Virus record (IMG/VR): IMGVR_UViG_2721755660_000006
Location: 1-55,157 of that record
Origin: a virus
Lineage: Duplodnaviria; Heunggongvirae; Uroviricota; Caudoviricetes
Length of the DNA: 55,157 nt
Direction: 5' to 3' (one strand)
How positions within the stretch are numbered: position 1 is the first letter of the stretch; the number at the start of each line of letters is the position of its first letter. The notes under the pieces are model-generated. The model made no database searches. It worked only from the letters and a program-made list of their open reading frames with translations, and had not been told where the DNA came from. The position numbers and the translations under genes were made by a program. Below are positions 1 through 55,157 of this stretch, piece by piece.

Positions 1-1446
1 ATGAGTATGTCATCCATACCGTCGTCCTCCCAATCCGGGAAGCTCTATGGCTGGGTCGAAAGAATTGGTAACAAGGTTCCCCATCCTTTTTTGCTCTTTA
101 TCTATTTGATAATCGTACTCATGGTGACGACGGCAATTTTGTCAGCCTTTGGCGTCAGTGCGAAAAACCCGACCGATGGTACGCCGGTGGTGGTGAAAAA
201 CCTGCTCAGTGTGGAAGGATTACACTGGTTTTTACCCAATGTGATTAAAAACTTTAGCGGTTTTGCTCCACTTGGAGCGATCCTGGCGCTGGTTTTAGGT
301 GCCGGCCTAGCGGAGCGCGTCGGCTTACTGCCAGCGCTAATGGTTAAAATGGCATCGCATGTTAATGCCCGCTACGCCAGTTATATGGTGCTGTTTATTG
401 CTTTTTTCAGCCACATTTCTTCCGATGCGGCGTTAGTGATCATGCCACCGATGGGTGCGCTGATTTTTCTGGCGGTGGGCAGGCATCCAGTTGCAGGTTT
501 ACTGGCCGCCATTGCAGGCGTAGGTTGCGGCTTCACGGCTAATTTACTGATTGTCACAACCGACGTGTTGCTGTCGGGGATCAGCACGGAAGCGGCGGCT
601 GCGTTCAATCCGCAAATGCACGTCAGTGTAATTGATAACTGGTATTTTATGGCCAGCTCCGTAGTCGTTCTGACGATTGTTGGCGGCCTGATAACCGACA
701 AAATCATCGAGCCACGGTTAGGTCAATGGCAGGGAAACAGCGATGAGAAACTGCAGACATTGACCGAAAGTCAGCGTTTTGGTTTACGCATAGCAGGTGT
801 CGTATCGCTACTTTTTATTGCTGCGATCGCGCTGATGGTGATCCCGGAAAACGGGATATTGCGCGATCCGATTAATCACACCGTGATGCCATCACCCTTT
901 ATTAAAGGTATCGTGCCACTAATCATTCTTTTTTTCTTTGTGGTTTCGCTGGCTTATGGCATCGCTACCCGCACAATTCGACGTCAGGCGGATTTACCGC
1001 ATTTAATGATTGAACCGATGAAAGAGATGGCGGGATTTATCGTGATGGTTTTTCCCCTCGCCCAGTTTGTCGCCATGTTTAACTGGAGCAACATGGGGAA
1101 ATTCATCGCCGTGGGGCTGACCGATATACTTGAAAGTTCAGGGCTTAGCGGCATCCCGGCGTTTGTCGGTCTGGCGTTGCTTTCCTCTTTCTTATGCATG
1201 TTTATTGCCAGCGGTTCCGCAATCTGGTCGATTCTGGCCCCCATTTTCGTACCAATGTTTATGCTACTTGGCTTTCACCCGGCATTTGCGCAAATCCTCT
1301 TTCGTATTGCCGACTCATCCGTATTGCCTTTAGCGCCGGTATCTCCTTTTGTTCCACTGTTTCTTGGATTCCTGCAACGCTACAAACCAGACGCAAAACT
1401 GGGTACTTACTATTCGTTAGTCTTGCCCTATCCGCTTATCTTTTGA
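1..1446 (+). CDS. abgT: AbgT-family p-aminobenzoyl-glutamate transporter (host gene, ORF starts at window position 1)
   Basis: 481-aa polytopic membrane protein; N-terminus MSMSSIPSSSQSGKLYGWVERIGNKVPHPF recognised as E. coli AbgT from memory; stop lies 70 bp before the attL core. Confidence 0.85.
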   Translation: MSMSSIPSSSQSGKLYGWVERIGNKVPHPFLLFIYLIIVLMVTTAILSAFGVSAKNPTDGTPVVVKNLLSVEGLHWFLPNVIKNFSGFAPLGAILALVLGAGLAERVGLLPALMVKMASHVNARYASYMVLFIAFFSHISSDAALVIMPPMGALIFLAVGRHPVAGLLAAIAGVGCGFTANLLIVTTDVLLSGISTEAAAAFNPQMHVSVIDNWYFMASSVVVLTIVGGLITDKIIEPRLGQWQGNSDEKLQTLTESQRFGLRIAGVVSLLFIAAIALMVIPENGILRDPINHTVMPSPFIKGIVPLIILFFFVVSLAYGIATRTIRRQADLPHLMIEPMKEMAGFIVMVFPLAQFVAMFNWSNMGKFIAVGLTDILESSGLSGIPAFVGLALLSSFLCMFIASGSAIWSILAPIFVPMFMLLGFHPAFAQILFRIADSSVLPLAPVSPFVPLFLGFLQRYKPDAKLGTYYSLVLPYPLIF

Positions 1447-1516
1447 ATGGATAACTTAATGAAATATTCATTTTTATTCAATGTGTTATGCTTTGTTTTT
1501 GTTTTTGATTTATCAT

Positions 1517-1538
1517 TTTGGTCACTATTTGGTACACA
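1517..1538. repeat. attL core: 22-bp direct repeat TTTGGTCACTATTTGGTACACA, identical copy at 55124..55145
   Basis: Exact 22/22 identity found by eye at both prophage ends; right copy abuts the integrase start. Confidence 0.8.
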
Positions 1539-1540
1539 AA

Positions 1541-1568
1541 AAGAAACGAGGCGTTAGCCTCGTTTCGC
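1541..1568 (-). terminator. Rho-independent terminator after the tail fibre gene
   Basis: Hairpin ACGAGGC-GTTA-GCCTCGT followed by a T-run on the minus strand, just past the tail fibre stop. Confidence 0.6.
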
Positions 1569-1595
1569 GCGGCGATGTTCTTCGCACATCACCTC

Positions 1596-4500
1596 TTATT
1601 TTTCGCTTCCGGTCAACTGCCGGACAAGCGCTTCAAGTTTAGTGATCCGCTCATCCATGACGGCAATGTTAGCTCGTAAGCTGGCGTTTTCTTCCTCCAG
1701 TTCGGTGACGCGGTTATCTGTTTCGCGTGCCACCTGAACAAGTAAACCAGTCACAGCCGCATAGTCAACATTAAGATAGCGCGTTTCTTCGCGTAGCTCG
1801 TTGCCGTCAATGGTCGGACCTTGTAACGCTTCACCGTAATGAGTAAACGATCCCACAGCTTCCGGAAGCGCCTCCATGACCTCCTGAGCGATAACGCCAG
1901 CGTAAGGCAGGCCGTTTTCCTTAAGCGTGTAGGTGTACCCGTTCATTTTACGGATTGCTTCAGTAGCATCGCCTATAACCTGAATGTTGTCCTTCAGGTC
2001 GCGGTCTGAAGACTGGTTTACTGTTACGCAGTTTACAGCACCATTAACCTGAAGTTGGCATGAATCATCAGTGTTTTGCTGTGCGTAAAAAAACCATGAA
2101 AGCGACGCGTTTGTGTCTGGATCTTTTATCTTGTACTCAAGTACAGTCGGACGGCTTGCTGCACCCCACAAATAAAGCTCGCCATTTCTTGCCGCTGAAT
2201 TTGCGACGGCTAAACTTACTTTTCTTGTGTAAGTATCAGCGAAAAACTCCGTAGATTTAAATTGCTGGTATCCAGTCCACCTTTGCGAAGATGCGTTAAG
2301 AGTAGCAATTTGACACCAGCCCTTATCTACTCCGGCCTCAAAACTTCTGGCATAGAATTTTGAATTACGTCCGGCGAATTGAGTTGCGTGGCTACCGCTA
2401 AATCCAACATGAAAACCACCATAAGTTAGGCTATTTTCAGGTGTATTAATGTTACCAGCAATAGGCTTAAATTTGCTTACGTTATCTGATTGTTGTGCGC
2501 TCCAGTCCTGATCTGAATATGTCGCAACCCCGTTTCCAGGCTGTATAGTTCCGTTTGATTGGATAACCTGGTAAGAATCACCATATTTATTGCGGTATGT
2601 ATCAGTGCAATAAAACCCTGTTGCACTCGATGTAAAATCAAGTAGGTTATTACTAATGCCGTAAGTGTCTAAATCAATACCATCAGAGGAATTAGTGATA
2701 CCCCATTTATAAGTCGGACTATCTGCTGTGTTAGCTGGCTTCCAGTCTGCTGTAGGTATTGTTACAGTACATCCAACCGTAACAGCGATGCGAATGGGGA
2801 AGGCATCACCGCGAACATAGATCGCGTTATGCTGATACTGCCCTTTATCAGTACCGCGAACGCAAAGTATCGCGTTTTCATTGTTTGCGTAACAGAAATA
2901 ATGACCAAATGCAGCCGCCCCCATATCTGACCAGCCACCATCACGTAACCATAAATGAATTGCGTTACAGTTAGGCTCTTCACTGCCAGATATTGACTTA
3001 GTTCTCATTGCAATTTCAACAAGGAAATCGCCGTTATAGTGTGAAGGATGGCTGACAATTACAGGGTAATATTTACCAGCTTCAGCACCAGTAGGGGCGT
3101 TGTAATCAACCCAATGCGCAATACCTGCAAACGGGATTTGCATATTGGTTTTAGTTTGTTCAAGGTTTGTAGGTACTGCAATTGCATTGACTTTCAGGTT
3201 AGGTACTTCTATTTCATCCCTTGCATAGTTGTAGCTCATTGAATTGCTTGTTTTCGTCCCGTCATATCCGTCTTTCTGAATACGCCAGTTACCACCATCA
3301 AAGACAAGGCTATAGTAAGGTGTATTTGATGGCCGATCCGTTTCGTTGAATCTGATGGTAGGATGAGCGCTTGATATTTCTACGGGATAATTAAAATTAG
3401 CTGTTAATCTTACACGCCTACCTATAAAATCACCGCTATTTAAAGAAAAGTCGCCGTCTTCGCTTAATCCTGCGTATTGGTTTTTATCTCCATTCTGTAG
3501 GTGAATTGTGGCCCATGATTTACCATCGCCACGGAATTCTGAATAAAAACGCGCTCGCGCTCTTTGTGCGCCTGATGCATCATTAAGGACGCTTTGTAAA
3601 ATACCGCCTGCCGTGGTTGCGACATCTGACGACCTAACAAGGTTAAGGTTTGTAAATTGCGGGCTATCAGTAAAATCAAGAGACTGAAATTTCTTCCATG
3701 CGGTCCACTCCCAACCAGAAGAGGAAGACTGAATGATGTGCTGGCGCATATAAAATGTACCAGTCGTGGCATTGTAAGGGAAATAAAGCTGCGTGCATCC
3801 TGCGTTACCGTTCGCATTATTTCTAATAACAAGCAATGCTCCCGCACTTGATACAGGATAACCGCGCGCAGTCGTGGCATTTGCGTTTAACCCCTGGTAA
3901 TAAAAACCGGAATACTCGCCTGTAAGCGTATTAATATCTGTGGAACCTAGATCTGATTTTTTCTCATACATAGCCTCAAGGTTAGTGCGAGCTTGTCCTG
4001 AATTAAGCCCGCCTGTACCACCATGTGCTACTTTTAACGGAACAAAAGCGCCTGCGGAATCATCATACACACCCCAATTAATAGTATCCCCTGTTCCACC
4101 ATCCCACAGAACAAATTTTTGTTTTCCTCCTGCGGCCCACAAAGCAGTCTCACTGCTACCCTGAACTAAGCGACTAACCTCATCTTTCCTTGCGTGGCGC
4201 GTCCATTGTGGGCCTGTTGATTCGCTCCACTTATAAGTGTAAGCACTTCCGGTCATCTGCCCTATAAAAAGGCCAGAAAATGCCGGGACACTGCCTAAAG
4301 TCGGGCAAATAAAGCCAGACAAATAGCGCTCACCTGAAGCAATAGAAGGCCACCCGGCAGCCCCTTCCATGATGCGCAGAAAGCCAAGATAACCTGATGG
4401 GTTTCCTGAAATATCCGGGCAATCTCTGGGGTTTGAGGAAAGACCAATGCTACTCCCGACAATACCTTGCGCCTGATTGCGATAGTTTAGCGCATCGGCT

Positions 4501-5078
4501 GCTGATTTTGCCGCATTGGTTTCACTGGTGGCAGCCGCCGTTTTGCTGTTGCTGGCTGATGTTTCGCTGGCTTTTGCTGCATCCTGTGACGCTTTCGCTG
4601 CGGTCGCTGAGTTTGCCGCTGCTGTTTTTGATGCCGCCGCCGCGTTTTTGTCTGATTCTGTTTTTTGAGCGTTGGCGGTTGATTGCGCTGTTTCTGCGCG
4701 AATGTTGGCAAGAAGCTGATCCATCTGACCATCTCCGCCGAAATCTTTCCACCACTCGACGGCTGCGGCGATCTCTGTTTCCTTGCCCTGGTAGTAACGC
4801 AGTGTTTCAGCTACGTCCTGAGCAAGACCATCAACTGAGATCGAGTCAGAAAGCAGAATGCTAAATTTTGTCCCTGCAGGAATGGCAGGATTAGCCGCAG
4901 GCGTTACTGATAATTCAGTACCGCTCTTAATTTCGGTGATAGTGAAAATCTGTACCGGATTTCCAATGGCAATGAGCGTGCACCCCACACGGATGAGAGA
5001 GAGCGGCGCGGAAAAGTTTGTTCCCGTGCCTGTAACAGTATTGCCGCTAATGGCAATTGTTCCCGTTGTATAAATCAT
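1596..5078 (-). CDS. Tail fibre protein with C-terminal intramolecular chaperone (peptidase S74-like) domain
   Basis: 1160 aa; Ala/Ser/Thr/Lys-rich repetitive N-proximal region as in lambdoid side tail fibres; C-terminal SSDRDLKDNIQVIGDATEAIRKMNGYTYT matches the conserved autoproteolytic chaperone motif. Confidence 0.8.
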   Translation of the reverse strand: MIYTTGTIAISGNTVTGTGTNFSAPLSLIRVGCTLIAIGNPVQIFTITEIKSGTELSVTPAANPAIPAGTKFSILLSDSISVDGLAQDVAETLRYYQGKETEIAAAVEWWKDFGGDGQMDQLLANIRAETAQSTANAQKTESDKNAAAASKTAAANSATAAKASQDAAKASETSASNSKTAAATSETNAAKSAADALNYRNQAQGIVGSSIGLSSNPRDCPDISGNPSGYLGFLRIMEGAAGWPSIASGERYLSGFICPTLGSVPAFSGLFIGQMTGSAYTYKWSESTGPQWTRHARKDEVSRLVQGSSETALWAAGGKQKFVLWDGGTGDTINWGVYDDSAGAFVPLKVAHGGTGGLNSGQARTNLEAMYEKKSDLGSTDINTLTGEYSGFYYQGLNANATTARGYPVSSAGALLVIRNNANGNAGCTQLYFPYNATTGTFYMRQHIIQSSSSGWEWTAWKKFQSLDFTDSPQFTNLNLVRSSDVATTAGGILQSVLNDASGAQRARARFYSEFRGDGKSWATIHLQNGDKNQYAGLSEDGDFSLNSGDFIGRRVRLTANFNYPVEISSAHPTIRFNETDRPSNTPYYSLVFDGGNWRIQKDGYDGTKTSNSMSYNYARDEIEVPNLKVNAIAVPTNLEQTKTNMQIPFAGIAHWVDYNAPTGAEAGKYYPVIVSHPSHYNGDFLVEIAMRTKSISGSEEPNCNAIHLWLRDGGWSDMGAAAFGHYFCYANNENAILCVRGTDKGQYQHNAIYVRGDAFPIRIAVTVGCTVTIPTADWKPANTADSPTYKWGITNSSDGIDLDTYGISNNLLDFTSSATGFYCTDTYRNKYGDSYQVIQSNGTIQPGNGVATYSDQDWSAQQSDNVSKFKPIAGNINTPENSLTYGGFHVGFSGSHATQFAGRNSKFYARSFEAGVDKGWCQIATLNASSQRWTGYQQFKSTEFFADTYTRKVSLAVANSAARNGELYLWGAASRPTVLEYKIKDPDTNASLSWFFYAQQNTDDSCQLQVNGAVNCVTVNQSSDRDLKDNIQVIGDATEAIRKMNGYTYTLKENGLPYAGVIAQEVMEALPEAVGSFTHYGEALQGPTIDGNELREETRYLNVDYAAVTGLLVQVARETDNRVTELEEENASLRANIAVMDERITKLEALVRQLTGSEK

Positions 5079-5255
5079 CGCAATGACTCCATTATGTTAA
5101 TTAACGGAATAATTCTACCATTTTGTGATCTGCGTTACATTTTTGACGCATACAAAATGTATTTATTGATTTATATCAATATACGAAATGTGGTTTTGTC
5201 GGATATTTAAGCCACCGGATGAACCGGACGAGCTAACAAGAATGAGGATTCAAAA

Positions 5256-5504
5256 ATGAAAAACATGTTCAAAGTGGTCTTATTCGCTGCGGCTGTAGCT
5301 CTTACTGGTTGCTCTGTTGACAAAGAGGCTGCATTGCACAACCTGCCAAATAGCGGAGTAATCCCACAAGAAATTGTCTATGATGCTGACGGTCATCTTG
5401 TATATGACACTGAAAAACTTCCGTATACTGGACAATGGTGTCATGAACTCGATCACAACATGCGCCGCATCGGTAGCCCGTCGAATTGCGTAGCTAACTA
5501 CTAA
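5256..5504 (+). CDS. Small lipoprotein moron, possibly Cor-like superinfection exclusion
   Basis: 82 aa with lipobox (LTGC) after a hydrophobic signal; sits between tail fibre and J on the opposite strand; own upstream element and terminator. Confidence 0.6.
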   Translation: MKNMFKVVLFAAAVALTGCSVDKEAALHNLPNSGVIPQEIVYDADGHLVYDTEKLPYTGQWCHELDHNMRRIGSPSNCVANY

Positions 5505-5511
5505 AAGAAAA

Positions 5512-5537
5512 CCCCGCGCGAAGCGGGGTTATTTTTT
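5512..5537. terminator. Bidirectional rho-independent terminator between lipoprotein gene and J
   Basis: CCCCGCGCGAAGCGGGG hairpin flanked by A-run and T-run, between convergent gene ends. Confidence 0.75.
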
Positions 5538-8500
5538 ATGCCCATGATCCTGAGCTTCTCGTAACAAGCGCAAGACCCGCCCTTCTTTCTGCGCCTGTGC
5601 TGGTGTTAGTGTATTCTTCCGTTATTTTTATAGTCACTTTTTGCGCCGTGATCCCTGCGACACAATGGGATACCGTAAATCCGAATTGAGGCGTTGATGC
5701 AGCCCTTACTACTGAATATGTTTTCTTATTGCCATTAATATCAATTGTTACTTTTATGGATGTTGATTGAGAATATTGATAGTAAGTCAGGTGATAAGGA
5801 ATCATCACAAAAACGGTTTTAGAAAGCGAACTCGAAGACGAATCTGTATAAGTTTTAGTAACAGAACGCGATGCACTGCCCGACTGGTCAGGGAATGATG
5901 CTTGAGGTATAAAGTTAGTTGACGCGACATCGCCTACAAAACTTGTAGCCTCTAGCGACCCTTTAAATTTACCGCTATTTGCATACACCGCCCCCCTTAC
6001 CGTTACGTTGTTAAGCTCCGCGCTACCGTTTTTATTAATCATCCAGCCAGCCGAACCGGCTTTATAGTTGGTTGACTGTATTTGCTGTGCAATTTTAGCT
6101 GTAGTGATTGCTGCATCTGCAATTTTAGCTGTCCCTATTGATGCGTCTTTAATAAACGCTTCGCGCACATACATTGCACCATTGGTGACATAGAAAGGCG
6201 TTTGATATGTGCCGTTTGCGGCGGTCATTAACACGAAGCGGTCAACAAGGAAAATACACTGCGATTGAACGTTAGTCCCGCTACCAGTCAGGCCAAGAGA
6301 CATGCCTGTTGCGTATTTTTTGCCGTTGTTGTCGGTGGCAATCTTGATTGACCATGACGCATCAACGTTACCTTTGAAGTCAGTTAACGCTTTCGATGTC
6401 GTCTCGATCGCCGTGGTGTTCCCGTTAACTGTTACTGTAAGCTGATCAATTTTGGTTGATAATGCCTCGTCCGCAGTTGTCATGGTCTGCGACCATTCCG
6501 TGATGCTTGAGTTTACAGCTTCGAAAGACGCTGAGATCTGGCTGAATTTTTCCGCGCTTGATGTTTCATGCGTAGAAAGTGCTGTTGACACTTCAGATAC
6601 TTTCGAATTAATCGTACTGGTAAGCGATGAGTTAAGACTACTTATTGCATCTGTGCGGGCCTTTGTCTCATCTGCAATAGCTTTGTCGATACGGGTCACA
6701 TTGCTTGTAACCTTGCTATCAAGCGTGCTGATGCTTGCATTCACTCCGCTGATAGCTTCGGTTCTTGCGCTCGTCTCATCTGCGATGGCTTTATCAAGAC
6801 GAGAAACACTTGCGTCTGTTTTGTTTTCAAGGCTGCTTATTGAGGCATTTACTCCGCTTATTGCTTCCGTTCTTGCCTGTGTTTCGTTTGCAATAGCTTT
6901 GTCTACTCGCGCTATCTCGCCTTTGATGTTTGAGTCCATCGTGTTCATCTCTGCGGTGATAGTTTCAAGCGCTTCTGCTGTTGCCTGTTTTTCGTCAGCA
7001 ATAACATTGTCTATACGGTCGATTTGCGCTTTAGTCTCACTGCGCCCTTTCTTGTATTGAGCGGTAAGAGTGACGCGCGTATTAGTTTGAGCAAGCGAAT
7101 TATTGATGAGCGCAAGCGATGCGTTTTGTAGGCTTGCTTTTGTCTGTGCCAGTTCGTTATCGACGTTTTCGCTTGATACCTCTAATGAGTCTATTCTTAC
7201 CTCATGTTTGCCTATTTCATCGGCGTTTTCTTCGACTTTTTTATAAAGGTCTTCAGTGTCTTTTTTAAGCGCGTCTGTGTCTGTTTTAAGGTTGTCTGTA
7301 GCTGTTTTAAGGTCGTCTGTAGCTGTTTTAAGGTCTTCAGTTGCACTTTCGATAATGTCTGCGCGGTCGCCAAGATCCTTAATGTCGCTTACCATTTCCT
7401 TGAACTGGTCTGAATTCAGCACGTCTTTAGTGACATAATCGCTGATTTCATCGAAGTTTTCTGTTGGCTGTCCTGATGCTTCTACGAAGTCAGAAACACC
7501 AAAAGCATTACGTGTGCGCACATAAACGTAATAAGTGTGGCCCGTATTCATGCCGCCGAAAGTCCACTGATACCCGCGCCCGGTAAACTGTGCCGCCGTG
7601 GTTATTTTTGCCGGATCTGTGATCTGGTTTTCCCCTGCATAGTAGAATTCGTACGCTGTATCAGTTGTTAGCGTTGTCTTGCTTATCGGGTACACTGTAG
7701 CCTGAAATACACCTGGAACCCAGTTAACGCCTACTGGCGCTGCTGGCGCACCGATAACAAGGTCAACGATACTTTCGGCACCCTTCATGCCAGTATCATT
7801 TCTTCCGCGAACCCCTAAAGAATACACGCCAGCGTCAATGCCATAAAAATCATAACTGTATTTCGTGGTTTCATAGCTTTTAACCACCGCACCATCTGCA
7901 TTATATATGCGGATCTCAAATGTCATACGATGCGTGGTTGTCTGTGTTTCCCATGTGGCGCGGCATTGAATTGTTTCCGATCCAATGTTTACCACCTTCA
8001 GATTTTCAATGTTCGGCACGCGGAAATGATTAAGCGTATCATTGTTGACCTCAAAGATTGCGCCTTCATCGACTATCGCTTGTTTGTTAGGGTCGTGCTG
8101 TGCGGCTTCGATAGTGTATACGCTGTTATTTTCTGTTTCTGCTACACTGGTGATCCGGCACAAAACGGGTTTTGCCACTTCAGTCGATACAGCAAAAACA
8201 GTGCCGTTTCTAATCCATGACGGGGCCGCCGCCAGTGTGATTTTGTTTCCGCTCACCCCGGTGATCTGATGTTTTTTAAACTTGCCATCGCTATCAAGAA
8301 GGCTGATTGTATCCCCAGCGGCAATATATTTAGCATCAACCTTGTCTACAGTTATTACTTTGCCGTTGTTCGCAACGATGCGACCGCCTAAGCGAGCGCC
8401 AGCGCGGTTATTATCGAGGATCTCGATGATATCCCCTGGCGTAAAGTGAATCGCGTCACGGGCCATTTTAAACGTGAATTTTGACGGCTCGCGTTTTGCT

Positions 8501-9864
8501 GTTTCTATCAGCCATTTGCCCGCGCGGTACGCTTGCCCGCGTGACGTGCACCCGAACGCCTCCAACGTGGTTTCGTTGTAACCATCACGGGCGATTAGCT
8601 CATCATCTGCTACATACTCTTTGGATTGCTCCCAGCCGTTTTCCGGGTCTGTCCATGACACAATCACGGCGTTGTAGCATTCTGCGCGGGCGATACTTGA
8701 ACGAGTAAACGCGCCATCAACGACATTTGCATTTGTAATGGTGGCGATCGGGTCTTGTGGTGCATCAATCATCACGGTAAGGCGTTGCCCGTCCCATAAC
8801 GCGATACCCCTGAACATCCCGGCGATATTGTCCAGTAAGTCGCGGGCGCTCATTTGCTCTGTGATGTAAGCGTTAAGCGTCATGCGAGGCTCAAGGCCGC
8901 CGTAGCCATCATCAACCAACTGGTCGCAGTATTGAGAAAGCGTATACAGTGCGCCGTCATCAACGTCAATATAGCCAGCATGACGGGCAAGGCCGAAACG
9001 CTCGTTTTTAACCAGGTAACGGAAGATCCACGCAGGGTTATTAGTGTAAGCCTGTTTCAAGCCGCCAAGCCATAAACCGGAATAAGTGCGCGTTTCCGGG
9101 TCGTAGTTATCAGGCACGTCGACAATAAGACCACGCAGGTGATAAGTGCGTGTAGGCGTGTCGGTGTACTGGTCGTGGTCAATTACCGCGCCTGCTACAG
9201 CGGTGTGAGGATAAGATAAATTATCGTCGATTATTTCGCTGTAGCTACTCCATCGCGTATCATTTCGCAATAGATCGCTTGTGCTATCAGCCGTTACGCG
9301 GCGAACGCGAATATCAAACGGTTTTTCATCCGGCGCGTTGATAATATGCGCTTCAAGATATTCTCCGCTGATCTTACCCGGACCTATAGTGACGTCTTTA
9401 ACAAGCGTCCACGTAGAAGAAGACGAAGGCTTCACGTCAATCATCATCATGACAGATGTATTATGTTGATTGCTTTGCTCGTCAGATTGTACAAGTGAAT
9501 CGACGCCGATATTCAGGCGCACGCGCGTAACGTTAGGATCTGATACAGTCCTGATTATTGGAGTATCGTGTTTCACCTGAGCGTTAACAATAACGGTTGA
9601 TTCGATGGCGCTAAAACCGTTAATAGGTGATTGATCTAGAGTACCATTGCGCCACGCCACGCTAACGCCAGGGATGCTGGTATTGCCGTTCGCGTCAGTT
9701 ACAGGGGTGTCATTAAGCATAACGCTGTTTAATGGCGCTTTCGTATTCACAGGTCCATAAATCGGACCTTCTGAAATAATATCCAGTACACGATAAAACT
9801 GTTTATGATACAGGTTGTCATTTATCAATGTTGGTGTTTTTGCTTTGCCGCCGCCGCTACTCAT
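5536..9864 (-). CDS. Host specificity / tail tip protein (lambda gpJ-like)
   Basis: 1442 aa; N-terminal region aligns by eye with lambda J (ISEGPI, LRGLIVDVP, FGCTSRGQAYRAGKWLIET); contains internal 36-aa and 7-aa tandem repeats. Confidence 0.9.
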   Translation of the reverse strand: MSSGGGKAKTPTLINDNLYHKQFYRVLDIISEGPIYGPVNTKAPLNSVMLNDTPVTDANGNTSIPGVSVAWRNGTLDQSPINGFSAIESTVIVNAQVKHDTPIIRTVSDPNVTRVRLNIGVDSLVQSDEQSNQHNTSVMMMIDVKPSSSSTWTLVKDVTIGPGKISGEYLEAHIINAPDEKPFDIRVRRVTADSTSDLLRNDTRWSSYSEIIDDNLSYPHTAVAGAVIDHDQYTDTPTRTYHLRGLIVDVPDNYDPETRTYSGLWLGGLKQAYTNNPAWIFRYLVKNERFGLARHAGYIDVDDGALYTLSQYCDQLVDDGYGGLEPRMTLNAYITEQMSARDLLDNIAGMFRGIALWDGQRLTVMIDAPQDPIATITNANVVDGAFTRSSIARAECYNAVIVSWTDPENGWEQSKEYVADDELIARDGYNETTLEAFGCTSRGQAYRAGKWLIETAKREPSKFTFKMARDAIHFTPGDIIEILDNNRAGARLGGRIVANNGKVITVDKVDAKYIAAGDTISLLDSDGKFKKHQITGVSGNKITLAAAPSWIRNGTVFAVSTEVAKPVLCRITSVAETENNSVYTIEAAQHDPNKQAIVDEGAIFEVNNDTLNHFRVPNIENLKVVNIGSETIQCRATWETQTTTHRMTFEIRIYNADGAVVKSYETTKYSYDFYGIDAGVYSLGVRGRNDTGMKGAESIVDLVIGAPAAPVGVNWVPGVFQATVYPISKTTLTTDTAYEFYYAGENQITDPAKITTAAQFTGRGYQWTFGGMNTGHTYYVYVRTRNAFGVSDFVEASGQPTENFDEISDYVTKDVLNSDQFKEMVSDIKDLGDRADIIESATEDLKTATDDLKTATDNLKTDTDALKKDTEDLYKKVEENADEIGKHEVRIDSLEVSSENVDNELAQTKASLQNASLALINNSLAQTNTRVTLTAQYKKGRSETKAQIDRIDNVIADEKQATAEALETITAEMNTMDSNIKGEIARVDKAIANETQARTEAISGVNASISSLENKTDASVSRLDKAIADETSARTEAISGVNASISTLDSKVTSNVTRIDKAIADETKARTDAISSLNSSLTSTINSKVSEVSTALSTHETSSAEKFSQISASFEAVNSSITEWSQTMTTADEALSTKIDQLTVTVNGNTTAIETTSKALTDFKGNVDASWSIKIATDNNGKKYATGMSLGLTGSGTNVQSQCIFLVDRFVLMTAANGTYQTPFYVTNGAMYVREAFIKDASIGTAKIADAAITTAKIAQQIQSTNYKAGSAGWMINKNGSAELNNVTVRGAVYANSGKFKGSLEATSFVGDVASTNFIPQASFPDQSGSASRSVTKTYTDSSSSSLSKTVFVMIPYHLTYYQYSQSTSIKVTIDINGNKKTYSVVRAASTPQFGFTVSHCVAGITAQKVTIKITEEYTNTSTGAERRAGLALVTRSSGSWA

Positions 9865-9878
9865 GGCTTTATCTCCTG

Positions 9879-10409
9879 TTAACTTACAACGTCTAAGGCG
9901 TCTTTATTGTTTGTTGTGTCTATGCCTAACGATCCTACATTTGAACCTACTTTCATTTCGCCCAATAAAATTGGCACTGGTCTACCCTGGCCCACCCTGT
10001 TTTCTATGCTGGTGTAACTGTTGTTTGTTATGGTGTTATCCTGTGCGCTTTCTGATGATGTTTTCACCTTCATGTTGCGAGACATGAAAATAGAAAATGC
10101 GACACTAACAACTGATATTCCGATCATAATCCAACCGACCACACCGATCCCTGCAATACCACCTTCCACTATTGGCGCAATAATTACCGTAGTCCCATCT
10201 GGATATTTGCTATTAACCGCAGCGGGCGCGGTCTTTTCGTCGTAATCTTTCCCGGCAATTCGTAAACGCAAAGGTGTATTTAAAAACTCCTTCTTGAATT
10301 CCTGATTCTGCGCGGTCAACAAGCGAAGTCCTTGCGCTGGCGTTTCAACGTTTAAATACACTTTGCTGTAATATCTTCGAAGATTGCCCGTAAATCTAAA
10401 TTTGAGCAT
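9879..10409 (-). CDS. Tail assembly protein (lambda gpI-like)
   Basis: 176 aa; pattern matches lambda I (RIAGKD, glycine-rich hydrophobic middle, PILLGEMKVGS); overlaps the K gene as in lambda. Confidence 0.8.
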   Translation of the reverse strand: MLKFRFTGNLRRYYSKVYLNVETPAQGLRLLTAQNQEFKKEFLNTPLRLRIAGKDYDEKTAPAAVNSKYPDGTTVIIAPIVEGGIAGIGVVGWIMIGISVVSVAFSIFMSRNMKVKTSSESAQDNTITNNSYTSIENRVGQGRPVPILLGEMKVGSNVGSLGIDTTNNKDALDVVS

Positions 10410-11083
10410 TTATCAGATCTCCATATTGAATGCGTTTGTCGAACATAAGCGGGCCGCATTTGCTCGCGGCGGCTTAGCAGTCCGGCATTGTCATGATGCA
10501 AAACAGTGTTATCTCCCAGGTAAATCATCGCGTGGCATGGGTCCGCGCCTTTAAACGGCTGCCGGATAATTACATCTCCAGGCTGGATGCTTTGCGCGTC
10601 AACCTGATAAAACCCGTTTAGCGGCAAGTTTTTTAAATACAGGTTTTCACCACGCAACCACCACCCATCAAGGCGCTCGAAGTCTGGCAGATCCACGCCG
10701 CAAAGGTGATAGGCGTCGCGGAAAAGCGCGTAGCAGTCTGTTTTCCCGTGTTCAAATTTTCTGCCTAACAGGTGCGCTACCGGACGGAATTTCCTGATCC
10801 TTCCGCCTGAATACAAAAGCCAGGGTAGGCCTGAAATAACTTGCTGTTGTCGATCCCGTGCAGACAATACCGGAATATCATCAACGTGAGAGTGAAAAAC
10901 GGCGGTTATAACGCCTAATTCGTCAGCTTTAATGTAATCGTCAGGCGAAATCTTGAAGCTGTTGTAAGGCGTTTCAGACACGTTAGCGCACGGGTAAAAA
11001 TATTCGTTATCTATTACCAGTCCGCAAACTTCTTCAAACGGATGCGCGGCGGCATAACGCAACATTTTGTCTTCCATCACCAT
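10352..11083 (-). CDS. Tail assembly protein (lambda gpK-like)
   Basis: Synteny between L and I; start refined to the internal Met (MVMEDKML) abutting the L stop. Confidence 0.75.
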   Translation of the reverse strand: MVMEDKMLRYAAAHPFEEVCGLVIDNEYFYPCANVSETPYNSFKISPDDYIKADELGVITAVFHSHVDDIPVLSARDRQQQVISGLPWLLYSGGRIRKFRPVAHLLGRKFEHGKTDCYALFRDAYHLCGVDLPDFERLDGWWLRGENLYLKNLPLNGFYQVDAQSIQPGDVIIRQPFKGADPCHAMIYLGDNTVLHHDNAGLLSRREQMRPAYVRQTHSIWRSDKCSNLDLRAIFEDITAKCI

Positions 11084-11085
11084 GA

Positions 11086-11790
11086 TTAACCTACCTTGCT
11101 GGAACCAGGGAAACAGGAAATTGGTAACGGATTTGGACGCGGGAAACGTAAACGACAACCGCTCAAGCGGTGGCTGCATCTGTCGGCTTTAGGATCGCTT
11201 GTCGGCTCGTCTTTATCGTTTGCCACTGGTCCGCCAGAGTACATACATCCGTCGCCTCTGTATTGCCACTGGCAAACGTCAGCAAGGATGGTGCGCCCAG
11301 GGATAACGGCCTTGTCAGCATCAATTGGGGTTGACAGTTCATATTGCACCTGATCCGCTGTTTCCTCGCTCATGGCCTCCACGACGTAAAAAGATACAGC
11401 CTCAATAGATGGATCTGCATCTGGATTGCCGTTTGGGAAGTTAACGGCGTCCAGGTATTTTACTTCCACCTGGCGGCGCGTAACCTTCATTCCTCGCAGG
11501 TCGTTGAAGTCGTTATTCATCCCTGTGATTAGCCCGCCGATATTGGCTACAACCATTTGAGGCCGCGAATAAACGCCCTCGTTTTTCATTTCGAAGCCAG
11601 TAGCCTCGATCGGGTAGCTGTTGTAAGTTAATCCCTTCCAGATAACCGGGCCGTAATAGCCATTCGCGCCGGAATGGAAGCGGATAACCTCGCCACCCAG
11701 GGGCGACAAGTCCAGTTCGAACAAGTCAATCACCGCTCCCACACCAGCGTCCACGGAATCAATAATCATCTCTGTAGGTATATTGCGCAT
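11086..11790 (-). CDS. Minor tail protein (lambda gpL-like)
   Basis: Aligns by eye with lambda L (FLDAVNF-NGN, DRCS-RLSGC); start refined to MRNIP, preceded by AGGTGA Shine-Dalgarno. Confidence 0.85.
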   Translation of the reverse strand: MRNIPTEMIIDSVDAGVGAVIDLFELDLSPLGGEVIRFHSGANGYYGPVIWKGLTYNSYPIEATGFEMKNEGVYSRPQMVVANIGGLITGMNNDFNDLRGMKVTRRQVEVKYLDAVNFPNGNPDADPSIEAVSFYVVEAMSEETADQVQYELSTPIDADKAVIPGRTILADVCQWQYRGDGCMYSGGPVANDKDEPTSDPKADRCSHRLSGCRLRFPRPNPLPISCFPGSSKVG

Positions 11791-11919
11791 TTTCTCACCT
11801 TCTGATTTTGTGATCTGCGTCACGCCAAATCATACCAAAATGGATTGATCGCGGTTTATACAATATGTATATTTTACTCAAACGGAAGCACAGTTAACAA
11901 AATGGCGCGGAGGTGTGAG

Positions 11920-12075
11920 ATGGCTGATAAGGTGTGGAGGTTGAAGGTATTTCTGACAGACGGAAGGGAAATGACTGTTGCCCTGTATAAAGATGAAGGC
12001 GATGCACTTACTGACGCGCTCTTACTCGCTGAAGACGAAAGAGTTTTGGGATACAGACTCGAACCTGTCAAATGA
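11920..12075 (+). CDS. Hypothetical small protein (moron island A, gene 1)
   Basis: 51-codon ORF with GGAGGTG Shine-Dalgarno; plus strand, antisense to the tail genes. Confidence 0.5.
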   Translation: MADKVWRLKVFLTDGREMTVALYKDEGDALTDALLLAEDERVLGYRLEPVK

Positions 12076-12087
12076 TGGTTTAACAAA

Positions 12088-12438
12088 ATGCAAAAATATA
12101 GTTTAGAAATATGGACTGATAAATGTGAATGGGAGCGCATGGGCCTGTTCGACACATACGTCGCAGCGCGTGATGAAGGTCGTGAGTTACTTCGCTGTTG
12201 GTCTAACGCTCGTGATTTTGATATTACTCCGGTGCAAGTGCCGGATAAGGTGGAAGAGATGAACCCGAAAGATATTAACTTTAACGTCAATGTTGAATTT
12301 GCAGACTCTATGGATCAGTCTTGCCCTGGTGAAATACACGCAAAAGGTTTCCCGGCAGACGATCCGCAAGCAAAACGCGAATACGAAAAAGCTGCGAAAG
12401 ACTTCTGCATAGATAACCTGGGCGCATTCGATAAATAA
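12088..12438 (+). CDS. Hypothetical protein (moron island A, gene 2)
   Basis: 116-aa ORF closely following gene 1 on the plus strand. Confidence 0.55.
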   Translation: MQKYSLEIWTDKCEWERMGLFDTYVAARDEGRELLRCWSNARDFDITPVQVPDKVEEMNPKDINFNVNVEFADSMDQSCPGEIHAKGFPADDPQAKREYEKAAKDFCIDNLGAFDK

Positions 12439-12447
12439 GGCGGCAAC

Positions 12448-12696
12448 ATGGGGCGGCGCAATCACGGTGATTATGTGTACACGTTGAAACAGGCCGCCCG
12501 CCTCATCGGTTATCATGAGCACGAATTTATTGATTTGCTGATTGAGCGCGGGATACTGTACCAGGTCTGTTTAACGCTGTACCCGAAAGCGAAATACCTA
12601 CAGGAAAAGTTATTCATCATCATGACGGATGAAAACCAGGTGAATCATTCATTCGTCACTGATAAGGGATTGACATACCTGAAGGGGGCGTTATGA
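12448..12696 (+). CDS. Hypothetical protein, possible HTH DNA-binding (moron island A, gene 3)
   Basis: 82-aa ORF 10 bp after gene 2; helix-turn-helix-like segment (TLKQAARLIGYHEHEFIDLLIERG); followed by a terminator. Confidence 0.5.
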   Translation: MGRRNHGDYVYTLKQAARLIGYHEHEFIDLLIERGILYQVCLTLYPKAKYLQEKLFIIMTDENQVNHSFVTDKGLTYLKGAL

Positions 12697-12767
12697 GATG
12701 TGCGAAAATTACGTTATGGAAGTGATTATTATCATCATTGGATTGTTATGTATTCTGCTATCGACAC

Positions 12768-12790
12768 TATAAACCCCGCTTCGCGCGGGG
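12768..12790. terminator. Bidirectional terminator hairpin between island A and a minus-strand small gene
   Basis: CCCCGCTTCGCGCGGGG hairpin between convergent ORF ends. Confidence 0.55.
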
Positions 12791-12796
12791 TCGTGT

Positions 12797-12997
12797 TTAT
12801 ACGCCATCAAGCAAAAATAATACTTCCCTACCCTCTCTCGATCTGCATCCGACATACCCGTCACCAACATCATGAAGATACCAGATCTCGCCATTATCAG
12901 CCTTTACAGTAAGATCGTTGATTTCATAGTCGTCAAACAATGTAAAAGCGCCAGTGCGGTCCACTACACAAATACCATACATATTAACCTCCATCAT
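12797..12997 (-). CDS. Hypothetical small protein downstream of gpM
   Basis: 66-aa ORF whose start overlaps the M stop region (coupling-like arrangement). Confidence 0.45.
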   Translation of the reverse strand: MMEVNMYGICVVDRTGAFTLFDDYEINDLTVKADNGEIWYLHDVGDGYVGCRSREGREVLFLLDGV

Positions 12998-13359
12998 CTG
13001 ACGACCTGCTCAAACGTTGCGTTTAGCGTGTACAAAGACCCGTCTTTAGTCATGCTCCATCGGCGGCAAACAAAAAGCCTTTGCACGTTATCCATCGACG
13101 GCGACCAGTAAAAAGCCTCGACAGCGCCGCGCGCCCTCAAGAATGCTTCCGCCTGGATCGCTACATTCCCACCATCGCCGCATCCTGCACTACTGCCTTT
13201 AAAAACCAGGGTGTAACTATCCAGTAATGTGTTAATCCCTTTCGCCTGGCGTTGTTCATACCCATCACCAAGTTTAATGACAGATACGTTTGGCTCCCTG
13301 GTCACGCTGTAGCTTCTTTGCGGCGTCCATCTGAAAACTTCCGGCATAAAACCCCCCAT
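12994..13359 (-). CDS. Minor tail protein (lambda gpM-like)
   Basis: 121 aa; aligns with lambda M (FRW, GDGY-QR, C-terminal FEQVV). Confidence 0.85.
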   Translation of the reverse strand: MGGFMPEVFRWTPQRSYSVTREPNVSVIKLGDGYEQRQAKGINTLLDSYTLVFKGSSAGCGDGGNVAIQAEAFLRARGAVEAFYWSPSMDNVQRLFVCRRWSMTKDGSLYTLNATFEQVVR

Positions 13360-13515
13360 AAGTTACATTTTGTATATATATTTACGCGCTTCTACGCGAA
13401 AAATGAGATCTTCATCACAATGATTATAGCTAGTTTACAAAATGGCTTCACATAGTACGAAACAAGATGTATACATAAAGCAAGAAGAAAGCAGTACCAA
13501 CGAAGGAGGCCCAAA

Positions 13516-13670
13516 ATGAAACGCTATGTAGTGGTAATGCTAAACAACGCATTCGAACAAGTGGAAATAGCAATCGTTAAGGGTTTCGACGACGCATTCA
13601 AATACGGTCAATTCATGATGAATGCAAAAGAAGATGAATACCGGGACTTCTTCCTGAAGGCACTTAACTA
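13516..13670 (+). CDS. Hypothetical small protein (moron island B, gene 1)
   Basis: 51-codon ORF (MKRYVVVMLNNAFEQ...DFFLKALN) with strong AAGGAGG Shine-Dalgarno; not in the supplied track (under 60 aa). Confidence 0.5.
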
Positions 13671-13688
13671 AGGATGATGGGGTGAGTT

Positions 13689-13943
13689 ATGAAACTGGTA
13701 GCGATTGACAAAAATCTGAAAGCACAGAAAAACGCGCCGGGACATGTAGTCAAAAAAGCAAAGGAACTTTTGAACGCGTTTTTAAACAAGAATGCGTCAC
13801 CCAAAAAATTGAAAGACGGTTACGGCTACGCCTTCCGCGCCAATTTAGACTGGCGAGTCTATAGCCAGGATCTGAAAGAGTGGGTGATTGTTGAACACCA
13901 TAAATTCAATGAATTGTCTGGCGTTCGCGGTTGCCATAAGTGA
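13689..13943 (+). CDS. Hypothetical protein, possibly RelE/ParE-like toxin fold (moron island B, gene 2)
   Basis: 84 aa; C-terminal KKLKDGYGYAFRANLDWRVYSQDLKEWVIVEHHK resembles the RelE/YafQ-type pattern by eye; unverified. Confidence 0.5.
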   Translation: MKLVAIDKNLKAQKNAPGHVVKKAKELLNAFLNKNASPKKLKDGYGYAFRANLDWRVYSQDLKEWVIVEHHKFNELSGVRGCHK

Positions 13944-14060
13944 GGTGGTATGGAGGACGATAAATTCACCTGGAGGGAGATCTGGAATATTTGGTTGGTG
14001 ATGTTTTCTCGCAGCTATATAGCCAGAAACGGAAGATTGTAATTTGCGGAGGAAAATAAA

Positions 14061-14237
14061 ATGAAAAACCAGGCAAATAAAAGCAATGTAAAACGTATAG
14101 CCTGGATCGTAAAATGGATGGATAGTAAAGGAGACACATATACTGAACCATTTTTCAAACATACTGATGCAGTATTTGCAAGAAGTGTAAGAGGCGGGAA
14201 AATTGAAAGAGGATATACAAGTTTTGAGAATAACTAA
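14061..14237 (+). CDS. Hypothetical small protein (moron island B, gene 3)
   Basis: 58-codon ORF with GGAGGA Shine-Dalgarno, followed by a terminator. Confidence 0.45.
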   Translation: MKNQANKSNVKRIAWIVKWMDSKGDTYTEPFFKHTDAVFARSVRGGKIERGYTSFENN

Positions 14238-14242
14238 AAGAT

Positions 14243-14266
14243 AACCCCGGCATTGTACCGGGGTTT
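14243..14266. terminator. Terminator hairpin ending moron island B
   Basis: CCCCGGCATTGTACCGGGG hairpin followed by a T-rich run; the tape measure gene begins beyond it. Confidence 0.6.
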
Positions 14267-14269
14267 CGT

Positions 14270-16618
14270 TTATTTGCGGCGCGGTTGCAATATTCCGCCT
14301 GGTCGTTGTGATTCCCTTGTTATCATTTTCATTGCTACACGTTCCATTGTCTGCTCAAGTCTGCGGCTGTCCTCGTCGCTAAATCCGTTTGTGGTCTGAA
14401 TGTTGATATTGACAGGCATACTAATGCCGCCGCCACCGCCAATGTCACGGCCAGGAATAACCCTGCCATTCTCGCCAGGGATCATATATTGATTTCCGTT
14501 AGATGTCTGGAATAGCTCCGGCCTGTTGTGTTCCCCTACACGGTACATATTGCCACCAATGACGCTACCACCATTAAAGCGACCGCCGCCAAAAATTGAC
14601 GTAGCCAGCGACATGATCGCAGTAAGTGCCGCAGAACCAGCCGCCGCCCAGCTACCGCCAGTTGCCGCCGCAGTTGCCGCCGCTGCCGGGGCCGCAGCCG
14701 CCGCAATGCTCCCCTGAGCGGCTACCGCGCTTGCCGTTGTGCTGGCCTGCGTGGCCTTGCTTTGTGTCTCCATCATGATCTGATCTGCTATCCAGTTGGC
14801 TGCTATGTCTGAGAGTCTGTTACCGATATTGCCGAGTATATTGCTTCCTAAGTTAGCAAAAACATCACTCAATGATTGAGTACCGTTTAACAGGCCAACA
14901 AGCGCATTGCTCATGCCACCTTTAAGGCCATTAACGCAATCACCGATCAGGCCGTTAGTGTCGCTTTGCGCTTGCCACTGCTCCCACTTCAGATCGCGGA
15001 TCTGTTGCTCATAGGCTAACAATTCCTGTTTCTGTTGCGCTTCAGTAACGCCCAGGTCGATAAGCATTTGCTTACGGACGGCCCATTCATTTTGTGCCTG
15101 CTGAATAGGGTCAACCTCGCCTTTAAGCTGATCCATCGGGCTTACTATTTGCGCCCATTTATCACGCAATTCATCTACCGGAATTTGCGCTAATTCTTCC
15201 TTCAGTTCCTTACCTATCCCTTTTTGCGCGGCGCGGTACTCAAGGAGAGTGATTTTACCCTGGGCGAATGCAGCATCAATGGCCTTGCCGTTCTCTAACG
15301 CTTTGCGCATAGCTGCGGCGTCTTTGTTGTACTGGTCGGATACTTTTATGCCTTCATCACCAAGCCGATCAGCTTCAGATTTCTTGTCTTTTTTCCCTTT
15401 TTTCCCTTTTTTCGGCTTGCCAACTGGCTGATCGAATCCGGTGATCTTGCCGTCATCAGCCTCGCCCTGTTTCTGCATAAACTCATCATAAACGGCGGTC
15501 GCATTTTTGATGTCATTTGCAAACGTCATGACCTTACCGACTGTAGGGCCGAATTTCTTTTCGTTGTTGCTGTTTAGCTCATTCTTGCGTTTATCAATGA
15601 TCTCCTTCATCCATTTGTAGCCATCCATTAGCGCTTTGATTGGCGTTACCATCCTGATAATCTCTTCCGCCACCTCACCAGCTTTAACAGCAACATCATC
15701 AAACATGTCGATAAACTCACTGCCAGCCGTTTTTAGTGTATTGAAACAGGTTGCGGCGAATTTTGCGCCTTTACCTAATCCCTCAACGCCACCAGTTATT
15801 AAGTCGATAGCTGACACAACGCCATCTGATATGCCGAAAAGATCATCAAGTTGTTCGACAAGTCCCATCACCTCGACTTTAAGCTCATTAAAAGCCATAC
15901 CGGACGTGCGCGGTAACTGTGCAAACTTCTCGTTTGTTTCCTGCGTAGCCGCCTGGATCGCGTTGAGCATCCTTTCAGCCGTGATCTTGCCGTCCAGCAT
16001 TTCGGCGCGGAACTGCCCCATAGATAACCCCATCTGTCGGGCCATTTCCTGTATGATTGTTGGGGTGTTATCACGTATTGAGTTGAACTCTTCCGCCTGC
16101 AACACGCCAGCATCAATAGCCTGGCGGAACTGAAGCATGGAGTTTGATAGTTGTTCCGCAGACACGCCGCCCAAGTTACCAAGTTTTTGCAGCGTGCTGA
16201 CCAGGTTGAGCACCTGGCCTTCTGTGGCGGATGTGTTTTTTAGCGATATAGCAAGACCTTGCCACAGGGCACCAGTATCCTTGAGGCTTTGGCCTGTTTC
16301 TTTTGATATTTCTTTCAGTCTGTTGAAAACCCGTTCCGTTGCCTCCGCTTCACCTGTAAGCAATTTGATTTTTACGCGAAGCATTTTTGCCTGTTCCGCC
16401 ATATCCATAAATTGGCGCACCGCTTCCGCAGCAAGTAGCAGATGGATGACCCTGGTCAGTGCTTTGATTGATGTCTTCAGCGTGTTTACCTGGCGGTCAG
16501 CACGTTTTGCGCCGCGCTCTATACGGTCAAAAGCCTGGTCGGCCTGGCGTTGTGCAACGAGAAGTTGACCAGTTTTAGCGTCAACCTCGTAATAAATTGT
16601 ACCTACACTGGTAGCCAT
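14270..16618 (-). CDS. Tail tape measure protein
   Basis: 782 aa, largely alpha-helical with Ala/Gly-rich hydrophobic C-terminal segment; positioned between chaperone and M as in lambda H. Confidence 0.8.
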   Translation of the reverse strand: MATSVGTIYYEVDAKTGQLLVAQRQADQAFDRIERGAKRADRQVNTLKTSIKALTRVIHLLLAAEAVRQFMDMAEQAKMLRVKIKLLTGEAEATERVFNRLKEISKETGQSLKDTGALWQGLAISLKNTSATEGQVLNLVSTLQKLGNLGGVSAEQLSNSMLQFRQAIDAGVLQAEEFNSIRDNTPTIIQEMARQMGLSMGQFRAEMLDGKITAERMLNAIQAATQETNEKFAQLPRTSGMAFNELKVEVMGLVEQLDDLFGISDGVVSAIDLITGGVEGLGKGAKFAATCFNTLKTAGSEFIDMFDDVAVKAGEVAEEIIRMVTPIKALMDGYKWMKEIIDKRKNELNSNNEKKFGPTVGKVMTFANDIKNATAVYDEFMQKQGEADDGKITGFDQPVGKPKKGKKGKKDKKSEADRLGDEGIKVSDQYNKDAAAMRKALENGKAIDAAFAQGKITLLEYRAAQKGIGKELKEELAQIPVDELRDKWAQIVSPMDQLKGEVDPIQQAQNEWAVRKQMLIDLGVTEAQQKQELLAYEQQIRDLKWEQWQAQSDTNGLIGDCVNGLKGGMSNALVGLLNGTQSLSDVFANLGSNILGNIGNRLSDIAANWIADQIMMETQSKATQASTTASAVAAQGSIAAAAAPAAAATAAATGGSWAAAGSAALTAIMSLATSIFGGGRFNGGSVIGGNMYRVGEHNRPELFQTSNGNQYMIPGENGRVIPGRDIGGGGGISMPVNINIQTTNGFSDEDSRRLEQTMERVAMKMITRESQRPGGILQPRRK

Positions 16619-16775
16619 GATTTAACCTCATACAAAATGTGATCTATGCCTCTATTTTATACAAAATGGCTTTACTGTAACGACTCCATTTTGTATAAAG
16701 AGGCTAAAGGAAAGGGATAGAGCAAAGGGATTTAAAAGGCCGGATTAACCGGGGGAAGCGAAGGAGGATAAGAAA

Positions 16776-16859
16776 ATGAAAAACGTAAACTACCGCCCCA
16801 ATGAACATGAACGCTATGCGGACTTCATCGAGGAAATGTTAAAAGCACTTAAAAAATAA
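16776..16859 (+). CDS. Hypothetical mini-protein (moron island C, 27 aa)
   Basis: GAAGGAGGA Shine-Dalgarno then ATG; sequence MKNVNYRPNEHERYADFIEEMLKALKK; C-terminus resembles island B gene 1. Confidence 0.35.
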   Translation: MKNVNYRPNEHERYADFIEEMLKALKK

Positions 16860-16927
16860 ACAATATGCGTGTATAACTAAGTTAAATGAAGCATTTAGCA
16901 AATTAGAATAAGCGGTAGGAGTTGATT

Positions 16928-17341
16928 ATGAAACGGTTAGCAAAAATGGCACTTACTGTGATTGCCGCACTCGCATTTAACGCGAACGCTAACGAGGCCA
17001 TAAGCATTAACTGTGAAGAAGTGGCAAACCATGTAGCCGCATATCACGACATGATCAAAAAAGAACCTGCCGCGCCAGCAATTCTTTTTAAGGCAATTGA
17101 TAAAAAATTTGAAGGTAAACCAGTTTATGCTCGTTGGTTTAATTATGGCCTTGTAAACGAGGCCGCTGTAGGCGTAGTCTTTGAAAATAATAGCGAAATA
17201 AAAAACAGGATAGCAAACGAGTGTAAGGCAAATAAAGTTGCTTTCGCGGAAAGAATTTTTAATGAAGGCGGCGCGGGTGCAAAAAATCACGCAATTGTAG
17301 ATTTGGGTAACGGTTTTATTGATATTGTTAGAATCAAATAA
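16928..17341 (+). CDS. Secreted/periplasmic hypothetical protein (moron island C)
   Basis: 137 aa with cleavable signal peptide (MKRLAKMALTVIAALAFNANA); TAGGAG Shine-Dalgarno; terminator follows. Confidence 0.65.
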   Translation: MKRLAKMALTVIAALAFNANANEAISINCEEVANHVAAYHDMIKKEPAAPAILFKAIDKKFEGKPVYARWFNYGLVNEAAVGVVFENNSEIKNRIANECKANKVAFAERIFNEGGAGAKNHAIVDLGNGFIDIVRIK

Positions 17342-17347
17342 GATGAA

Positions 17348-17372
17348 CGCCCGGATCTACCGGGCTTTTTCT
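17348..17372 (+). terminator. Rho-independent terminator after the secreted-protein gene
   Basis: CCCGGATCTACCGGG hairpin plus CTTTTTCTT. Confidence 0.65.
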
Positions 17373-18043
17373 TGCTTGCTATTTTTCATTCTTTCTAGTG
17401 CCTTTTTAGCGGCCTCCATTTGCTCGTCATAAGCACGTTTATTTATGTGAACGTTTGGCTTGCTTCTCTCGTTTCTTTCGTCTGGCGGCGTTTTAGCGCG
17501 TACAGCGGCCCTATATCCGGTCATTGTCATATTCCACGCTTCTGATTCAGATAATCCCAGGTGAGCTACGGCAGAATAAACGAATTCCAGCACGTTAAAA
17601 GTCGGCTTATATTCCCCTTCCCGGATCTCTCCGGCGTCTTCTTCTGGCCCGTCACCGATTAACCCGTGGTACATGCAATGTTGCGCCAGCGTGATAACGT
17701 CACTGGTCGGCATCAGTCCGGGTTTTAGTCGCAATTTGCCGGAAGGAGTAAACCTACATTCACCAAATAACGGGCCTATTTCGTCTTCTGAGCAACATTT
17801 CAGGATGTGTATTGACGTTTGCACTATCTCACCATAACACCGCGCCAGAATGCGATTGCGTAGGTCTGGATCTGCTGGCAATCGTGATGGATATTTGCCA
17901 CCGTGGATGGTTGCGAAGTATTCGACCAGTTCTCTGTCACTGCCGATCTTAGCCATTGCAGCGAAACAGGGATTAAACACATACCGCCTGCCGTCTACCA
18001 CCGCCGCAAATTGTCCTGTTCGAACATGAATCATAGTTTTCAC
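17357..18043 (-). CDS. Putative tail assembly chaperone
   Basis: 228-aa ORF in the position between major tail protein and tape measure; no family motif recognised. Confidence 0.4.
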   Translation of the reverse strand: MKTMIHVRTGQFAAVVDGRRYVFNPCFAAMAKIGSDRELVEYFATIHGGKYPSRLPADPDLRNRILARCYGEIVQTSIHILKCCSEDEIGPLFGECRFTPSGKLRLKPGLMPTSDVITLAQHCMYHGLIGDGPEEDAGEIREGEYKPTFNVLEFVYSAVAHLGLSESEAWNMTMTGYRAAVRAKTPPDERNERSKPNVHINKRAYDEQMEAAKKALERMKNSKQEKAR

Positions 18044-18051
18044 CCTAAAAG

Positions 18052-18072
18052 AAAGGGGCCAACGGCCCCGAT
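18052..18072 (-). terminator. Terminator after the major tail protein gene
   Basis: GGGGCCGTTGGCCCC hairpin followed by TTTCTTTT on the minus strand. Confidence 0.6.
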
Positions 18073-18087
18073 TATTAATATTGATTA

Positions 18088-18564
18088 TTATGCTGCTGGG
18101 ATGTCGCCAACCGTCACCTTACCAGCGCTTGAGCACTCAATAGACCAGGTGGAGACATCATCGTTCGGGTCTTCCTCTTTAAAGGAAGTGCAAAGGAATG
18201 GACCTTCAGTTACATCAACCGGAGAAACAAGTTTAAGCCACACATAAGGCTGAGATCCGGTTGTTTCACCAGGGTTAATAACGTGACGCTTCAGTTCTTT
18301 CTGATTATGGATTGCTTCAGTACGCGATACACCATCGCCGGAGAAAGAAACAGATTTGTAAGTAACCATTGATTCTTTCGTGTAGTCTGCTGATTTATCA
18401 GCGGTGGCGTCTGCGGTTTCCCATTCGACGGAAAGCGTTTTGCCGCGCATCATTCCTAACGCTTTGTAATCGTCATCTAACGGCTTCGCGTTAGGACAAG
18501 CGATAGCGTAGAATACAGCCACGTCGCGGCCCAAAAACGCGCCCTTTTCGCAAGTCTGAGACAT
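18088..18564 (-). CDS. Major tail tube protein
   Basis: 158 aa; position and size typical of siphovirus major tail protein; terminator downstream. Confidence 0.65.
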   Translation of the reverse strand: MSQTCEKGAFLGRDVAVFYAIACPNAKPLDDDYKALGMMRGKTLSVEWETADATADKSADYTKESMVTYKSVSFSGDGVSRTEAIHNQKELKRHVINPGETTGSQPYVWLKLVSPVDVTEGPFLCTSFKEEDPNDDVSTWSIECSSAGKVTVGDIPAA

Positions 18565-18576
18565 GTTTATTACCTC

Positions 18577-18963
18577 TTATCTAGATATGATGGTTTGAAA
18601 AGCTACGGTGAAAATAAAGCGCCCTTCTCTTGTCTGCATCGCAGGAATAGCGCCTACTGGCTTCATGTGTGTAATTTTATCAGTTTTATATTCTGTTAAC
18701 ATACTTTGACGGATGGCGTCGGCAAGGTCTTCCACTTCACTGATATTTGCGTCATTCCGCGCCGAAATAACCAGGATGCGGAAATAATCACGGGTTATTG
18801 CTTCCTCACCAGCCGCGCCGCCGTTTTGCTGGATAACAATGTATCGGTCGTTATTCGAATTGGATTTTTCATTCCAGAAACGGGCCTGCAAAATATAGCC
18901 TTTATCGTACCCGTGGGATTTAATCCAATCCCTTATTTCGTCGTATACTTCGCTGCGTTTCAT
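18577..18963 (-). CDS. Tail completion / tail terminator protein
   Basis: 128 aa; synteny between HK97 gp10-like gene and major tail gene. Confidence 0.55.
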   Translation of the reverse strand: MKRSEVYDEIRDWIKSHGYDKGYILQARFWNEKSNSNNDRYIVIQQNGGAAGEEAITRDYFRILVISARNDANISEVEDLADAIRQSMLTEYKTDKITHMKPVGAIPAMQTREGRFIFTVAFQTIISR

Positions 18964-19400
18964 GTTTTGTAACCTTCTACAATCTCTTTATAAATATCGT
19001 CAGCGTTGTTTGGATCTTCGAATGCCTTGCGCAAAAATTCCGGCTCCGCGTTTGGGTCCCAATATTTACCTTTTCCAGTACCGCCGCCGAATTCAACCCC
19101 TTCGCTAGTCTTGCCGAAATGTTCGCGCGGCTGTCCTTTTAATTTACCTGGCATATTGTGCACCCATTCAGCATACCGGGCCGTATATCCCAGCCGTAAC
19201 TGCATACCCTCCGCCGTGCTACCTATATACTGAAATTGGCTGTTAATTAAAAAACCCGTATCAACGGGGGTCATGTTCGCCGCGAAGCCACCAGCCAGCA
19301 TCCCTACACGCCATAACACTTCATGAGTTTTCTTATCTGTGATTTCCTTTAGCTCCTGCTTTAATCGCTCTCTGACACGTTTAACACCCTTGATAGGCAT
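18960..19400 (-). CDS. HK97 gp10-like head-tail joining protein
   Basis: 146 aa with PVDTGFLINS motif typical of the gp10 family. Confidence 0.65.
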   Translation of the reverse strand: MPIKGVKRVRERLKQELKEITDKKTHEVLWRVGMLAGGFAANMTPVDTGFLINSQFQYIGSTAEGMQLRLGYTARYAEWVHNMPGKLKGQPREHFGKTSEGVEFGGGTGKGKYWDPNAEPEFLRKAFEDPNNADDIYKEIVEGYKT

Positions 19401-19402
19401 AA

Positions 19403-19768
19403 TTAACCCCCTGTCACGATCTTATAATCCGGCGTGTCGTTAAACATGCTCATGTCCCATTCAACGATTCCTGTTATAACGTTCGCACCTGCCGCCAGCG
19501 GGTCGGAAATATCAGTGGTGTCACCAGTGGCAATCATCCAGCCTTTTTCCGGGCGCTGCACTGGCTGCATATTGTGAAGCAGTTCGGTAAATACGGTTAT
19601 TGTATTGCTAACCTCATTGCCGTTTGCGTCTGTTGCAGTGCCGTCTGTGCGTTCCCATGAGCAATCAATCAGGTATGGTGCACCGTATACATCGGAGTTT
19701 GTCCAGTCGTCACGCGTTACAGAGTAAATGGTTGCTAATGCCCTGTAGCTGAATCTCGCAATCTTACT
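19403..19768 (-). CDS. Head closure / head-tail adaptor protein
   Basis: Synteny and size; start set to the internal Met. Confidence 0.5.
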   Translation of the reverse strand, partial: SKIARFSYRALATIYSVTRDDWTNSDVYGAPYLIDCSWERTDGTATDANGNEVSNTITVFTELLHNMQPVQRPEKGWMIATGDTTDISDPLAAGANVITGIVEWDMSMFNDTPDYKIVTGG

Positions 19769-19949
19769 CATAGCCATAGCTCCATTTAACAATTTTCGGA
19801 TGGGTTTTCGCCACGCGCGGGCAAAGAATTACCCATTCGCCAGCATCATTGAGATAGGCGGCAACCTGTCGCCCGGTGTCAGTCTTCACCCATACGCGGG
19901 TGAATAGCTTCGGTAATACCGGGTCCGGTAACGTTAGGTCGTTCCACAT
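19764..19949 (-). CDS. Hypothetical small protein
   Basis: 61-aa ORF filling the gap between connector and adaptor genes. Confidence 0.4.
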   Translation of the reverse strand: MWNDLTLPDPVLPKLFTRVWVKTDTGRQVAAYLNDAGEWVILCPRVAKTHPKIVKWSYGYE

Positions 19950-19951
19950 GG

Positions 19952-20338
19952 TTACATCCTCCCACTCTTACCGATCCATAGTCCGGCATGTGCGGTGGCT
20001 TCAGGATCTGCGGGAATCAGTTCTGCTGTGCAATTATGCTTGTCAATCGAGCGTAGCAACGAGCAAGCCGCTCTCCATTTTTTATTGAAATCAACATAGC
20101 GGTAGGACTGGCTTGCACCGTTCGGACCTGTGTGTGAGGAAACGTATTTATTCGCCTGTGTGAGTCCTAACAGCCCGATCAGGTAAAGCTGAATTAATGT
20201 TGCAGTGGAGGCCTGATAGTTAGCATCAAGGCATTCATTAACGCTATTTGCCTGCTCCACCAGCAAAGATAAGATAACGTCTGGCAGGTCAATACCCTGG
20301 CTTTCAAGATATTCCCGCGCCTGTTCTGTAGTGACCAT
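19952..20338 (-). CDS. gp6-like head-tail connector protein
   Basis: Start set to MVTTEQAREYLESQGIDLPD, typical N-terminus of this family. Confidence 0.6.
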   Translation of the reverse strand: MVTTEQAREYLESQGIDLPDVILSLLVEQANSVNECLDANYQASTATLIQLYLIGLLGLTQANKYVSSHTGPNGASQSYRYVDFNKKWRAACSLLRSIDKHNCTAELIPADPEATAHAGLWIGKSGRM

Positions 20339-20361
20339 TTTGTTTGCTCCACATACAAAAA

Positions 20362-20392
20362 AAATCCCCGGCATCGCGCCGGGGAGTTACAG
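20362..20392 (-). terminator. Strong rho-independent terminator after the major capsid gene
   Basis: CCCCGGCGCGATGCCGGGG hairpin followed by ATTTTTTTT on the minus strand. Confidence 0.8.
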
Positions 20393-20403
20393 GAAATACG
20401 AAA

Positions 20404-21456
20404 TTATTTATGACCGTAAACTACGCCGGAACGGCCCAGCATGTCGCAGGTGATTTGTAAACCTTCGGCAGACATGATTTTGAAGTTATAGTTATCAGTC
20501 GGCATAAAGCGCGGTAACGGTACAACGCCAGTAGTCATACCAACCAGCGGGGTAATGACGTTGCGGCGGCGTTGGTAAGCAATGAACTCGTTTCCTTTCA
20601 GTGCAAAGGTCTGGCGGATTTCTTTAACCGGAATGAACGGTTTAACGATATTCAGCACAGTACCAACAACAGTACCGTTAGCAATGTGCGGCGCTGCCAT
20701 GTTAGCCATAATTTCAGGGGACACCCACATGATGTCATACTGATCAACACGGTTATTGCGGGCCATTACACCGAATGCACCAGTGGTGAAGAATTTGATG
20801 AGATCGTCAAATCCGTCAGTGGTGAGGTCTTCGGAGGTCATTACCAGCTGTTGGGTATTACGGTGATTTTTAATACCCTGGCCCGGTTTACCGTTGACGT
20901 TGATTTTTGCGTTACCGTTAAGGTAATAATCAACGCGGGCTTTGTTGAATTTTTGCAGTTTCAGGCGCTGGCTATCCAGTGCAAGGTCAATACCAACAGT
21001 TTTCAGACCTTCGGAATGACGCCAGTTGACACCGTAACCCGCTGCGAACATCGGGATCGGGTCGCCATCGCTACCGTATTCAGTGTGATCGAAGCCATGC
21101 GGAGCTTGACCATCAATACTAACTACGACTTCATCGTTAATATCACCGGATACGCTGTACATTTTCTCGGTTTTACCGATTGGTAATACGGTTTGCACAG
21201 CCATCAGGTCGTTTACAATTTCGATGCCAGTCTCTTCGGTGCTCATTTCGATAATCTGGTTATCGATAGCTTTCCAAAATTCCTGATCGAAGCCGCCAAC
21301 GGCATTACATGCCAGGATGTCAGCGGTCATGTTTGCCATATTTGCGGCAATAAGAGCGCCGTCACGATCATTGAACATGTTGCGCTGCGCCCAAAGGTGA
21401 TCCCACTGAGCACGAATGCGGCTGTTAGTAGCAAGGTTGTGTTTATTAAACAACAT
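20404..21456 (-). CDS. Major capsid protein (lambda E-type family)
   Basis: 350 aa; follows a lambda D-like decoration gene; strong terminator downstream. Confidence 0.8.
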   Translation of the reverse strand: MLFNKHNLATNSRIRAQWDHLWAQRNMFNDRDGALIAANMANMTADILACNAVGGFDQEFWKAIDNQIIEMSTEETGIEIVNDLMAVQTVLPIGKTEKMYSVSGDINDEVVVSIDGQAPHGFDHTEYGSDGDPIPMFAAGYGVNWRHSEGLKTVGIDLALDSQRLKLQKFNKARVDYYLNGNAKINVNGKPGQGIKNHRNTQQLVMTSEDLTTDGFDDLIKFFTTGAFGVMARNNRVDQYDIMWVSPEIMANMAAPHIANGTVVGTVLNIVKPFIPVKEIRQTFALKGNEFIAYQRRRNVITPLVGMTTGVVPLPRFMPTDNYNFKIMSAEGLQITCDMLGRSGVVYGHK

Positions 21457-21475
21457 AGTTTTTCACCTCTTATTA

Positions 21476-21877
21476 TTATGCAACGCGGACACGTACAAAA
21501 TCAGCCGCTTCAATGGTTACAGTTTCCTGGCAGAAAGCGAAAACCGGTTCTTCAGATGAGACTAATTTAAAACCACCTTCACCAATGGTGATGGCAGCGT
21601 CTTTGGTGTAAGTACCTTCAGGAAGCAGAATTGCGAATTCGCGTCCTTCTTCTGCGTAGTCAGCAACCACGGAATGACCAACCGGGATCGCATCTTCAAT
21701 GCCTAAACCTTCATGGTACGCCGGATTAACAACATAAATACGGCCTACGGTATCAGCGGCGGCAACGAATTTACCAGCCGTCATTTTTACCGGAGTACCC
21801 GGTTTAAGTGCTGCGGCAGATACTGCGGTTTCAGTAACGGATTTGCCGTCAATATTTACACGACGAAAACGGGACAT
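21476..21877 (-). CDS. Head decoration protein (lambda gpD-like)
   Basis: 133 aa immediately upstream of the capsid gene. Confidence 0.7.
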   Translation of the reverse strand: MSRFRRVNIDGKSVTETAVSAAALKPGTPVKMTAGKFVAAADTVGRIYVVNPAYHEGLGIEDAIPVGHSVVADYAEEGREFAILLPEGTYTKDAAITIGEGGFKLVSSEEPVFAFCQETVTIEAADFVRVRVA

Positions 21878-21887
21878 AATTCACCTC

Positions 21888-23198
21888 TTATGCGAAATAG
21901 TTGTTAATGTCAGGGGTAGCAGGTTTATTTCCACCAGCGGCTGAGTTTGCTGCCATTGGTGCTGCTTTACCCAGGGATTTAAACATTGCTTCTAACGCTT
22001 CACCGCTTAATGCGTTAGCAACAATTTCGCCGTGTACTTTCGCAACTGCGGCGCGTTTTTCTGCTTCTTCTTTATTTGCGTTTGCTGCGATCTCTTCTTT
22101 GATCGCTTTCTGATTGGTCTGTAATTCTTCAACGCTTGCCTGCACTGGTTTTAATGCCTCTGCTACTGCATTAGCGATATTAGCTGCTAAGCCTTCGTTA
22201 ATTTCTTTTACCAGTTCGGCGCGTTCTTCTTTGGTCAAAGGCATGGGATCGTCCTCCGATTTATTGGCCTTAATTTTTTCATTCAGGGAGAAAAGATTAG
22301 AAAGGTGTTCAGCGAACTGAGTAAACCAGGATTTACTTTCCTCGTTGGTTGCAAGCTCGCCATTATTGAGAATAATTTTATCAGCCTGTTTTTCATATGT
22401 GCAAACTTGAGCACTTTCAGTATTAGTGGCGATCGTCACTTCTTTATCAGTGAAGTCCACCACATACACATAATCGGCATCAGGGAATAATTCCCGCGCG
22501 GCGTCGGTTAATTGTTTCTCAAGTGTGCGGTAGCTGTTTTCTTTCATTGCCACCGCCATTAACGGTTTCGCCTGGTCAGTATTAACCATCAGGCCAACGC
22601 CTTGCTCTGGTGAGGCGGCTGGCGGCTCATGCAGCAAAATAGCGTCATGGTCGATAGACATGATTTTCACCACATGGTCGGCACCCTGGGCTTTCATCTC
22701 TTCAGTAGCTGGCATACGTTGACGATATACAGCGACGGATGACCAGATCGGATCTTTGCTTTCCCCTTTCTCCAGTGCTTCCAGTCTGCTTAATAATTCG
22801 CGGCCTTGCTCTGAATGGCTGGCGGTTTCCACATCCACCCATTTTTCCACATAAACACGGTTGCCGCGTAATTCAACGTTTCTATTCCACGCTCCACAAA
22901 AACCCGTGTTTAATCCTTCCGGGCTAAATGCGGAAACAAATTTACCGTCCACGGTAGGATGACCTAACGGGGCAAGTGTTCCCTCCAGCGACTGGTAATT
23001 AGCGATAATTTCAGCTTCCGGGTAATATTCCCGATTCATAACAATATTGAAGGGCAACGTATATGACGGAACTACAATGTGTTCACGCCCGTTATACGTT
23101 TCCCGGCGTATGGTATTAGCGGTTAATTTGGTATTAACCTGAATCAATTCTTTACTCACGGTTTTACTCCCAATCTTCGCCATATTTAGCGTGCGCAA
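21888..23198 (-). CDS. Putative prohead scaffold/protease
   Basis: 436 aa; N-terminal globular domain plus charged coiled-coil Ala/Glu/Lys-rich C-terminal half; position between head morphogenesis and decoration genes. Confidence 0.55.
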   Translation of the reverse strand: MRTLNMAKIGSKTVSKELIQVNTKLTANTIRRETYNGREHIVVPSYTLPFNIVMNREYYPEAEIIANYQSLEGTLAPLGHPTVDGKFVSAFSPEGLNTGFCGAWNRNVELRGNRVYVEKWVDVETASHSEQGRELLSRLEALEKGESKDPIWSSVAVYRQRMPATEEMKAQGADHVVKIMSIDHDAILLHEPPAASPEQGVGLMVNTDQAKPLMAVAMKENSYRTLEKQLTDAARELFPDADYVYVVDFTDKEVTIATNTESAQVCTYEKQADKIILNNGELATNEESKSWFTQFAEHLSNLFSLNEKIKANKSEDDPMPLTKEERAELVKEINEGLAANIANAVAEALKPVQASVEELQTNQKAIKEEIAANANKEEAEKRAAVAKVHGEIVANALSGEALEAMFKSLGKAAPMAANSAAGGNKPATPDINNYFA

Positions 23199-24060
23199 CC
23201 TTATAGTTTTCTTGCGCCCGATCTAATATTCGTTTGTTTAATATGTTACCGTCTTCGTCAACCAATACGGTAATCGTGCTACATTTGCAGTTAATTGAAT
23301 TTGGTGATCTGCTCCACCATTCGCGCTGCTCATCTATGGTGTATGTTTTCCCGTGCCGCTGCGCGTGCGATAGCCTGGTAGTCGGTGACAATGCCGAAAT
23401 GTGCATTTGCATGGTGCGCAGATTAAGCTCTTCTGTCGCCGCTTCTGCCTCATCCATACGCGCTGTGCGTAACGCTGTGCATATTTCAGTTCGGGCAATA
23501 CGTTTGCACCTGTATAGCGGCAATTGCGTTTCCTGCTGCAATGTGCGCGCTATTTCCAGTGGATTTAAACCACGGGCCATCCCTTCGGTTAATCGCCGGG
23601 CCATATCCTTCTTGATCTGTGCTGTTAGCCCGCGCATTTCCTCAAATACACGGGTACGAACAAGGGCAAGGCGCGTGCGGTAAGTCGTACTTGATAGCAC
23701 GGCGGATACATCAGGATAAGCGCTTGAGTAAGTAACAGACTGGTTGGCAAGGTTGGCGTATTCCTGTGCCGTGCCGCGCTGATATGCCACCTTCACGTAT
23801 TCCTGCCAAAACCAAAAACTTTCCGGGTCGGTTAGCTCGAATATCTCATCAATCATGTCGCTGGCGTCCTCCAGCATGTCGTGCAATTCATCCATGTAAA
23901 TCTGGAAGGTGTATTTTTTATTAACAGCCAGGCTATATTGTATTCTGTCCAGTATGGCGATATATGGATCGGCTATTTTCTTCAGGCAGGATTTGAAACG
24001 CTTAATAGCTCCCGACCGTAACTTACCTGTCATGGTCGGGTCTTCGGTGTTAGATGGCAT
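23164..24060 (-). CDS. Head morphogenesis protein (Mu F / SPP1 gp7-like)
   Basis: About 300 aa directly after the portal gene; start uncertain, internal Met chosen. Confidence 0.6.
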   Translation of the reverse strand: MPSNTEDPTMTGKLRSGAIKRFKSCLKKIADPYIAILDRIQYSLAVNKKYTFQIYMDELHDMLEDASDMIDEIFELTDPESFWFWQEYVKVAYQRGTAQEYANLANQSVTYSSAYPDVSAVLSSTTYRTRLALVRTRVFEEMRGLTAQIKKDMARRLTEGMARGLNPLEIARTLQQETQLPLYRCKRIARTEICTALRTARMDEAEAATEELNLRTMQMHISALSPTTRLSHAQRHGKTYTIDEQREWWSRSPNSINCKCSTITVLVDEDGNILNKRILDRAQENYKVAHAKYGEDWE

Positions 24061-25444
24061 TATCGCGGCGGGAGGTATTCGCCTGATTATTTTCTTCACC
24101 TTCATCATCGTTTTCCTCGTCTTCCAGTTCTACTTCACTAGCTGGGCCATCGTATCCGGCAGCTTCGCGGATCTCGTCACCGCTAAATATTTCCTCACCA
24201 GTAGCAAGACAAGCCTGATTGATTTGCGCCATTTTGTGTGCCGCTTCCAGTAGTTCGGCTTTTGTCATGGCGTTAAGGTCATCCCATAAAACTGATACAT
24301 CGACTGGCATACTGATAAGGCGGAGATCTGCCATCTTGCGGAATAGTTCCTCAAGCTCGCCTCCAATTTCCTCGCGGCGGGTCATACAGCGATTATTGAA
24401 GTAGCGTAGGTCTTCAGTTGATGCGCGTTCGCCCTGCTGATTCCCAACCAGGATACGCGTCGGGATGTCGATACCAGCGGCGGCAGTTTGCAGGTTGACG
24501 TCATAGGTTGCAGATGGATCGGCTACGGCAGTTACCAGCGGGCTAACACTTGCCCCTTGTAATGCCATCATCACATCATTACCCCTATTCATTTCTGCTG
24601 CTGCCTCGTTGAATTTCTCGCGTAGCTCTGTAACGTCGCAATCGTATGTTGCAGCCAGGGAACGGAAATCAATCTCTTTATCGAACGAGATAGCCAGTTG
24701 ACGAGCGGCATTTTTCAGGAATGACTCACCGCTACCGCCTTCCACTTTCTCCAGCGAAACGAAAGCGTTATAGGACGGCTCAAGGAAAGCGATAGCATCA
24801 TCAGAATAATCACCAAATATAAAGATCCTGTCTGGATGAATCTTTCTTGCTATGGTTTTACTGTTGATCCGCTCCTTGTATTCCCACCATGTCGGAAGGC
24901 CATAGTTTTCTTTATCCTGGTTTTCTTCGAAGTCCTTCGGCGTAAGAGCGCCAGCCCACACAGGGGTGAATTTGGCAATGCCTACGCCTTTTGTTACTGG
25001 CTGATCCCACGGCTGGTTATCTCTGACATGAATTAACAGGCCCGCATAACGACCGATGAGGCGGCGGCGATCGCATTCAGCTATGACGCGCCAGAAACGA
25101 TTATCAAATTGCTTTTTAATTTCTCTTTCCCACGGCGTTTCCGTTTCTGCTTTCTCGTCTTCCGTACCTTCAATCAGCGTTGGCCTGGTGCGCCAGCACG
25201 TAGTAACGATCTTCTCAATAGCACCGTGAGCGATACCACCGCGACGATACAGCTTGTAAAGATCTTCATAGGTGATTTCTTCTTTGAATCCGTATTCACT
25301 CCACGCAGCGTCACGTTTTGCATCAATACCCATTGAGAATGGGTTAGCGGCTGCATAGCGGGCAAAGGCCGCCTGGCGTTGTGACAAGGCAGCATTAACC
25401 GCCAATTCTAAATTGGATGGCATAATGTTTACTCCTGAATACAT
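24050..25444 (-). CDS. Portal protein
   Basis: 464 aa with acidic C-terminal tail, immediately downstream of the large terminase. Confidence 0.75.
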   Translation of the reverse strand: MYSGVNIMPSNLELAVNAALSQRQAAFARYAAANPFSMGIDAKRDAAWSEYGFKEEITYEDLYKLYRRGGIAHGAIEKIVTTCWRTRPTLIEGTEDEKAETETPWEREIKKQFDNRFWRVIAECDRRRLIGRYAGLLIHVRDNQPWDQPVTKGVGIAKFTPVWAGALTPKDFEENQDKENYGLPTWWEYKERINSKTIARKIHPDRIFIFGDYSDDAIAFLEPSYNAFVSLEKVEGGSGESFLKNAARQLAISFDKEIDFRSLAATYDCDVTELREKFNEAAAEMNRGNDVMMALQGASVSPLVTAVADPSATYDVNLQTAAAGIDIPTRILVGNQQGERASTEDLRYFNNRCMTRREEIGGELEELFRKMADLRLISMPVDVSVLWDDLNAMTKAELLEAAHKMAQINQACLATGEEIFSGDEIREAAGYDGPASEVELEDEENDDEGEENNQANTSRRDNAI

Positions 25445-25501
25445 GTTTACGCGTTGCTACGCGAAAAATAGAAAAATTCGTGAGGGGTTGTGAGGCAGAT
25501 T

Positions 25502-26986
25502 TTAAAATCCGCGCAGGCGCTTAGGTAACATGAGGCCTATTGCCTGTGGCTGGCTTAATTCAGTGATACCCCACACCATTGCGTCGAGGCGGTCCGGGGA
25601 TTTTTTAGCGGTAGCTGGCACGTATTCCATCATTTGATTTTCCAGCGTGTACAGGCTGCCTGTGTGGGCCACCCTTCCTTGTGCATACAGTGCCGATATT
25701 GGCTCGGCTCGGGCGAATTTACCCTTGCTTGCGTGCACCTTAACAATGCGGCCTTTGAATCCGGCATTACGTAGCGTGGCCTCCGCCATTTCGCCGCCCT
25801 GGTTGGTTTCGATAACTATCGCGTCAGCTTCATGGATGTTGTAGGCGTTCATTGATGCTTGCGCCCAGTCGTTAGGAGACATGCGGCCTGAGTAGTCACC
25901 GTCTACAGAATACTGAGCGTGCTTGCCGCCACCATAAGCGGAACATGCCACGATCCCGGTTTCGTCAGACTCATCAGATGATGTTGTTGCCGGGTCGATG
26001 GCTATCACCGTGCGGATCCTGTCCTGCGTTATCTGCATCCGGTGAGCGGCGGTTATCATCGCTTCAGTCCATAATGCGCCTTCTTCGTCGAATTTACGCG
26101 GGCGCTGCATGTACTGCGCCTCGAATGACCTGCGGTGTGCTTTCAGTCCGGCTTCATGGCTGTCATTGTGCTTTTTAGGCCATAGCCAGCCGTCCGGCAG
26201 GTTGTGAGCAATAGGAATAGCGAATTCGTTTTCCGGGTACAGATCCCAATAGTCGATGCTATTGTCGATCTTCACTGGCAGGTTAAGGTGATACCATTTC
26301 TCACCACTGCCACCGCGTAACAGGTAGCCGGACAAATCATCGTAGTGGATACGCTGCATAATGACGATAACAGGCGTCTCCTGTACGGCAAGACGTGAAG
26401 CGAGCGTGTCGTTGTAGTTGTTCTTTACCTTATCCCGCATCACATCAGAGTAAGCGTCAGCGGGCTTTAATGGGTCATCAATAATTAACGCGCCGTTGAA
26501 GCCTGGCTCCATGTAACCAGCACGAAAACCCGTGATCTGGCCGTGTGACGATGCGGCATATATCCCGCCGCCCTGTTCCGTCCACCACATTGATTTGGAG
26601 TTGGCATCATTGCGGATCCTCATAGGCCACATCGCTTGATACTCTGGCGAGCAAATCATATTTCTGACTGTCGATGAATTGAGTAATGCGAGGTTGTCGG
26701 AATAGGAGACATGAAGAAAACGCGTGCGGGGATTTATTGCGAGGGACCGCGCCATCATATTGATAGTTGCGATCATGGTCTTGCCGTACCCTGGGGGGAT
26801 GTTAATGATGAGGCGGGTAATCTCACCATTAATAACGCGTTGCAGTGCATCGCGGATAGCTATGTGATGGCCTGAGACAAACATCTTCGTACCGTTTGCT
26901 TGCTTGTAGAAATAGCGGTTGAAGAACAGGCCATCGTTTTCACATTTTGACTGAATAACCCTTTCTTTGATGGATAACATAATCAC
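25502..26986 (-). CDS. Terminase large subunit
   Basis: 494 aa; Walker A-like PPGYGKT, Walker B-like LIIDDP, C-terminal nuclease-like region. Confidence 0.9.
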   Translation of the reverse strand: MIMLSIKERVIQSKCENDGLFFNRYFYKQANGTKMFVSGHHIAIRDALQRVINGEITRLIINIPPGYGKTMIATINMMARSLAINPRTRFLHVSYSDNLALLNSSTVRNMICSPEYQAMWPMRIRNDANSKSMWWTEQGGGIYAASSHGQITGFRAGYMEPGFNGALIIDDPLKPADAYSDVMRDKVKNNYNDTLASRLAVQETPVIVIMQRIHYDDLSGYLLRGGSGEKWYHLNLPVKIDNSIDYWDLYPENEFAIPIAHNLPDGWLWPKKHNDSHEAGLKAHRRSFEAQYMQRPRKFDEEGALWTEAMITAAHRMQITQDRIRTVIAIDPATTSSDESDETGIVACSAYGGGKHAQYSVDGDYSGRMSPNDWAQASMNAYNIHEADAIVIETNQGGEMAEATLRNAGFKGRIVKVHASKGKFARAEPISALYAQGRVAHTGSLYTLENQMMEYVPATAKKSPDRLDAMVWGITELSQPQAIGLMLPKRLRGF

Positions 26987-27468
26987 ACCTCGTCTTCTAC
27001 TTCCTGGACGATACGGGCGATCTCTTCTTTCGTGACTTCAACCTGGACTGGCGCTTCTTCCTTGTTGCCAACGATCTCCTGTGTGACGCGTTCACCGTAT
27101 TTGCGCGGCTGAAGTTTTGCCAGTAGCCACTTGCGCGTTTCAATCATTAGTTGGTGGCGGCGTAGTTGGTCTTTATCAACGTTCTTAGCATCATCAGCTA
27201 TATCGAGGATCTCATCAGCTAATACCTCGAATCCTATTTCCTTCGCGCGCATGTACATGTCCGAGAATTCCGGCACGTCTCTAAACCATTTCAGGATTGT
27301 GGAACGGGTAGGCATACCAGGCATTTTCGAAATTTTGTTAACGCTCTGACCGTCCGCTACCAGTTCACAGATTTCTAACGCCTTTTCTTCGGTATAACCA
27401 TGCGGACGGCCCACCTTTTTAGCGGCTGGCTTTTTATCGTCAGCCTTTGCCTTTTTAGTGCGGGCCAT
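26983..27468 (-). CDS. Terminase small subunit
   Basis: 161 aa; GRPHGYTEEKALEICELVADGQSVNKISKMPGMPTRSTILKW matches the HTH-containing small terminase signature. Confidence 0.85.
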   Translation of the reverse strand: MARTKKAKADDKKPAAKKVGRPHGYTEEKALEICELVADGQSVNKISKMPGMPTRSTILKWFRDVPEFSDMYMRAKEIGFEVLADEILDIADDAKNVDKDQLRRHQLMIETRKWLLAKLQPRKYGERVTQEIVGNKEEAPVQVEVTKEEIARIVQEVEDEV

Positions 27469-27478
27469 ATTTCACCTC

Positions 27479-27562
27479 TCAATATTTATTGATGATATAT
27501 ACGCAAGCAACAAAACTTGCACAGTATGTTAATACTTCCAACCAGTCGAATAGCTCTTTCAT
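27479..27562 (-). CDS. Mini transmembrane peptide 11 of tandem array (27 aa)
   Basis: MKELFDWLEVLTYCASFVACVYIINKY; its ATG overlaps the stop of peptide 10 (ATGA). Confidence 0.5.
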   Translation of the reverse strand: MKELFDWLEVLTYCASFVACVYIINKY

Positions 27563-27702
27563 TGTTTACCCTTGAATCTCTGTTTTGATTCTCTGTAAAT
27601 AAGCCAGGTAATCATTACGATCACGTATACGCATAACATTAACGCAATAATAAGCACGCCAGAGCAAACTAAGAACATTAACAGATCTATAAACTCAAAC
27701 AT
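27559..27702 (-). CDS. Mini transmembrane peptide 10 of tandem array (47 aa)
   Basis: MFEFIDLLMFLVCSGVLIIALMLCVYVIVMITWLIYRESKQRFKGKQ; AAGAGG Shine-Dalgarno. Confidence 0.55.
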   Translation of the reverse strand: MFEFIDLLMFLVCSGVLIIALMLCVYVIVMITWLIYRESKQRFKGKQ

Positions 27703-27712
27703 GATTGCCTCT

Positions 27713-27784
27713 TTACATAATCGTAAGCGCCCAGGTAATAAGGACGATAGCTAAAACCATGTATATAAAATCTGACTCTCTCAT
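27713..27784 (-). CDS. Mini transmembrane peptide 9 (23 aa)
   Basis: MRESDFIYMVLAIVLITWALTIM; AAGGTGG Shine-Dalgarno. Confidence 0.5.
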   Translation of the reverse strand: MRESDFIYMVLAIVLITWALTIM

Positions 27785-27798
27785 ATTGTCCACCTTGT

Positions 27799-27867
27799 TT
27801 ACGTGAAGAAAACAATAACGACTAACAACGCGCTTATAGCCATGATTAAGAAATCACTGTTAGACAT
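27799..27867 (-). CDS. Mini transmembrane peptide 8 (22 aa)
   Basis: MSNSDFLIMAISALLVVIVFFT; start overlaps the stop of peptide 7; AGGGGTGA Shine-Dalgarno. Confidence 0.5.
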   Translation of the reverse strand: MSNSDFLIMAISALLVVIVFFT

Positions 27868-27934
27868 TGATAATCACCCCTACGATAATTAACGCGGCGA
27901 TACATACGAATAATACGGCTTCGATAACATCCAT
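27860..27934 (-). CDS. Mini transmembrane peptide 7 (24 aa)
   Basis: MDVIEAVLFVCIAALIIVGVIINV; AGGTGAG Shine-Dalgarno. Confidence 0.5.
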   Translation of the reverse strand: MDVIEAVLFVCIAALIIVGVIINV

Positions 27935-27942
27935 TCGCTCAC

Positions 27943-28011
27943 CTATTGAGTCAGTGCGGTCATGGTAAGAACAATCGCAACGATCAGGAAAAGGAAATCA
28001 AGCCATTTCAT
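27943..28011 (-). CDS. Mini transmembrane peptide 6 (22 aa)
   Basis: MKWLDFLFLIVAIVLTMTALTQ; ATG overlaps the stop of peptide 5 (ATGA). Confidence 0.5.
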   Translation of the reverse strand: MKWLDFLFLIVAIVLTMTALTQ

Positions 28012-28088
28012 TTTTTAATCTCCCGGTATACGTCCACGGCAATGACTGTAATAACAGCCACCAGCAATAGCATTTCATATGCGTTCAT
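28008..28088 (-). CDS. Mini transmembrane peptide 5 (26 aa)
   Basis: MNAYEMLLLVAVITVIAVDVYREIKK; AGGTGA Shine-Dalgarno; the track 61-aa ORF 28008..28193 is an upstream in-frame extension. Confidence 0.5.
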   Translation of the reverse strand: MNAYEMLLLVAVITVIAVDVYREIKK

Positions 28089-28096
28089 GCTTTCAC

Positions 28097-28171
28097 CTAT
28101 ACAACATTCTTCCACCAGAAATAGATAATGACAGCGACCAACGACCACCAGATGAGATCGTAAATATTCAT
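28097..28171 (-). CDS. Mini transmembrane peptide 4 (24 aa)
   Basis: MNIYDLIWWSLVAVIIYFWWKNVV; GAAGG Shine-Dalgarno. Confidence 0.5.
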   Translation of the reverse strand: MNIYDLIWWSLVAVIIYFWWKNVV

Positions 28172-28182
28172 GGTGAATACCT

Positions 28183-28269
28183 TCAGCTTTCAATGAATAT
28201 CATGATCGCCAGCCATACAGCGACGCAGGCAGAAAGGATAATGAGCGGGTCAATCATATTGTCACCCAT
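28183..28269 (-). CDS. Mini transmembrane peptide 3 (28 aa, or 24 aa from the internal Met)
   Basis: MGDNMIDPLIILSACVAVWLAIMIFIES; ATG directly follows the stop of peptide 2. Confidence 0.45.
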   Translation of the reverse strand: MGDNMIDPLIILSACVAVWLAIMIFIES

Positions 28270-28365
28270 CTAATATTTGCTCTTTACGGTTATCAGCACG
28301 GCGATAACAAAGCCAACCAGAAATATAGATATGCCTATTAATCCGGCGATGGTGCTGTCGTCCAT
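28270..28365 (-). CDS. Mini transmembrane peptide 2 (31 aa)
   Basis: MDDSTIAGLIGISIFLVGFVIAVLITVKSKY; TGA-TT-ATG junction with peptide 1. Confidence 0.5.
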   Translation of the reverse strand: MDDSTIAGLIGISIFLVGFVIAVLITVKSKY

Positions 28366-28367
28366 AA

Positions 28368-28451
28368 TCAACCTACGGGCCATTTTGGGGAAAACATTAC
28401 AATCGCAGTTCCAGCCGCGCCGATAAATACACCTAGCAGGAAAGTAAACAT
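28368..28451 (-). CDS. Mini transmembrane peptide 1 (27 aa)
   Basis: MFTFLLGVFIGAAGTAIVMFSPKWPVG; GGGGTGA Shine-Dalgarno; ATG two nt after the stop of the HExxH protein gene. Confidence 0.5.
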   Translation of the reverse strand: MFTFLLGVFIGAAGTAIVMFSPKWPVG

Positions 28452-28453
28452 AA

Positions 28454-28996
28454 TCACCCCCGTTTAAAGCTCATAACGCGCGGTACAAGCGCTTCTTTTG
28501 CTTTCGGCTTACGTTTGCCTTTCTTCGCGGTTTTTTCTTCTTCCTTCGGCTGTTCTGCCTGTTCTAATGCCTGCTCAACGACTTCAGCCGCCTGCATTGC
28601 TGCCACCTGTGATTCATTTGATTCTGCCAGGATGGGGAAGAAAGCATCAAAGATACGGCCCACCATGTAAGCGTAAGTCTCATTCGCCGGGTGAGTTTGA
28701 TCAGTTGTCGCTACGACGCCTACATCACTTAAAACGTGAAATGTCGTGTGAGCGCATTCATGCACCAGCGTTCCTAACTCATTGTCGAATACTGCGATCA
28801 CGTAGAAGTTACCGCCTTTCTCACCAGTGCAAGTAAGCGTCAATCCTCCTGCCAGTTCGAAATCAGGTTCTATTGGAATTCCTGCCTTCTCGCAAAATTC
28901 ATAAAACATCTCGCGGGTCGGGCAAAAGAAAACGGTTGTATGCTCAAAGAGCGGGATCTTGAATTGAGGCAACTTAATGCCTTTAGCCTTAGCCAT
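28454..28996 (-). CDS. Hypothetical protein with HExxH motif and lysine-rich C-terminal tail (possible zinc metallopeptidase-like)
   Basis: 180 aa; LVHECAHTTFHV contains HExxH; C-terminal KEEEKTAKKGKRKPKAKE; sits between the spanins and the peptide array. Confidence 0.6.
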   Translation of the reverse strand: MAKAKGIKLPQFKIPLFEHTTVFFCPTREMFYEFCEKAGIPIEPDFELAGGLTLTCTGEKGGNFYVIAVFDNELGTLVHECAHTTFHVLSDVGVVATTDQTHPANETYAYMVGRIFDAFFPILAESNESQVAAMQAAEVVEQALEQAEQPKEEEKTAKKGKRKPKAKEALVPRVMSFKRG

Positions 28997-29274
28997 CAGA
29001 ATATTCCTCTATCCTGAAAAATATAACCCCCGCAAAACTCGACACCGCAGGGAGTGAAAACAGCTATAAAACACTGAAAACGGCGCTTAATCAGTACCGT
29101 TTCCAGAATTTTATAAAATTGGTGAATGGCGCTTTCTTCTGCCCAGGTAGCGCCGACCTGTTAATGGGATGGATGATCCGGCATTACGTGTTTTTGACTA
29201 TTCCGCCGTCGCTCGCGGGAAGGATTGACCCGGTTATGGCTGGCTGGCGGAAACGGCGACACGTCCACGCGCTG

Positions 29275-29757
29275 TTATTCTTTGCGTATGCACTGCGTCT
29301 TGATGTAGTCCTGCAATCCGGTGATCTTCGCGTCTTTCTCTTTTAGTTGTTCTCTGAGGGATAGATAAGCCGATTCAGCGTCGGGAGTGAGTCTACAGGC
29401 GGCTCCATCAATGCGGCTGGCGGTTCCGGTGGCGTCTGGCACTCGCACGGGTATTGCGTTGACGTGCAACCTGATAGCACCGCTATCAATACCAGCACGC
29501 AGATCAGCAATGTCAGATCTGATAGCTTTAATCTCATCGTGATACCTCTTATCAAGTTTTGATAGTTCGGCGTTTCGCTCCTTCATCTGCTGAATAGTGT
29601 TACTTGCTGTTTTTAGTGCGCCCTGCGTAGTAGTTAGCTCGCTTTGCATTGTGTTTATCACTGACTGGCAGTGACTAAGCGCGGCAACAAGCCCAACAAC
29701 GACACAAACGATAGCGGCGATGATTAACGCCTTTATCTTGTCCACGTTTCCCCCCAT
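29275..29757 (-). CDS. i-spanin (Rz-like)
   Basis: 160 aa; N-terminal TM helix, coiled-coil body, C-terminal LQDYIKTQC resembling lambda Rz; embedded Rz1-like ORF. Confidence 0.8.
29343..29537 (-). CDS. o-spanin (Rz1-like lipoprotein) embedded in Rz in another frame
   Basis: [24 protein letters not shown] lipobox followed by proline-rich region ([12 protein letters not shown]), as in lambda Rz1. Confidence 0.75.
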   Translation of the reverse strand: MRLKLSDLTLLICVLVLIAVLSGCTSTQYPCECQTPPEPPAALMEPPVDSLPTLNRLIYPSENN

Positions 29758-30224
29758 TCACAAACGGCATATTCAACATCACGGCGGTTGATTAAACCTT
29801 GCCATTTTTGACCACCAGCATATATCCAGCGTTTAAGCTGGGCGCACGCTTCGGATTTCTTGCCGTCATTGAGTAGTTTTAACAGTGTGGATGTTTTGAA
29901 GTTGGTAGCGCCTACGTTATAGGCGAATGAATAAAGCGCAGCGCGGGTGAAATCTGATATTTCGACTTTAATATATGGGTCAATCGCTTTTGCGGTTTTG
30001 TGGAGATCCTTGTTTAACAAAGCATCGCATTCTGATTGCGTGTAAGTCTTACCAAGCATGATGTCTTTTCCGGTGTGACCATAGCAAACGGTCCATACGC
30101 CGATAACATCACGATAGGGATCGTACTCCACGCCCTCTAATGGTTTAACCATCACAGCCGCAATAGCGATCGCCCCACCAGCCGCCGCAGCAATAATCTT
30201 ATTCTTCAGCGATTGGCTAATCAT
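29733..30224 (-). CDS. SAR endolysin (phage lysozyme, P21 R-like)
   Basis: N-terminal signal-arrest-release helix ([15 protein letters not shown]) and lysozyme catalytic region [23 protein letters not shown] closely resembling P21 R; start set to MISQSL. Confidence 0.9.
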
Positions 30225-30225
30225 G

Positions 30226-30426
30226 TTACTTATTCCCCATTCGCGCGTCGTGTTCCTCTTGCGCTCGCTTGTTCTCCTGTGATTTGAAGTAATAATTAAC
30301 GGCAAATGTGCCTATGGTTGATAAGATACCCACAAAGACGGCAATATCATTGATGGTTATCGCGCCGAAAAAAGCAGTTACGGCCCCAGTCACATACGCG
30401 CACGCCTCCCGTATTCTGTCGAACAT
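30226..30426 (-). CDS. Class II holin (pinholin-like)
   Basis: 66 aa with two TM segments and charged C-terminus, directly upstream of and overlapping the SAR endolysin start. Confidence 0.8.
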
Positions 30427-30449
30427 AGATTTACCTCCAACAAAGCAAA

Positions 30450-30470
30450 AACCCGGCGCGGTGCCGGGTA
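30450..30470 (-). terminator. Rho-independent terminator immediately upstream of the holin (candidate tR-prime-like late antitermination target)
   Basis: Minus strand reads CCCGGCACCGCGCCGGG then TTTTTGCTTTGTT, followed by GGAGG Shine-Dalgarno and the holin ATG. Confidence 0.6.
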
Positions 30471-30531
30471 ATTACAATTTCGCATTGTTAGGAAATATTT
30501 TAATCTATTTGTTTTTTATGCGCGATTATGG

Positions 30532-30729
30532 TTACAAATCACCAACCTTGCGCCAGTATCTATGATTAACCATCGTGATAACTTCTTTCGCTGTCATAGG
30601 TAAAAATGGCTCATGCCACCGATCAAGACTACCGAGGCGCATCAAAACGTGCTCACCTTCGAGGCGGTAATAAGCTCGCGTAGCCAATGACTGATAAACT
30701 CCATCATATTCATGGTCGCTATTTCCCAT
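30532..30729 (-). CDS. Hypothetical protein
   Basis: 65 aa from the Met preceded by GGAGCG (MGNSDHEYDGVYQ...). Confidence 0.45.
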   Translation of the reverse strand: MGNSDHEYDGVYQSLATRAYYRLEGEHVLMRLGSLDRWHEPFLPMTAKEVITMVNHRYWRKVGDL

Positions 30730-30912
30730 TTTTACGCTCCTTAATGGCTCGCCTGATTTGCTCTGCCGTAGCGTCGAAGAAAGCAATAAAAACAGTCACA
30801 GGCCAAAAAGGAATCTCAAGTCCACCAGGTTCTGCACCGCTAAACTTAATAAAACATGACATCAGGATCGCGCCAGCGATATAAAGCAAAAACAATCACA
30901 GCTATAAGGCAT

Positions 30913-31044
30913 TCAATCATCTTCACCCCCAAGATCGTGATAAATATCGTTAGGGTCTTCACCATGTTCCTCGCAAAAACGCTCAAATAGCGCCCAATTT
31001 TCAGAAAGAAACATGATTAATAAATTTTTATACCACTCTTCCAT
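30913..31044 (-). CDS. Hypothetical small acidic protein (43 aa)
   Basis: ATG directly follows the stop of the upstream gene; MEEWYKNLLIMFLSENWALFERFCEEHGEDPNDIYHDLGGEDD. Confidence 0.35.
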   Translation of the reverse strand: MEEWYKNLLIMFLSENWALFERFCEEHGEDPNDIYHDLGGEDD

Positions 31045-31293
31045 TTAATCATCCTCATCGTCTTCATGTTCAGCCAGGAACTCATCAACCACGCGGTAAG
31101 TTACTGGCGGGATGTATTCGAAATCATCAGAATCAAGATCAAGCGTCCTGCTGTCGCCGTCGTCGTCCAGCGTATTCATCCCTAATTCACCGAAAGGGCC
31201 ATACCCAATGTGGCCCAGGTATTCGCAACCAGTCGTAAAGCCAGGGTATTCACCTTTACAACGGATTTTGTAAGGTCTATTTGATGCGCTCAA
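31045..31293 (-). CDS. Hypothetical highly acidic protein
   Basis: 82 aa; C-terminal half is Asp/Glu-rich (DDDGDSRTLDLDSDDFEY...EHEDDEDD). Confidence 0.5.
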   Translation of the reverse strand: MSASNRPYKIRCKGEYPGFTTGCEYLGHIGYGPFGELGMNTLDDDGDSRTLDLDSDDFEYIPPVTYRVVDEFLAEHEDDEDD

Positions 31294-31600
31294 TTTTCGA
31301 TCCCCCGTCTTCCGATTCTGTTATTTTGTATTCCGCGACCTTTTCCGCGCCAATTAATTCGACTTCGTTTTCCGGGAAAGGATTAAGCACCAGCGCAGCA
31401 AAAACAAAGCCCCTGACTTTATTTAGATCTTCAAGGTGTTTTGCATCAAAAGGCGGTTCAGATACGTGGAAGCATTTAACGTGCGCGTCGTCTTCAGTGG
31501 CTACACGGAAACATGCGCCAGGTTGTCCGGCGAATTGTCCATGTTTTTTATCTTCTGAAATAGTGCCACGGAAAACTTTAACGCTGATAAATTTACTCAT
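31277..31600 (-). CDS. Hypothetical protein
   Basis: 107-aa ORF in co-directional gene string. Confidence 0.5.
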   Translation of the reverse strand: MSKFISVKVFRGTISEDKKHGQFAGQPGACFRVATEDDAHVKCFHVSEPPFDAKHLEDLNKVRGFVFAALVLNPFPENEVELIGAEKVAEYKITESEDGGSKIERIK

Positions 31601-31603
31601 TGT

Positions 31604-31885
31604 TTATTCTCCTTCGTAAAGAGTCGTCACCAGTTCGGCGTCAATTAGCGTGTTATGATCTGTATAAAACCCGTGGCGCATTGCGAAAGCTATTTCACCA
31701 GCCATTTTCCGCCACATGGGTAAAGATTCATTCAAGTATGTTTTTTCCAATTCCTCATTGTATGCCAATTCATAAAACCGACCACGATTAACATCTTCAA
31801 TAACGCGGCTGTATTCGCCATCTAACTTGCTATTACCGCGCCATAGTCTGATAACAACCACTGTTTCACTCCTTATTGGGGCCAT
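31604..31885 (-). CDS. Hypothetical protein
   Basis: ORF; probable GTG start after AAGGAG at about 31861. Confidence 0.45.
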   Translation of the reverse strand: MAPIRSETVVVIRLWRGNSKLDGEYSRVIEDVNRGRFYELAYNEELEKTYLNESLPMWRKMAGEIAFAMRHGFYTDHNTLIDAELVTTLYEGE

Positions 31886-31898
31886 CCGGCCCCGTGTT

Positions 31899-32040
31899 TT
31901 ATTCTTCTTCGTCCCCCTTGAATCCTAAACACTCCGCGTATTCGTCAATGCTTAATGCTTCTTCACCTGGTGCCAGTTCTTCAAAATAGCGGGCGTATAG
32001 TTCAAAGACCCAGGCCGGATATTTAGCGTTAGCGTTCATT
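31899..32040 (-). CDS. Hypothetical small acidic protein
   Basis: 46 aa from MNANAKYPAWVFELY; acidic C-terminus. Confidence 0.4.
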
Positions 32041-32136
32041 TTCTTGTCTCCCCTTCCGTCTTTCCTTGACTTATATATAACAAAATGGCACTGCCTGAAC
32101 AATGCCATTTTGTAAACTTTGCGGGGTAGATCACGT

Positions 32137-32361
32137 TTATGTTTCTTCCGTAAAAGTAACCTTCATCGCCCCGTCCGAACTACGGACAACGTAGCGACCA
32201 ATCCCCCGGCGCGGCTCCGCATACCATAAGTGACCGTAAGTGTCAGTCACGACGATAAAAGGCAATTTAGGTGATAACCCCATTGGTTTTTCAGCCGTAT
32301 ACTGTGCGCCTTCCTCAAAACAGCCTAATTCCGACTCGTTACACGTTAAAATCATTTTCAT
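32137..32361 (-). CDS. Small paralog family member 1
   Basis: 74 aa from MKMILTCNESELGCFEEGAQY; shares an F-x-x-G-x-x-Y core and D-x-G-x-h-W pattern with its neighbours. Confidence 0.45.
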   Translation of the reverse strand: MKMILTCNESELGCFEEGAQYTAEKPMGLSPKLPFIVVTDTYGHLWYAEPRRGIGRYVVRSSDGAMKVTFTEET

Positions 32362-32606
32362 ACCCCTACATACGAAAACGCAGCAAAAGCACCACCACCA
32401 GCACGCGCATAAACAAGCGCCGTGCCGCACCCCATCTTATAAAAGCGCCATAACTGGCCTTGATCGTCAGTAATGGCGTGAATATATTCCTGATCCTTTG
32501 CGTCAACCAATGCCGCGCCGACTTCGTAGATCTTGCCATTCTTAAAAAACGCGCTGCATCGTGAATACGTGCATTGATATCTATGATTCCGACTCATAAC
32601 AACCAC
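32358..32606 (-). CDS. Small paralog family member 2
   Basis: 82-aa ORF; FKNGKIYEVGAALVDAKDQEYIHAITDDQGQLW. Confidence 0.45.
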   Translation of the reverse strand: MVVMSRNHRYQCTYSRCSAFFKNGKIYEVGAALVDAKDQEYIHAITDDQGQLWRFYKMGCGTALVYARAGGGAFAAFSYVGV

Positions 32607-32861
32607 CTATTCCGGTTTACTGCCTTCGCGTTCACAAAATACAGCCACTTCATGGAAGTCATACACAATGCGATAATACACCTTGTCTGTGTAATGGAAG
32701 CGGGTAACATAAGCGAAATAAACCTTATCATCATCACCAGTTATCGCCATAGCTCCATCGCCGCCAGGTGCGCCGTGAAGTTGAACGCCGCAATAAATCT
32801 TCCCTTCATCGAAGATATTGCGATCGCGCGTCTGCACTATCTCAAAATATAAATGTTTCAT
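32607..32861 (-). CDS. Small paralog family member 3
   Basis: 84-aa ORF; FDEGKIYCGVQLHGAP...ITGDDDKVYF. Confidence 0.45.
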   Translation of the reverse strand: MKHLYFEIVQTRDRNIFDEGKIYCGVQLHGAPGGDGAMAITGDDDKVYFAYVTRFHYTDKVYYRIVYDFHEVAVFCEREGSKPE

Positions 32862-32870
32862 GCTTGCCCC

Positions 32871-33083
32871 TTAATAACGCACAAAACTAGCGGAAAAATC
32901 AGTGCCTGATATTTCGCCACCCCGATAAGTTGGCATAAATCCCCACACATCCCCACAATCATCAATCAATACAAGCGCCACGCCAACATCACTAATACCA
33001 TTGCCATAAACGATGTGAACATCATAGATTCGCCCAATAGTGAAAACGCTGTCATTGCTTGAATATGAGCATTTAACTTGCAT
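32871..33083 (-). CDS. Small paralog family member 4
   Basis: 70-aa ORF; FTIGRIYDVHIVYG...LIDDCGDVWGF. Confidence 0.45.
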   Translation of the reverse strand: MQVKCSYSSNDSVFTIGRIYDVHIVYGNGISDVGVALVLIDDCGDVWGFMPTYRGGEISGTDFSASFVRY

Positions 33084-33360
33084 TGTCAGCCACCTTTAAA
33101 TAATTTTTCGTGTCAATATCTGCCGGATACCTGGAAAATTGCGCCAGCCATTGTCCGGTAATGTTTTTCACCAGTGCATAATCAAGATCGCCGCAGTAGA
33201 ATACCTGGTACATTGTCCCTTCGTTATCATCCATAACAAAGACCATCGGATCAGTAGTCGCATTGCGCAGCCTGTGAATCGTGTAGGCCTGGCCAGTAGT
33301 GAATTTGTACTCGTTACACGTTGTGCGGCAAAACATCCGGTCAAAATAGCTTTCCATCAA
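33073..33360 (-). CDS. Small paralog family member 5
   Basis: 95-aa ORF; FTTGQAYTIHRL...VMDDNEGTMYQVFY. Confidence 0.45.
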   Translation of the reverse strand: MMESYFDRMFCRTTCNEYKFTTGQAYTIHRLRNATTDPMVFVMDDNEGTMYQVFYCGDLDYALVKNITGQWLAQFSRYPADIDTKNYLKVADNAS

Positions 33361-33608
33361 AAAATCCCCTTATAATCGACCGTGTATTTTGCTATCAGCT
33401 TCCATTCACAATAGCTTTCCATGTCGCGCGGTTGCCAGCCTTTCATGCCTACAGCACCACGCACGCCGTGGCGACGATAATTATCGTTATAGTCAGCTAC
33501 GCACCACGGCTGAAGCACAAACATGTAATTGGCCTCGTTAACCAGGATCGCCACCTGCTTTCCTGTTGCCTTATCTTTCGCCCGGAAATAACTTACCCTG
33601 ATTTTCAT
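33357..33608 (-). CDS. Hypothetical protein
   Basis: 83-aa ORF with GAGGT Shine-Dalgarno. Confidence 0.45.
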   Translation of the reverse strand: MKIRVSYFRAKDKATGKQVAILVNEANYMFVLQPWCVADYNDNYRRHGVRGAVGMKGWQPRDMESYCEWKLIAKYTVDYKGIF

Positions 33609-33822
33609 TTTTAATTACCTCGATCAACATTTCTTCTTCCAGGTTAGCCGGACGTTTACGGAATATCCCGGCAAAAACCAGATCATCGAGTAGGTCTTTA
33701 CGCTTAAATAACCATTCCTTCATTATTACCCCGTCATCGCTGCGATATACGACGCCGTTTTTCAAAAAATAAAAAGTGTGGGTATTTGTCTGAAGGTATA
33801 GATCTTCGTAAACGTCCATGAT
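33571..33822 (-). CDS. Hypothetical protein
   Basis: 83 aa from MDVYEDLYLQ, start just after the upstream stop. Confidence 0.4.
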   Translation of the reverse strand: MMDVYEDLYLQTNTHTFYFLKNGVVYRSDDGVIMKEWLFKRKDLLDDLVFAGIFRKRPANLEEEMLIEVIKNENQGKLFPGER

Positions 33823-33823
33823 A

Positions 33824-34051
33824 TTAACCCTCGACCACTTGCAGCCCGCGCCCCTTGTCGCCAACGAAGTCGCCAAGACTGAACGTATACGACCACGCCG
33901 GATTGATATAATTATCATCAGCACCGTGAGCAATAAGATCCTTGCCCATAATGACGCAGGTCACATCATCAGAGTGAATAACGTCTACTGTTTCCCCTAC
34001 TACGCGTTTTAATGACGGGTAGCCGTGATCGTGCAAGAATTTAACTTTCAT
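33824..34051 (-). CDS. Hypothetical protein
   Basis: 75-aa ORF in co-directional string. Confidence 0.45.
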   Translation of the reverse strand: MKVKFLHDHGYPSLKRVVGETVDVIHSDDVTCVIMGKDLIAHGADDNYINPAWSYTFSLGDFVGDKGRGLQVVEG

Positions 34052-34287
34052 TCGTCTGCCTCCCAGCGGTCAATGCTGATTAAAAAATCCCGGATAGCGT
34101 GGCGTTCATCGCGTGATGGTTTGCGCTTCCGGTAAATTTTAAAATCAAACCATTCCTTTTCTTGTTCGAAGTCCAGATCGTAAGCAAGCGCCTCAATATA
34201 TCCGCATTCGTGATACTGGTACGCCACGCCAGCACGAACAAAAAAGCGGGTTTTATCCCGCTTGTGCTCATAGATTCGCATATTCAC
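34048..34287 (-). CDS. Hypothetical protein
   Basis: 79-aa ORF. Confidence 0.45.
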   Translation of the reverse strand: MNMRIYEHKRDKTRFFVRAGVAYQYHECGYIEALAYDLDFEQEKEWFDFKIYRKRKPSRDERHAIRDFLISIDRWEADE

Positions 34288-34291
34288 CCCG

Positions 34292-34522
34292 TTATGCTGT
34301 TGTGTAGCTGTCAGTCAGTATTTCATCTTTCATCCTGGCAAGCTGTGCGATGTTCATCGTGTAGCCGCCATCAGCGAAAAGCAATTCCGCCGCCGCGCGA
34401 CGAAAAGCAATATCATCATGGTTACGTGTCCATGTAGCGATCACAACGCGTTTCCCGTTAGTGGCGAACATAGACAATTCATTATCAACAACGTCGATAG
34501 CCTGCCAGATTTTTAATTCCAT
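34292..34522 (-). CDS. Hypothetical protein
   Basis: 76-aa ORF. Confidence 0.45.
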   Translation of the reverse strand: MELKIWQAIDVVDNELSMFATNGKRVVIATWTRNHDDIAFRRAAAELLFADGGYTMNIAQLARMKDEILTDSYTTA

Positions 34523-34890
34523 GATTTATCCCCGTAGATCTTGAATAGTTCGCGCTCTTCCTGGTCTTCAACTATCCCTATATGCAGATCACGCAGGCGG
34601 CGCATTGTGCGGAATCGTGGCCTGAACTCCTGACTGCGTTTAATGTATTTGCCGCCAATTGAATAAATATGACCGTATGAGTACCATCTATTCCCTACCC
34701 ATATTTCATATTCTTTGTCTTCGTAATTGAATTTTATCGTTAGCTCGCCGACTTCAACTATTAACCCTTTGTCAATAATGTCATTGAGCATTTCGTCCCA
34801 TTCTTTGAGGAATGGTTGTTGATAAAAACCAAAAAGCGTATTCACAGCATGGCAAAGATAATCAATGATTATTTGCATATTGTCACACAC
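34513..34890 (-). CDS. Hypothetical protein
   Basis: 125-aa ORF. Confidence 0.45.
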   Translation of the reverse strand: MCDNMQIIIDYLCHAVNTLFGFYQQPFLKEWDEMLNDIIDKGLIVEVGELTIKFNYEDKEYEIWVGNRWYSYGHIYSIGGKYIKRSQEFRPRFRTMRRLRDLHIGIVEDQEERELFKIYGDKSWN

Positions 34891-35102
34891 ATCATATAAT
34901 AAACGTTATCATCAGCTAATAAGTCGGCGTCATCCTGAGTCATGTGTCTGGCCTCAAGGAAAAAATCCTCATCATGCCATTCACTAACAAGTAATCGCGC
35001 CCATTTTCGGCGCTGGCGCTTATTGCGTCGCAGATCATCAAAAGCCTTTAACGCTTTGTCATACGCCCTTACCAGGCGTTTACGGTTACTTTTCATTTTC
35101 AC
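34869..35102 (-). CDS. Hypothetical basic protein
   Basis: 77-aa ORF, Arg/Lys-rich N-terminus. Confidence 0.4.
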   Translation of the reverse strand: MKMKSNRKRLVRAYDKALKAFDDLRRNKRQRRKWARLLVSEWHDEDFFLEARHMTQDDADLLADDNVYYMMCVTICK

Positions 35103-35433
35103 CTCTCAACATCCAATTTCTGTCACATTTAATTGCGAATACCTTAACAGGATCAGGGCCGAATAATGGATGAGTGATAGTTTTTACTTCGTACCCAAAA
35201 TAAGGAAGGTTAATAATCCTGTGTTTTTCGTGGTTGGCAGGGTATCCCCATTTAATAATCAGGCGTTCATATTCCCGCCCTTCCAGACGTTTACGCCAAT
35301 AGTCATTATAAAGCCGGTATTCCTCCACCTTCTTTCCAGTCCATATGGCGTGGAAATATTCCCCTTTCAGATTCAAATGCAGGTCTTTACTTGCCATCGC
35401 TATGATCCTGTAAACAGTCGTTATAGCCTTCAA
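35086..35433 (-). CDS. Hypothetical protein (possible ASCH/PUA-like fold)
   Basis: 115 aa; weak resemblance by eye to ASCH-domain proteins. Confidence 0.4.
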   Translation of the reverse strand: MKAITTVYRIIAMASKDLHLNLKGEYFHAIWTGKKVEEYRLYNDYWRKRLEGREYERLIIKWGYPANHEKHRIINLPYFGYEVKTITHPLFGPDPVKVFAIKCDRNWMLRGENEK

Positions 35434-35659
35434 TGTATCCGGTTAATCCCGTGTTACTCACTGACCAATCAGCCGAACGGCGCTTGATGGCATCATCCAT
35501 CGTTATTTCACCTTTGCGGTGACATCCTGCATCAATGTAACGGTTGACAACTGAAGACAACCGCCCGCGTAACTGTTGTGTTCCGGCGTAATGACGGGCC
35601 GTTTCCGTCAGATCGTTAACCAACTGGCGGTAAATATGCTCTTTTAATTTAGGCTTCAT
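35387..35659 (-). CDS. Hypothetical protein
   Basis: ORF from MKPKLKEHIYRQL. Confidence 0.4.
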   Translation of the reverse strand: MKPKLKEHIYRQLVNDLTETARHYAGTQQLRGRLSSVVNRYIDAGCHRKGEITMDDAIKRRSADWSVSNTGLTGYIEGYNDCLQDHSDGK

Positions 35660-35996
35660 TATCGTCACCCTCGAAATACTGCTCAATCGCACGCTTGACG
35701 TTCATTTCACGCTGATAATTGTTATCGCTATAGATTGCGGCTGCCGATACGTGATCGATAATTTGCTGCAATAAAGCAGGATGAATTTTTATTTTTTCGT
35801 CAAGGACAATACGCGATGGCTTAGGTGCGGTAGCAATATCATAAACGATTTCTATCTCACCACGACCACCGCATCGCGGGCAAACAAACTTATCGTCTTG
35901 ATACAGCATGAAGCCGCAACCTTTTTCAGTTTTTACTACCATGCCGTCATCGTCGCAGTTTTCGCAATACAGCCACCCAATATTAAGTATTTTCAT
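35649..35996 (-). CDS. Zinc-ribbon protein (CxxC...CxxC)
   Basis: MKILNIGWLYCENCDDDG...FVCPRCGGRGEIE gives two CxxC pairs. Confidence 0.45.
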   Translation of the reverse strand: MKILNIGWLYCENCDDDGMVVKTEKGCGFMLYQDDKFVCPRCGGRGEIEIVYDIATAPKPSRIVLDEKIKIHPALLQQIIDHVSAAAIYSDNNYQREMNVKRAIEQYFEGDDNEA

Positions 35997-36186
35997 TGTC
36001 GTTACTCCGCCCGTAAATATGAACCGGCTCAATTGGCACGGCTGGCAATTCACCTTCGTTTAATGCGCTCGCCATACCCAATACCAAACGCGCTTCAGCA
36101 CCAGTGACTTTCTTACACCATGCACCGCCTGTTTTATCTTCAAATAAGATAACGGCAAACTGATCGTTTATTTCCAGCTTATCCAT
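35983..36186 (-). CDS. Hypothetical protein
   Basis: 67-aa ORF. Confidence 0.4.
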   Translation of the reverse strand: MDKLEINDQFAVILFEDKTGGAWCKKVTGAEARLVLGMASALNEGELPAVPIEPVHIYGRSNDNENT

Positions 36187-36914
36187 TATTCACCCCGCGT
36201 CACTCGTTTAATTTCGTTGTCAGCCCGCGCCTCTTCTTTGAACAATTCAGCAATGGCGTCTTCATAGAAAGCCCGGTATTTCTTCCACCATGTTGATCGG
36301 CTTACCGGGAAAACAAGCTGATTAACCGCCTGCCGGACAAGATCTACAGGGAAACGCGAGTACCCACGCCCGCCGCAGTGCTGGCATGTTTTGAACACTG
36401 GCATTTCCGCCGCCTCGCTGGCTGCTTTATCCGGTACTTCGCCACGGCCCTTGCACCGCTGGCAATGGTTTTTAACGTAGCCTTTGCCGCCGCACCGTGC
36501 GCAAATTGTTGATGTGTATTTGCAATATGGATTTGGTAAATGCCCGTGACCGCCGCACTTAGGGCAAACTTTTTCGGTCGCTGCACTCTGGCAGTAATCC
36601 CGAAACGCGAAAACGGCAACAAGAATAATAAGTCCATTGCGCTGATCCTCGTTTAACTCCATCACGTATTCGTAATCTTTTGCCATCGATTTTAAGCGGT
36701 CTATAAGCAACGACACGGCTTTATTTTTTTCAGCTTGCGATAGCTCCATCTTTCCCAAAAAAGCGCTATATCCAAGCTCTACGCGCGATTGCGCCATACC
36801 CGCAGCGGTTAGCGCATCCGTCGTATTAAGAGCGCCCGGGGACGTGCCCCGGCTTTCGTCAGATAATCGCGGTGATTTAGGAAAGTGGAATTTTAGAATG
36901 GATTCTAAATTCAT
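36186..36914 (-). CDS. DnaJ-type zinc-finger protein; candidate late-gene antiterminator (Q-like)
   Basis: 242 aa with four CxxCxG(K/R/H)G repeats (CPKCGGHGH, CARCGGKGY, CQRCKGRGE, CQHCGGRGY); located after the NinG/RusA nin-like genes. Confidence 0.4.
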   Translation of the reverse strand: MNLESILKFHFPKSPRLSDESRGTSPGALNTTDALTAAGMAQSRVELGYSAFLGKMELSQAEKNKAVSLLIDRLKSMAKDYEYVMELNEDQRNGLIILVAVFAFRDYCQSAATEKVCPKCGGHGHLPNPYCKYTSTICARCGGKGYVKNHCQRCKGRGEVPDKAASEAAEMPVFKTCQHCGGRGYSRFPVDLVRQAVNQLVFPVSRSTWWKKYRAFYEDAIAELFKEEARADNEIKRVTRGE

Positions 36915-37096
36915 TATTTGCCCTCATAACGTGCCGCCAGCCGTTTACGATCAGAAATGGATTGCACCAGCTTTCTTTCGAACTCTTTCAGCGCAAGTAA
37001 TTCGCGCATGTGGAAAGCCTGGATTTGTCGGACCGTCTCTAAATCACGCTCGTCGCGCTGAATATCTATTTGCAGATCTTTAACTTCGTTTTTCAT
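36914..37096 (-). CDS. Hypothetical coiled-coil protein
   Basis: 60-aa ORF. Confidence 0.4.
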   Translation of the reverse strand: MKNEVKDLQIDIQRDERDLETVRQIQAFHMRELLALKEFERKLVQSISDRKRLAARYEGK

Positions 37097-37500
37097 TGCT
37101 CACCCCACATATTAGTCGCGTATTCGTCAATATCCGGTAGTAGGTCGCCGCGTTCGCGGATCTTAATAAACAAGCGTCCGCCTTTTACCTTCCGGCAGCG
37201 AACAATTTTTATTGAGTCGATTTGCCCGTCATCCTTCCAGAATCCGGCATAAGTAAGGCTGTCAAAAAGGCATTTAGGGATATTGTCCAGATCTCTGATC
37301 CGGTTATCCGGCGGCGCGGCGTAAATGGCAATTGCCAGTCGGCAAGGTAGGTTAATATTTAAATTTAATAGCTCGATGATGTCTCTTACCTGTTCCCTGT
37401 ATTCCTTCCCCACTTTGCTGATATAGTGAAAACCGCGCGAATGTCGGTAATAGCGATTATTCGATGGCGGGTAAGGCAGGCTAAAAGAATATTCATTCAT
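37093..37500 (-). CDS. rusA: Holliday junction resolvase RusA
   Basis: 135 aa; N-terminal LPYPPSNNRYYRH and downstream RDLDNIPKCLFDSL match the RusA signature. Confidence 0.85.
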   Translation of the reverse strand: MNEYSFSLPYPPSNNRYYRHSRGFHYISKVGKEYREQVRDIIELLNLNINLPCRLAIAIYAAPPDNRIRDLDNIPKCLFDSLTYAGFWKDDGQIDSIKIVRCRKVKGGRLFIKIRERGDLLPDIDEYATNMWGEQ

Positions 37501-38102
37501 GCTGCCTTTCTCCTTAAGGCGTCCAATTTAGCCTGATAGATGTTTATTAGCTCCTTACATTCTGCGATCGTCCATTTATGCGTATCATTGTTGTTTTCCA
37601 GTGCTACCACCCTTGCGAGGCCAATTTTTCGAATCAGTGCCGGGCGATACCCTCCTATGTTTCCGTCTAATGTCTGGTTGCAGTGCCTGCATTGTTTATG
37701 GCAATTATCCTCGTTAAAGCGAAGGTGTCCTGCGGCGGCAACCGTCCTGTAATGGCCCGCATCCCACCCGCATTGCTCACCGTAGTAAGTCCCGCAGGAT
37801 ATACACGGCAAGCGCGCGTCACGTTCGCGGATATAGGCGTTGAATACGTTTTGAACTTGCTTGATCCAGTAGCTGCGCGGATTTAACTGTTTCCGCTTCC
37901 GGTTGCGTTCTTCCCGCTGGCTATCGCGGCGTTTCTTCCGTTCCATCGCCTTCATAGCCTTTTCACGGTCGCGGCATAGCTGGTCAAACTTCAGTTCTTC
38001 CAGACATTCATCGCTGCACCACGTTTGATTATGATATTTAGGCTCAAAAAAAACGCCGCAGCACTTGCAACGGCGTCTTATGGGTTTTTTAGGGTTTTGC
38101 AT
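37497..38102 (-). CDS. ninG: NinG (Rap) recombination-associated protein
   Basis: Close match by eye to lambda NinG (RRRCK, PRSYWIKQ, RDLPCISCGT, DAGHYRT, LRFNE-N-HKQC); start refined to MQNPKK. Confidence 0.85.
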   Translation of the reverse strand: MQNPKKPIRRRCKCCGVFFEPKYHNQTWCSDECLEELKFDQLCRDREKAMKAMERKKRRDSQREERNRKRKQLNPRSYWIKQVQNVFNAYIRERDARLPCISCGTYYGEQCGWDAGHYRTVAAAGHLRFNEDNCHKQCRHCNQTLDGNIGGYRPALIRKIGLARVVALENNNDTHKWTIAECKELINIYQAKLDALRRKAA

Positions 38103-38113
38103 AAAAACCACCC

Positions 38114-38293
38114 CGATTATTTTTGATTCTCTGTTTCGTTCAGCCTTTCGGCGTGTCCGGCCATTAGCCAATGTTCTAAGCATTCGTTGCACTCGTTACA
38201 GCCTCCTTTCTTCGTGCTGCATACATTGCACATTGCACGCATAACGCTTTCTCGTTCATAGTCGTCATGCCATTGGTAATTATCAAAAGGCAT
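38114..38293 (-). CDS. Cys-rich small protein (zinc-finger-like)
   Basis: 59-codon ORF not in the track frame; AAGGAGAG Shine-Dalgarno; CNVCSTKKGGCNECNEC. Confidence 0.5.
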
Positions 38294-38452
38294 AATGCTC
38301 TCTCCTTTTCAGGTGATTTCTACGCATTTCAGCGCTGCCGGATTTTTAAAGAGCATTTTGTTTGCTTGAAGTATACAAAATGGATACGTGCTAACAAGGT
38401 GTAAAGCGCCATTATGTGACATTCATCACACAATGACGCCATTTTGTAAACT

Positions 38453-39217
38453 TCAGTCCGGCAAAACGCGGTTGAGCGTAGTACGATTGATGGCCCGGTC
38501 GTTAGCCAGGAATACAGCACGGGCGAAGCCACGCGGCGTTAGTGAGCGGATCATCTTTGTTCGCTTTGATTTTCCGCCTAACTTCGCGTGCTGCTTACTG
38601 TCTTCCCATTCATCTGGCATCGGCACAGGACGGAATAGCGGCTGCTTAAATCCATTCCCGCACCAAATACAAGTTTTCTTCGTGTAGGCGTCGCGGTCGG
38701 CAATGTATTCCGGGAAAGCGGGATGCTTATCATCTTCCGGCAGGTAGCCACCGTAAGCGCACGGATTGAAGATAAAATCCGGTTTACGCCATAACGTTGA
38801 CAGTGCGCCCACCGGATTTTCCACCATCCACGGCACGTTATGCATATTCGCCAGTTTTTCTACCAGTTTTGCGTTATGCGCCGCCTTCACCTGGAAGTCA
38901 GGGTCTTTTTTCCGTTTATCAGCGAACCAGCGAGCGCCTGAAACGGCGAGATTGTCGCATGGAGGAAAGCCCAGGATAATGTCAGGATCTGGATATACAG
39001 ACAATTCAGGGGAGAACATTACCAGAAAATGGCTATCAATCCAGACGTTAACATATTCAATATTTGGATGAATTATTTTTACCCCGTCATAATCACCGTG
39101 ATTAGCGCCGTCATAGTTGAAGCAATAACATTTATAACCAGCGTCCGCCCAATCTTTAACGGCGTACCCGCTGCCGTCATACAGCGACCACACCACCCAA
39201 TTTCTAATCCCGCTCAT
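38453..39217 (-). CDS. Putative DNA cytosine-5 methyltransferase-like protein (short form)
   Basis: 254 aa; motif-like segments YDGSGYA, GFPPCDNLAVSG (Pro-Cys) and MVENPVGA (ENV-like). Confidence 0.5.
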   Translation of the reverse strand: MSGIRNWVVWSLYDGSGYAVKDWADAGYKCYCFNYDGANHGDYDGVKIIHPNIEYVNVWIDSHFLVMFSPELSVYPDPDIILGFPPCDNLAVSGARWFADKRKKDPDFQVKAAHNAKLVEKLANMHNVPWMVENPVGALSTLWRKPDFIFNPCAYGGYLPEDDKHPAFPEYIADRDAYTKKTCIWCGNGFKQPLFRPVPMPDEWEDSKQHAKLGGKSKRTKMIRSLTPRGFARAVFLANDRAINRTTLNRVLPD

Positions 39218-39759
39218 TTCCTACCCTCAAACGTGAAGTAGCGGCGCATGATGATAGTAATCACCGTTACCGCTGCCATTTTTGAGATGAATTGCATAGC
39301 TGATATTTCCGGCATAAATGCCATAAACGATAGCGTCGGGAAAATTAACGCATCACCTATGGCGGACGCTATATTTGCAGGCCAACGTTTAGAATCAAAG
39401 TCACCAGGCAAAACCCGGTAAACGCCGCCAGAAATAAGCGCACCGGAAACAACCGCGACAAATGACGCGATCGCCACCATTCCGGCGTCGTAATTTATCA
39501 GCACAGTGATTGCGCCAGCGGCGGCGCATGTTGTAGCCGACCATTTCAGGCCGCCGTCATATAACAGGAGGTCACGGATCATCATATTGACACACACGGC
39601 GGCTACCGTGGTGATCGGAATTACCCACGGGCCGCAATGATTAACAATAAGATTGATGATCACAAAAACGGCGACATAAACGCAGGCTAATAACCTGTCA
39701 ATTGTCACCCTTTCCATTTGGATCGTACCTCTTATCATGAATACATTCTGATCTGTCAA
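39214..39759 (-). CDS. Integral membrane protein
   Basis: 181 aa with about five hydrophobic helices. Confidence 0.55.
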   Translation of the reverse strand: MTDQNVFMIRGTIQMERVTIDRLLACVYVAVFVIINLIVNHCGPWVIPITTVAAVCVNMMIRDLLLYDGGLKWSATTCAAAGAITVLINYDAGMVAIASFVAVVSGALISGGVYRVLPGDFDSKRWPANIASAIGDALIFPTLSFMAFMPEISAMQFISKMAAVTVITIIMRRYFTFEGRK

Positions 39760-40210
39760 ACCTCAAATCAAGCCGATTAGTGACCTCACCGTTAAACTTC
39801 ACAGTAGGAATTATTTTCCCCGGAATAATCGACGGGTCCGGCCCTAAAATATCAGAGTAAAGTTTTATCCCTCCGCTGATAGGGAGATCAAAAACAGCCT
39901 GTTTCTTTCTTTGTTCTTCCTCCCGCTCCGTTAATATTTGCTCCGCTTTTAGCGCGTTATAGCTAATCAAATCAATTAACGTGTCTGTCGGATCGCTGTT
40001 ATTGCTCAAAATGGCTTCTAATCGCGCCTCCTTGAGACAAATTAGCAGATCCCATACATCAAGCGGGGTTAAATCTGCCCCCTTCTTAGCGTTGTAAATA
40101 GTGGCTATTTTTGGCGCTGATTTTTCCTCTTTTTTGTCGTAGCCGTTTTGTTTACCTCTTTGCTCTATGGTTTCCGCTGCAAGCCTTAATAAGTCTGTTG
40201 CCTTAGTCAT
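39698..40210 (-). CDS. Hypothetical protein
   Basis: 170-aa ORF overlapping the downstream gene start by about 60 nt in another frame. Confidence 0.45.
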   Translation of the reverse strand: MTKATDLLRLAAETIEQRGKQNGYDKKEEKSAPKIATIYNAKKGADLTPLDVWDLLICLKEARLEAILSNNSDPTDTLIDLISYNALKAEQILTEREEEQRKKQAVFDLPISGGIKLYSDILGPDPSIIPGKIIPTVKFNGEVTNRLDLRFDRSECIHDKRYDPNGKGDN

Positions 40211-40743
40211 TGTTCTGAACCTCTCGCATATAGCTCTTTACGTGTTATTTGCGTGAAAATACATTCATGTCTGCAACGTGGATGCCAGATCAAGAACAAG
40301 CTCCCTTTATTGTTTCCACTTGCTGGTTTCCCTGTCGCAGCATTGATAAACGCCAGCCGCCCGCGCGTGATTAATCGGCATTCGTTTGCCGTCTCCACGC
40401 CGTTCATAAACCAGCTAACAGAAATGTCAGCGGGCAATAACATTACGCATCCGATATGGTTTCGGCTGTGTTCAAGCGCCGCTTTATCAACGAATGGCCC
40501 CGGATTAGAATATGGTGGATTAAGCCAGACATACTCACCAGGCATTGCCACCGCTCCCCACGGATAATGCAACGTGTCCATTTCTTCTGTTATATATCGC
40601 GGGATTAATGCGTTTGCCTTGTTTGCCGCCACGTCCGCGACGAATTCGAATTCCCGATCCATTCCTCTAAAAACGGGTTTTGGCGTTTGCCATAAGTCTT
40701 TTATTTCTTTCGGCGTATGGCTGCCGCCGTAATCATTTTTCAT
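40207..40743 (-). CDS. Phage-type DNA N6-adenine methyltransferase (Dam family)
   Basis: 178 aa; N-terminal WQTPKPVF and catalytic NPPY (LNPPYS) typical of small phage Dam methyltransferases. Confidence 0.8.
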   Translation of the reverse strand: MKNDYGGSHTPKEIKDLWQTPKPVFRGMDREFEFVADVAANKANALIPRYITEEMDTLHYPWGAVAMPGEYVWLNPPYSNPGPFVDKAALEHSRNHIGCVMLLPADISVSWFMNGVETANECRLITRGRLAFINAATGKPASGNNKGSLFLIWHPRCRHECIFTQITRKELYARGSEQ

Positions 40744-40752
40744 TACGCCCCC

Positions 40753-41037
40753 TTAGAAATAATCCTGATCTGTTCCCCAGCGGTTATTCAGATACCCCAC
40801 CAACCACACAAAACGCTCAATACTGATTAGCGGGGCGACCTTGCGATAATGCTTGTCGAGTATCAGACGCGTGGCTTTATCGCTGTAGCCGTTCTTTTCT
40901 ACCTCCGCTTTGCAGGCCGAAAGCGCGGCGCGGGCGGCAGTCTTTACGGCGTTAAATTGCGGCTCAGACATATTGAATAAAGCCATAGGATCACCATGTA
41001 TCATCCCAATCCGGCGCAGCAGTCCAGCAAAAACCAA
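40753..41037 (-). CDS. Hypothetical protein
   Basis: 94-aa ORF. Confidence 0.4.
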   Translation of the reverse strand: MVFAGLLRRIGMIHGDPMALFNMSEPQFNAVKTAARAALSACKAEVEKNGYSDKATRLILDKHYRKVAPLISIERFVWLVGYLNNRWGTDQDYF

Positions 41038-41242
41038 TGAATGCGCTCACAGCCAATAAAGCGCGGGCTGCAAAAAGAATATTCCCAATGTCGTTAAATT
41101 CAGGCAGCGACCACGTAATAAACATAGCCCCCAGCATGATAACACCGATAACAGTCAGGGCCGCAAGGAAAACAAAAAGCGTAGCCAAAAGCCACGCCCC
41201 AAACCAGTTAAAAAAGCTCTTAAGCATTTTAAACGTCCTCAA
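40991..41242 (-). CDS. Small membrane protein
   Basis: 83 aa with two hydrophobic helices. Confidence 0.45.
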   Translation of the reverse strand: MRTFKMLKSFFNWFGAWLLATLFVFLAALTVIGVIMLGAMFITWSLPEFNDIGNILFAARALLAVSAFIGFCWTAAPDWDDTW

Positions 41243-41432
41243 TTACCCCACCTTTCACGCGCTCTTTAATATCCCATACGTGAGGCTTGCATATTTCTTG
41301 ATAATAGTGATCCGGCCTGCTGCCGAAATACCATTTACCATCCATATAAAAATAAACGCCAGAAAAATTACCAGGTGCGGCCTTTGTTGCTGATTCTGGA
41401 ATTTTCCATTCTCTGTAATGTTTAAACCGCAT
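41229..41432 (-). CDS. Hypothetical protein
   Basis: 67-aa ORF; aromatic/Gly motif resembling the next gene. Confidence 0.4.
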   Translation of the reverse strand: MRFKHYREWKIPESATKAAPGNFSGVYFYMDGKWYFGSRPDHYYQEICKPHVWDIKERVKGGVIEDV

Positions 41433-41616
41433 GTAATGACACCTCCCGGATAAGTTTACTTAATTCAATGTCTGGTAGTCTGCGAAAATGCTGTACACCA
41501 TCGACAAAGCGCACGCAATAAATATCGCCTACATTGTTGTAGTAATAACAGCCGCTAAAACCAATTCCCGCCAATTTAGCGTTATCAGGCAACGTATAGC
41601 CGCCAACATTTTTCAT
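41422..41616 (-). CDS. Hypothetical protein
   Basis: 64-aa ORF. Confidence 0.4.
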   Translation of the reverse strand: MKNVGGYTLPDNAKLAGIGFSGCYYYNNVGDIYCVRFVDGVQHFRRLPDIELSKLIREVSLHAV

Positions 41617-41714
41617 AAATCACCTCATATGGTATTCAATAAACCACCTGATAAACAGGCATAAGGCAATAAAACCCCAGCAGCAGCACATATAAAACAA
41701 TGTATCGTCCATAA

Positions 41715-41933
41715 TTAAGCCTCAATAACACCGTAATCAAACGTGCCTAAATACCGTTCTATACTTACAACCTCAGCACCATCAATGCACCGTTTCCACA
41801 CAGACACCTGGCTTTCATTTTCTCTGAAGTGCATATTAGAAAGCACTTCATCGGCTGGATAGCCTTTCCCAGCGACGTAGGCATCGTGACCTACGCCACC
41901 TTCTACGCAATAAAGCATCAATTCGCGTTCCAT
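41715..41933 (-). CDS. Hypothetical protein
   Basis: 72 aa from MERELMLYCVEGG, preceded by GGAGGAAG Shine-Dalgarno. Confidence 0.45.
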   Translation of the reverse strand: MERELMLYCVEGGVGHDAYVAGKGYPADEVLSNMHFRENESQVSVWKRCIDGAEVVSIERYLGTFDYGVIEA

Positions 41934-42031
41934 TTTGCTTCCTCCGCACCGTAAACCTTTTGATTTTGGCTTACAAAACGGACATGCGATCACAATACAT
42001 AATGTATATTTATGTAATCGGAATCACTCGG

Positions 42032-42652
42032 TTAATGCAGTACACGTTTTTCCTGTTCAGGCATCGGCTGTGCGTTTTTCCGTGCATCATTAAGCACAGC
42101 GATAGCCGCCTGTACACCGAAATCATTTGCGCGCATATCATTGCCAACCATTTCACCGTAAAACAGCGGCATAAACGCTTTTACTTCTTCTTCTTTGTGG
42201 CCTTCCTCAATGCATTTCTGCAACATTTTAACTTCAAAGATGTTTTTCATCAGGCCGCGCATAGAATGCAGTGAAACACTACCAAACTGATCCTTGTTCA
42301 ACGGGAAAATAACAGCACTTCCGAACGCGAGCGGATCAACCTCTTCCGGCACTGGTACGCGTCCGAATTCTTCCTCCATGCGCTTCACAAAAGTAAGAGA
42401 GAATACATAACGCGCTACCGATGTTTTTTCTTCCATACTTAAAGACACGTAATCGCGGATTGACGCACCCATCACAATATCAACAACCTGCAGCGCCAGA
42501 TTCAAATCAGCGTCATACGCGCCAGCTTCCATATCTTTCAATACTTCGTGATAATCTTTAATTTCCACTTCGTGAAAGTTTGCATCATCTGTATAGCGAG
42601 TGATCAACATACCTTCATTACCGAGAGAGTAAGCTGTTTTGATGTCGTTCAT
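42032..42652 (-). CDS. Hypothetical protein
   Basis: 206-aa ORF. Confidence 0.5.
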   Translation of the reverse strand: MNDIKTAYSLGNEGMLITRYTDDANFHEVEIKDYHEVLKDMEAGAYDADLNLALQVVDIVMGASIRDYVSLSMEEKTSVARYVFSLTFVKRMEEEFGRVPVPEEVDPLAFGSAVIFPLNKDQFGSVSLHSMRGLMKNIFEVKMLQKCIEEGHKEEEVKAFMPLFYGEMVGNDMRANDFGVQAAIAVLNDARKNAQPMPEQEKRVLH

Positions 42653-42665
42653 GATATTTATCCTT

Positions 42666-42998
42666 TTATAGTGGGTGATGCCATTTCATTTCTGTTTCTG
42701 AATTAAACGGGTTTCCTTCGCTTGAAAGGAATAAATCACGCTCCCGTTTCAGTTCTTCCGGGCTTATTTCTATTTCATCAATCTGACCGAACGATCCCGG
42801 CATCATTCGTTTTAAATCAGATAGCGGACGCATAAGGCCGCAACCGCGTAACAGCATATCGACCGCGAATTGTCTACGTCCGGCGGCGTCATTAAAGCGC
42901 CGCGCCCAGGGCACAACCACGATCCGGCGTTCGAATTTGATAAATAGTGATAGCTTGTTTGTTTCGCTATCATATGCTTTATGGAATTTAATTTTCAT
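42666..42998 (-). CDS. Hypothetical protein
   Basis: 110-aa ORF. Confidence 0.45.
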   Translation of the reverse strand: MKIKFHKAYDSETNKLSLFIKFERRIVVVPWARRFNDAAGRRQFAVDMLLRGCGLMRPLSDLKRMMPGSFGQIDEIEISPEELKRERDLFLSSEGNPFNSETEMKWHHPL

Positions 42999-43179
42999 TT
43001 AACACCTCGACGTATTGCTCAAGATGCCATTTACCAACTTCATCCATGTTTTCGTCGTATATAATGACCTCTCCGCCTTGCCTGAATCTGAAAGCAGTGG
43101 CTGTAAATTCACGGCCCCACCACGCCTTTAAGCGCTCCCCACCTTTCAGGTGTTTAACCTTTACTTCTTTTATAGCCAT
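42988..43179 (-). CDS. Hypothetical protein
   Basis: 63-aa ORF. Confidence 0.4.
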   Translation of the reverse strand: MAIKEVKVKHLKGGERLKAWWGREFTATAFRFRQGGEVIIYDENMDEVGKWHLEQYVEVLNEN

Positions 43180-43442
43180 ACGCCGAACATCCCATTCAGT
43201 CCGGCGAACAATTTCCGCCAGTGGTTTTCAACATAAGCCCGGAACGGCTTAACGCGAACATTGCGGGCCTTCAGTTCAATCTTGTCGAAGAAACGCGGCT
43301 CTATAATTGTTCCGTCCAGATATTTAACTAGGATCGGGCGCTCAAGATCGTTATATGTCTTGTTCAGCACAACCAGACCAGGGTCTTTACGGTATTCCGG
43401 GAGCACAACAAGATCACCCGTTTTGATATTCATGAATGGCAT
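43170..43442 (-). CDS. Hypothetical protein
   Basis: 90 aa from the ATG overlapping the upstream mini-gene stop (TGATG). Confidence 0.45.
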   Translation of the reverse strand: MPFMNIKTGDLVVLPEYRKDPGLVVLNKTYNDLERPILVKYLDGTIIEPRFFDKIELKARNVRVKPFRAYVENHWRKLFAGLNGMFGVWL

Positions 43443-43558
43443 CACATCACCCCGCCGATATAGCTAATAATTGCCGCAGTCGCGCCAGCTATTACCACCA
43501 TGAAGACGAAAGCGACCACACAGAAAACAGCCTTGACAGTATTTTTGTCGACTCGCAT
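43442..43558 (-). CDS. Mini membrane peptide (38 aa)
   Basis: MRVDKNTVKAVFCVVAFVFMVVIAGATAAIISYIGGVM; GAGGT Shine-Dalgarno; coupled to flanking genes. Confidence 0.45.
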   Translation of the reverse strand: MRVDKNTVKAVFCVVAFVFMVVIAGATAAIISYIGGVM

Positions 43559-43565
43559 ATAAACC

Positions 43566-43673
43566 TCACATGTCAGTAATCAGCTTAACAATCGCCACAG
43601 TGATATAGAGTGACGCACTAAGGTAAACAGCCGCCACAGCAACGGCGGCGGATAACATTGCAATCTTTTTCAT
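43566..43673 (-). CDS. Mini membrane peptide (35 aa)
   Basis: MKKIAMLSAAVAVAAVYLSASLYITVAIVKLITDM; ATG overlaps the upstream stop (ATGA). Confidence 0.45.
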   Translation of the reverse strand: MKKIAMLSAAVAVAAVYLSASLYITVAIVKLITDM

Positions 43674-43894
43674 TTGCCACCCTCCGCAATGAACTTATCA
43701 AGCCATTTGTTATTAGCCAGCCGTTCGGCATCTTCGCCGAATGATTTACGTTCGCTTAATTCCTGTCGAGTAGGGAAAGGCCATTTATCAACCCAGCCCG
43801 CAGACGTCTCGAATTCGTACAGCCCGCCGCCGAAAGTGATAAGCTCATCAGCGCCGTCAGGAATTTCTCCGTCAACTTCTTTATCTTCGATCAT
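43670..43894 (-). CDS. Hypothetical protein
   Basis: 74-aa ORF. Confidence 0.45.
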   Translation of the reverse strand: MIEDKEVDGEIPDGADELITFGGGLYEFETSAGWVDKWPFPTRQELSERKSFGEDAERLANNKWLDKFIAEGGK

Positions 43895-43908
43895 GATTTA
43901 ATACCTCA

Positions 43909-44193
43909 TTAATCGTTAATAACCTGACCCATACGCCCGCGATATTTGCGCATACGTGGATCGACATATTCAGGCCAATGCATATCATCAGCTTTCTGTA
44001 GTGGGTAAAAACTTGCCTGCCAGTTGTCGAACCATATTTGCTTTGCGTACAGGTCACTAAATCTTTTCGCCATTCGATCCGCTGCCGTGCCGCATAAAAA
44101 AAGCCCGCGATCGATTTGATCACGGGCTTCTCTTAAAACTTGCTCTTTTGTTCGCGGCGGCGGCGGTGCTTTTAAATAATCACCCATCGCCAA
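43909..44193 (-). CDS. Hypothetical protein
   Basis: 94-aa ORF directly downstream of ssb. Confidence 0.45.
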   Translation of the reverse strand: MAMGDYLKAPPPPRTKEQVLREARDQIDRGLFLCGTAADRMAKRFSDLYAKQIWFDNWQASFYPLQKADDMHWPEYVDPRMRKYRGRMGQVIND

Positions 44194-44202
44194 CCTATTG
44201 AA

Positions 44203-44619
44203 TCAGAACGGAATATCATCGTCGAAGTCCATCGGCGGCGGATTATTCCCGTTATTATTTTGAGGCGGTGGCGCTTTCTGCTGCTGGCCTTGCTGCTGGC
44301 CTTGTTGGTTAACGTTCATGAATTCAAATTCGTTAACCGCCACTTCTACCGCCGTCCCCTTCGTGCCGTCGTTCCGGTCATATTGCCGAACATCTAGGCG
44401 ACCGCTTACCACTATTTTTCCACCCTTGCGGATATGTGGCGCTAATTTTTCCGCACGCTCACCAAATACCAGGCAAGTGACCCACATTGTCCGCTTATTA
44501 TCGCCGTAGCCATTCGTTACAGCTAACGGAAAACTACCAATCGCTTTCCCGTTTTGTGTGTAGCGAACCTCCATATCATTACCGATATTCCCGCCCAGCG
44601 TGATTGAATTTAAACTCAT
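44203..44619 (-). CDS. ssb: Single-stranded DNA-binding protein
   Basis: 138 aa; OB-fold-like N-terminus, Gln/Gly/Pro/Asn-rich linker and acidic tip MDFDDDIPF. Confidence 0.9.
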   Translation of the reverse strand: MSLNSITLGGNIGNDMEVRYTQNGKAIGSFPLAVTNGYGDNKRTMWVTCLVFGERAEKLAPHIRKGGKIVVSGRLDVRQYDRNDGTKGTAVEVAVNEFEFMNVNQQGQQQGQQQKAPPPQNNNGNNPPPMDFDDDIPF

Positions 44620-45260
44620 TAACCCATCTCCCCGTTAAGCTCTGCTACCCGGATGTCATAAACATCTTTTGCCTTGATTCGATGCTCCGATCCTTCCGGT
44701 AGTAATTTCCAGCATTTGCCAAATATTTCACGCAGCTTGTTAGCGTCCTGCGCTTTCGCTGCTGCATCACAGAAACGTGCTAATACTTCATCAGGATTTG
44801 GCGGCGCTTTATTCTGCTGCGGTTGTTGTTTTGGTGGGTTTTTCTGTTGTCGCGGCTGCTGGCCTGTCTGCTTCGCGTAAGCATCAGTATCAGGATCGCG
44901 AGCATCATCTATACAGAATAAACCGTTCAAAGCATATTTACGCGCGTAACTTGATGTTGCTCCTGTTAGCTGGCTGGCGTCCATACCCTTCTTGCTTTCT
45001 TCCTCCCTGGCATAAGCAGTTACCGCTATTACGTCTTCACCGTCGCTTAGCGTCGCCGTTGCTTTCACATAATAGCGATTGCCGATCAGGACAATTTCAT
45101 CACTAACAGTCAGCGTGATATTTTGAAGCAGTGGTTTAACCGCCTCTAAAATATCCTCCGCCGACCTGTAATTATATCCACCAAAATTATTACGCTGATT
45201 TTTCGGCGCGTTCAGCGTTTGCTGAATCGTCCATAGCTTTTTATGTAACTCTGTTTTCAC
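44619..45260 (-). CDS. erf: ERF-family single-strand annealing protein
   Basis: 213 aa; NFGGYNYRSAEDILEAVKPLL signature and Gln/Pro-rich C-terminal region; probable GTG start. Confidence 0.8.
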   Translation of the reverse strand: MKTELHKKLWTIQQTLNAPKNQRNNFGGYNYRSAEDILEAVKPLLQNITLTVSDEIVLIGNRYYVKATATLSDGEDVIAVTAYAREEESKKGMDASQLTGATSSYARKYALNGLFCIDDARDPDTDAYAKQTGQQPRQQKNPPKQQPQQNKAPPNPDEVLARFCDAAAKAQDANKLREIFGKCWKLLPEGSEHRIKAKDVYDIRVAELNGEMG

Positions 45261-45379
45261 TATTTAATCTCCCGTGCTGTTAACACTATGTATAAGGCTT
45301 TATTCGCGGCGCTCCACATTTCGGCATCGTGAAGCATTTCCGCTACTGCCAGTTTGAATTGAAGCGCCTGAATAACCAT
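45260..45379 (-). CDS. Hypothetical mini-protein (39 aa) upstream of erf
   Basis: MVIQALQFKLAVAEMLHDAEMWSAANKALYIVLTAREIK; its stop overlaps the erf GTG start. Confidence 0.35.
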   Translation of the reverse strand: MVIQALQFKLAVAEMLHDAEMWSAANKALYIVLTAREIK

Positions 45380-45409
45380 AATGTCATCTCCGGATGTTTA
45401 CATTTTGTA

Positions 45410-45661
45410 TTAATGATAGCGGACTTTATCCAGGGGTTTTTCCCCTAAATGTCGTGGTTGCGTTGCGTGGTAGTAGCTGCCGCTTTCATTTTCCGTATAC
45501 CATTTTACTGATCCTTTGCGACGTTCTTTAATGCTATTTGGTTTGCATCTTTCCTCGTTTGCAAATCGAATAGCTTTATCCACATTGTCTGTTTTATTGA
45601 TTGCAGGTGATGATTTTCTTTCGTTTTCTCTTTTTATCCTTCTGCGTTCCCTGGCATTCAT
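45410..45661 (-). CDS. N-like antitermination protein candidate (arginine-rich motif)
   Basis: MNARERRRIKRENERK resembles the lambda N arginine-rich motif (MDAQTRRRERRAEKQ); first gene leftward of the cI-like gene. Confidence 0.45.
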   Translation of the reverse strand: MNARERRRIKRENERKSSPAINKTDNVDKAIRFANEERCKPNSIKERRKGSVKWYTENESGSYYHATQPRHLGEKPLDKVRYH

Positions 45662-46200
45662 TTTGCTATCACATTTACCATATATAATTGTAACGCTCAT
45701 AATCTGATCTCCGTATATCCTTGATGATACTTAATAAAAAATCATCTTCGTTAATTGCCGCACTTCCAGCGGCTGACCAGATTGTTAATGAGCGGCTTAA
45801 CATCTTTCAACTAATCCCGCAATCATCGCCGTTCCCGGCGTGACCTTGCTCACTCCAAGCAAGCTGACTCGTCGCCTTGCGTGCGGTTTCGTGGGGGATG
45901 TAACGCTTTAAACACCCCATGCGCCTTGTTATCAGTGCCGCTTTCGGTCCCCAATCGGGGAGTTACTCCACGGTTGACAAGGTGTTAAGCCTGATTTTTA
46001 AAGTGCCAGGAAGTTGCTTTTGTTACCTGCGCCCTTCCTTTGACTCGCAATATACGCCCCGTAAAACATCGAGTCAATCCATTTTGTATACTTTTTTAAA
46101 ATATTTTATATGTCATTGATATTTAAATAATAAATAACGTTTTCTGTTTACGTTTTGGTGTTTTCCAGGCAAAGAAAAGCCGCCATTCGGCGGCTAATGT
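45662..46200 (-). promoter_or_regulatory. cI-to-N intergenic region (candidate pL/nutL-type region)
   Basis: About 540-bp non-coding gap between the repressor and the N-like gene; inferred from lambdoid organisation only. Confidence 0.3.
46170..46198 (-). terminator. Rho-independent terminator after the cI-like gene
   Basis: GCCGCCGAATGGCGGC hairpin followed by TTTTCTTTG on the minus strand. Confidence 0.65.
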
Positions 46201-46848
46201 TTATGGCAGGTTTACGATCTTCGCATCAACCACCACGCCTATAATTTTTGATTCTGGATTCATAGGGATTGGCGGATACAGCGGATTCAGCGAACGTAAA
46301 AGCCTTTGACCTCCATCAATAATCAACTGTTTAAACGTCGGTATCTGCCCTTCCTCAAGCTGGGCTATAACCAGTTTGCCGTCAATAGCTGGCGCGTGCG
46401 GGTCAACAAGTATCATCGTCCCCGCCGGGATGCTCAACCCCTGCGGCGCGTTCATTGATTCACCTTTGGCAACCAGCCAGTAACTATCATCTGAACAAAT
46501 AACGCTAGTCGTAACGTGTGGTAATGCTGATCGCCTTGTGTCATCCATATTGTTTACTGTGTCCTTCCAGTCAATAACCGGGTAACTACCTAAATCACGC
46601 GGCGGTGCGGCCTGAAGTGTATTAGAAACAGAATCATCAATGACCATACCATCATGTGTAACAGTGAACTGACGACGCCCAAGCGCCCGCATAATCCGCG
46701 CAATATCTTCAAGATTTGGCTCGCGGCGACCGTTAAGCCAGTGTGACAGGCCGCCTTTAGTTATCCCCATGAGATCTGCGAGTGAATCCTGACTCATGCC
46801 CTGCGCCCGCATGAGCTGCTTTGCTAAGTCATACCATTTTGTTTTCAT
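46201..46848 (-). CDS. CI-like repressor (HTH plus S24 LexA-type peptidase domain)
   Basis: 215 aa; N-terminal HTH (MSQDSLADLMGITKGGLSHWLNG) and C-terminal S24-like autocleavage region with GESM and DGKLVIAQL. Confidence 0.85.
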   Translation of the reverse strand: MKTKWYDLAKQLMRAQGMSQDSLADLMGITKGGLSHWLNGRREPNLEDIARIMRALGRRQFTVTHDGMVIDDSVSNTLQAAPPRDLGSYPVIDWKDTVNNMDDTRRSALPHVTTSVICSDDSYWLVAKGESMNAPQGLSIPAGTMILVDPHAPAIDGKLVIAQLEEGQIPTFKQLIIDGGQRLLRSLNPLYPPIPMNPESKIIGVVVDAKIVNLP

Positions 46849-46869
46849 GTCGCTACCCTATAACCTCAA

Positions 46870-46980
46870 AAAGTTTGATGCAAGTCACAAAACGTGTATT
46901 TTAAGCCTTGATCTTAAAATTCCATTTTGTAAACTTGCAGACAAGGTAAGGCCATACTTGCAAAGACGCAAGGAAAAAGA
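46870..46980. promoter_or_regulatory. Operator-like palindromes in the repressor/cro-position intergenic region
   Basis: Repeated half-site ACTTGC/GCAAGT: GCAAGTCAC near 46873, ACTTGCAGACAAGG near 46930, ACTTGCAAAGACGCAAGG near 46959. Confidence 0.4.
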
Positions 46981-47154
46981 TAACGGAAGGCACAAAAAGG
47001 CACTTACCTTAAGCTCTTTAAAAATCCGGTGTCGCTGCGAAGCGAAAAACAAATATCACGCAACGGCGGGATCTGTTGAGCGGTCAGTCACTGCTATCTA
47101 ATGCTAATGGGATGCCCGCCCGCGCGTTCACTCTAACCATAGGAGAAAAACAAG

Positions 47155-47409
47155 ATGAGTATGCACATGATGAATGAAGCATGGAACGTAAAACTTAACA
47201 GCCCGATCCAAAAACTTGTCTTAATTGCGTTTGCAGAAAAGGCAGACAACAAAGGCCGCGCACATGCTTCACGCGAAGAGATCGCAAAAGTGTGCGAACT
47301 GCCACTGCATACTACTGTTGACGCATTAAATTCATTGATCCGCAAAGGATTCATTAAACGCGCTGACGAATACGGCGACATTTATGACATTGCATTGCCG
47401 GAGGAATGA
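47155..47409 (+). CDS. HTH DNA-binding protein in the Cro position (replisome-organiser-type winged helix)
   Basis: 84 aa; KLVLIAFAEKADNKGRAHASREEIAKVCELPLHTTVDALNSLIRKGFI; stop 3 nt before the next gene. Confidence 0.55.
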   Translation: MSMHMMNEAWNVKLNSPIQKLVLIAFAEKADNKGRAHASREEIAKVCELPLHTTVDALNSLIRKGFIKRADEYGDIYDIALPEE

Positions 47410-47412
47410 TCT

Positions 47413-48471
47413 ATGAAGTGGTTTAAGCATGATAGCGATGCGAACCGCGATGAAAAACTTCAAAACGTTTTATTAGATTATGGCCTGGAAGGGTACGGGC
47501 TTTATTGGTATTGCCTAGAACTAATAACTTATGACGTAGATCAGCACAATCTAACTTTTGACCTACGACATGACGCAAGAATAATTGCGCGAAACGTCGG
47601 ATCTACTGAAAAACGTATAGAAGAAATGATGAAATACTTCATCGAAATTGGTTTGTTTGAATGTTCTCAAGGCCACATAACTTGTTTAAAGTTATTGAAA
47701 AGGCTGGACCAATCAATGACTTCTAAAAGCGCTTACAGGGCCGCCATAAACACAGCGAAGGAGCAATTAAAATTAGAAAAGTTAATCAATCCAACACAAA
47801 AAGGTCATGATAGGGTCATGACCGGGTCAGGAAAGGGTCATGAATTAGAATTAGAATTAGAAGTAGAAAAAGAAAGAGAAAAAGATATATACACTTCGTG
47901 TATTGTCGAAAATGAACAAAAAATGGTCAATCAGGATGGCGTAAACGAAGCGGCATTGCGTTGCCTTGCCTTCTACAACGACAAGGCAGGATGCAAATGT
48001 CGTGATGCTAAGCCATTCGTAGAACTACTGACAGAAACAAAAACACGTAAAGCGTATACGGAGGATGAGATCACATTAGTGATTGAGTGGGCTTTAACCC
48101 AATGGCGTAGCCGTGGTGGAGTACCTAAGCCTATCAACATTTGCCGGGTAACTAAGTTTGATGGGTATTTGGCTGATGCTGAACAATGGCGCAAGCTATC
48201 AGCTACTGTAAACGCTGCCGACGTGGTGGAAGCATTTAACAGCACGTTTGACGGCCTGTTACCACCTGCCGAACTGGATCGGGATCTTGAACGCAAGATC
48301 TATGCGTTCACTGACTACCTGAAAGACAAAAGCATTAACGGCTTTGTCGCCTACTTCGAAACGTTCAAAAACACGGCTTCAGATTTTTACTTCGGCAATG
48401 GCTTCACTGCGACACTTGATTTTCTGCTTAAACCAAAAACGCTACGTGATACGCGCGCTGGCGTTCTTTGA
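47413..48471 (+). CDS. Replication initiation protein / replisome organiser (lambda O-like role)
   Basis: 352 aa; N-terminal MKWFKHDSDANRDEKLQNV...GLEGYGLYWYCLELI typical of phage replisome-organiser N-domains; internal iteron block. Confidence 0.7.
   Translation: MKWFKHDSDANRDEKLQNVLLDYGLEGYGLYWYCLELITYDVDQHNLTFDLRHDARIIARNVGSTEKRIEEMMKYFIEIGLFECSQGHITCLKLLKRLDQSMTSKSAYRAAINTAKEQLKLEKLINPTQKGHDRVMTGSGKGHELELELEVEKEREKDIYTSCIVENEQKMVNQDGVNEAALRCLAFYNDKAGCKCRDAKPFVELLTETKTRKAYTEDEITLVIEWALTQWRSRGGVPKPINICRVTKFDGYLADAEQWRKLSATVNAADVVEAFNSTFDGLLPPAELDRDLERKIYAFTDYLKDKSINGFVAYFETFKNTASDFYFGNGFTATLDFLLKPKTLRDTRAGVL
47795..47895. promoter_or_regulatory. Candidate replication origin: four GGGTCATGA-type iterons plus AT-rich repeat tract inside the organiser gene
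   Basis: AAGGTCATGATAGGGTCATGACCGGGTCAGGAAAGGGTCATGA followed by ATTAGAATTAGAATTAGAAGTAGAAAAAGAAAGAGAAAAAG. Confidence 0.55.
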
Positions 48472-48603
48472 CCAATCACGATCCGCAAAAATCCAAAATT
48501 ACCCACAAAACAACCTCATCAGCGAGCTAAATCGCATGGGGGCTACACTTGCTTACCTTTTTGCGATTAGCTTGTTATGGAGCGTTTCAGAGAGGATTTA
48601 GCT

Positions 48604-48705
48604 ATGAACGGTAAACGCATGTTCGCCCTGGCTTTCGCGATCGCGATGGCTATCGCTGTTAACGTCGCCTTGTTCGGCGGCTTATATCTACTAGTTAATC
48701 CATAA
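48604..48705 (+). CDS. Mini hydrophobic peptide (33 aa)
   Basis: MNGKRMFALAFAIAMAIAVNVALFGGLYLLVNP; GAGAGGA Shine-Dalgarno. Confidence 0.4.
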   Translation: MNGKRMFALAFAIAMAIAVNVALFGGLYLLVNP

Positions 48706-48866
48706 CTACCCTTCTACCTTAAAAATCGAAAATTAGCCACCTGATTGCGCTTCTGGCGCAAAAAAGACACTGCACCCTTACAAGTGGGTTACGCGGTGGA
48801 TTTTTGCGTTGTAGCGCGTTTTACGGAAAATAAATATACATTCTGTAAACCGGAGGAATTAACGTT

Positions 48867-49985
48867 ATGTCACAAAGAAAGATCAGCGATGAACAGTTAA
48901 TCGCTGAACATAATAACGGTCTGACGTATAAACAGATCGCAGAAAAATATGGCATGGCAAAACGCAACGTCGAACGCCTGGGCGCACGGTTGGCGAAACG
49001 CGGTTTAATATCCACGCGCCGCGCACCGGGTTTTGGCGTCAATGCTGAGTCATTGCTCGTCGATAAGGATGGCAATGTGATTATGCGCTGGATTAAAACA
49101 GCCCGTGACCGCGATGAAATGGAAATGCTAATGCAATCTGCTTGTGACGCCTTCACGGAAGAAATACCCCGCGCGGAGGCCGTGCCAGTGCCGGAAATTG
49201 ATTTTCAAAAAAGCCTGGCCCTTTATCCGGTATTCGATCTGCATATCGGGGCGCTTGCTCATAAAGCTGAATGCGGTGAGAGCTACGACACCGGGATCGC
49301 TGAACGCGTGCTAAATGACTTCTTCGACTACGCGGTAGGCGCTGCGCCAATGTCTGAAAAGGCTGTTTTGCTTCTCGGCGGTGATGTGCTTCACACTGAC
49401 GGCCTGTTACCAGTGACGCCATCAAGTAATCACGTTTTAGATTGTGATTCACGCTACGCAAAACTGGTTTATGTGGCGATCCGGTCGGTCCGGCGTGCGG
49501 TCGGGAAGATGTTACTAAATCATAAGGATGTCGAGATCCAGGTATTATCCGGTAATCACGACCAATCAGGTATGATCTGGCTACGTGCTGCGCTGGCGGC
49601 TTTTTACGAAGATGAACCGCGTGTGACGGTTGATGTGTCACCTGCTATCGTCCATCACACACAGTACGGCAAAACATTTCTTGCTTACCACCACGGGCAC
49701 ACTATCAAAAAGCCAGAAAATTTACTTTCTGCCTGCGTTTCTGACTGGCGGGAGGATTTCGGCAAGTCGTCGTCTGTTTACGCTCATTGTGGACACTGGC
49801 ATCACCAACGGCTGATTGAATCATCGTTGGGCGTTGTTGAGTACCACGGCACGTTAGCTGGCAAAGACGCTTATTCAACGAATGGCGGCTGGCGGTCGCG
49901 GCGGCTGGCTGCGGTAATAATTTACAGTCCTGATCATGGGGAAATCGGGCGCTTTGTTTATTACCCTGAATATTCCATTTTGTAA
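48867..49985 (+). CDS. Calcineurin-like metallophosphoesterase with N-terminal HTH-like domain (Mre11/SbcD-like motifs)
   Basis: 372 aa; motifs DLHIG, GGDVLHTDG, GNHD, HHGH, GHWHH; N-terminus LTYKQIAEKYGMAKRNVERL. Confidence 0.65.
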   Translation: MSQRKISDEQLIAEHNNGLTYKQIAEKYGMAKRNVERLGARLAKRGLISTRRAPGFGVNAESLLVDKDGNVIMRWIKTARDRDEMEMLMQSACDAFTEEIPRAEAVPVPEIDFQKSLALYPVFDLHIGALAHKAECGESYDTGIAERVLNDFFDYAVGAAPMSEKAVLLLGGDVLHTDGLLPVTPSSNHVLDCDSRYAKLVYVAIRSVRRAVGKMLLNHKDVEIQVLSGNHDQSGMIWLRAALAAFYEDEPRVTVDVSPAIVHHTQYGKTFLAYHHGHTIKKPENLLSACVSDWREDFGKSSSVYAHCGHWHHQRLIESSLGVVEYHGTLAGKDAYSTNGGWRSRRLAAVIIYSPDHGEIGRFVYYPEYSIL

Positions 49986-50003
49986 ACCGGAGGCGATGCC
50001 ATA

Positions 50004-51425
50004 ATGATAACCGAACAAGTAAACTCATTGCGGCAAGAAAGAGAATCAGCGGTTATCGGTGGCCTGCTGTTAGGTGGGCTTACTCCTAACGCGCAAGATG
50101 TTCTCGCTACGCTTGATCCTGAAGTGTTCACTATTCCGCTGTATAAGCGGGCTTTTGAAATTATCCGGGCGCAAGCCAGAAACAGAAATCTTATCGACGC
50201 CTTGCTGGTTGGTGATGAGATTGGCAACGAAAATTTTGTACCGCTGATGCAAACGGCGCGATCGTGTCCTTCTGCTGCCAATCTGAAAGGATATGCGCGA
50301 CTACTACAGGAAGAACACCAGCGGCGGCAAATGCTGGAACTAATGGAAGACATTCGCTACAAACTGGAAACGGGGACGCTTGAAGTCGTCAGGGAGACGA
50401 TGAAAGATTTTGATTCCCGGTATTCAAAATTAAAGGTAACAAAAGATCAAATTATCCCGGTGCTGTTGCGCGATGCGGTCCAGGAATACACGGAAGTGTT
50501 AAGTAAACGCATGGAGTGTGGCGTGAACTCTGACAACATCAAAACAGGGATTGACCCACTCGACGAAATGTTAGGCGGCATTAACGCTACTGATCTGGTG
50601 CTTATCGCCGGACGCCCAGGGTCTGGTAAATCGGCGTTGGCGTTGGCAATTGCCCGCGCGGCGGCTGAACGTCCATACCCTGGCGGCGAAGGTCAGCGGG
50701 TCGGCGTTTTGCTGTTCACGCTTGAAATGTCGCTCGATCAGATGACTGAACGTGCTATCGCTGGCGCTGGGAACTTATCAACGGATTGCCTACGTAATCC
50801 GGTAAAACTGGATGACGAAGGTTGGGCGCACGTCGCCCAGGGAATGAGTGCCCTTGCCGATCTCGATGTGTGGATTGTTGACGCATCGCAGTTAACGGTC
50901 GAGGAAATACGCGCCACCGTCGAACGGATGAAACAGGACCATCCTAACCTGGGGATGGTAATGATTGACTACATCGGGTTAATGAAGCTGGCTAAGGCCG
51001 AACGTCATGATCTCGCCGTAGGGCAATTGTCGTGGTCATTGAAAATGATGGCGAAAGAGTTGCGCGTGCCAGTGGCGGCGCTGGCGCAATTATCCCGCCG
51101 CGTTGAGGAACGACCGAACAAGCGCCCGAACAATTCTGATCTGCGTGATTCCGGTAATCTTGAACAGGACGCAGACCGGATCATCATGGTCTACCGCGAC
51201 GGCTACTACAACGAACAATCGGTTGCCCGCGAATATATGGAGATCATCGTTTCAAAAAACCGTCACGGGAAAACGGGGACTGTTTACCAGCGGTTTGACG
51301 ATAACGGCAACATCATCCCATGCGACCAGGCCCGCGCGGCGTCCGCTTGCATTCAGTCAATGCAACAACGTCCGGCGGCAAGTCGATTCTCCACACGAAA
51401 CAGCCAGAACAACGCATCTTTTTAA
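50004..51425 (+). CDS. Replicative DNA helicase (DnaB-like)
   Basis: 473 aa; Walker A GRPGSGKS, then MIDYIGLM and SQLSRRVEER motifs. Confidence 0.85.
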   Translation: MITEQVNSLRQERESAVIGGLLLGGLTPNAQDVLATLDPEVFTIPLYKRAFEIIRAQARNRNLIDALLVGDEIGNENFVPLMQTARSCPSAANLKGYARLLQEEHQRRQMLELMEDIRYKLETGTLEVVRETMKDFDSRYSKLKVTKDQIIPVLLRDAVQEYTEVLSKRMECGVNSDNIKTGIDPLDEMLGGINATDLVLIAGRPGSGKSALALAIARAAAERPYPGGEGQRVGVLLFTLEMSLDQMTERAIAGAGNLSTDCLRNPVKLDDEGWAHVAQGMSALADLDVWIVDASQLTVEEIRATVERMKQDHPNLGMVMIDYIGLMKLAKAERHDLAVGQLSWSLKMMAKELRVPVAALAQLSRRVEERPNKRPNNSDLRDSGNLEQDADRIIMVYRDGYYNEQSVAREYMEIIVSKNRHGKTGTVYQRFDDNGNIIPCDQARAASACIQSMQQRPAASRFSTRNSQNNASF

Positions 51426-51503
51426 TTAACTTGAGCAAACGGCTTACCGGAAAGTTGACCGCTTTCTGGTGGCTGTTTTCGCGCTTAAAACGAGGCGAAA
51501 ACA

Positions 51504-52052
51504 ATGAGCATTGAACTTGAAGCAAAAATTATCAATATCCTTGAACTTGATGGCATCGCAACAATGCACCAGCTACGCCAGAAAACCGGATTATCAGCGG
51601 AATACGACGAAGCCGGATGCTTGCCGGAAACAGTTAAACACCTGATCGACACTAATCTGGTTGAGCGGGTGTATACATATTTTGGCCCGCGCCGCCGCTT
51701 GCTGGGCTATCGAATTAAATATTTATACGAACAACGACGCGAGCGTGTAGCCGCGTTATTTACTGACTACAACGTTAGAAAGCGAATGAGAGATATTAGC
51801 GCGGAAACTGGCATTCCGTGGAATTACCTTTCGCGCACGCTGCGTTTAATGGTGCTGGATGAAACGCTTTGCATAGATACCAATAAACACGGCCTTAATT
51901 TTTACTCACTGTTTAAACCTGGTCGCTTTGGTCACGCTAATGATCTCGCGTTTGATTTTGACAGCCGCCTGAACGAATACCGGAAAAATAACGGCCTGCT
52001 ACCGGATAAACCAGTATTTGAGATCGAAAAACTCAACGGGGAACGGGGTTAG
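51504..52052 (+). CDS. Hypothetical protein
   Basis: 182-aa ORF downstream of dnaB-like gene. Confidence 0.5.
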   Translation: MSIELEAKIINILELDGIATMHQLRQKTGLSAEYDEAGCLPETVKHLIDTNLVERVYTYFGPRRRLLGYRIKYLYEQRRERVAALFTDYNVRKRMRDISAETGIPWNYLSRTLRLMVLDETLCIDTNKHGLNFYSLFKPGRFGHANDLAFDFDSRLNEYRKNNGLLPDKPVFEIEKLNGERG

Positions 52053-52056
52053 AATT

Positions 52057-52263
52057 ATGAGACGGGTAATCTTTTATTCAGTTGAAACGTTTGTCGACGA
52101 TACGCGCATTTATTATCCGTGGGAAGTATACGACGCAAAGGTGTATACACCGCCACTGATGCGGAAATATAAACACGTAAAATTTAACCGGGTTTTCGTG
52201 CCAATGCGCGATGCATTACGGGCGCTGCGTGGGGAATTAAGAAACACAATGCGGATTGTGTAA
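52057..52263 (+). CDS. Hypothetical protein
   Basis: ORF from internal Met MRRVIFYSVETF. Confidence 0.4.
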   Translation: MRRVIFYSVETFVDDTRIYYPWEVYDAKVYTPPLMRKYKHVKFNRVFVPMRDALRALRGELRNTMRIV

Positions 52264-52272
52264 GGGGGAATT

Positions 52273-52500
52273 ATGAACAAGGATTTAGAATTGACCGTGG
52301 AGGATTTAAGCACGATCGCGGAATACAAGCGCGGCGGTGATCCTGATAAACCTGTTACGGTTGATATGAAATATTTAAAAGGCGCTTTTATGACTTCTTC
52401 AAGATTGATAAGTCTTAAAGCAATTATAAAGGCGCGCTGGGAAAGTTGGCAGGAATACAAAGCGAAAAATAAGGTGAAAAGAAATAATGCGGCAAATTAG
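52273..52500 (+). CDS. Hypothetical protein
   Basis: 75-aa ORF. Confidence 0.45.
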   Translation: MNKDLELTVEDLSTIAEYKRGGDPDKPVTVDMKYLKGAFMTSSRLISLKAIIKARWESWQEYKAKNKVKRNNAAN

Positions 52501-52915
52501 ATTTGAGATAGTCAACGACGCCGTGAAAGAAAACGCTATCAGGCAGATAAGAGAGATCCAGCCTGATAGCAAAAGCCCGCTGATAATTACCATCCAGGAG
52601 AAAACCCGCTCGCTAAGCCAAAACGCGTTGCTTTGGGCGCTGTTAACCGACATTAGCGATCAGGTTAATTGGTACGGTAAGAAGCTGTCGCCGGAAGACT
52701 GGAAAGCGGTATTTACTGCCGGGCTTAAGAAATATGGCGTCGTCCCTAACCTGGATAAATCCGGCTTTGTTGTATTGGGGACATCAACCAGCCGGATGAG
52801 TAAATCAGAATTCAGTGAACTAATCGAGCTGATCTACTCGTTCGGCGCTGAACATGATGTTCAATGGTCTGGCGATACGAAATTAAACGAGGAATTCATA
52901 AAACGCTGGGGGTAA
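52487..52915 (+). CDS. ninB: NinB (Orf-family recombination mediator)
   Basis: 142 aa; near-collinear with lambda NinB (ITIQE--RSL-QN--LWA-L-D-S-QV-W-G, VVPNL, GFVV-G-STSRM, KRWG). Confidence 0.85.
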   Translation: MRQIRFEIVNDAVKENAIRQIREIQPDSKSPLIITIQEKTRSLSQNALLWALLTDISDQVNWYGKKLSPEDWKAVFTAGLKKYGVVPNLDKSGFVVLGTSTSRMSKSEFSELIELIYSFGAEHDVQWSGDTKLNEEFIKRWG

Positions 52916-52917
52916 TA

Positions 52918-53094
52918 ATGGCGCGTTATTACATGGCTAAACCTACAGGAATTTTGTATAAGGTTGATGGCGAATATGTTTATTACTTCCACAACCAGGC
53001 GCGGGAGTGGCGATTGTGTCACGCGCACTTCAAGCACGAAATAGAAAATCACCCTGAATACTTTATCAAAGTTGACAATGTAACGGTGGCGTAA
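52918..53094 (+). CDS. Hypothetical small protein
   Basis: 58 aa from MARYYMAKPTG. Confidence 0.4.
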   Translation: MARYYMAKPTGILYKVDGEYVYYFHNQAREWRLCHAHFKHEIENHPEYFIKVDNVTVA

Positions 53095-53095
53095 T

Positions 53096-53746
53096 ATGGC
53101 AAATAAAACACCTCGTGCAATAGGCACAATGCTTCACAGGTTCCGCGTTGATATTCCGCCTTTCGAAGTGACAACGTTTTCGAGCTATTACGATTTTGGT
53201 ACGGAGTATTACGCAGGATCTAAGGTTGGCGGCGAATCTTATACGTTGATGGCTAATACGTGGCGCTTTATACGTTTCTCTGAAAAGGATGATGACGGTA
53301 TGAATAAAGAAAGTGAAATCATTGATGAATTAATCGAAGATGAGCGCCATGATTGCGATGCGCCGGAAGTTACGGAATGGAAACCAGGAGAAAAGCCGCC
53401 GTGCGGCGTGTGGCTTGATTGTATTGGATTAGCAAGTGATAGAGTGATTGATGTCGTTAAGTTTTTCTACCTGGGCGATAAGTGGTCTATTGCTCACAGT
53501 AAGTTAGAAACGGGTATAGAAACACCGATTGCATGGAAACAATACTCATACCGCATTCACATTGACCCGAAAGAAAAAGCAATGACACGAATTGCGTTTG
53601 CGCTGGCTGTTGAGGTTATTGGTGAAGATGCGGCAAAAGAGATTAACTTTAACCGCGACAACGAATTTTCGCGCGATTGGCGCAATATGGCAAAAGCCAT
53701 TATTAATGGCGATATTCCTTTTACTAATTACAATGGTGATGAGTAA
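53096..53746 (+). CDS. Hypothetical protein
   Basis: 216-aa ORF. Confidence 0.5.
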   Translation: MANKTPRAIGTMLHRFRVDIPPFEVTTFSSYYDFGTEYYAGSKVGGESYTLMANTWRFIRFSEKDDDGMNKESEIIDELIEDERHDCDAPEVTEWKPGEKPPCGVWLDCIGLASDRVIDVVKFFYLGDKWSIAHSKLETGIETPIAWKQYSYRIHIDPKEKAMTRIAFALAVEVIGEDAAKEINFNRDNEFSRDWRNMAKAIINGDIPFTNYNGDE

Positions 53747-53964
53747 TGGATAAGATCGGGACAATACTTATTAACCGTGAGCAAGTGCAAAAAATGTTAG
53801 GCGGGCTTAGCAAGTCCGCCTTTTTTAAGCTCGTTAAAAAATGGAAAGAAGCGGGAACTCCTTTCCCTGAACCTGTAAAGGGGATGCCAGCATTAAAGCG
53901 CGGGGGATCTCTTTACCGTTATCAGGACGTTATTTCATTTTGTAAATCTATGGGCTTCATGTAA
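53746..53964 (+). CDS. AlpA/Xis-like small DNA-binding protein (candidate excisionase)
   Basis: 72 aa; LINREQVQKMLGGLSKSAFFKLVKKWKEAGTPFPEPVK pattern; adjacent to integrase, 3-prime ends overlap convergently. Confidence 0.45.
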   Translation: MDKIGTILINREQVQKMLGGLSKSAFFKLVKKWKEAGTPFPEPVKGMPALKRGGSLYRYQDVISFCKSMGFM

Positions 53965-55121
53965 TAATCAGCCAGTTTATTCATCGCCTCGATTTGCTCC
54001 CTCACATAATCATACTGATCATATATAGCCATCATCCCCGCCAGTTTATGACCTAAAACCTTTTCGGCTACATGCGGCGCAACGCCAAGCGCTGAAAGGT
54101 TTGTCCTTACAGTGCGGCGCAAGTCGTGACACGACCACGGCTCGCCGCCCATCCTTAGCATCAAATCCCTTGCGGCTGTTTTCGGCACGCTCCTGTCTAC
54201 CGCTTCATCCCTTCCAGAAAGCACGGGAACGAAGATAAAATTAAAGCCGTGCAAATCCATAGCTTCACGCAATAAACCTACGCTAACGGCGGATAAACCG
54301 CGTTTAAACTCGTTTCTGTTCTTACTCAATGCACCCGGCACGGTCCACACACAGTTATCAAGATCGAAATGCTCGCGCCTTGCGTTTGTTAGTTCGCTTG
54401 TTCTGCATCCGGTGAATATAATCAGCTTCATCAATATCTGATTTAGCCGCGCCATTTTTGAACTGTCTATAATGCTGATTAGATGGTGAATCTCTTGTAT
54501 TGATAAGACGCGTTTTCTTTGCGCCGGGTTTTTGCCTACGTCTTTCACGCGTAGTAATGATATGTCGTCACGCTCCACGCGGCGGCGGCGCATGGCATAT
54601 TTTATCACCGCCTTCATCCTGTTTAAGACTATCCCGGCCTGAACCGGCGCGCCACCATTAGCTACCTTTCTAAAAATCCCCTCCCACATTATGGAGTCCA
54701 TATCATCGACGATATAGCTACCGCATGGTCTGACAATGTGCTTACTTAGCATCGCATCGACTTGCTTATAGTTGACCATGTTTCTTGCCTGCGGTGATTC
54801 CATGTACTCCCTAACAATATCTTCAATCGTTGCCCGTGTCGTAACGCGTGACAAGTTCATTCTTTTTACGATCGATGGATCTCGTCCTGAGTTTAAGACT
54901 TCCTTATGCTCCGCCACCGCCGCGCGGGCTTCTTTGAGTGTTATTTCTCCGTATGTGCCGATCTTCATCCGTCGAGGCTTGCCGTTGAATCGGTAGCGAT
55001 ACTGGAAAGATATAACTCCGCGCGGGCTTATCCTGGCAGACAATCCGCCCGCGTCCGGGACTTCTTCCGGGCCGTCATATGGCTTGCCGTGGATGTTTCG
55101 TAATTTGGTATCTGTAAGCAT
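53922..55121 (-). CDS. int: Tyrosine integrase (P4-type family)
   Basis: About 399 aa from MLTDTKLRNI; C-terminal catalytic region with HDLRRT and LGH motifs; attR core immediately upstream of the start. Confidence 0.9.
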   Translation of the reverse strand: MLTDTKLRNIHGKPYDGPEEVPDAGGLSARISPRGVISFQYRYRFNGKPRRMKIGTYGEITLKEARAAVAEHKEVLNSGRDPSIVKRMNLSRVTTRATIEDIVREYMESPQARNMVNYKQVDAMLSKHIVRPCGSYIVDDMDSIMWEGIFRKVANGGAPVQAGIVLNRMKAVIKYAMRRRRVERDDISLLRVKDVGKNPAQRKRVLSIQEIHHLISIIDSSKMARLNQILMKLIIFTGCRTSELTNARREHFDLDNCVWTVPGALSKNRNEFKRGLSAVSVGLLREAMDLHGFNFIFVPVLSGRDEAVDRSVPKTAARDLMLRMGGEPWSCHDLRRTVRTNLSALGVAPHVAEKVLGHKLAGMMAIYDQYDYVREQIEAMNKLADYYMKPIDLQNEITS

Positions 55122-55123
55122 AA

Positions 55124-55145
55124 TTTGGTCACTATTTGGTACACA
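55124..55145. repeat. attR core (second copy of the 22-bp direct repeat)
   Basis: Identical to 1517..1538; located 3 bp upstream of the likely integrase start codon (MLTDTKL at 55121). Confidence 0.8.
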
Positions 55146-55157
55146 CATTTTACGCAT

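Follow-up and report, generated by a model that had tools for sequence, protein, structure and literature searches.

A metallophosphoesterase with an N-terminal helix-turn-helix between the initiator and DnaB genes of a MagusPhagus-type prophage: a candidate replication or recombination nuclease of the PHROG 704 family

What might a calcineurin-like metallophosphoesterase (MPE) do when it is joined to a helix-turn-helix (HTH) segment and encoded between the replication initiator and the replicative helicase of a phage, and to which class of phosphoesterase does it belong? We addressed this question for a gene of the viral sequence IMGVR_UViG_2721755660_000006, whose whole analyzed length of 55,157 nt we refer to as the window. 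The original prediction, made from the DNA letters and their open reading frames, had placed the gene between an O-like initiator and DnaB. This position is borne out by Lin1244_N and initiator PHROG matches on its 5′ side and by a DnaB_C match on its 3′ side (Table 1).

The gene, its replication module and its shared leader

The gene is preceded by a Shine-Dalgarno sequence (GGAGG, 48852-48856) located 10 nt 5′ of its ATG, and its product is 100% identical to protein XNS39334.1 of the Escherichia phage MagusPhagus (PP925836.1), which is annotated as “DNA repair exonuclease.” The identity extends beyond the gene itself, with 99.9% over the 4.4 kb around it, and the gene had thus already been annotated in an identical deposited genome. 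The PHROG 704 profile, likewise labeled “DNA repair exonuclease,” is a full-length match to the protein (461 bits, E 5e-138), its positions 2-387 of 390 aligning with residues 4-368, and the gene is a real and typical member of this catalogued and widespread phage family. Other members are annotated as “putative phosphoesterase” or “winged helix-turn-helix domain-containing protein,” and all these family names are automatic annotations. The literature that we found on the family consists of genome-annotation papers at most, with no experimental work among them, and the paper on the mEp021 group does not discuss the MPE gene. At its left end, the window encodes an AbgT-family transporter of the host, and for this reason we take the window to be an integrated MagusPhagus-type prophage; the phage is temperate.

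Downstream of the MPE gene, dnaB starts after 18 nt in the same orientation. The initiator gene holds four GGTCATGA iterons at 11-nt spacing (47803-47843), which are followed by an A+T-rich run (47843-47868). Together, the iterons and the A+T-rich run amount to a lambda-like origin inside the initiator gene, and the label “replication module” is therefore justified. A scan of the module for promoters and terminators gave nothing above shuffled expectation, and neither Pfam nor PHROG recognized a helicase loader in it.

Table 1. Coordinates in the window of the MPE gene, its parts and its surroundings
Feature	Position	Strand	Evidence
Small HTH_36 protein with resemblance to replication-initiator N-termini; the module starts with its gene	47155..47409	+	Pfam HTH_36 E 1.8e-7; PHROG 4617 E 8e-19
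O-like replication initiator	47413..48471	+	Lin1244_N, several replication-initiator PHROG matches
Left repeat copy/leader	48829..48856	+	exact 13-mer 48844-48856, including SD GGAGG
Complete gene, 372-aa wHTH-metallophosphoesterase (PHROG 704 family)	48867..49985	+	ORF, ATG start, TAA stop
N-terminal helix-turn-helix segment, residues 1-58, strongly basic	48867..49040	+	weak Pfam HTH matches, family-wide HTH matches, model helices
Linker module, residues 59-113: beta-hairpin 60-77, helix 81-98, low-confidence linker	49041..49205	+	secondary structure, pLDDT
Calcineurin-like metallophosphoesterase catalytic domain, residues 114-368, motifs I-V	49206..49970	+	
Right repeat copy; codes for the end of the MPE (P-E-Y-S-I-L-stop) and provides the Shine-Dalgarno of dnaB	49966..49993	+	exact 13-mer 49981-49993
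DnaB-type replicative helicase	50004..51425	+	Pfam DnaB_C E 1e-75, DnaB N-terminal domain

The gene had also been said to share a leader with dnaB, and this is indeed the case. The 13-mer TGTAAACCGGAGG has exactly two copies in the window, one before each of the two start codons and each at a distance of 10 nt. Exact 13-mer repeats as such would arise by chance in 55 kb (~23 pairs expected, 136 repeated 13-mers observed), but a placement of TGTAAACCGGAGG at the same distance from two neighboring start codons would not. The similarity reaches ~28 nt with one indel (aTAAATATaCATTcTGTAAACCGGAGG versus cTGAATATtcCATTtTGTAAACCGGAGG), and the P-E at the C-terminus of the MPE, which lies in the right copy, is conserved in the family. 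In relatives, the exact copy is found only at the dnaB-proximal site, the upstream leader being a diverged version of it. Furthermore, an HNH endonuclease gene is inserted exactly at the MPE-dnaB junction in mEp021 and in P0115-type prophages, and mEp021 retains a displaced PEFSIL-stop remnant downstream of the HNH gene. On the simplest interpretation, an imperfect direct repeat flanks the MPE gene and stems from recombination at a module junction, which is also a homing site. While it is conceivable that the shared leader forms a common translational operator, an origin by recombination or duplication is more likely, because relatives keep a single exact copy and because the right copy is coding.

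A conserved catalytic core behind an N-terminal HTH

The superfamily motif set (DxH, GDxx(D/H), GNH(D/E), H, and GHxH) is present in the window MPE with all five motifs in order: motif I as DLHIG (D124/H126), motif II as GGDVLHTDG (D173/H176/D178, preceded by G172), motif III as GNHD (residues 229-232, with N230, H231, and D232), motif IV as HHGH (H276/G277/H278), and motif V as GHWHH (G309/H310/H312). The calcineurin-like stretches that had been read in the 372-aa protein (DLHIG, GDVLHTDG, GNHD, and GHWHH) are thus all there, and they withstand alignment: motifs I to V are invariant or at least 90% conserved across 57 diverse sequences (alignment A2, representatives that are 30-45% identical to the query, with ~34% mean column identity) and are likewise near-invariant in the 23 sequences of alignment A1. 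Such invariance or near-invariance of five motifs at a column identity of 34% argues for a working active site. Two additional conserved loops are specific to the family, one after motif II (VTPxSGHxLDxDxR, residues 183-196) and one after motif V (DAYxxxGGxxSxR, residues 334-346); both are poorly modeled, and they probably shape the substrate site.

The AlphaFold2 model, built with 23 sequences, reaches a mean pLDDT of 75.8, with the core mostly at 80-95. It predicts three helices within residues 8-44, a hairpin at 60-77, a helix at 81-98, and an alpha/beta domain at 114-365, in which the double beta-sheet sandwich of the MPE fold can be recognized. Sequence models are less direct. In Pfam, the window MPE has no Metallophos match at E ≤1, and in NCBIfam it has weak HTH matches and no match to an MPE model. 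Among the 57 relatives, however, PF00149 (Metallophos) matches 13 and PF12850 (Metallophos_2) matches 11, and two relatives, P0267 (25.1 bits) and P0274 (22.5 bits), lie above the Pfam cutoff of 21.5 bits. The stretch that is matched in these two maps to residues 120-331 of the window MPE, from motif I to past motif V, so that the motif residues align to catalytic positions. It is on the motifs, the fold, and these above-threshold relatives, without a Pfam match of its own, that we assign the window MPE to the superfamily. Searches of the PDB with the single sequence and with the profile returned nothing significant for the MPE, and the BFVD fold search returned uncharacterized relatives only.

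Given this assignment, the choice that had been put forward was between a Ser/Thr phosphatase and an enzyme of the Mre11/SbcD kind. The first option can be set aside, while the second, taken in its proper sense, fails as well. Consider first whether the MPE could resemble lambda NinI in being a protein phosphatase for Ser/Thr (or Tyr). Both belong to the same superfamily and share its fold and core motifs, both come from a temperate coliphage, and lambda does possess such an enzyme. Yet NinI is of the PPP class with a DRG motif, its gene sits in the nin region, and the family profile fails to align with it (hhalign probability 0.65%). A PPP-family enzyme was rejected on the grounds that motif II is GDVLHTDG instead of GDxxDRG and that the PPP fold scores clearly lower. 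We regard a protein phosphatase as highly improbable, and a nuclease-type enzyme is favored over a Ser/Thr phosphatase.

The “Mre11-SbcD motif set” of the original prediction stands insofar as the motifs are present, and motif II (GDxxH) is indeed common to Mre11 and the MPE; the set is, however, the generic one of the superfamily, and membership in Mre11/SbcD does not follow from it. In hhalign comparisons with single reference enzymes, whose probabilities were low throughout and which inform on no more than motif register and relative ranking, T4 gp47 (an SbcD/Mre11 homologue) gave an alignment of 184 columns with the family profile in which motifs I, II, III, and V coincide (E 0.0024, probability 12%), whereas for E. 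coli SbcD only GNHD was aligned (E 0.024, probability 2%). In the profile search of the PDB, the SbcD/Mre11 of T. maritima appeared at E 0.3-1. A true Mre11/SbcD enzyme is ruled out by this non-significant similarity, by the missing capping domain, and by the missing Rad50/SbcC partner. Specifically, the core of Mre11, SbcD, and T4 gp47 is followed by a C-terminal capping domain, whereas the MPE is predicted to end at the core and carries the N-terminal HTH instead. No SMC-like ATPase of the Rad50/SbcC/gp46 type was found among the window ORFs of at least 330 aa, which comprise tail, head, portal, terminase, initiator, MPE, DnaB, integrase, and host transporter genes, or among the annotated neighbors in relatives.

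We also rejected archaeal PolD DP1 and the eukaryotic polymerase B-subunits, which are ~13% identical to the window MPE, because the OB-fold that precedes their MPE domain and a DP2-type partner are both absent. What the model places ahead of the MPE domain is limited to three helices, a beta-hairpin, and a further helix, and there is no polymerase gene among the large window ORFs. Taken together, the MPE is best described as an independent clade on the phosphodiesterase/nuclease side of the superfamily.

As for the N-terminal HTH-like domain, which had likewise been proposed, the matches of the window MPE itself are weak: residues ~11-55 give sub-threshold Pfam HTH matches alone (HTH_IclR at E 0.003, and others). 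The domain gains support from its relatives, many of which match HTH models in the same segment, including Sigma70_r4_2 in 9 of the 57 (best E 1.5e-9), GerE (best E 2.4e-8), and HTH_23 and similar models, and from the three helices that are predicted at residues 8-16, 21-28, and 32-44. Judged by these sequence matches, the N-terminal HTH is a family-wide feature of PHROG 704. In the window MPE, residues 1-58 have a pI of 10.6 and a net charge of +6.6.

A natural domain swap separates this part of the protein from the catalytic domain. The allele of the P0115 prophage, which has the same synteny, is 88-98% identical to the window MPE over residues 1-100 and 32-68% identical beyond, with a mosaic breakpoint at about residue 100. 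Because the identity drops at this point, we infer that the N-terminal module stays with the phage group and that the catalytic domain is exchangeable. The swap suggests that the N-terminal domain recognizes something phage specific, either a DNA site or a partner (the initiator or DnaB).

The same constancy of the N-terminal domain within the phage group, against an exchanged catalytic domain, could also indicate that the MPE is mainly a DNA-binding regulator or adaptor, such as a transcription factor, a factor for helicase loading, or an accessory factor at the origin, in which the MPE domain serves as a sensor or scaffold. In line with this, the HTH resembles those of sigma-70 region 4, LuxR, and wHTH regulators, and the gene lies between initiator and helicase, the slot in which loaders of the lambda P or SPP1 G39P type sit, in a module without a recognized loader. 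However, the strict invariance of the metal-binding and catalytic residues across thousands of sequences would be unexpected for a scaffold, and the family is equally conserved in T1-like phages, which are without DnaB. We therefore consider a primarily regulatory role improbable.

Distribution of the family and its genomic neighborhoods

The arrangement had been thought unusual, which the distribution of the family and the constancy of the locus do not support. By tblastn, PHROG 704 members are present in 2,044 of 50,697 phage records (~4%), with phages of Escherichia, Klebsiella, Salmonella, Vibrio, Campylobacter, Flavobacterium, and Rhodobacter among them, and an exhaustive HMMER scan yielded 4,338 clusters (50% identity) at E ≤1e-3 and 909 at E ≤1e-30. 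The gene is fixed beside dnaB, always directly upstream of it, in all mEp021-type loci examined, which were drawn from 34 of 5,426 complete E. coli genomes, 7 phage records, and ~40 IMG/VR contigs. These loci run from the repressor through the small HTH_36 protein, the initiator, and a variable slot to the MPE and dnaB; the variable slot is either empty or occupied by a gene of the zinc-ribbon, DUF559, Ant, BRO, KilAC, or Rha type. The MPE-dnaB pair is kept even where the initiator has been replaced.

The family reaches its greatest abundance in virulent phages (T1-like, Jersey-like, and Webervirus), whose members are 42-66% identical to the window MPE. Members from Drexlerviridae, Webervirus, Dhillonvirus (HK578 gp59), Jerseyvirus, and the mEp021 group have the same architecture, motifs, and length as the MPE, and those of virulent phages differ from it only in their genomic slot. 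In Drexlerviridae (~45 loci), the gene is the last of an operon with SNF2 helicase, VRR-NUC, and Dam genes, just before holin and endolysin, and it is near lysis or late genes in HK578, Vibrio 49E27-1, RcPescado, Thermus Lalka8, and Jerseyvirus T102. Prophage-like loci of unrelated bacteria add further neighbors: in Pantoea the gene adjoins a Rep3-like initiator and a DNA methylase, in Planctomycetota a dNMP kinase and a Toprim/D5 primase-helicase, and in Asaia an SF2 helicase, while in Myxococcales a DnaB-like gene is ~4 kb away. A site among DNA replication and modification genes is the norm for the family.

These neighborhoods bear on whether the substrate is DNA at all. As an alternative, the MPE could be a small-molecule phosphodiesterase acting on cyclic mono-, di-, or oligonucleotide immune signals, on Ap4A-type alarmones, or on 2′,3′-cyclic phosphates, which would make it a counter-defense or signaling enzyme with the HTH serving regulation or localization. 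The fused basic HTH, together with the helicase, methylase, initiator, and nuclease neighbors, points to DNA instead. In addition, the PADLOC models gave no defense-system match for the MPE, we found no link in the literature between the family and the degradation of such signals, and to our knowledge the known anti-CBASS and anti-Pycsar enzymes have other folds. A small-molecule substrate is possible but, in our judgment, doubtful.

Proposed function and comparison with known phosphoesterases

Our leading interpretation, to which we give slightly less than an even chance, is that the MPE is a Mn/Mg-dependent DNA nuclease that is targeted by its HTH and serves the replication or recombination of phage DNA. 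What speaks for it is the combination of motif invariance, fold neighbors, a basic HTH, and DNA-metabolism neighborhoods. The MPE would be expressed from the early rightward operon along with the initiator and DnaB, and its basic N-terminal HTH would target it to DNA or to a phage-specific partner. Its second module, a putative binuclear-metal (Mn2+/Mg2+) phosphodiesterase domain of the calcineurin-like superfamily, would then hydrolyze DNA phosphodiester bonds, as an exo- or endonuclease that works without a Rad50/SbcC ATPase. In this way, the enzyme may process DNA ends, flaps, or primers and thereby allow phage replication, or recombination-dependent replication, to proceed. The ORF, the complete motif set, the fold, the family-wide HTH, and the constant synteny with replication genes are observations, while the activity of the enzyme, DNA as its substrate, and a part in replication or recombination are inferred. 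Several points count against such a replication or recombination nuclease: the sequence links to any nuclease family are non-significant, the pLDDT is moderate and the conserved loops are poorly modeled, a characterized PHROG 704 member is missing, the HTH could serve regulation and not substrate binding, and lysis or late genes, not replication genes, are the neighbors of the gene in several virulent phages.

It is tempting to extend this proposal, although we think the extended version unlikely. Here, the phage-group-specific wHTH would act as a tether between the origin-initiator-DnaB assembly and a DP1/Mre11-like nuclease domain that can be exchanged, and the MPE would be an obligatory replisome accessory in the helicase-loader slot that edits or removes primers or that opens DNA ends so that late replication can take over. 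If true, phages would have evolved stand-alone “replication phosphoesterases” on at least two occasions, once in the PHROG 704 family and once in Bxb1 gp47.

As an observation on the window sequence, the MPE gene is ordinary; its value lies in the size of the uncharacterized family and in the tractable setting. The ~4% of sequenced phages that carry the family include therapy-used T1-like, Webervirus, and Jersey-like phages, to which thousands of metagenomic clusters can be added, and the active site is perfectly conserved. With the mEp021-type prophages, which are temperate, genetically tractable, and endowed with natural domain-swap alleles, one could address whether phages commonly need a stand-alone phosphodiesterase/nuclease for replication, as has so far been shown only for Bxb1.

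In this respect, an MPE inside a phage replication cluster has a published precedent in Bxb1 gp47 (PMC11795197), one of the Cluster A mycobacteriophage enzymes (Bxb1 gp47, L5 gp54, and A10ZJ24 gp48). A10ZJ24 gp48 acts as both phosphodiesterase and DNA nuclease: in vitro it breaks down linear, plasmid, and genomic DNA, it is required against host defense genes, and in vivo it degrades host DNA (PMC12287305). The latter activity raises the question of whether the window MPE might similarly be a nuclease aimed at the host chromosome, for host shut-off, nucleotide supply, or defense-gene silencing. The abundance of the family in virulent phages would agree with this, and the Thermus and Planctomycetota loci, with their dNMP kinase/nucleotidase neighbors, would fit nucleotide salvage. 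On the other hand, the window phage is temperate and its MPE gene lies within the replication operon, protection of the phage's own DNA has no visible basis in the window evidence, and A10ZJ24 gp48 belongs to another MPE clade without an HTH. An attack on the host chromosome is thus, in our assessment, an unlikely function of this MPE.

The distance between the clades also qualifies the comparison for the preferred reading, that of a nuclease in replication or recombination. The Cluster A enzymes have ~255 aa, carry motif I at residue 10, and are without the N-terminal HTH, and homology of the Bxb1 gp47 type was rejected because the profile-profile comparison (A2 versus A3) gave E 0.013 and a probability of 3.4%, with motifs III-V only. 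Moreover, Bxb1 gp47 moonlights as a directionality factor for a serine integrase, whereas the integrase of the window phage is tyrosine-type, a call that is based on the Phage_integrase domain in relatives. Our best guess is therefore that the MPE may be analogous to, and not homologous with, Bxb1 gp47, and that its parallel with the Cluster A mycobacteriophage phosphoesterases would be one of function, not of family membership.

Prophage flank and genes around the replication module

The AbgT-family transporter ORF at the left end of the window is strongly supported by Pfam and found no match among PHROG profiles. It is a host gene, which makes the window an integrated prophage plus the bacterial flank on its left side rather than a free phage genome. 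At the other side of the replication module, the protein encoded directly after dnaB gave weak wHTH and MarR-type matches and a weak match to a Ren-like exclusion PHROG; all relatives keep it in the same place, under the annotation Lrp/AsnC or MarR.

Features in the window and in loci from relatives (L-handles)
Feature	Location	Strand	Remark
AbgT-family transporter ORF	window 1-1446	+	Pfam E 2.6e-197
Origin-like array	window 47803-47868		inside O-like gene 47413-48471
Initiator-phosphoesterase gap	window 48472-48866		equivalent in L005-L008, L004, L018
Perfect inverted repeat, 12 nt	window 48484-48495 / 48797-48808		on both sides of the gap's empty slot
Small dubious ORFs	window 48577-48705, 48745-48900
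Imperfect direct repeat, ~28 nt, two copies	window 48829-48856, 49966-49993		either side of phosphoesterase gene
182-aa protein	window 51504-52052	+	directly after dnaB
P0115	L018 6001-7122		compared with window 48867-49985
Phosphoesterase/dnaB junction region in relatives	L004 7820-7860; L018 7118-7645
Split or truncated family ORFs	L028 5956-7070		also Salmonella phage 36, phiJLA23, Jk06, KpV79 (matches in the BFVD fold library)

Mosaicism and insertions at the phosphoesterase gene

The prophage allele P0115 and the window phosphoesterase together form an intragenic mosaic: their N-terminal ~100 residues are 88-98% identical, the catalytic domains are only 32-68% identical, and the breakpoint lies at the domain linker. 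Synteny is otherwise the same in prophages carrying either type of allele. Upstream, the gap that separates initiator and phosphoesterase is a variable moron slot, which is essentially empty in the window, with small dubious ORFs only, and is occupied in relatives by zinc-ribbon, DUF559, Ant, BRO, KilAC or Rha genes. The right copy of the direct repeat bracketing the phosphoesterase gene comprises that gene's own 3' end and the dnaB ribosome-binding site. Exactly at this phosphoesterase/dnaB repeat junction, both mEp021 and the P0115-type prophages carry an inserted HNH_3 homing-endonuclease gene, and in mEp021 a PEFSIL-stop remnant is displaced to downstream of it.

Family members in other genomes

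In several phages and an Asaia locus, members of the phosphoesterase family (PHROG 704) are split or truncated, with ORFs roughly 100-260 aa long. These could reflect frameshifts, endonuclease insertions or annotation artefacts, so some lineages may be able to do without the gene. Another observation was that the family repeatedly adjoins DNA methyltransferase genes (L002, L021, L067-L109, Drexlerviridae; L024; L010). The neighbor is a Dam gene in T1-like phages, an N6_N4 methylase gene overlapping the end of the family gene in Pantoea, and a DNA methylase gene in RcPescado; in mEp021, an N4/N6 methylase gene lies a few genes downstream.

Origin-like array in the initiator gene

In the array within the O-like gene, four GGTCATGA iterons with 11-nt spacing precede an A+T-rich repeat of the AATTAGAA type. 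The initiator segment encoded there is the protein's linker region (peptide ...GHDRVMTGSGKGHELELELEVE...), which makes the array a lambda-style ori located inside the initiator gene.
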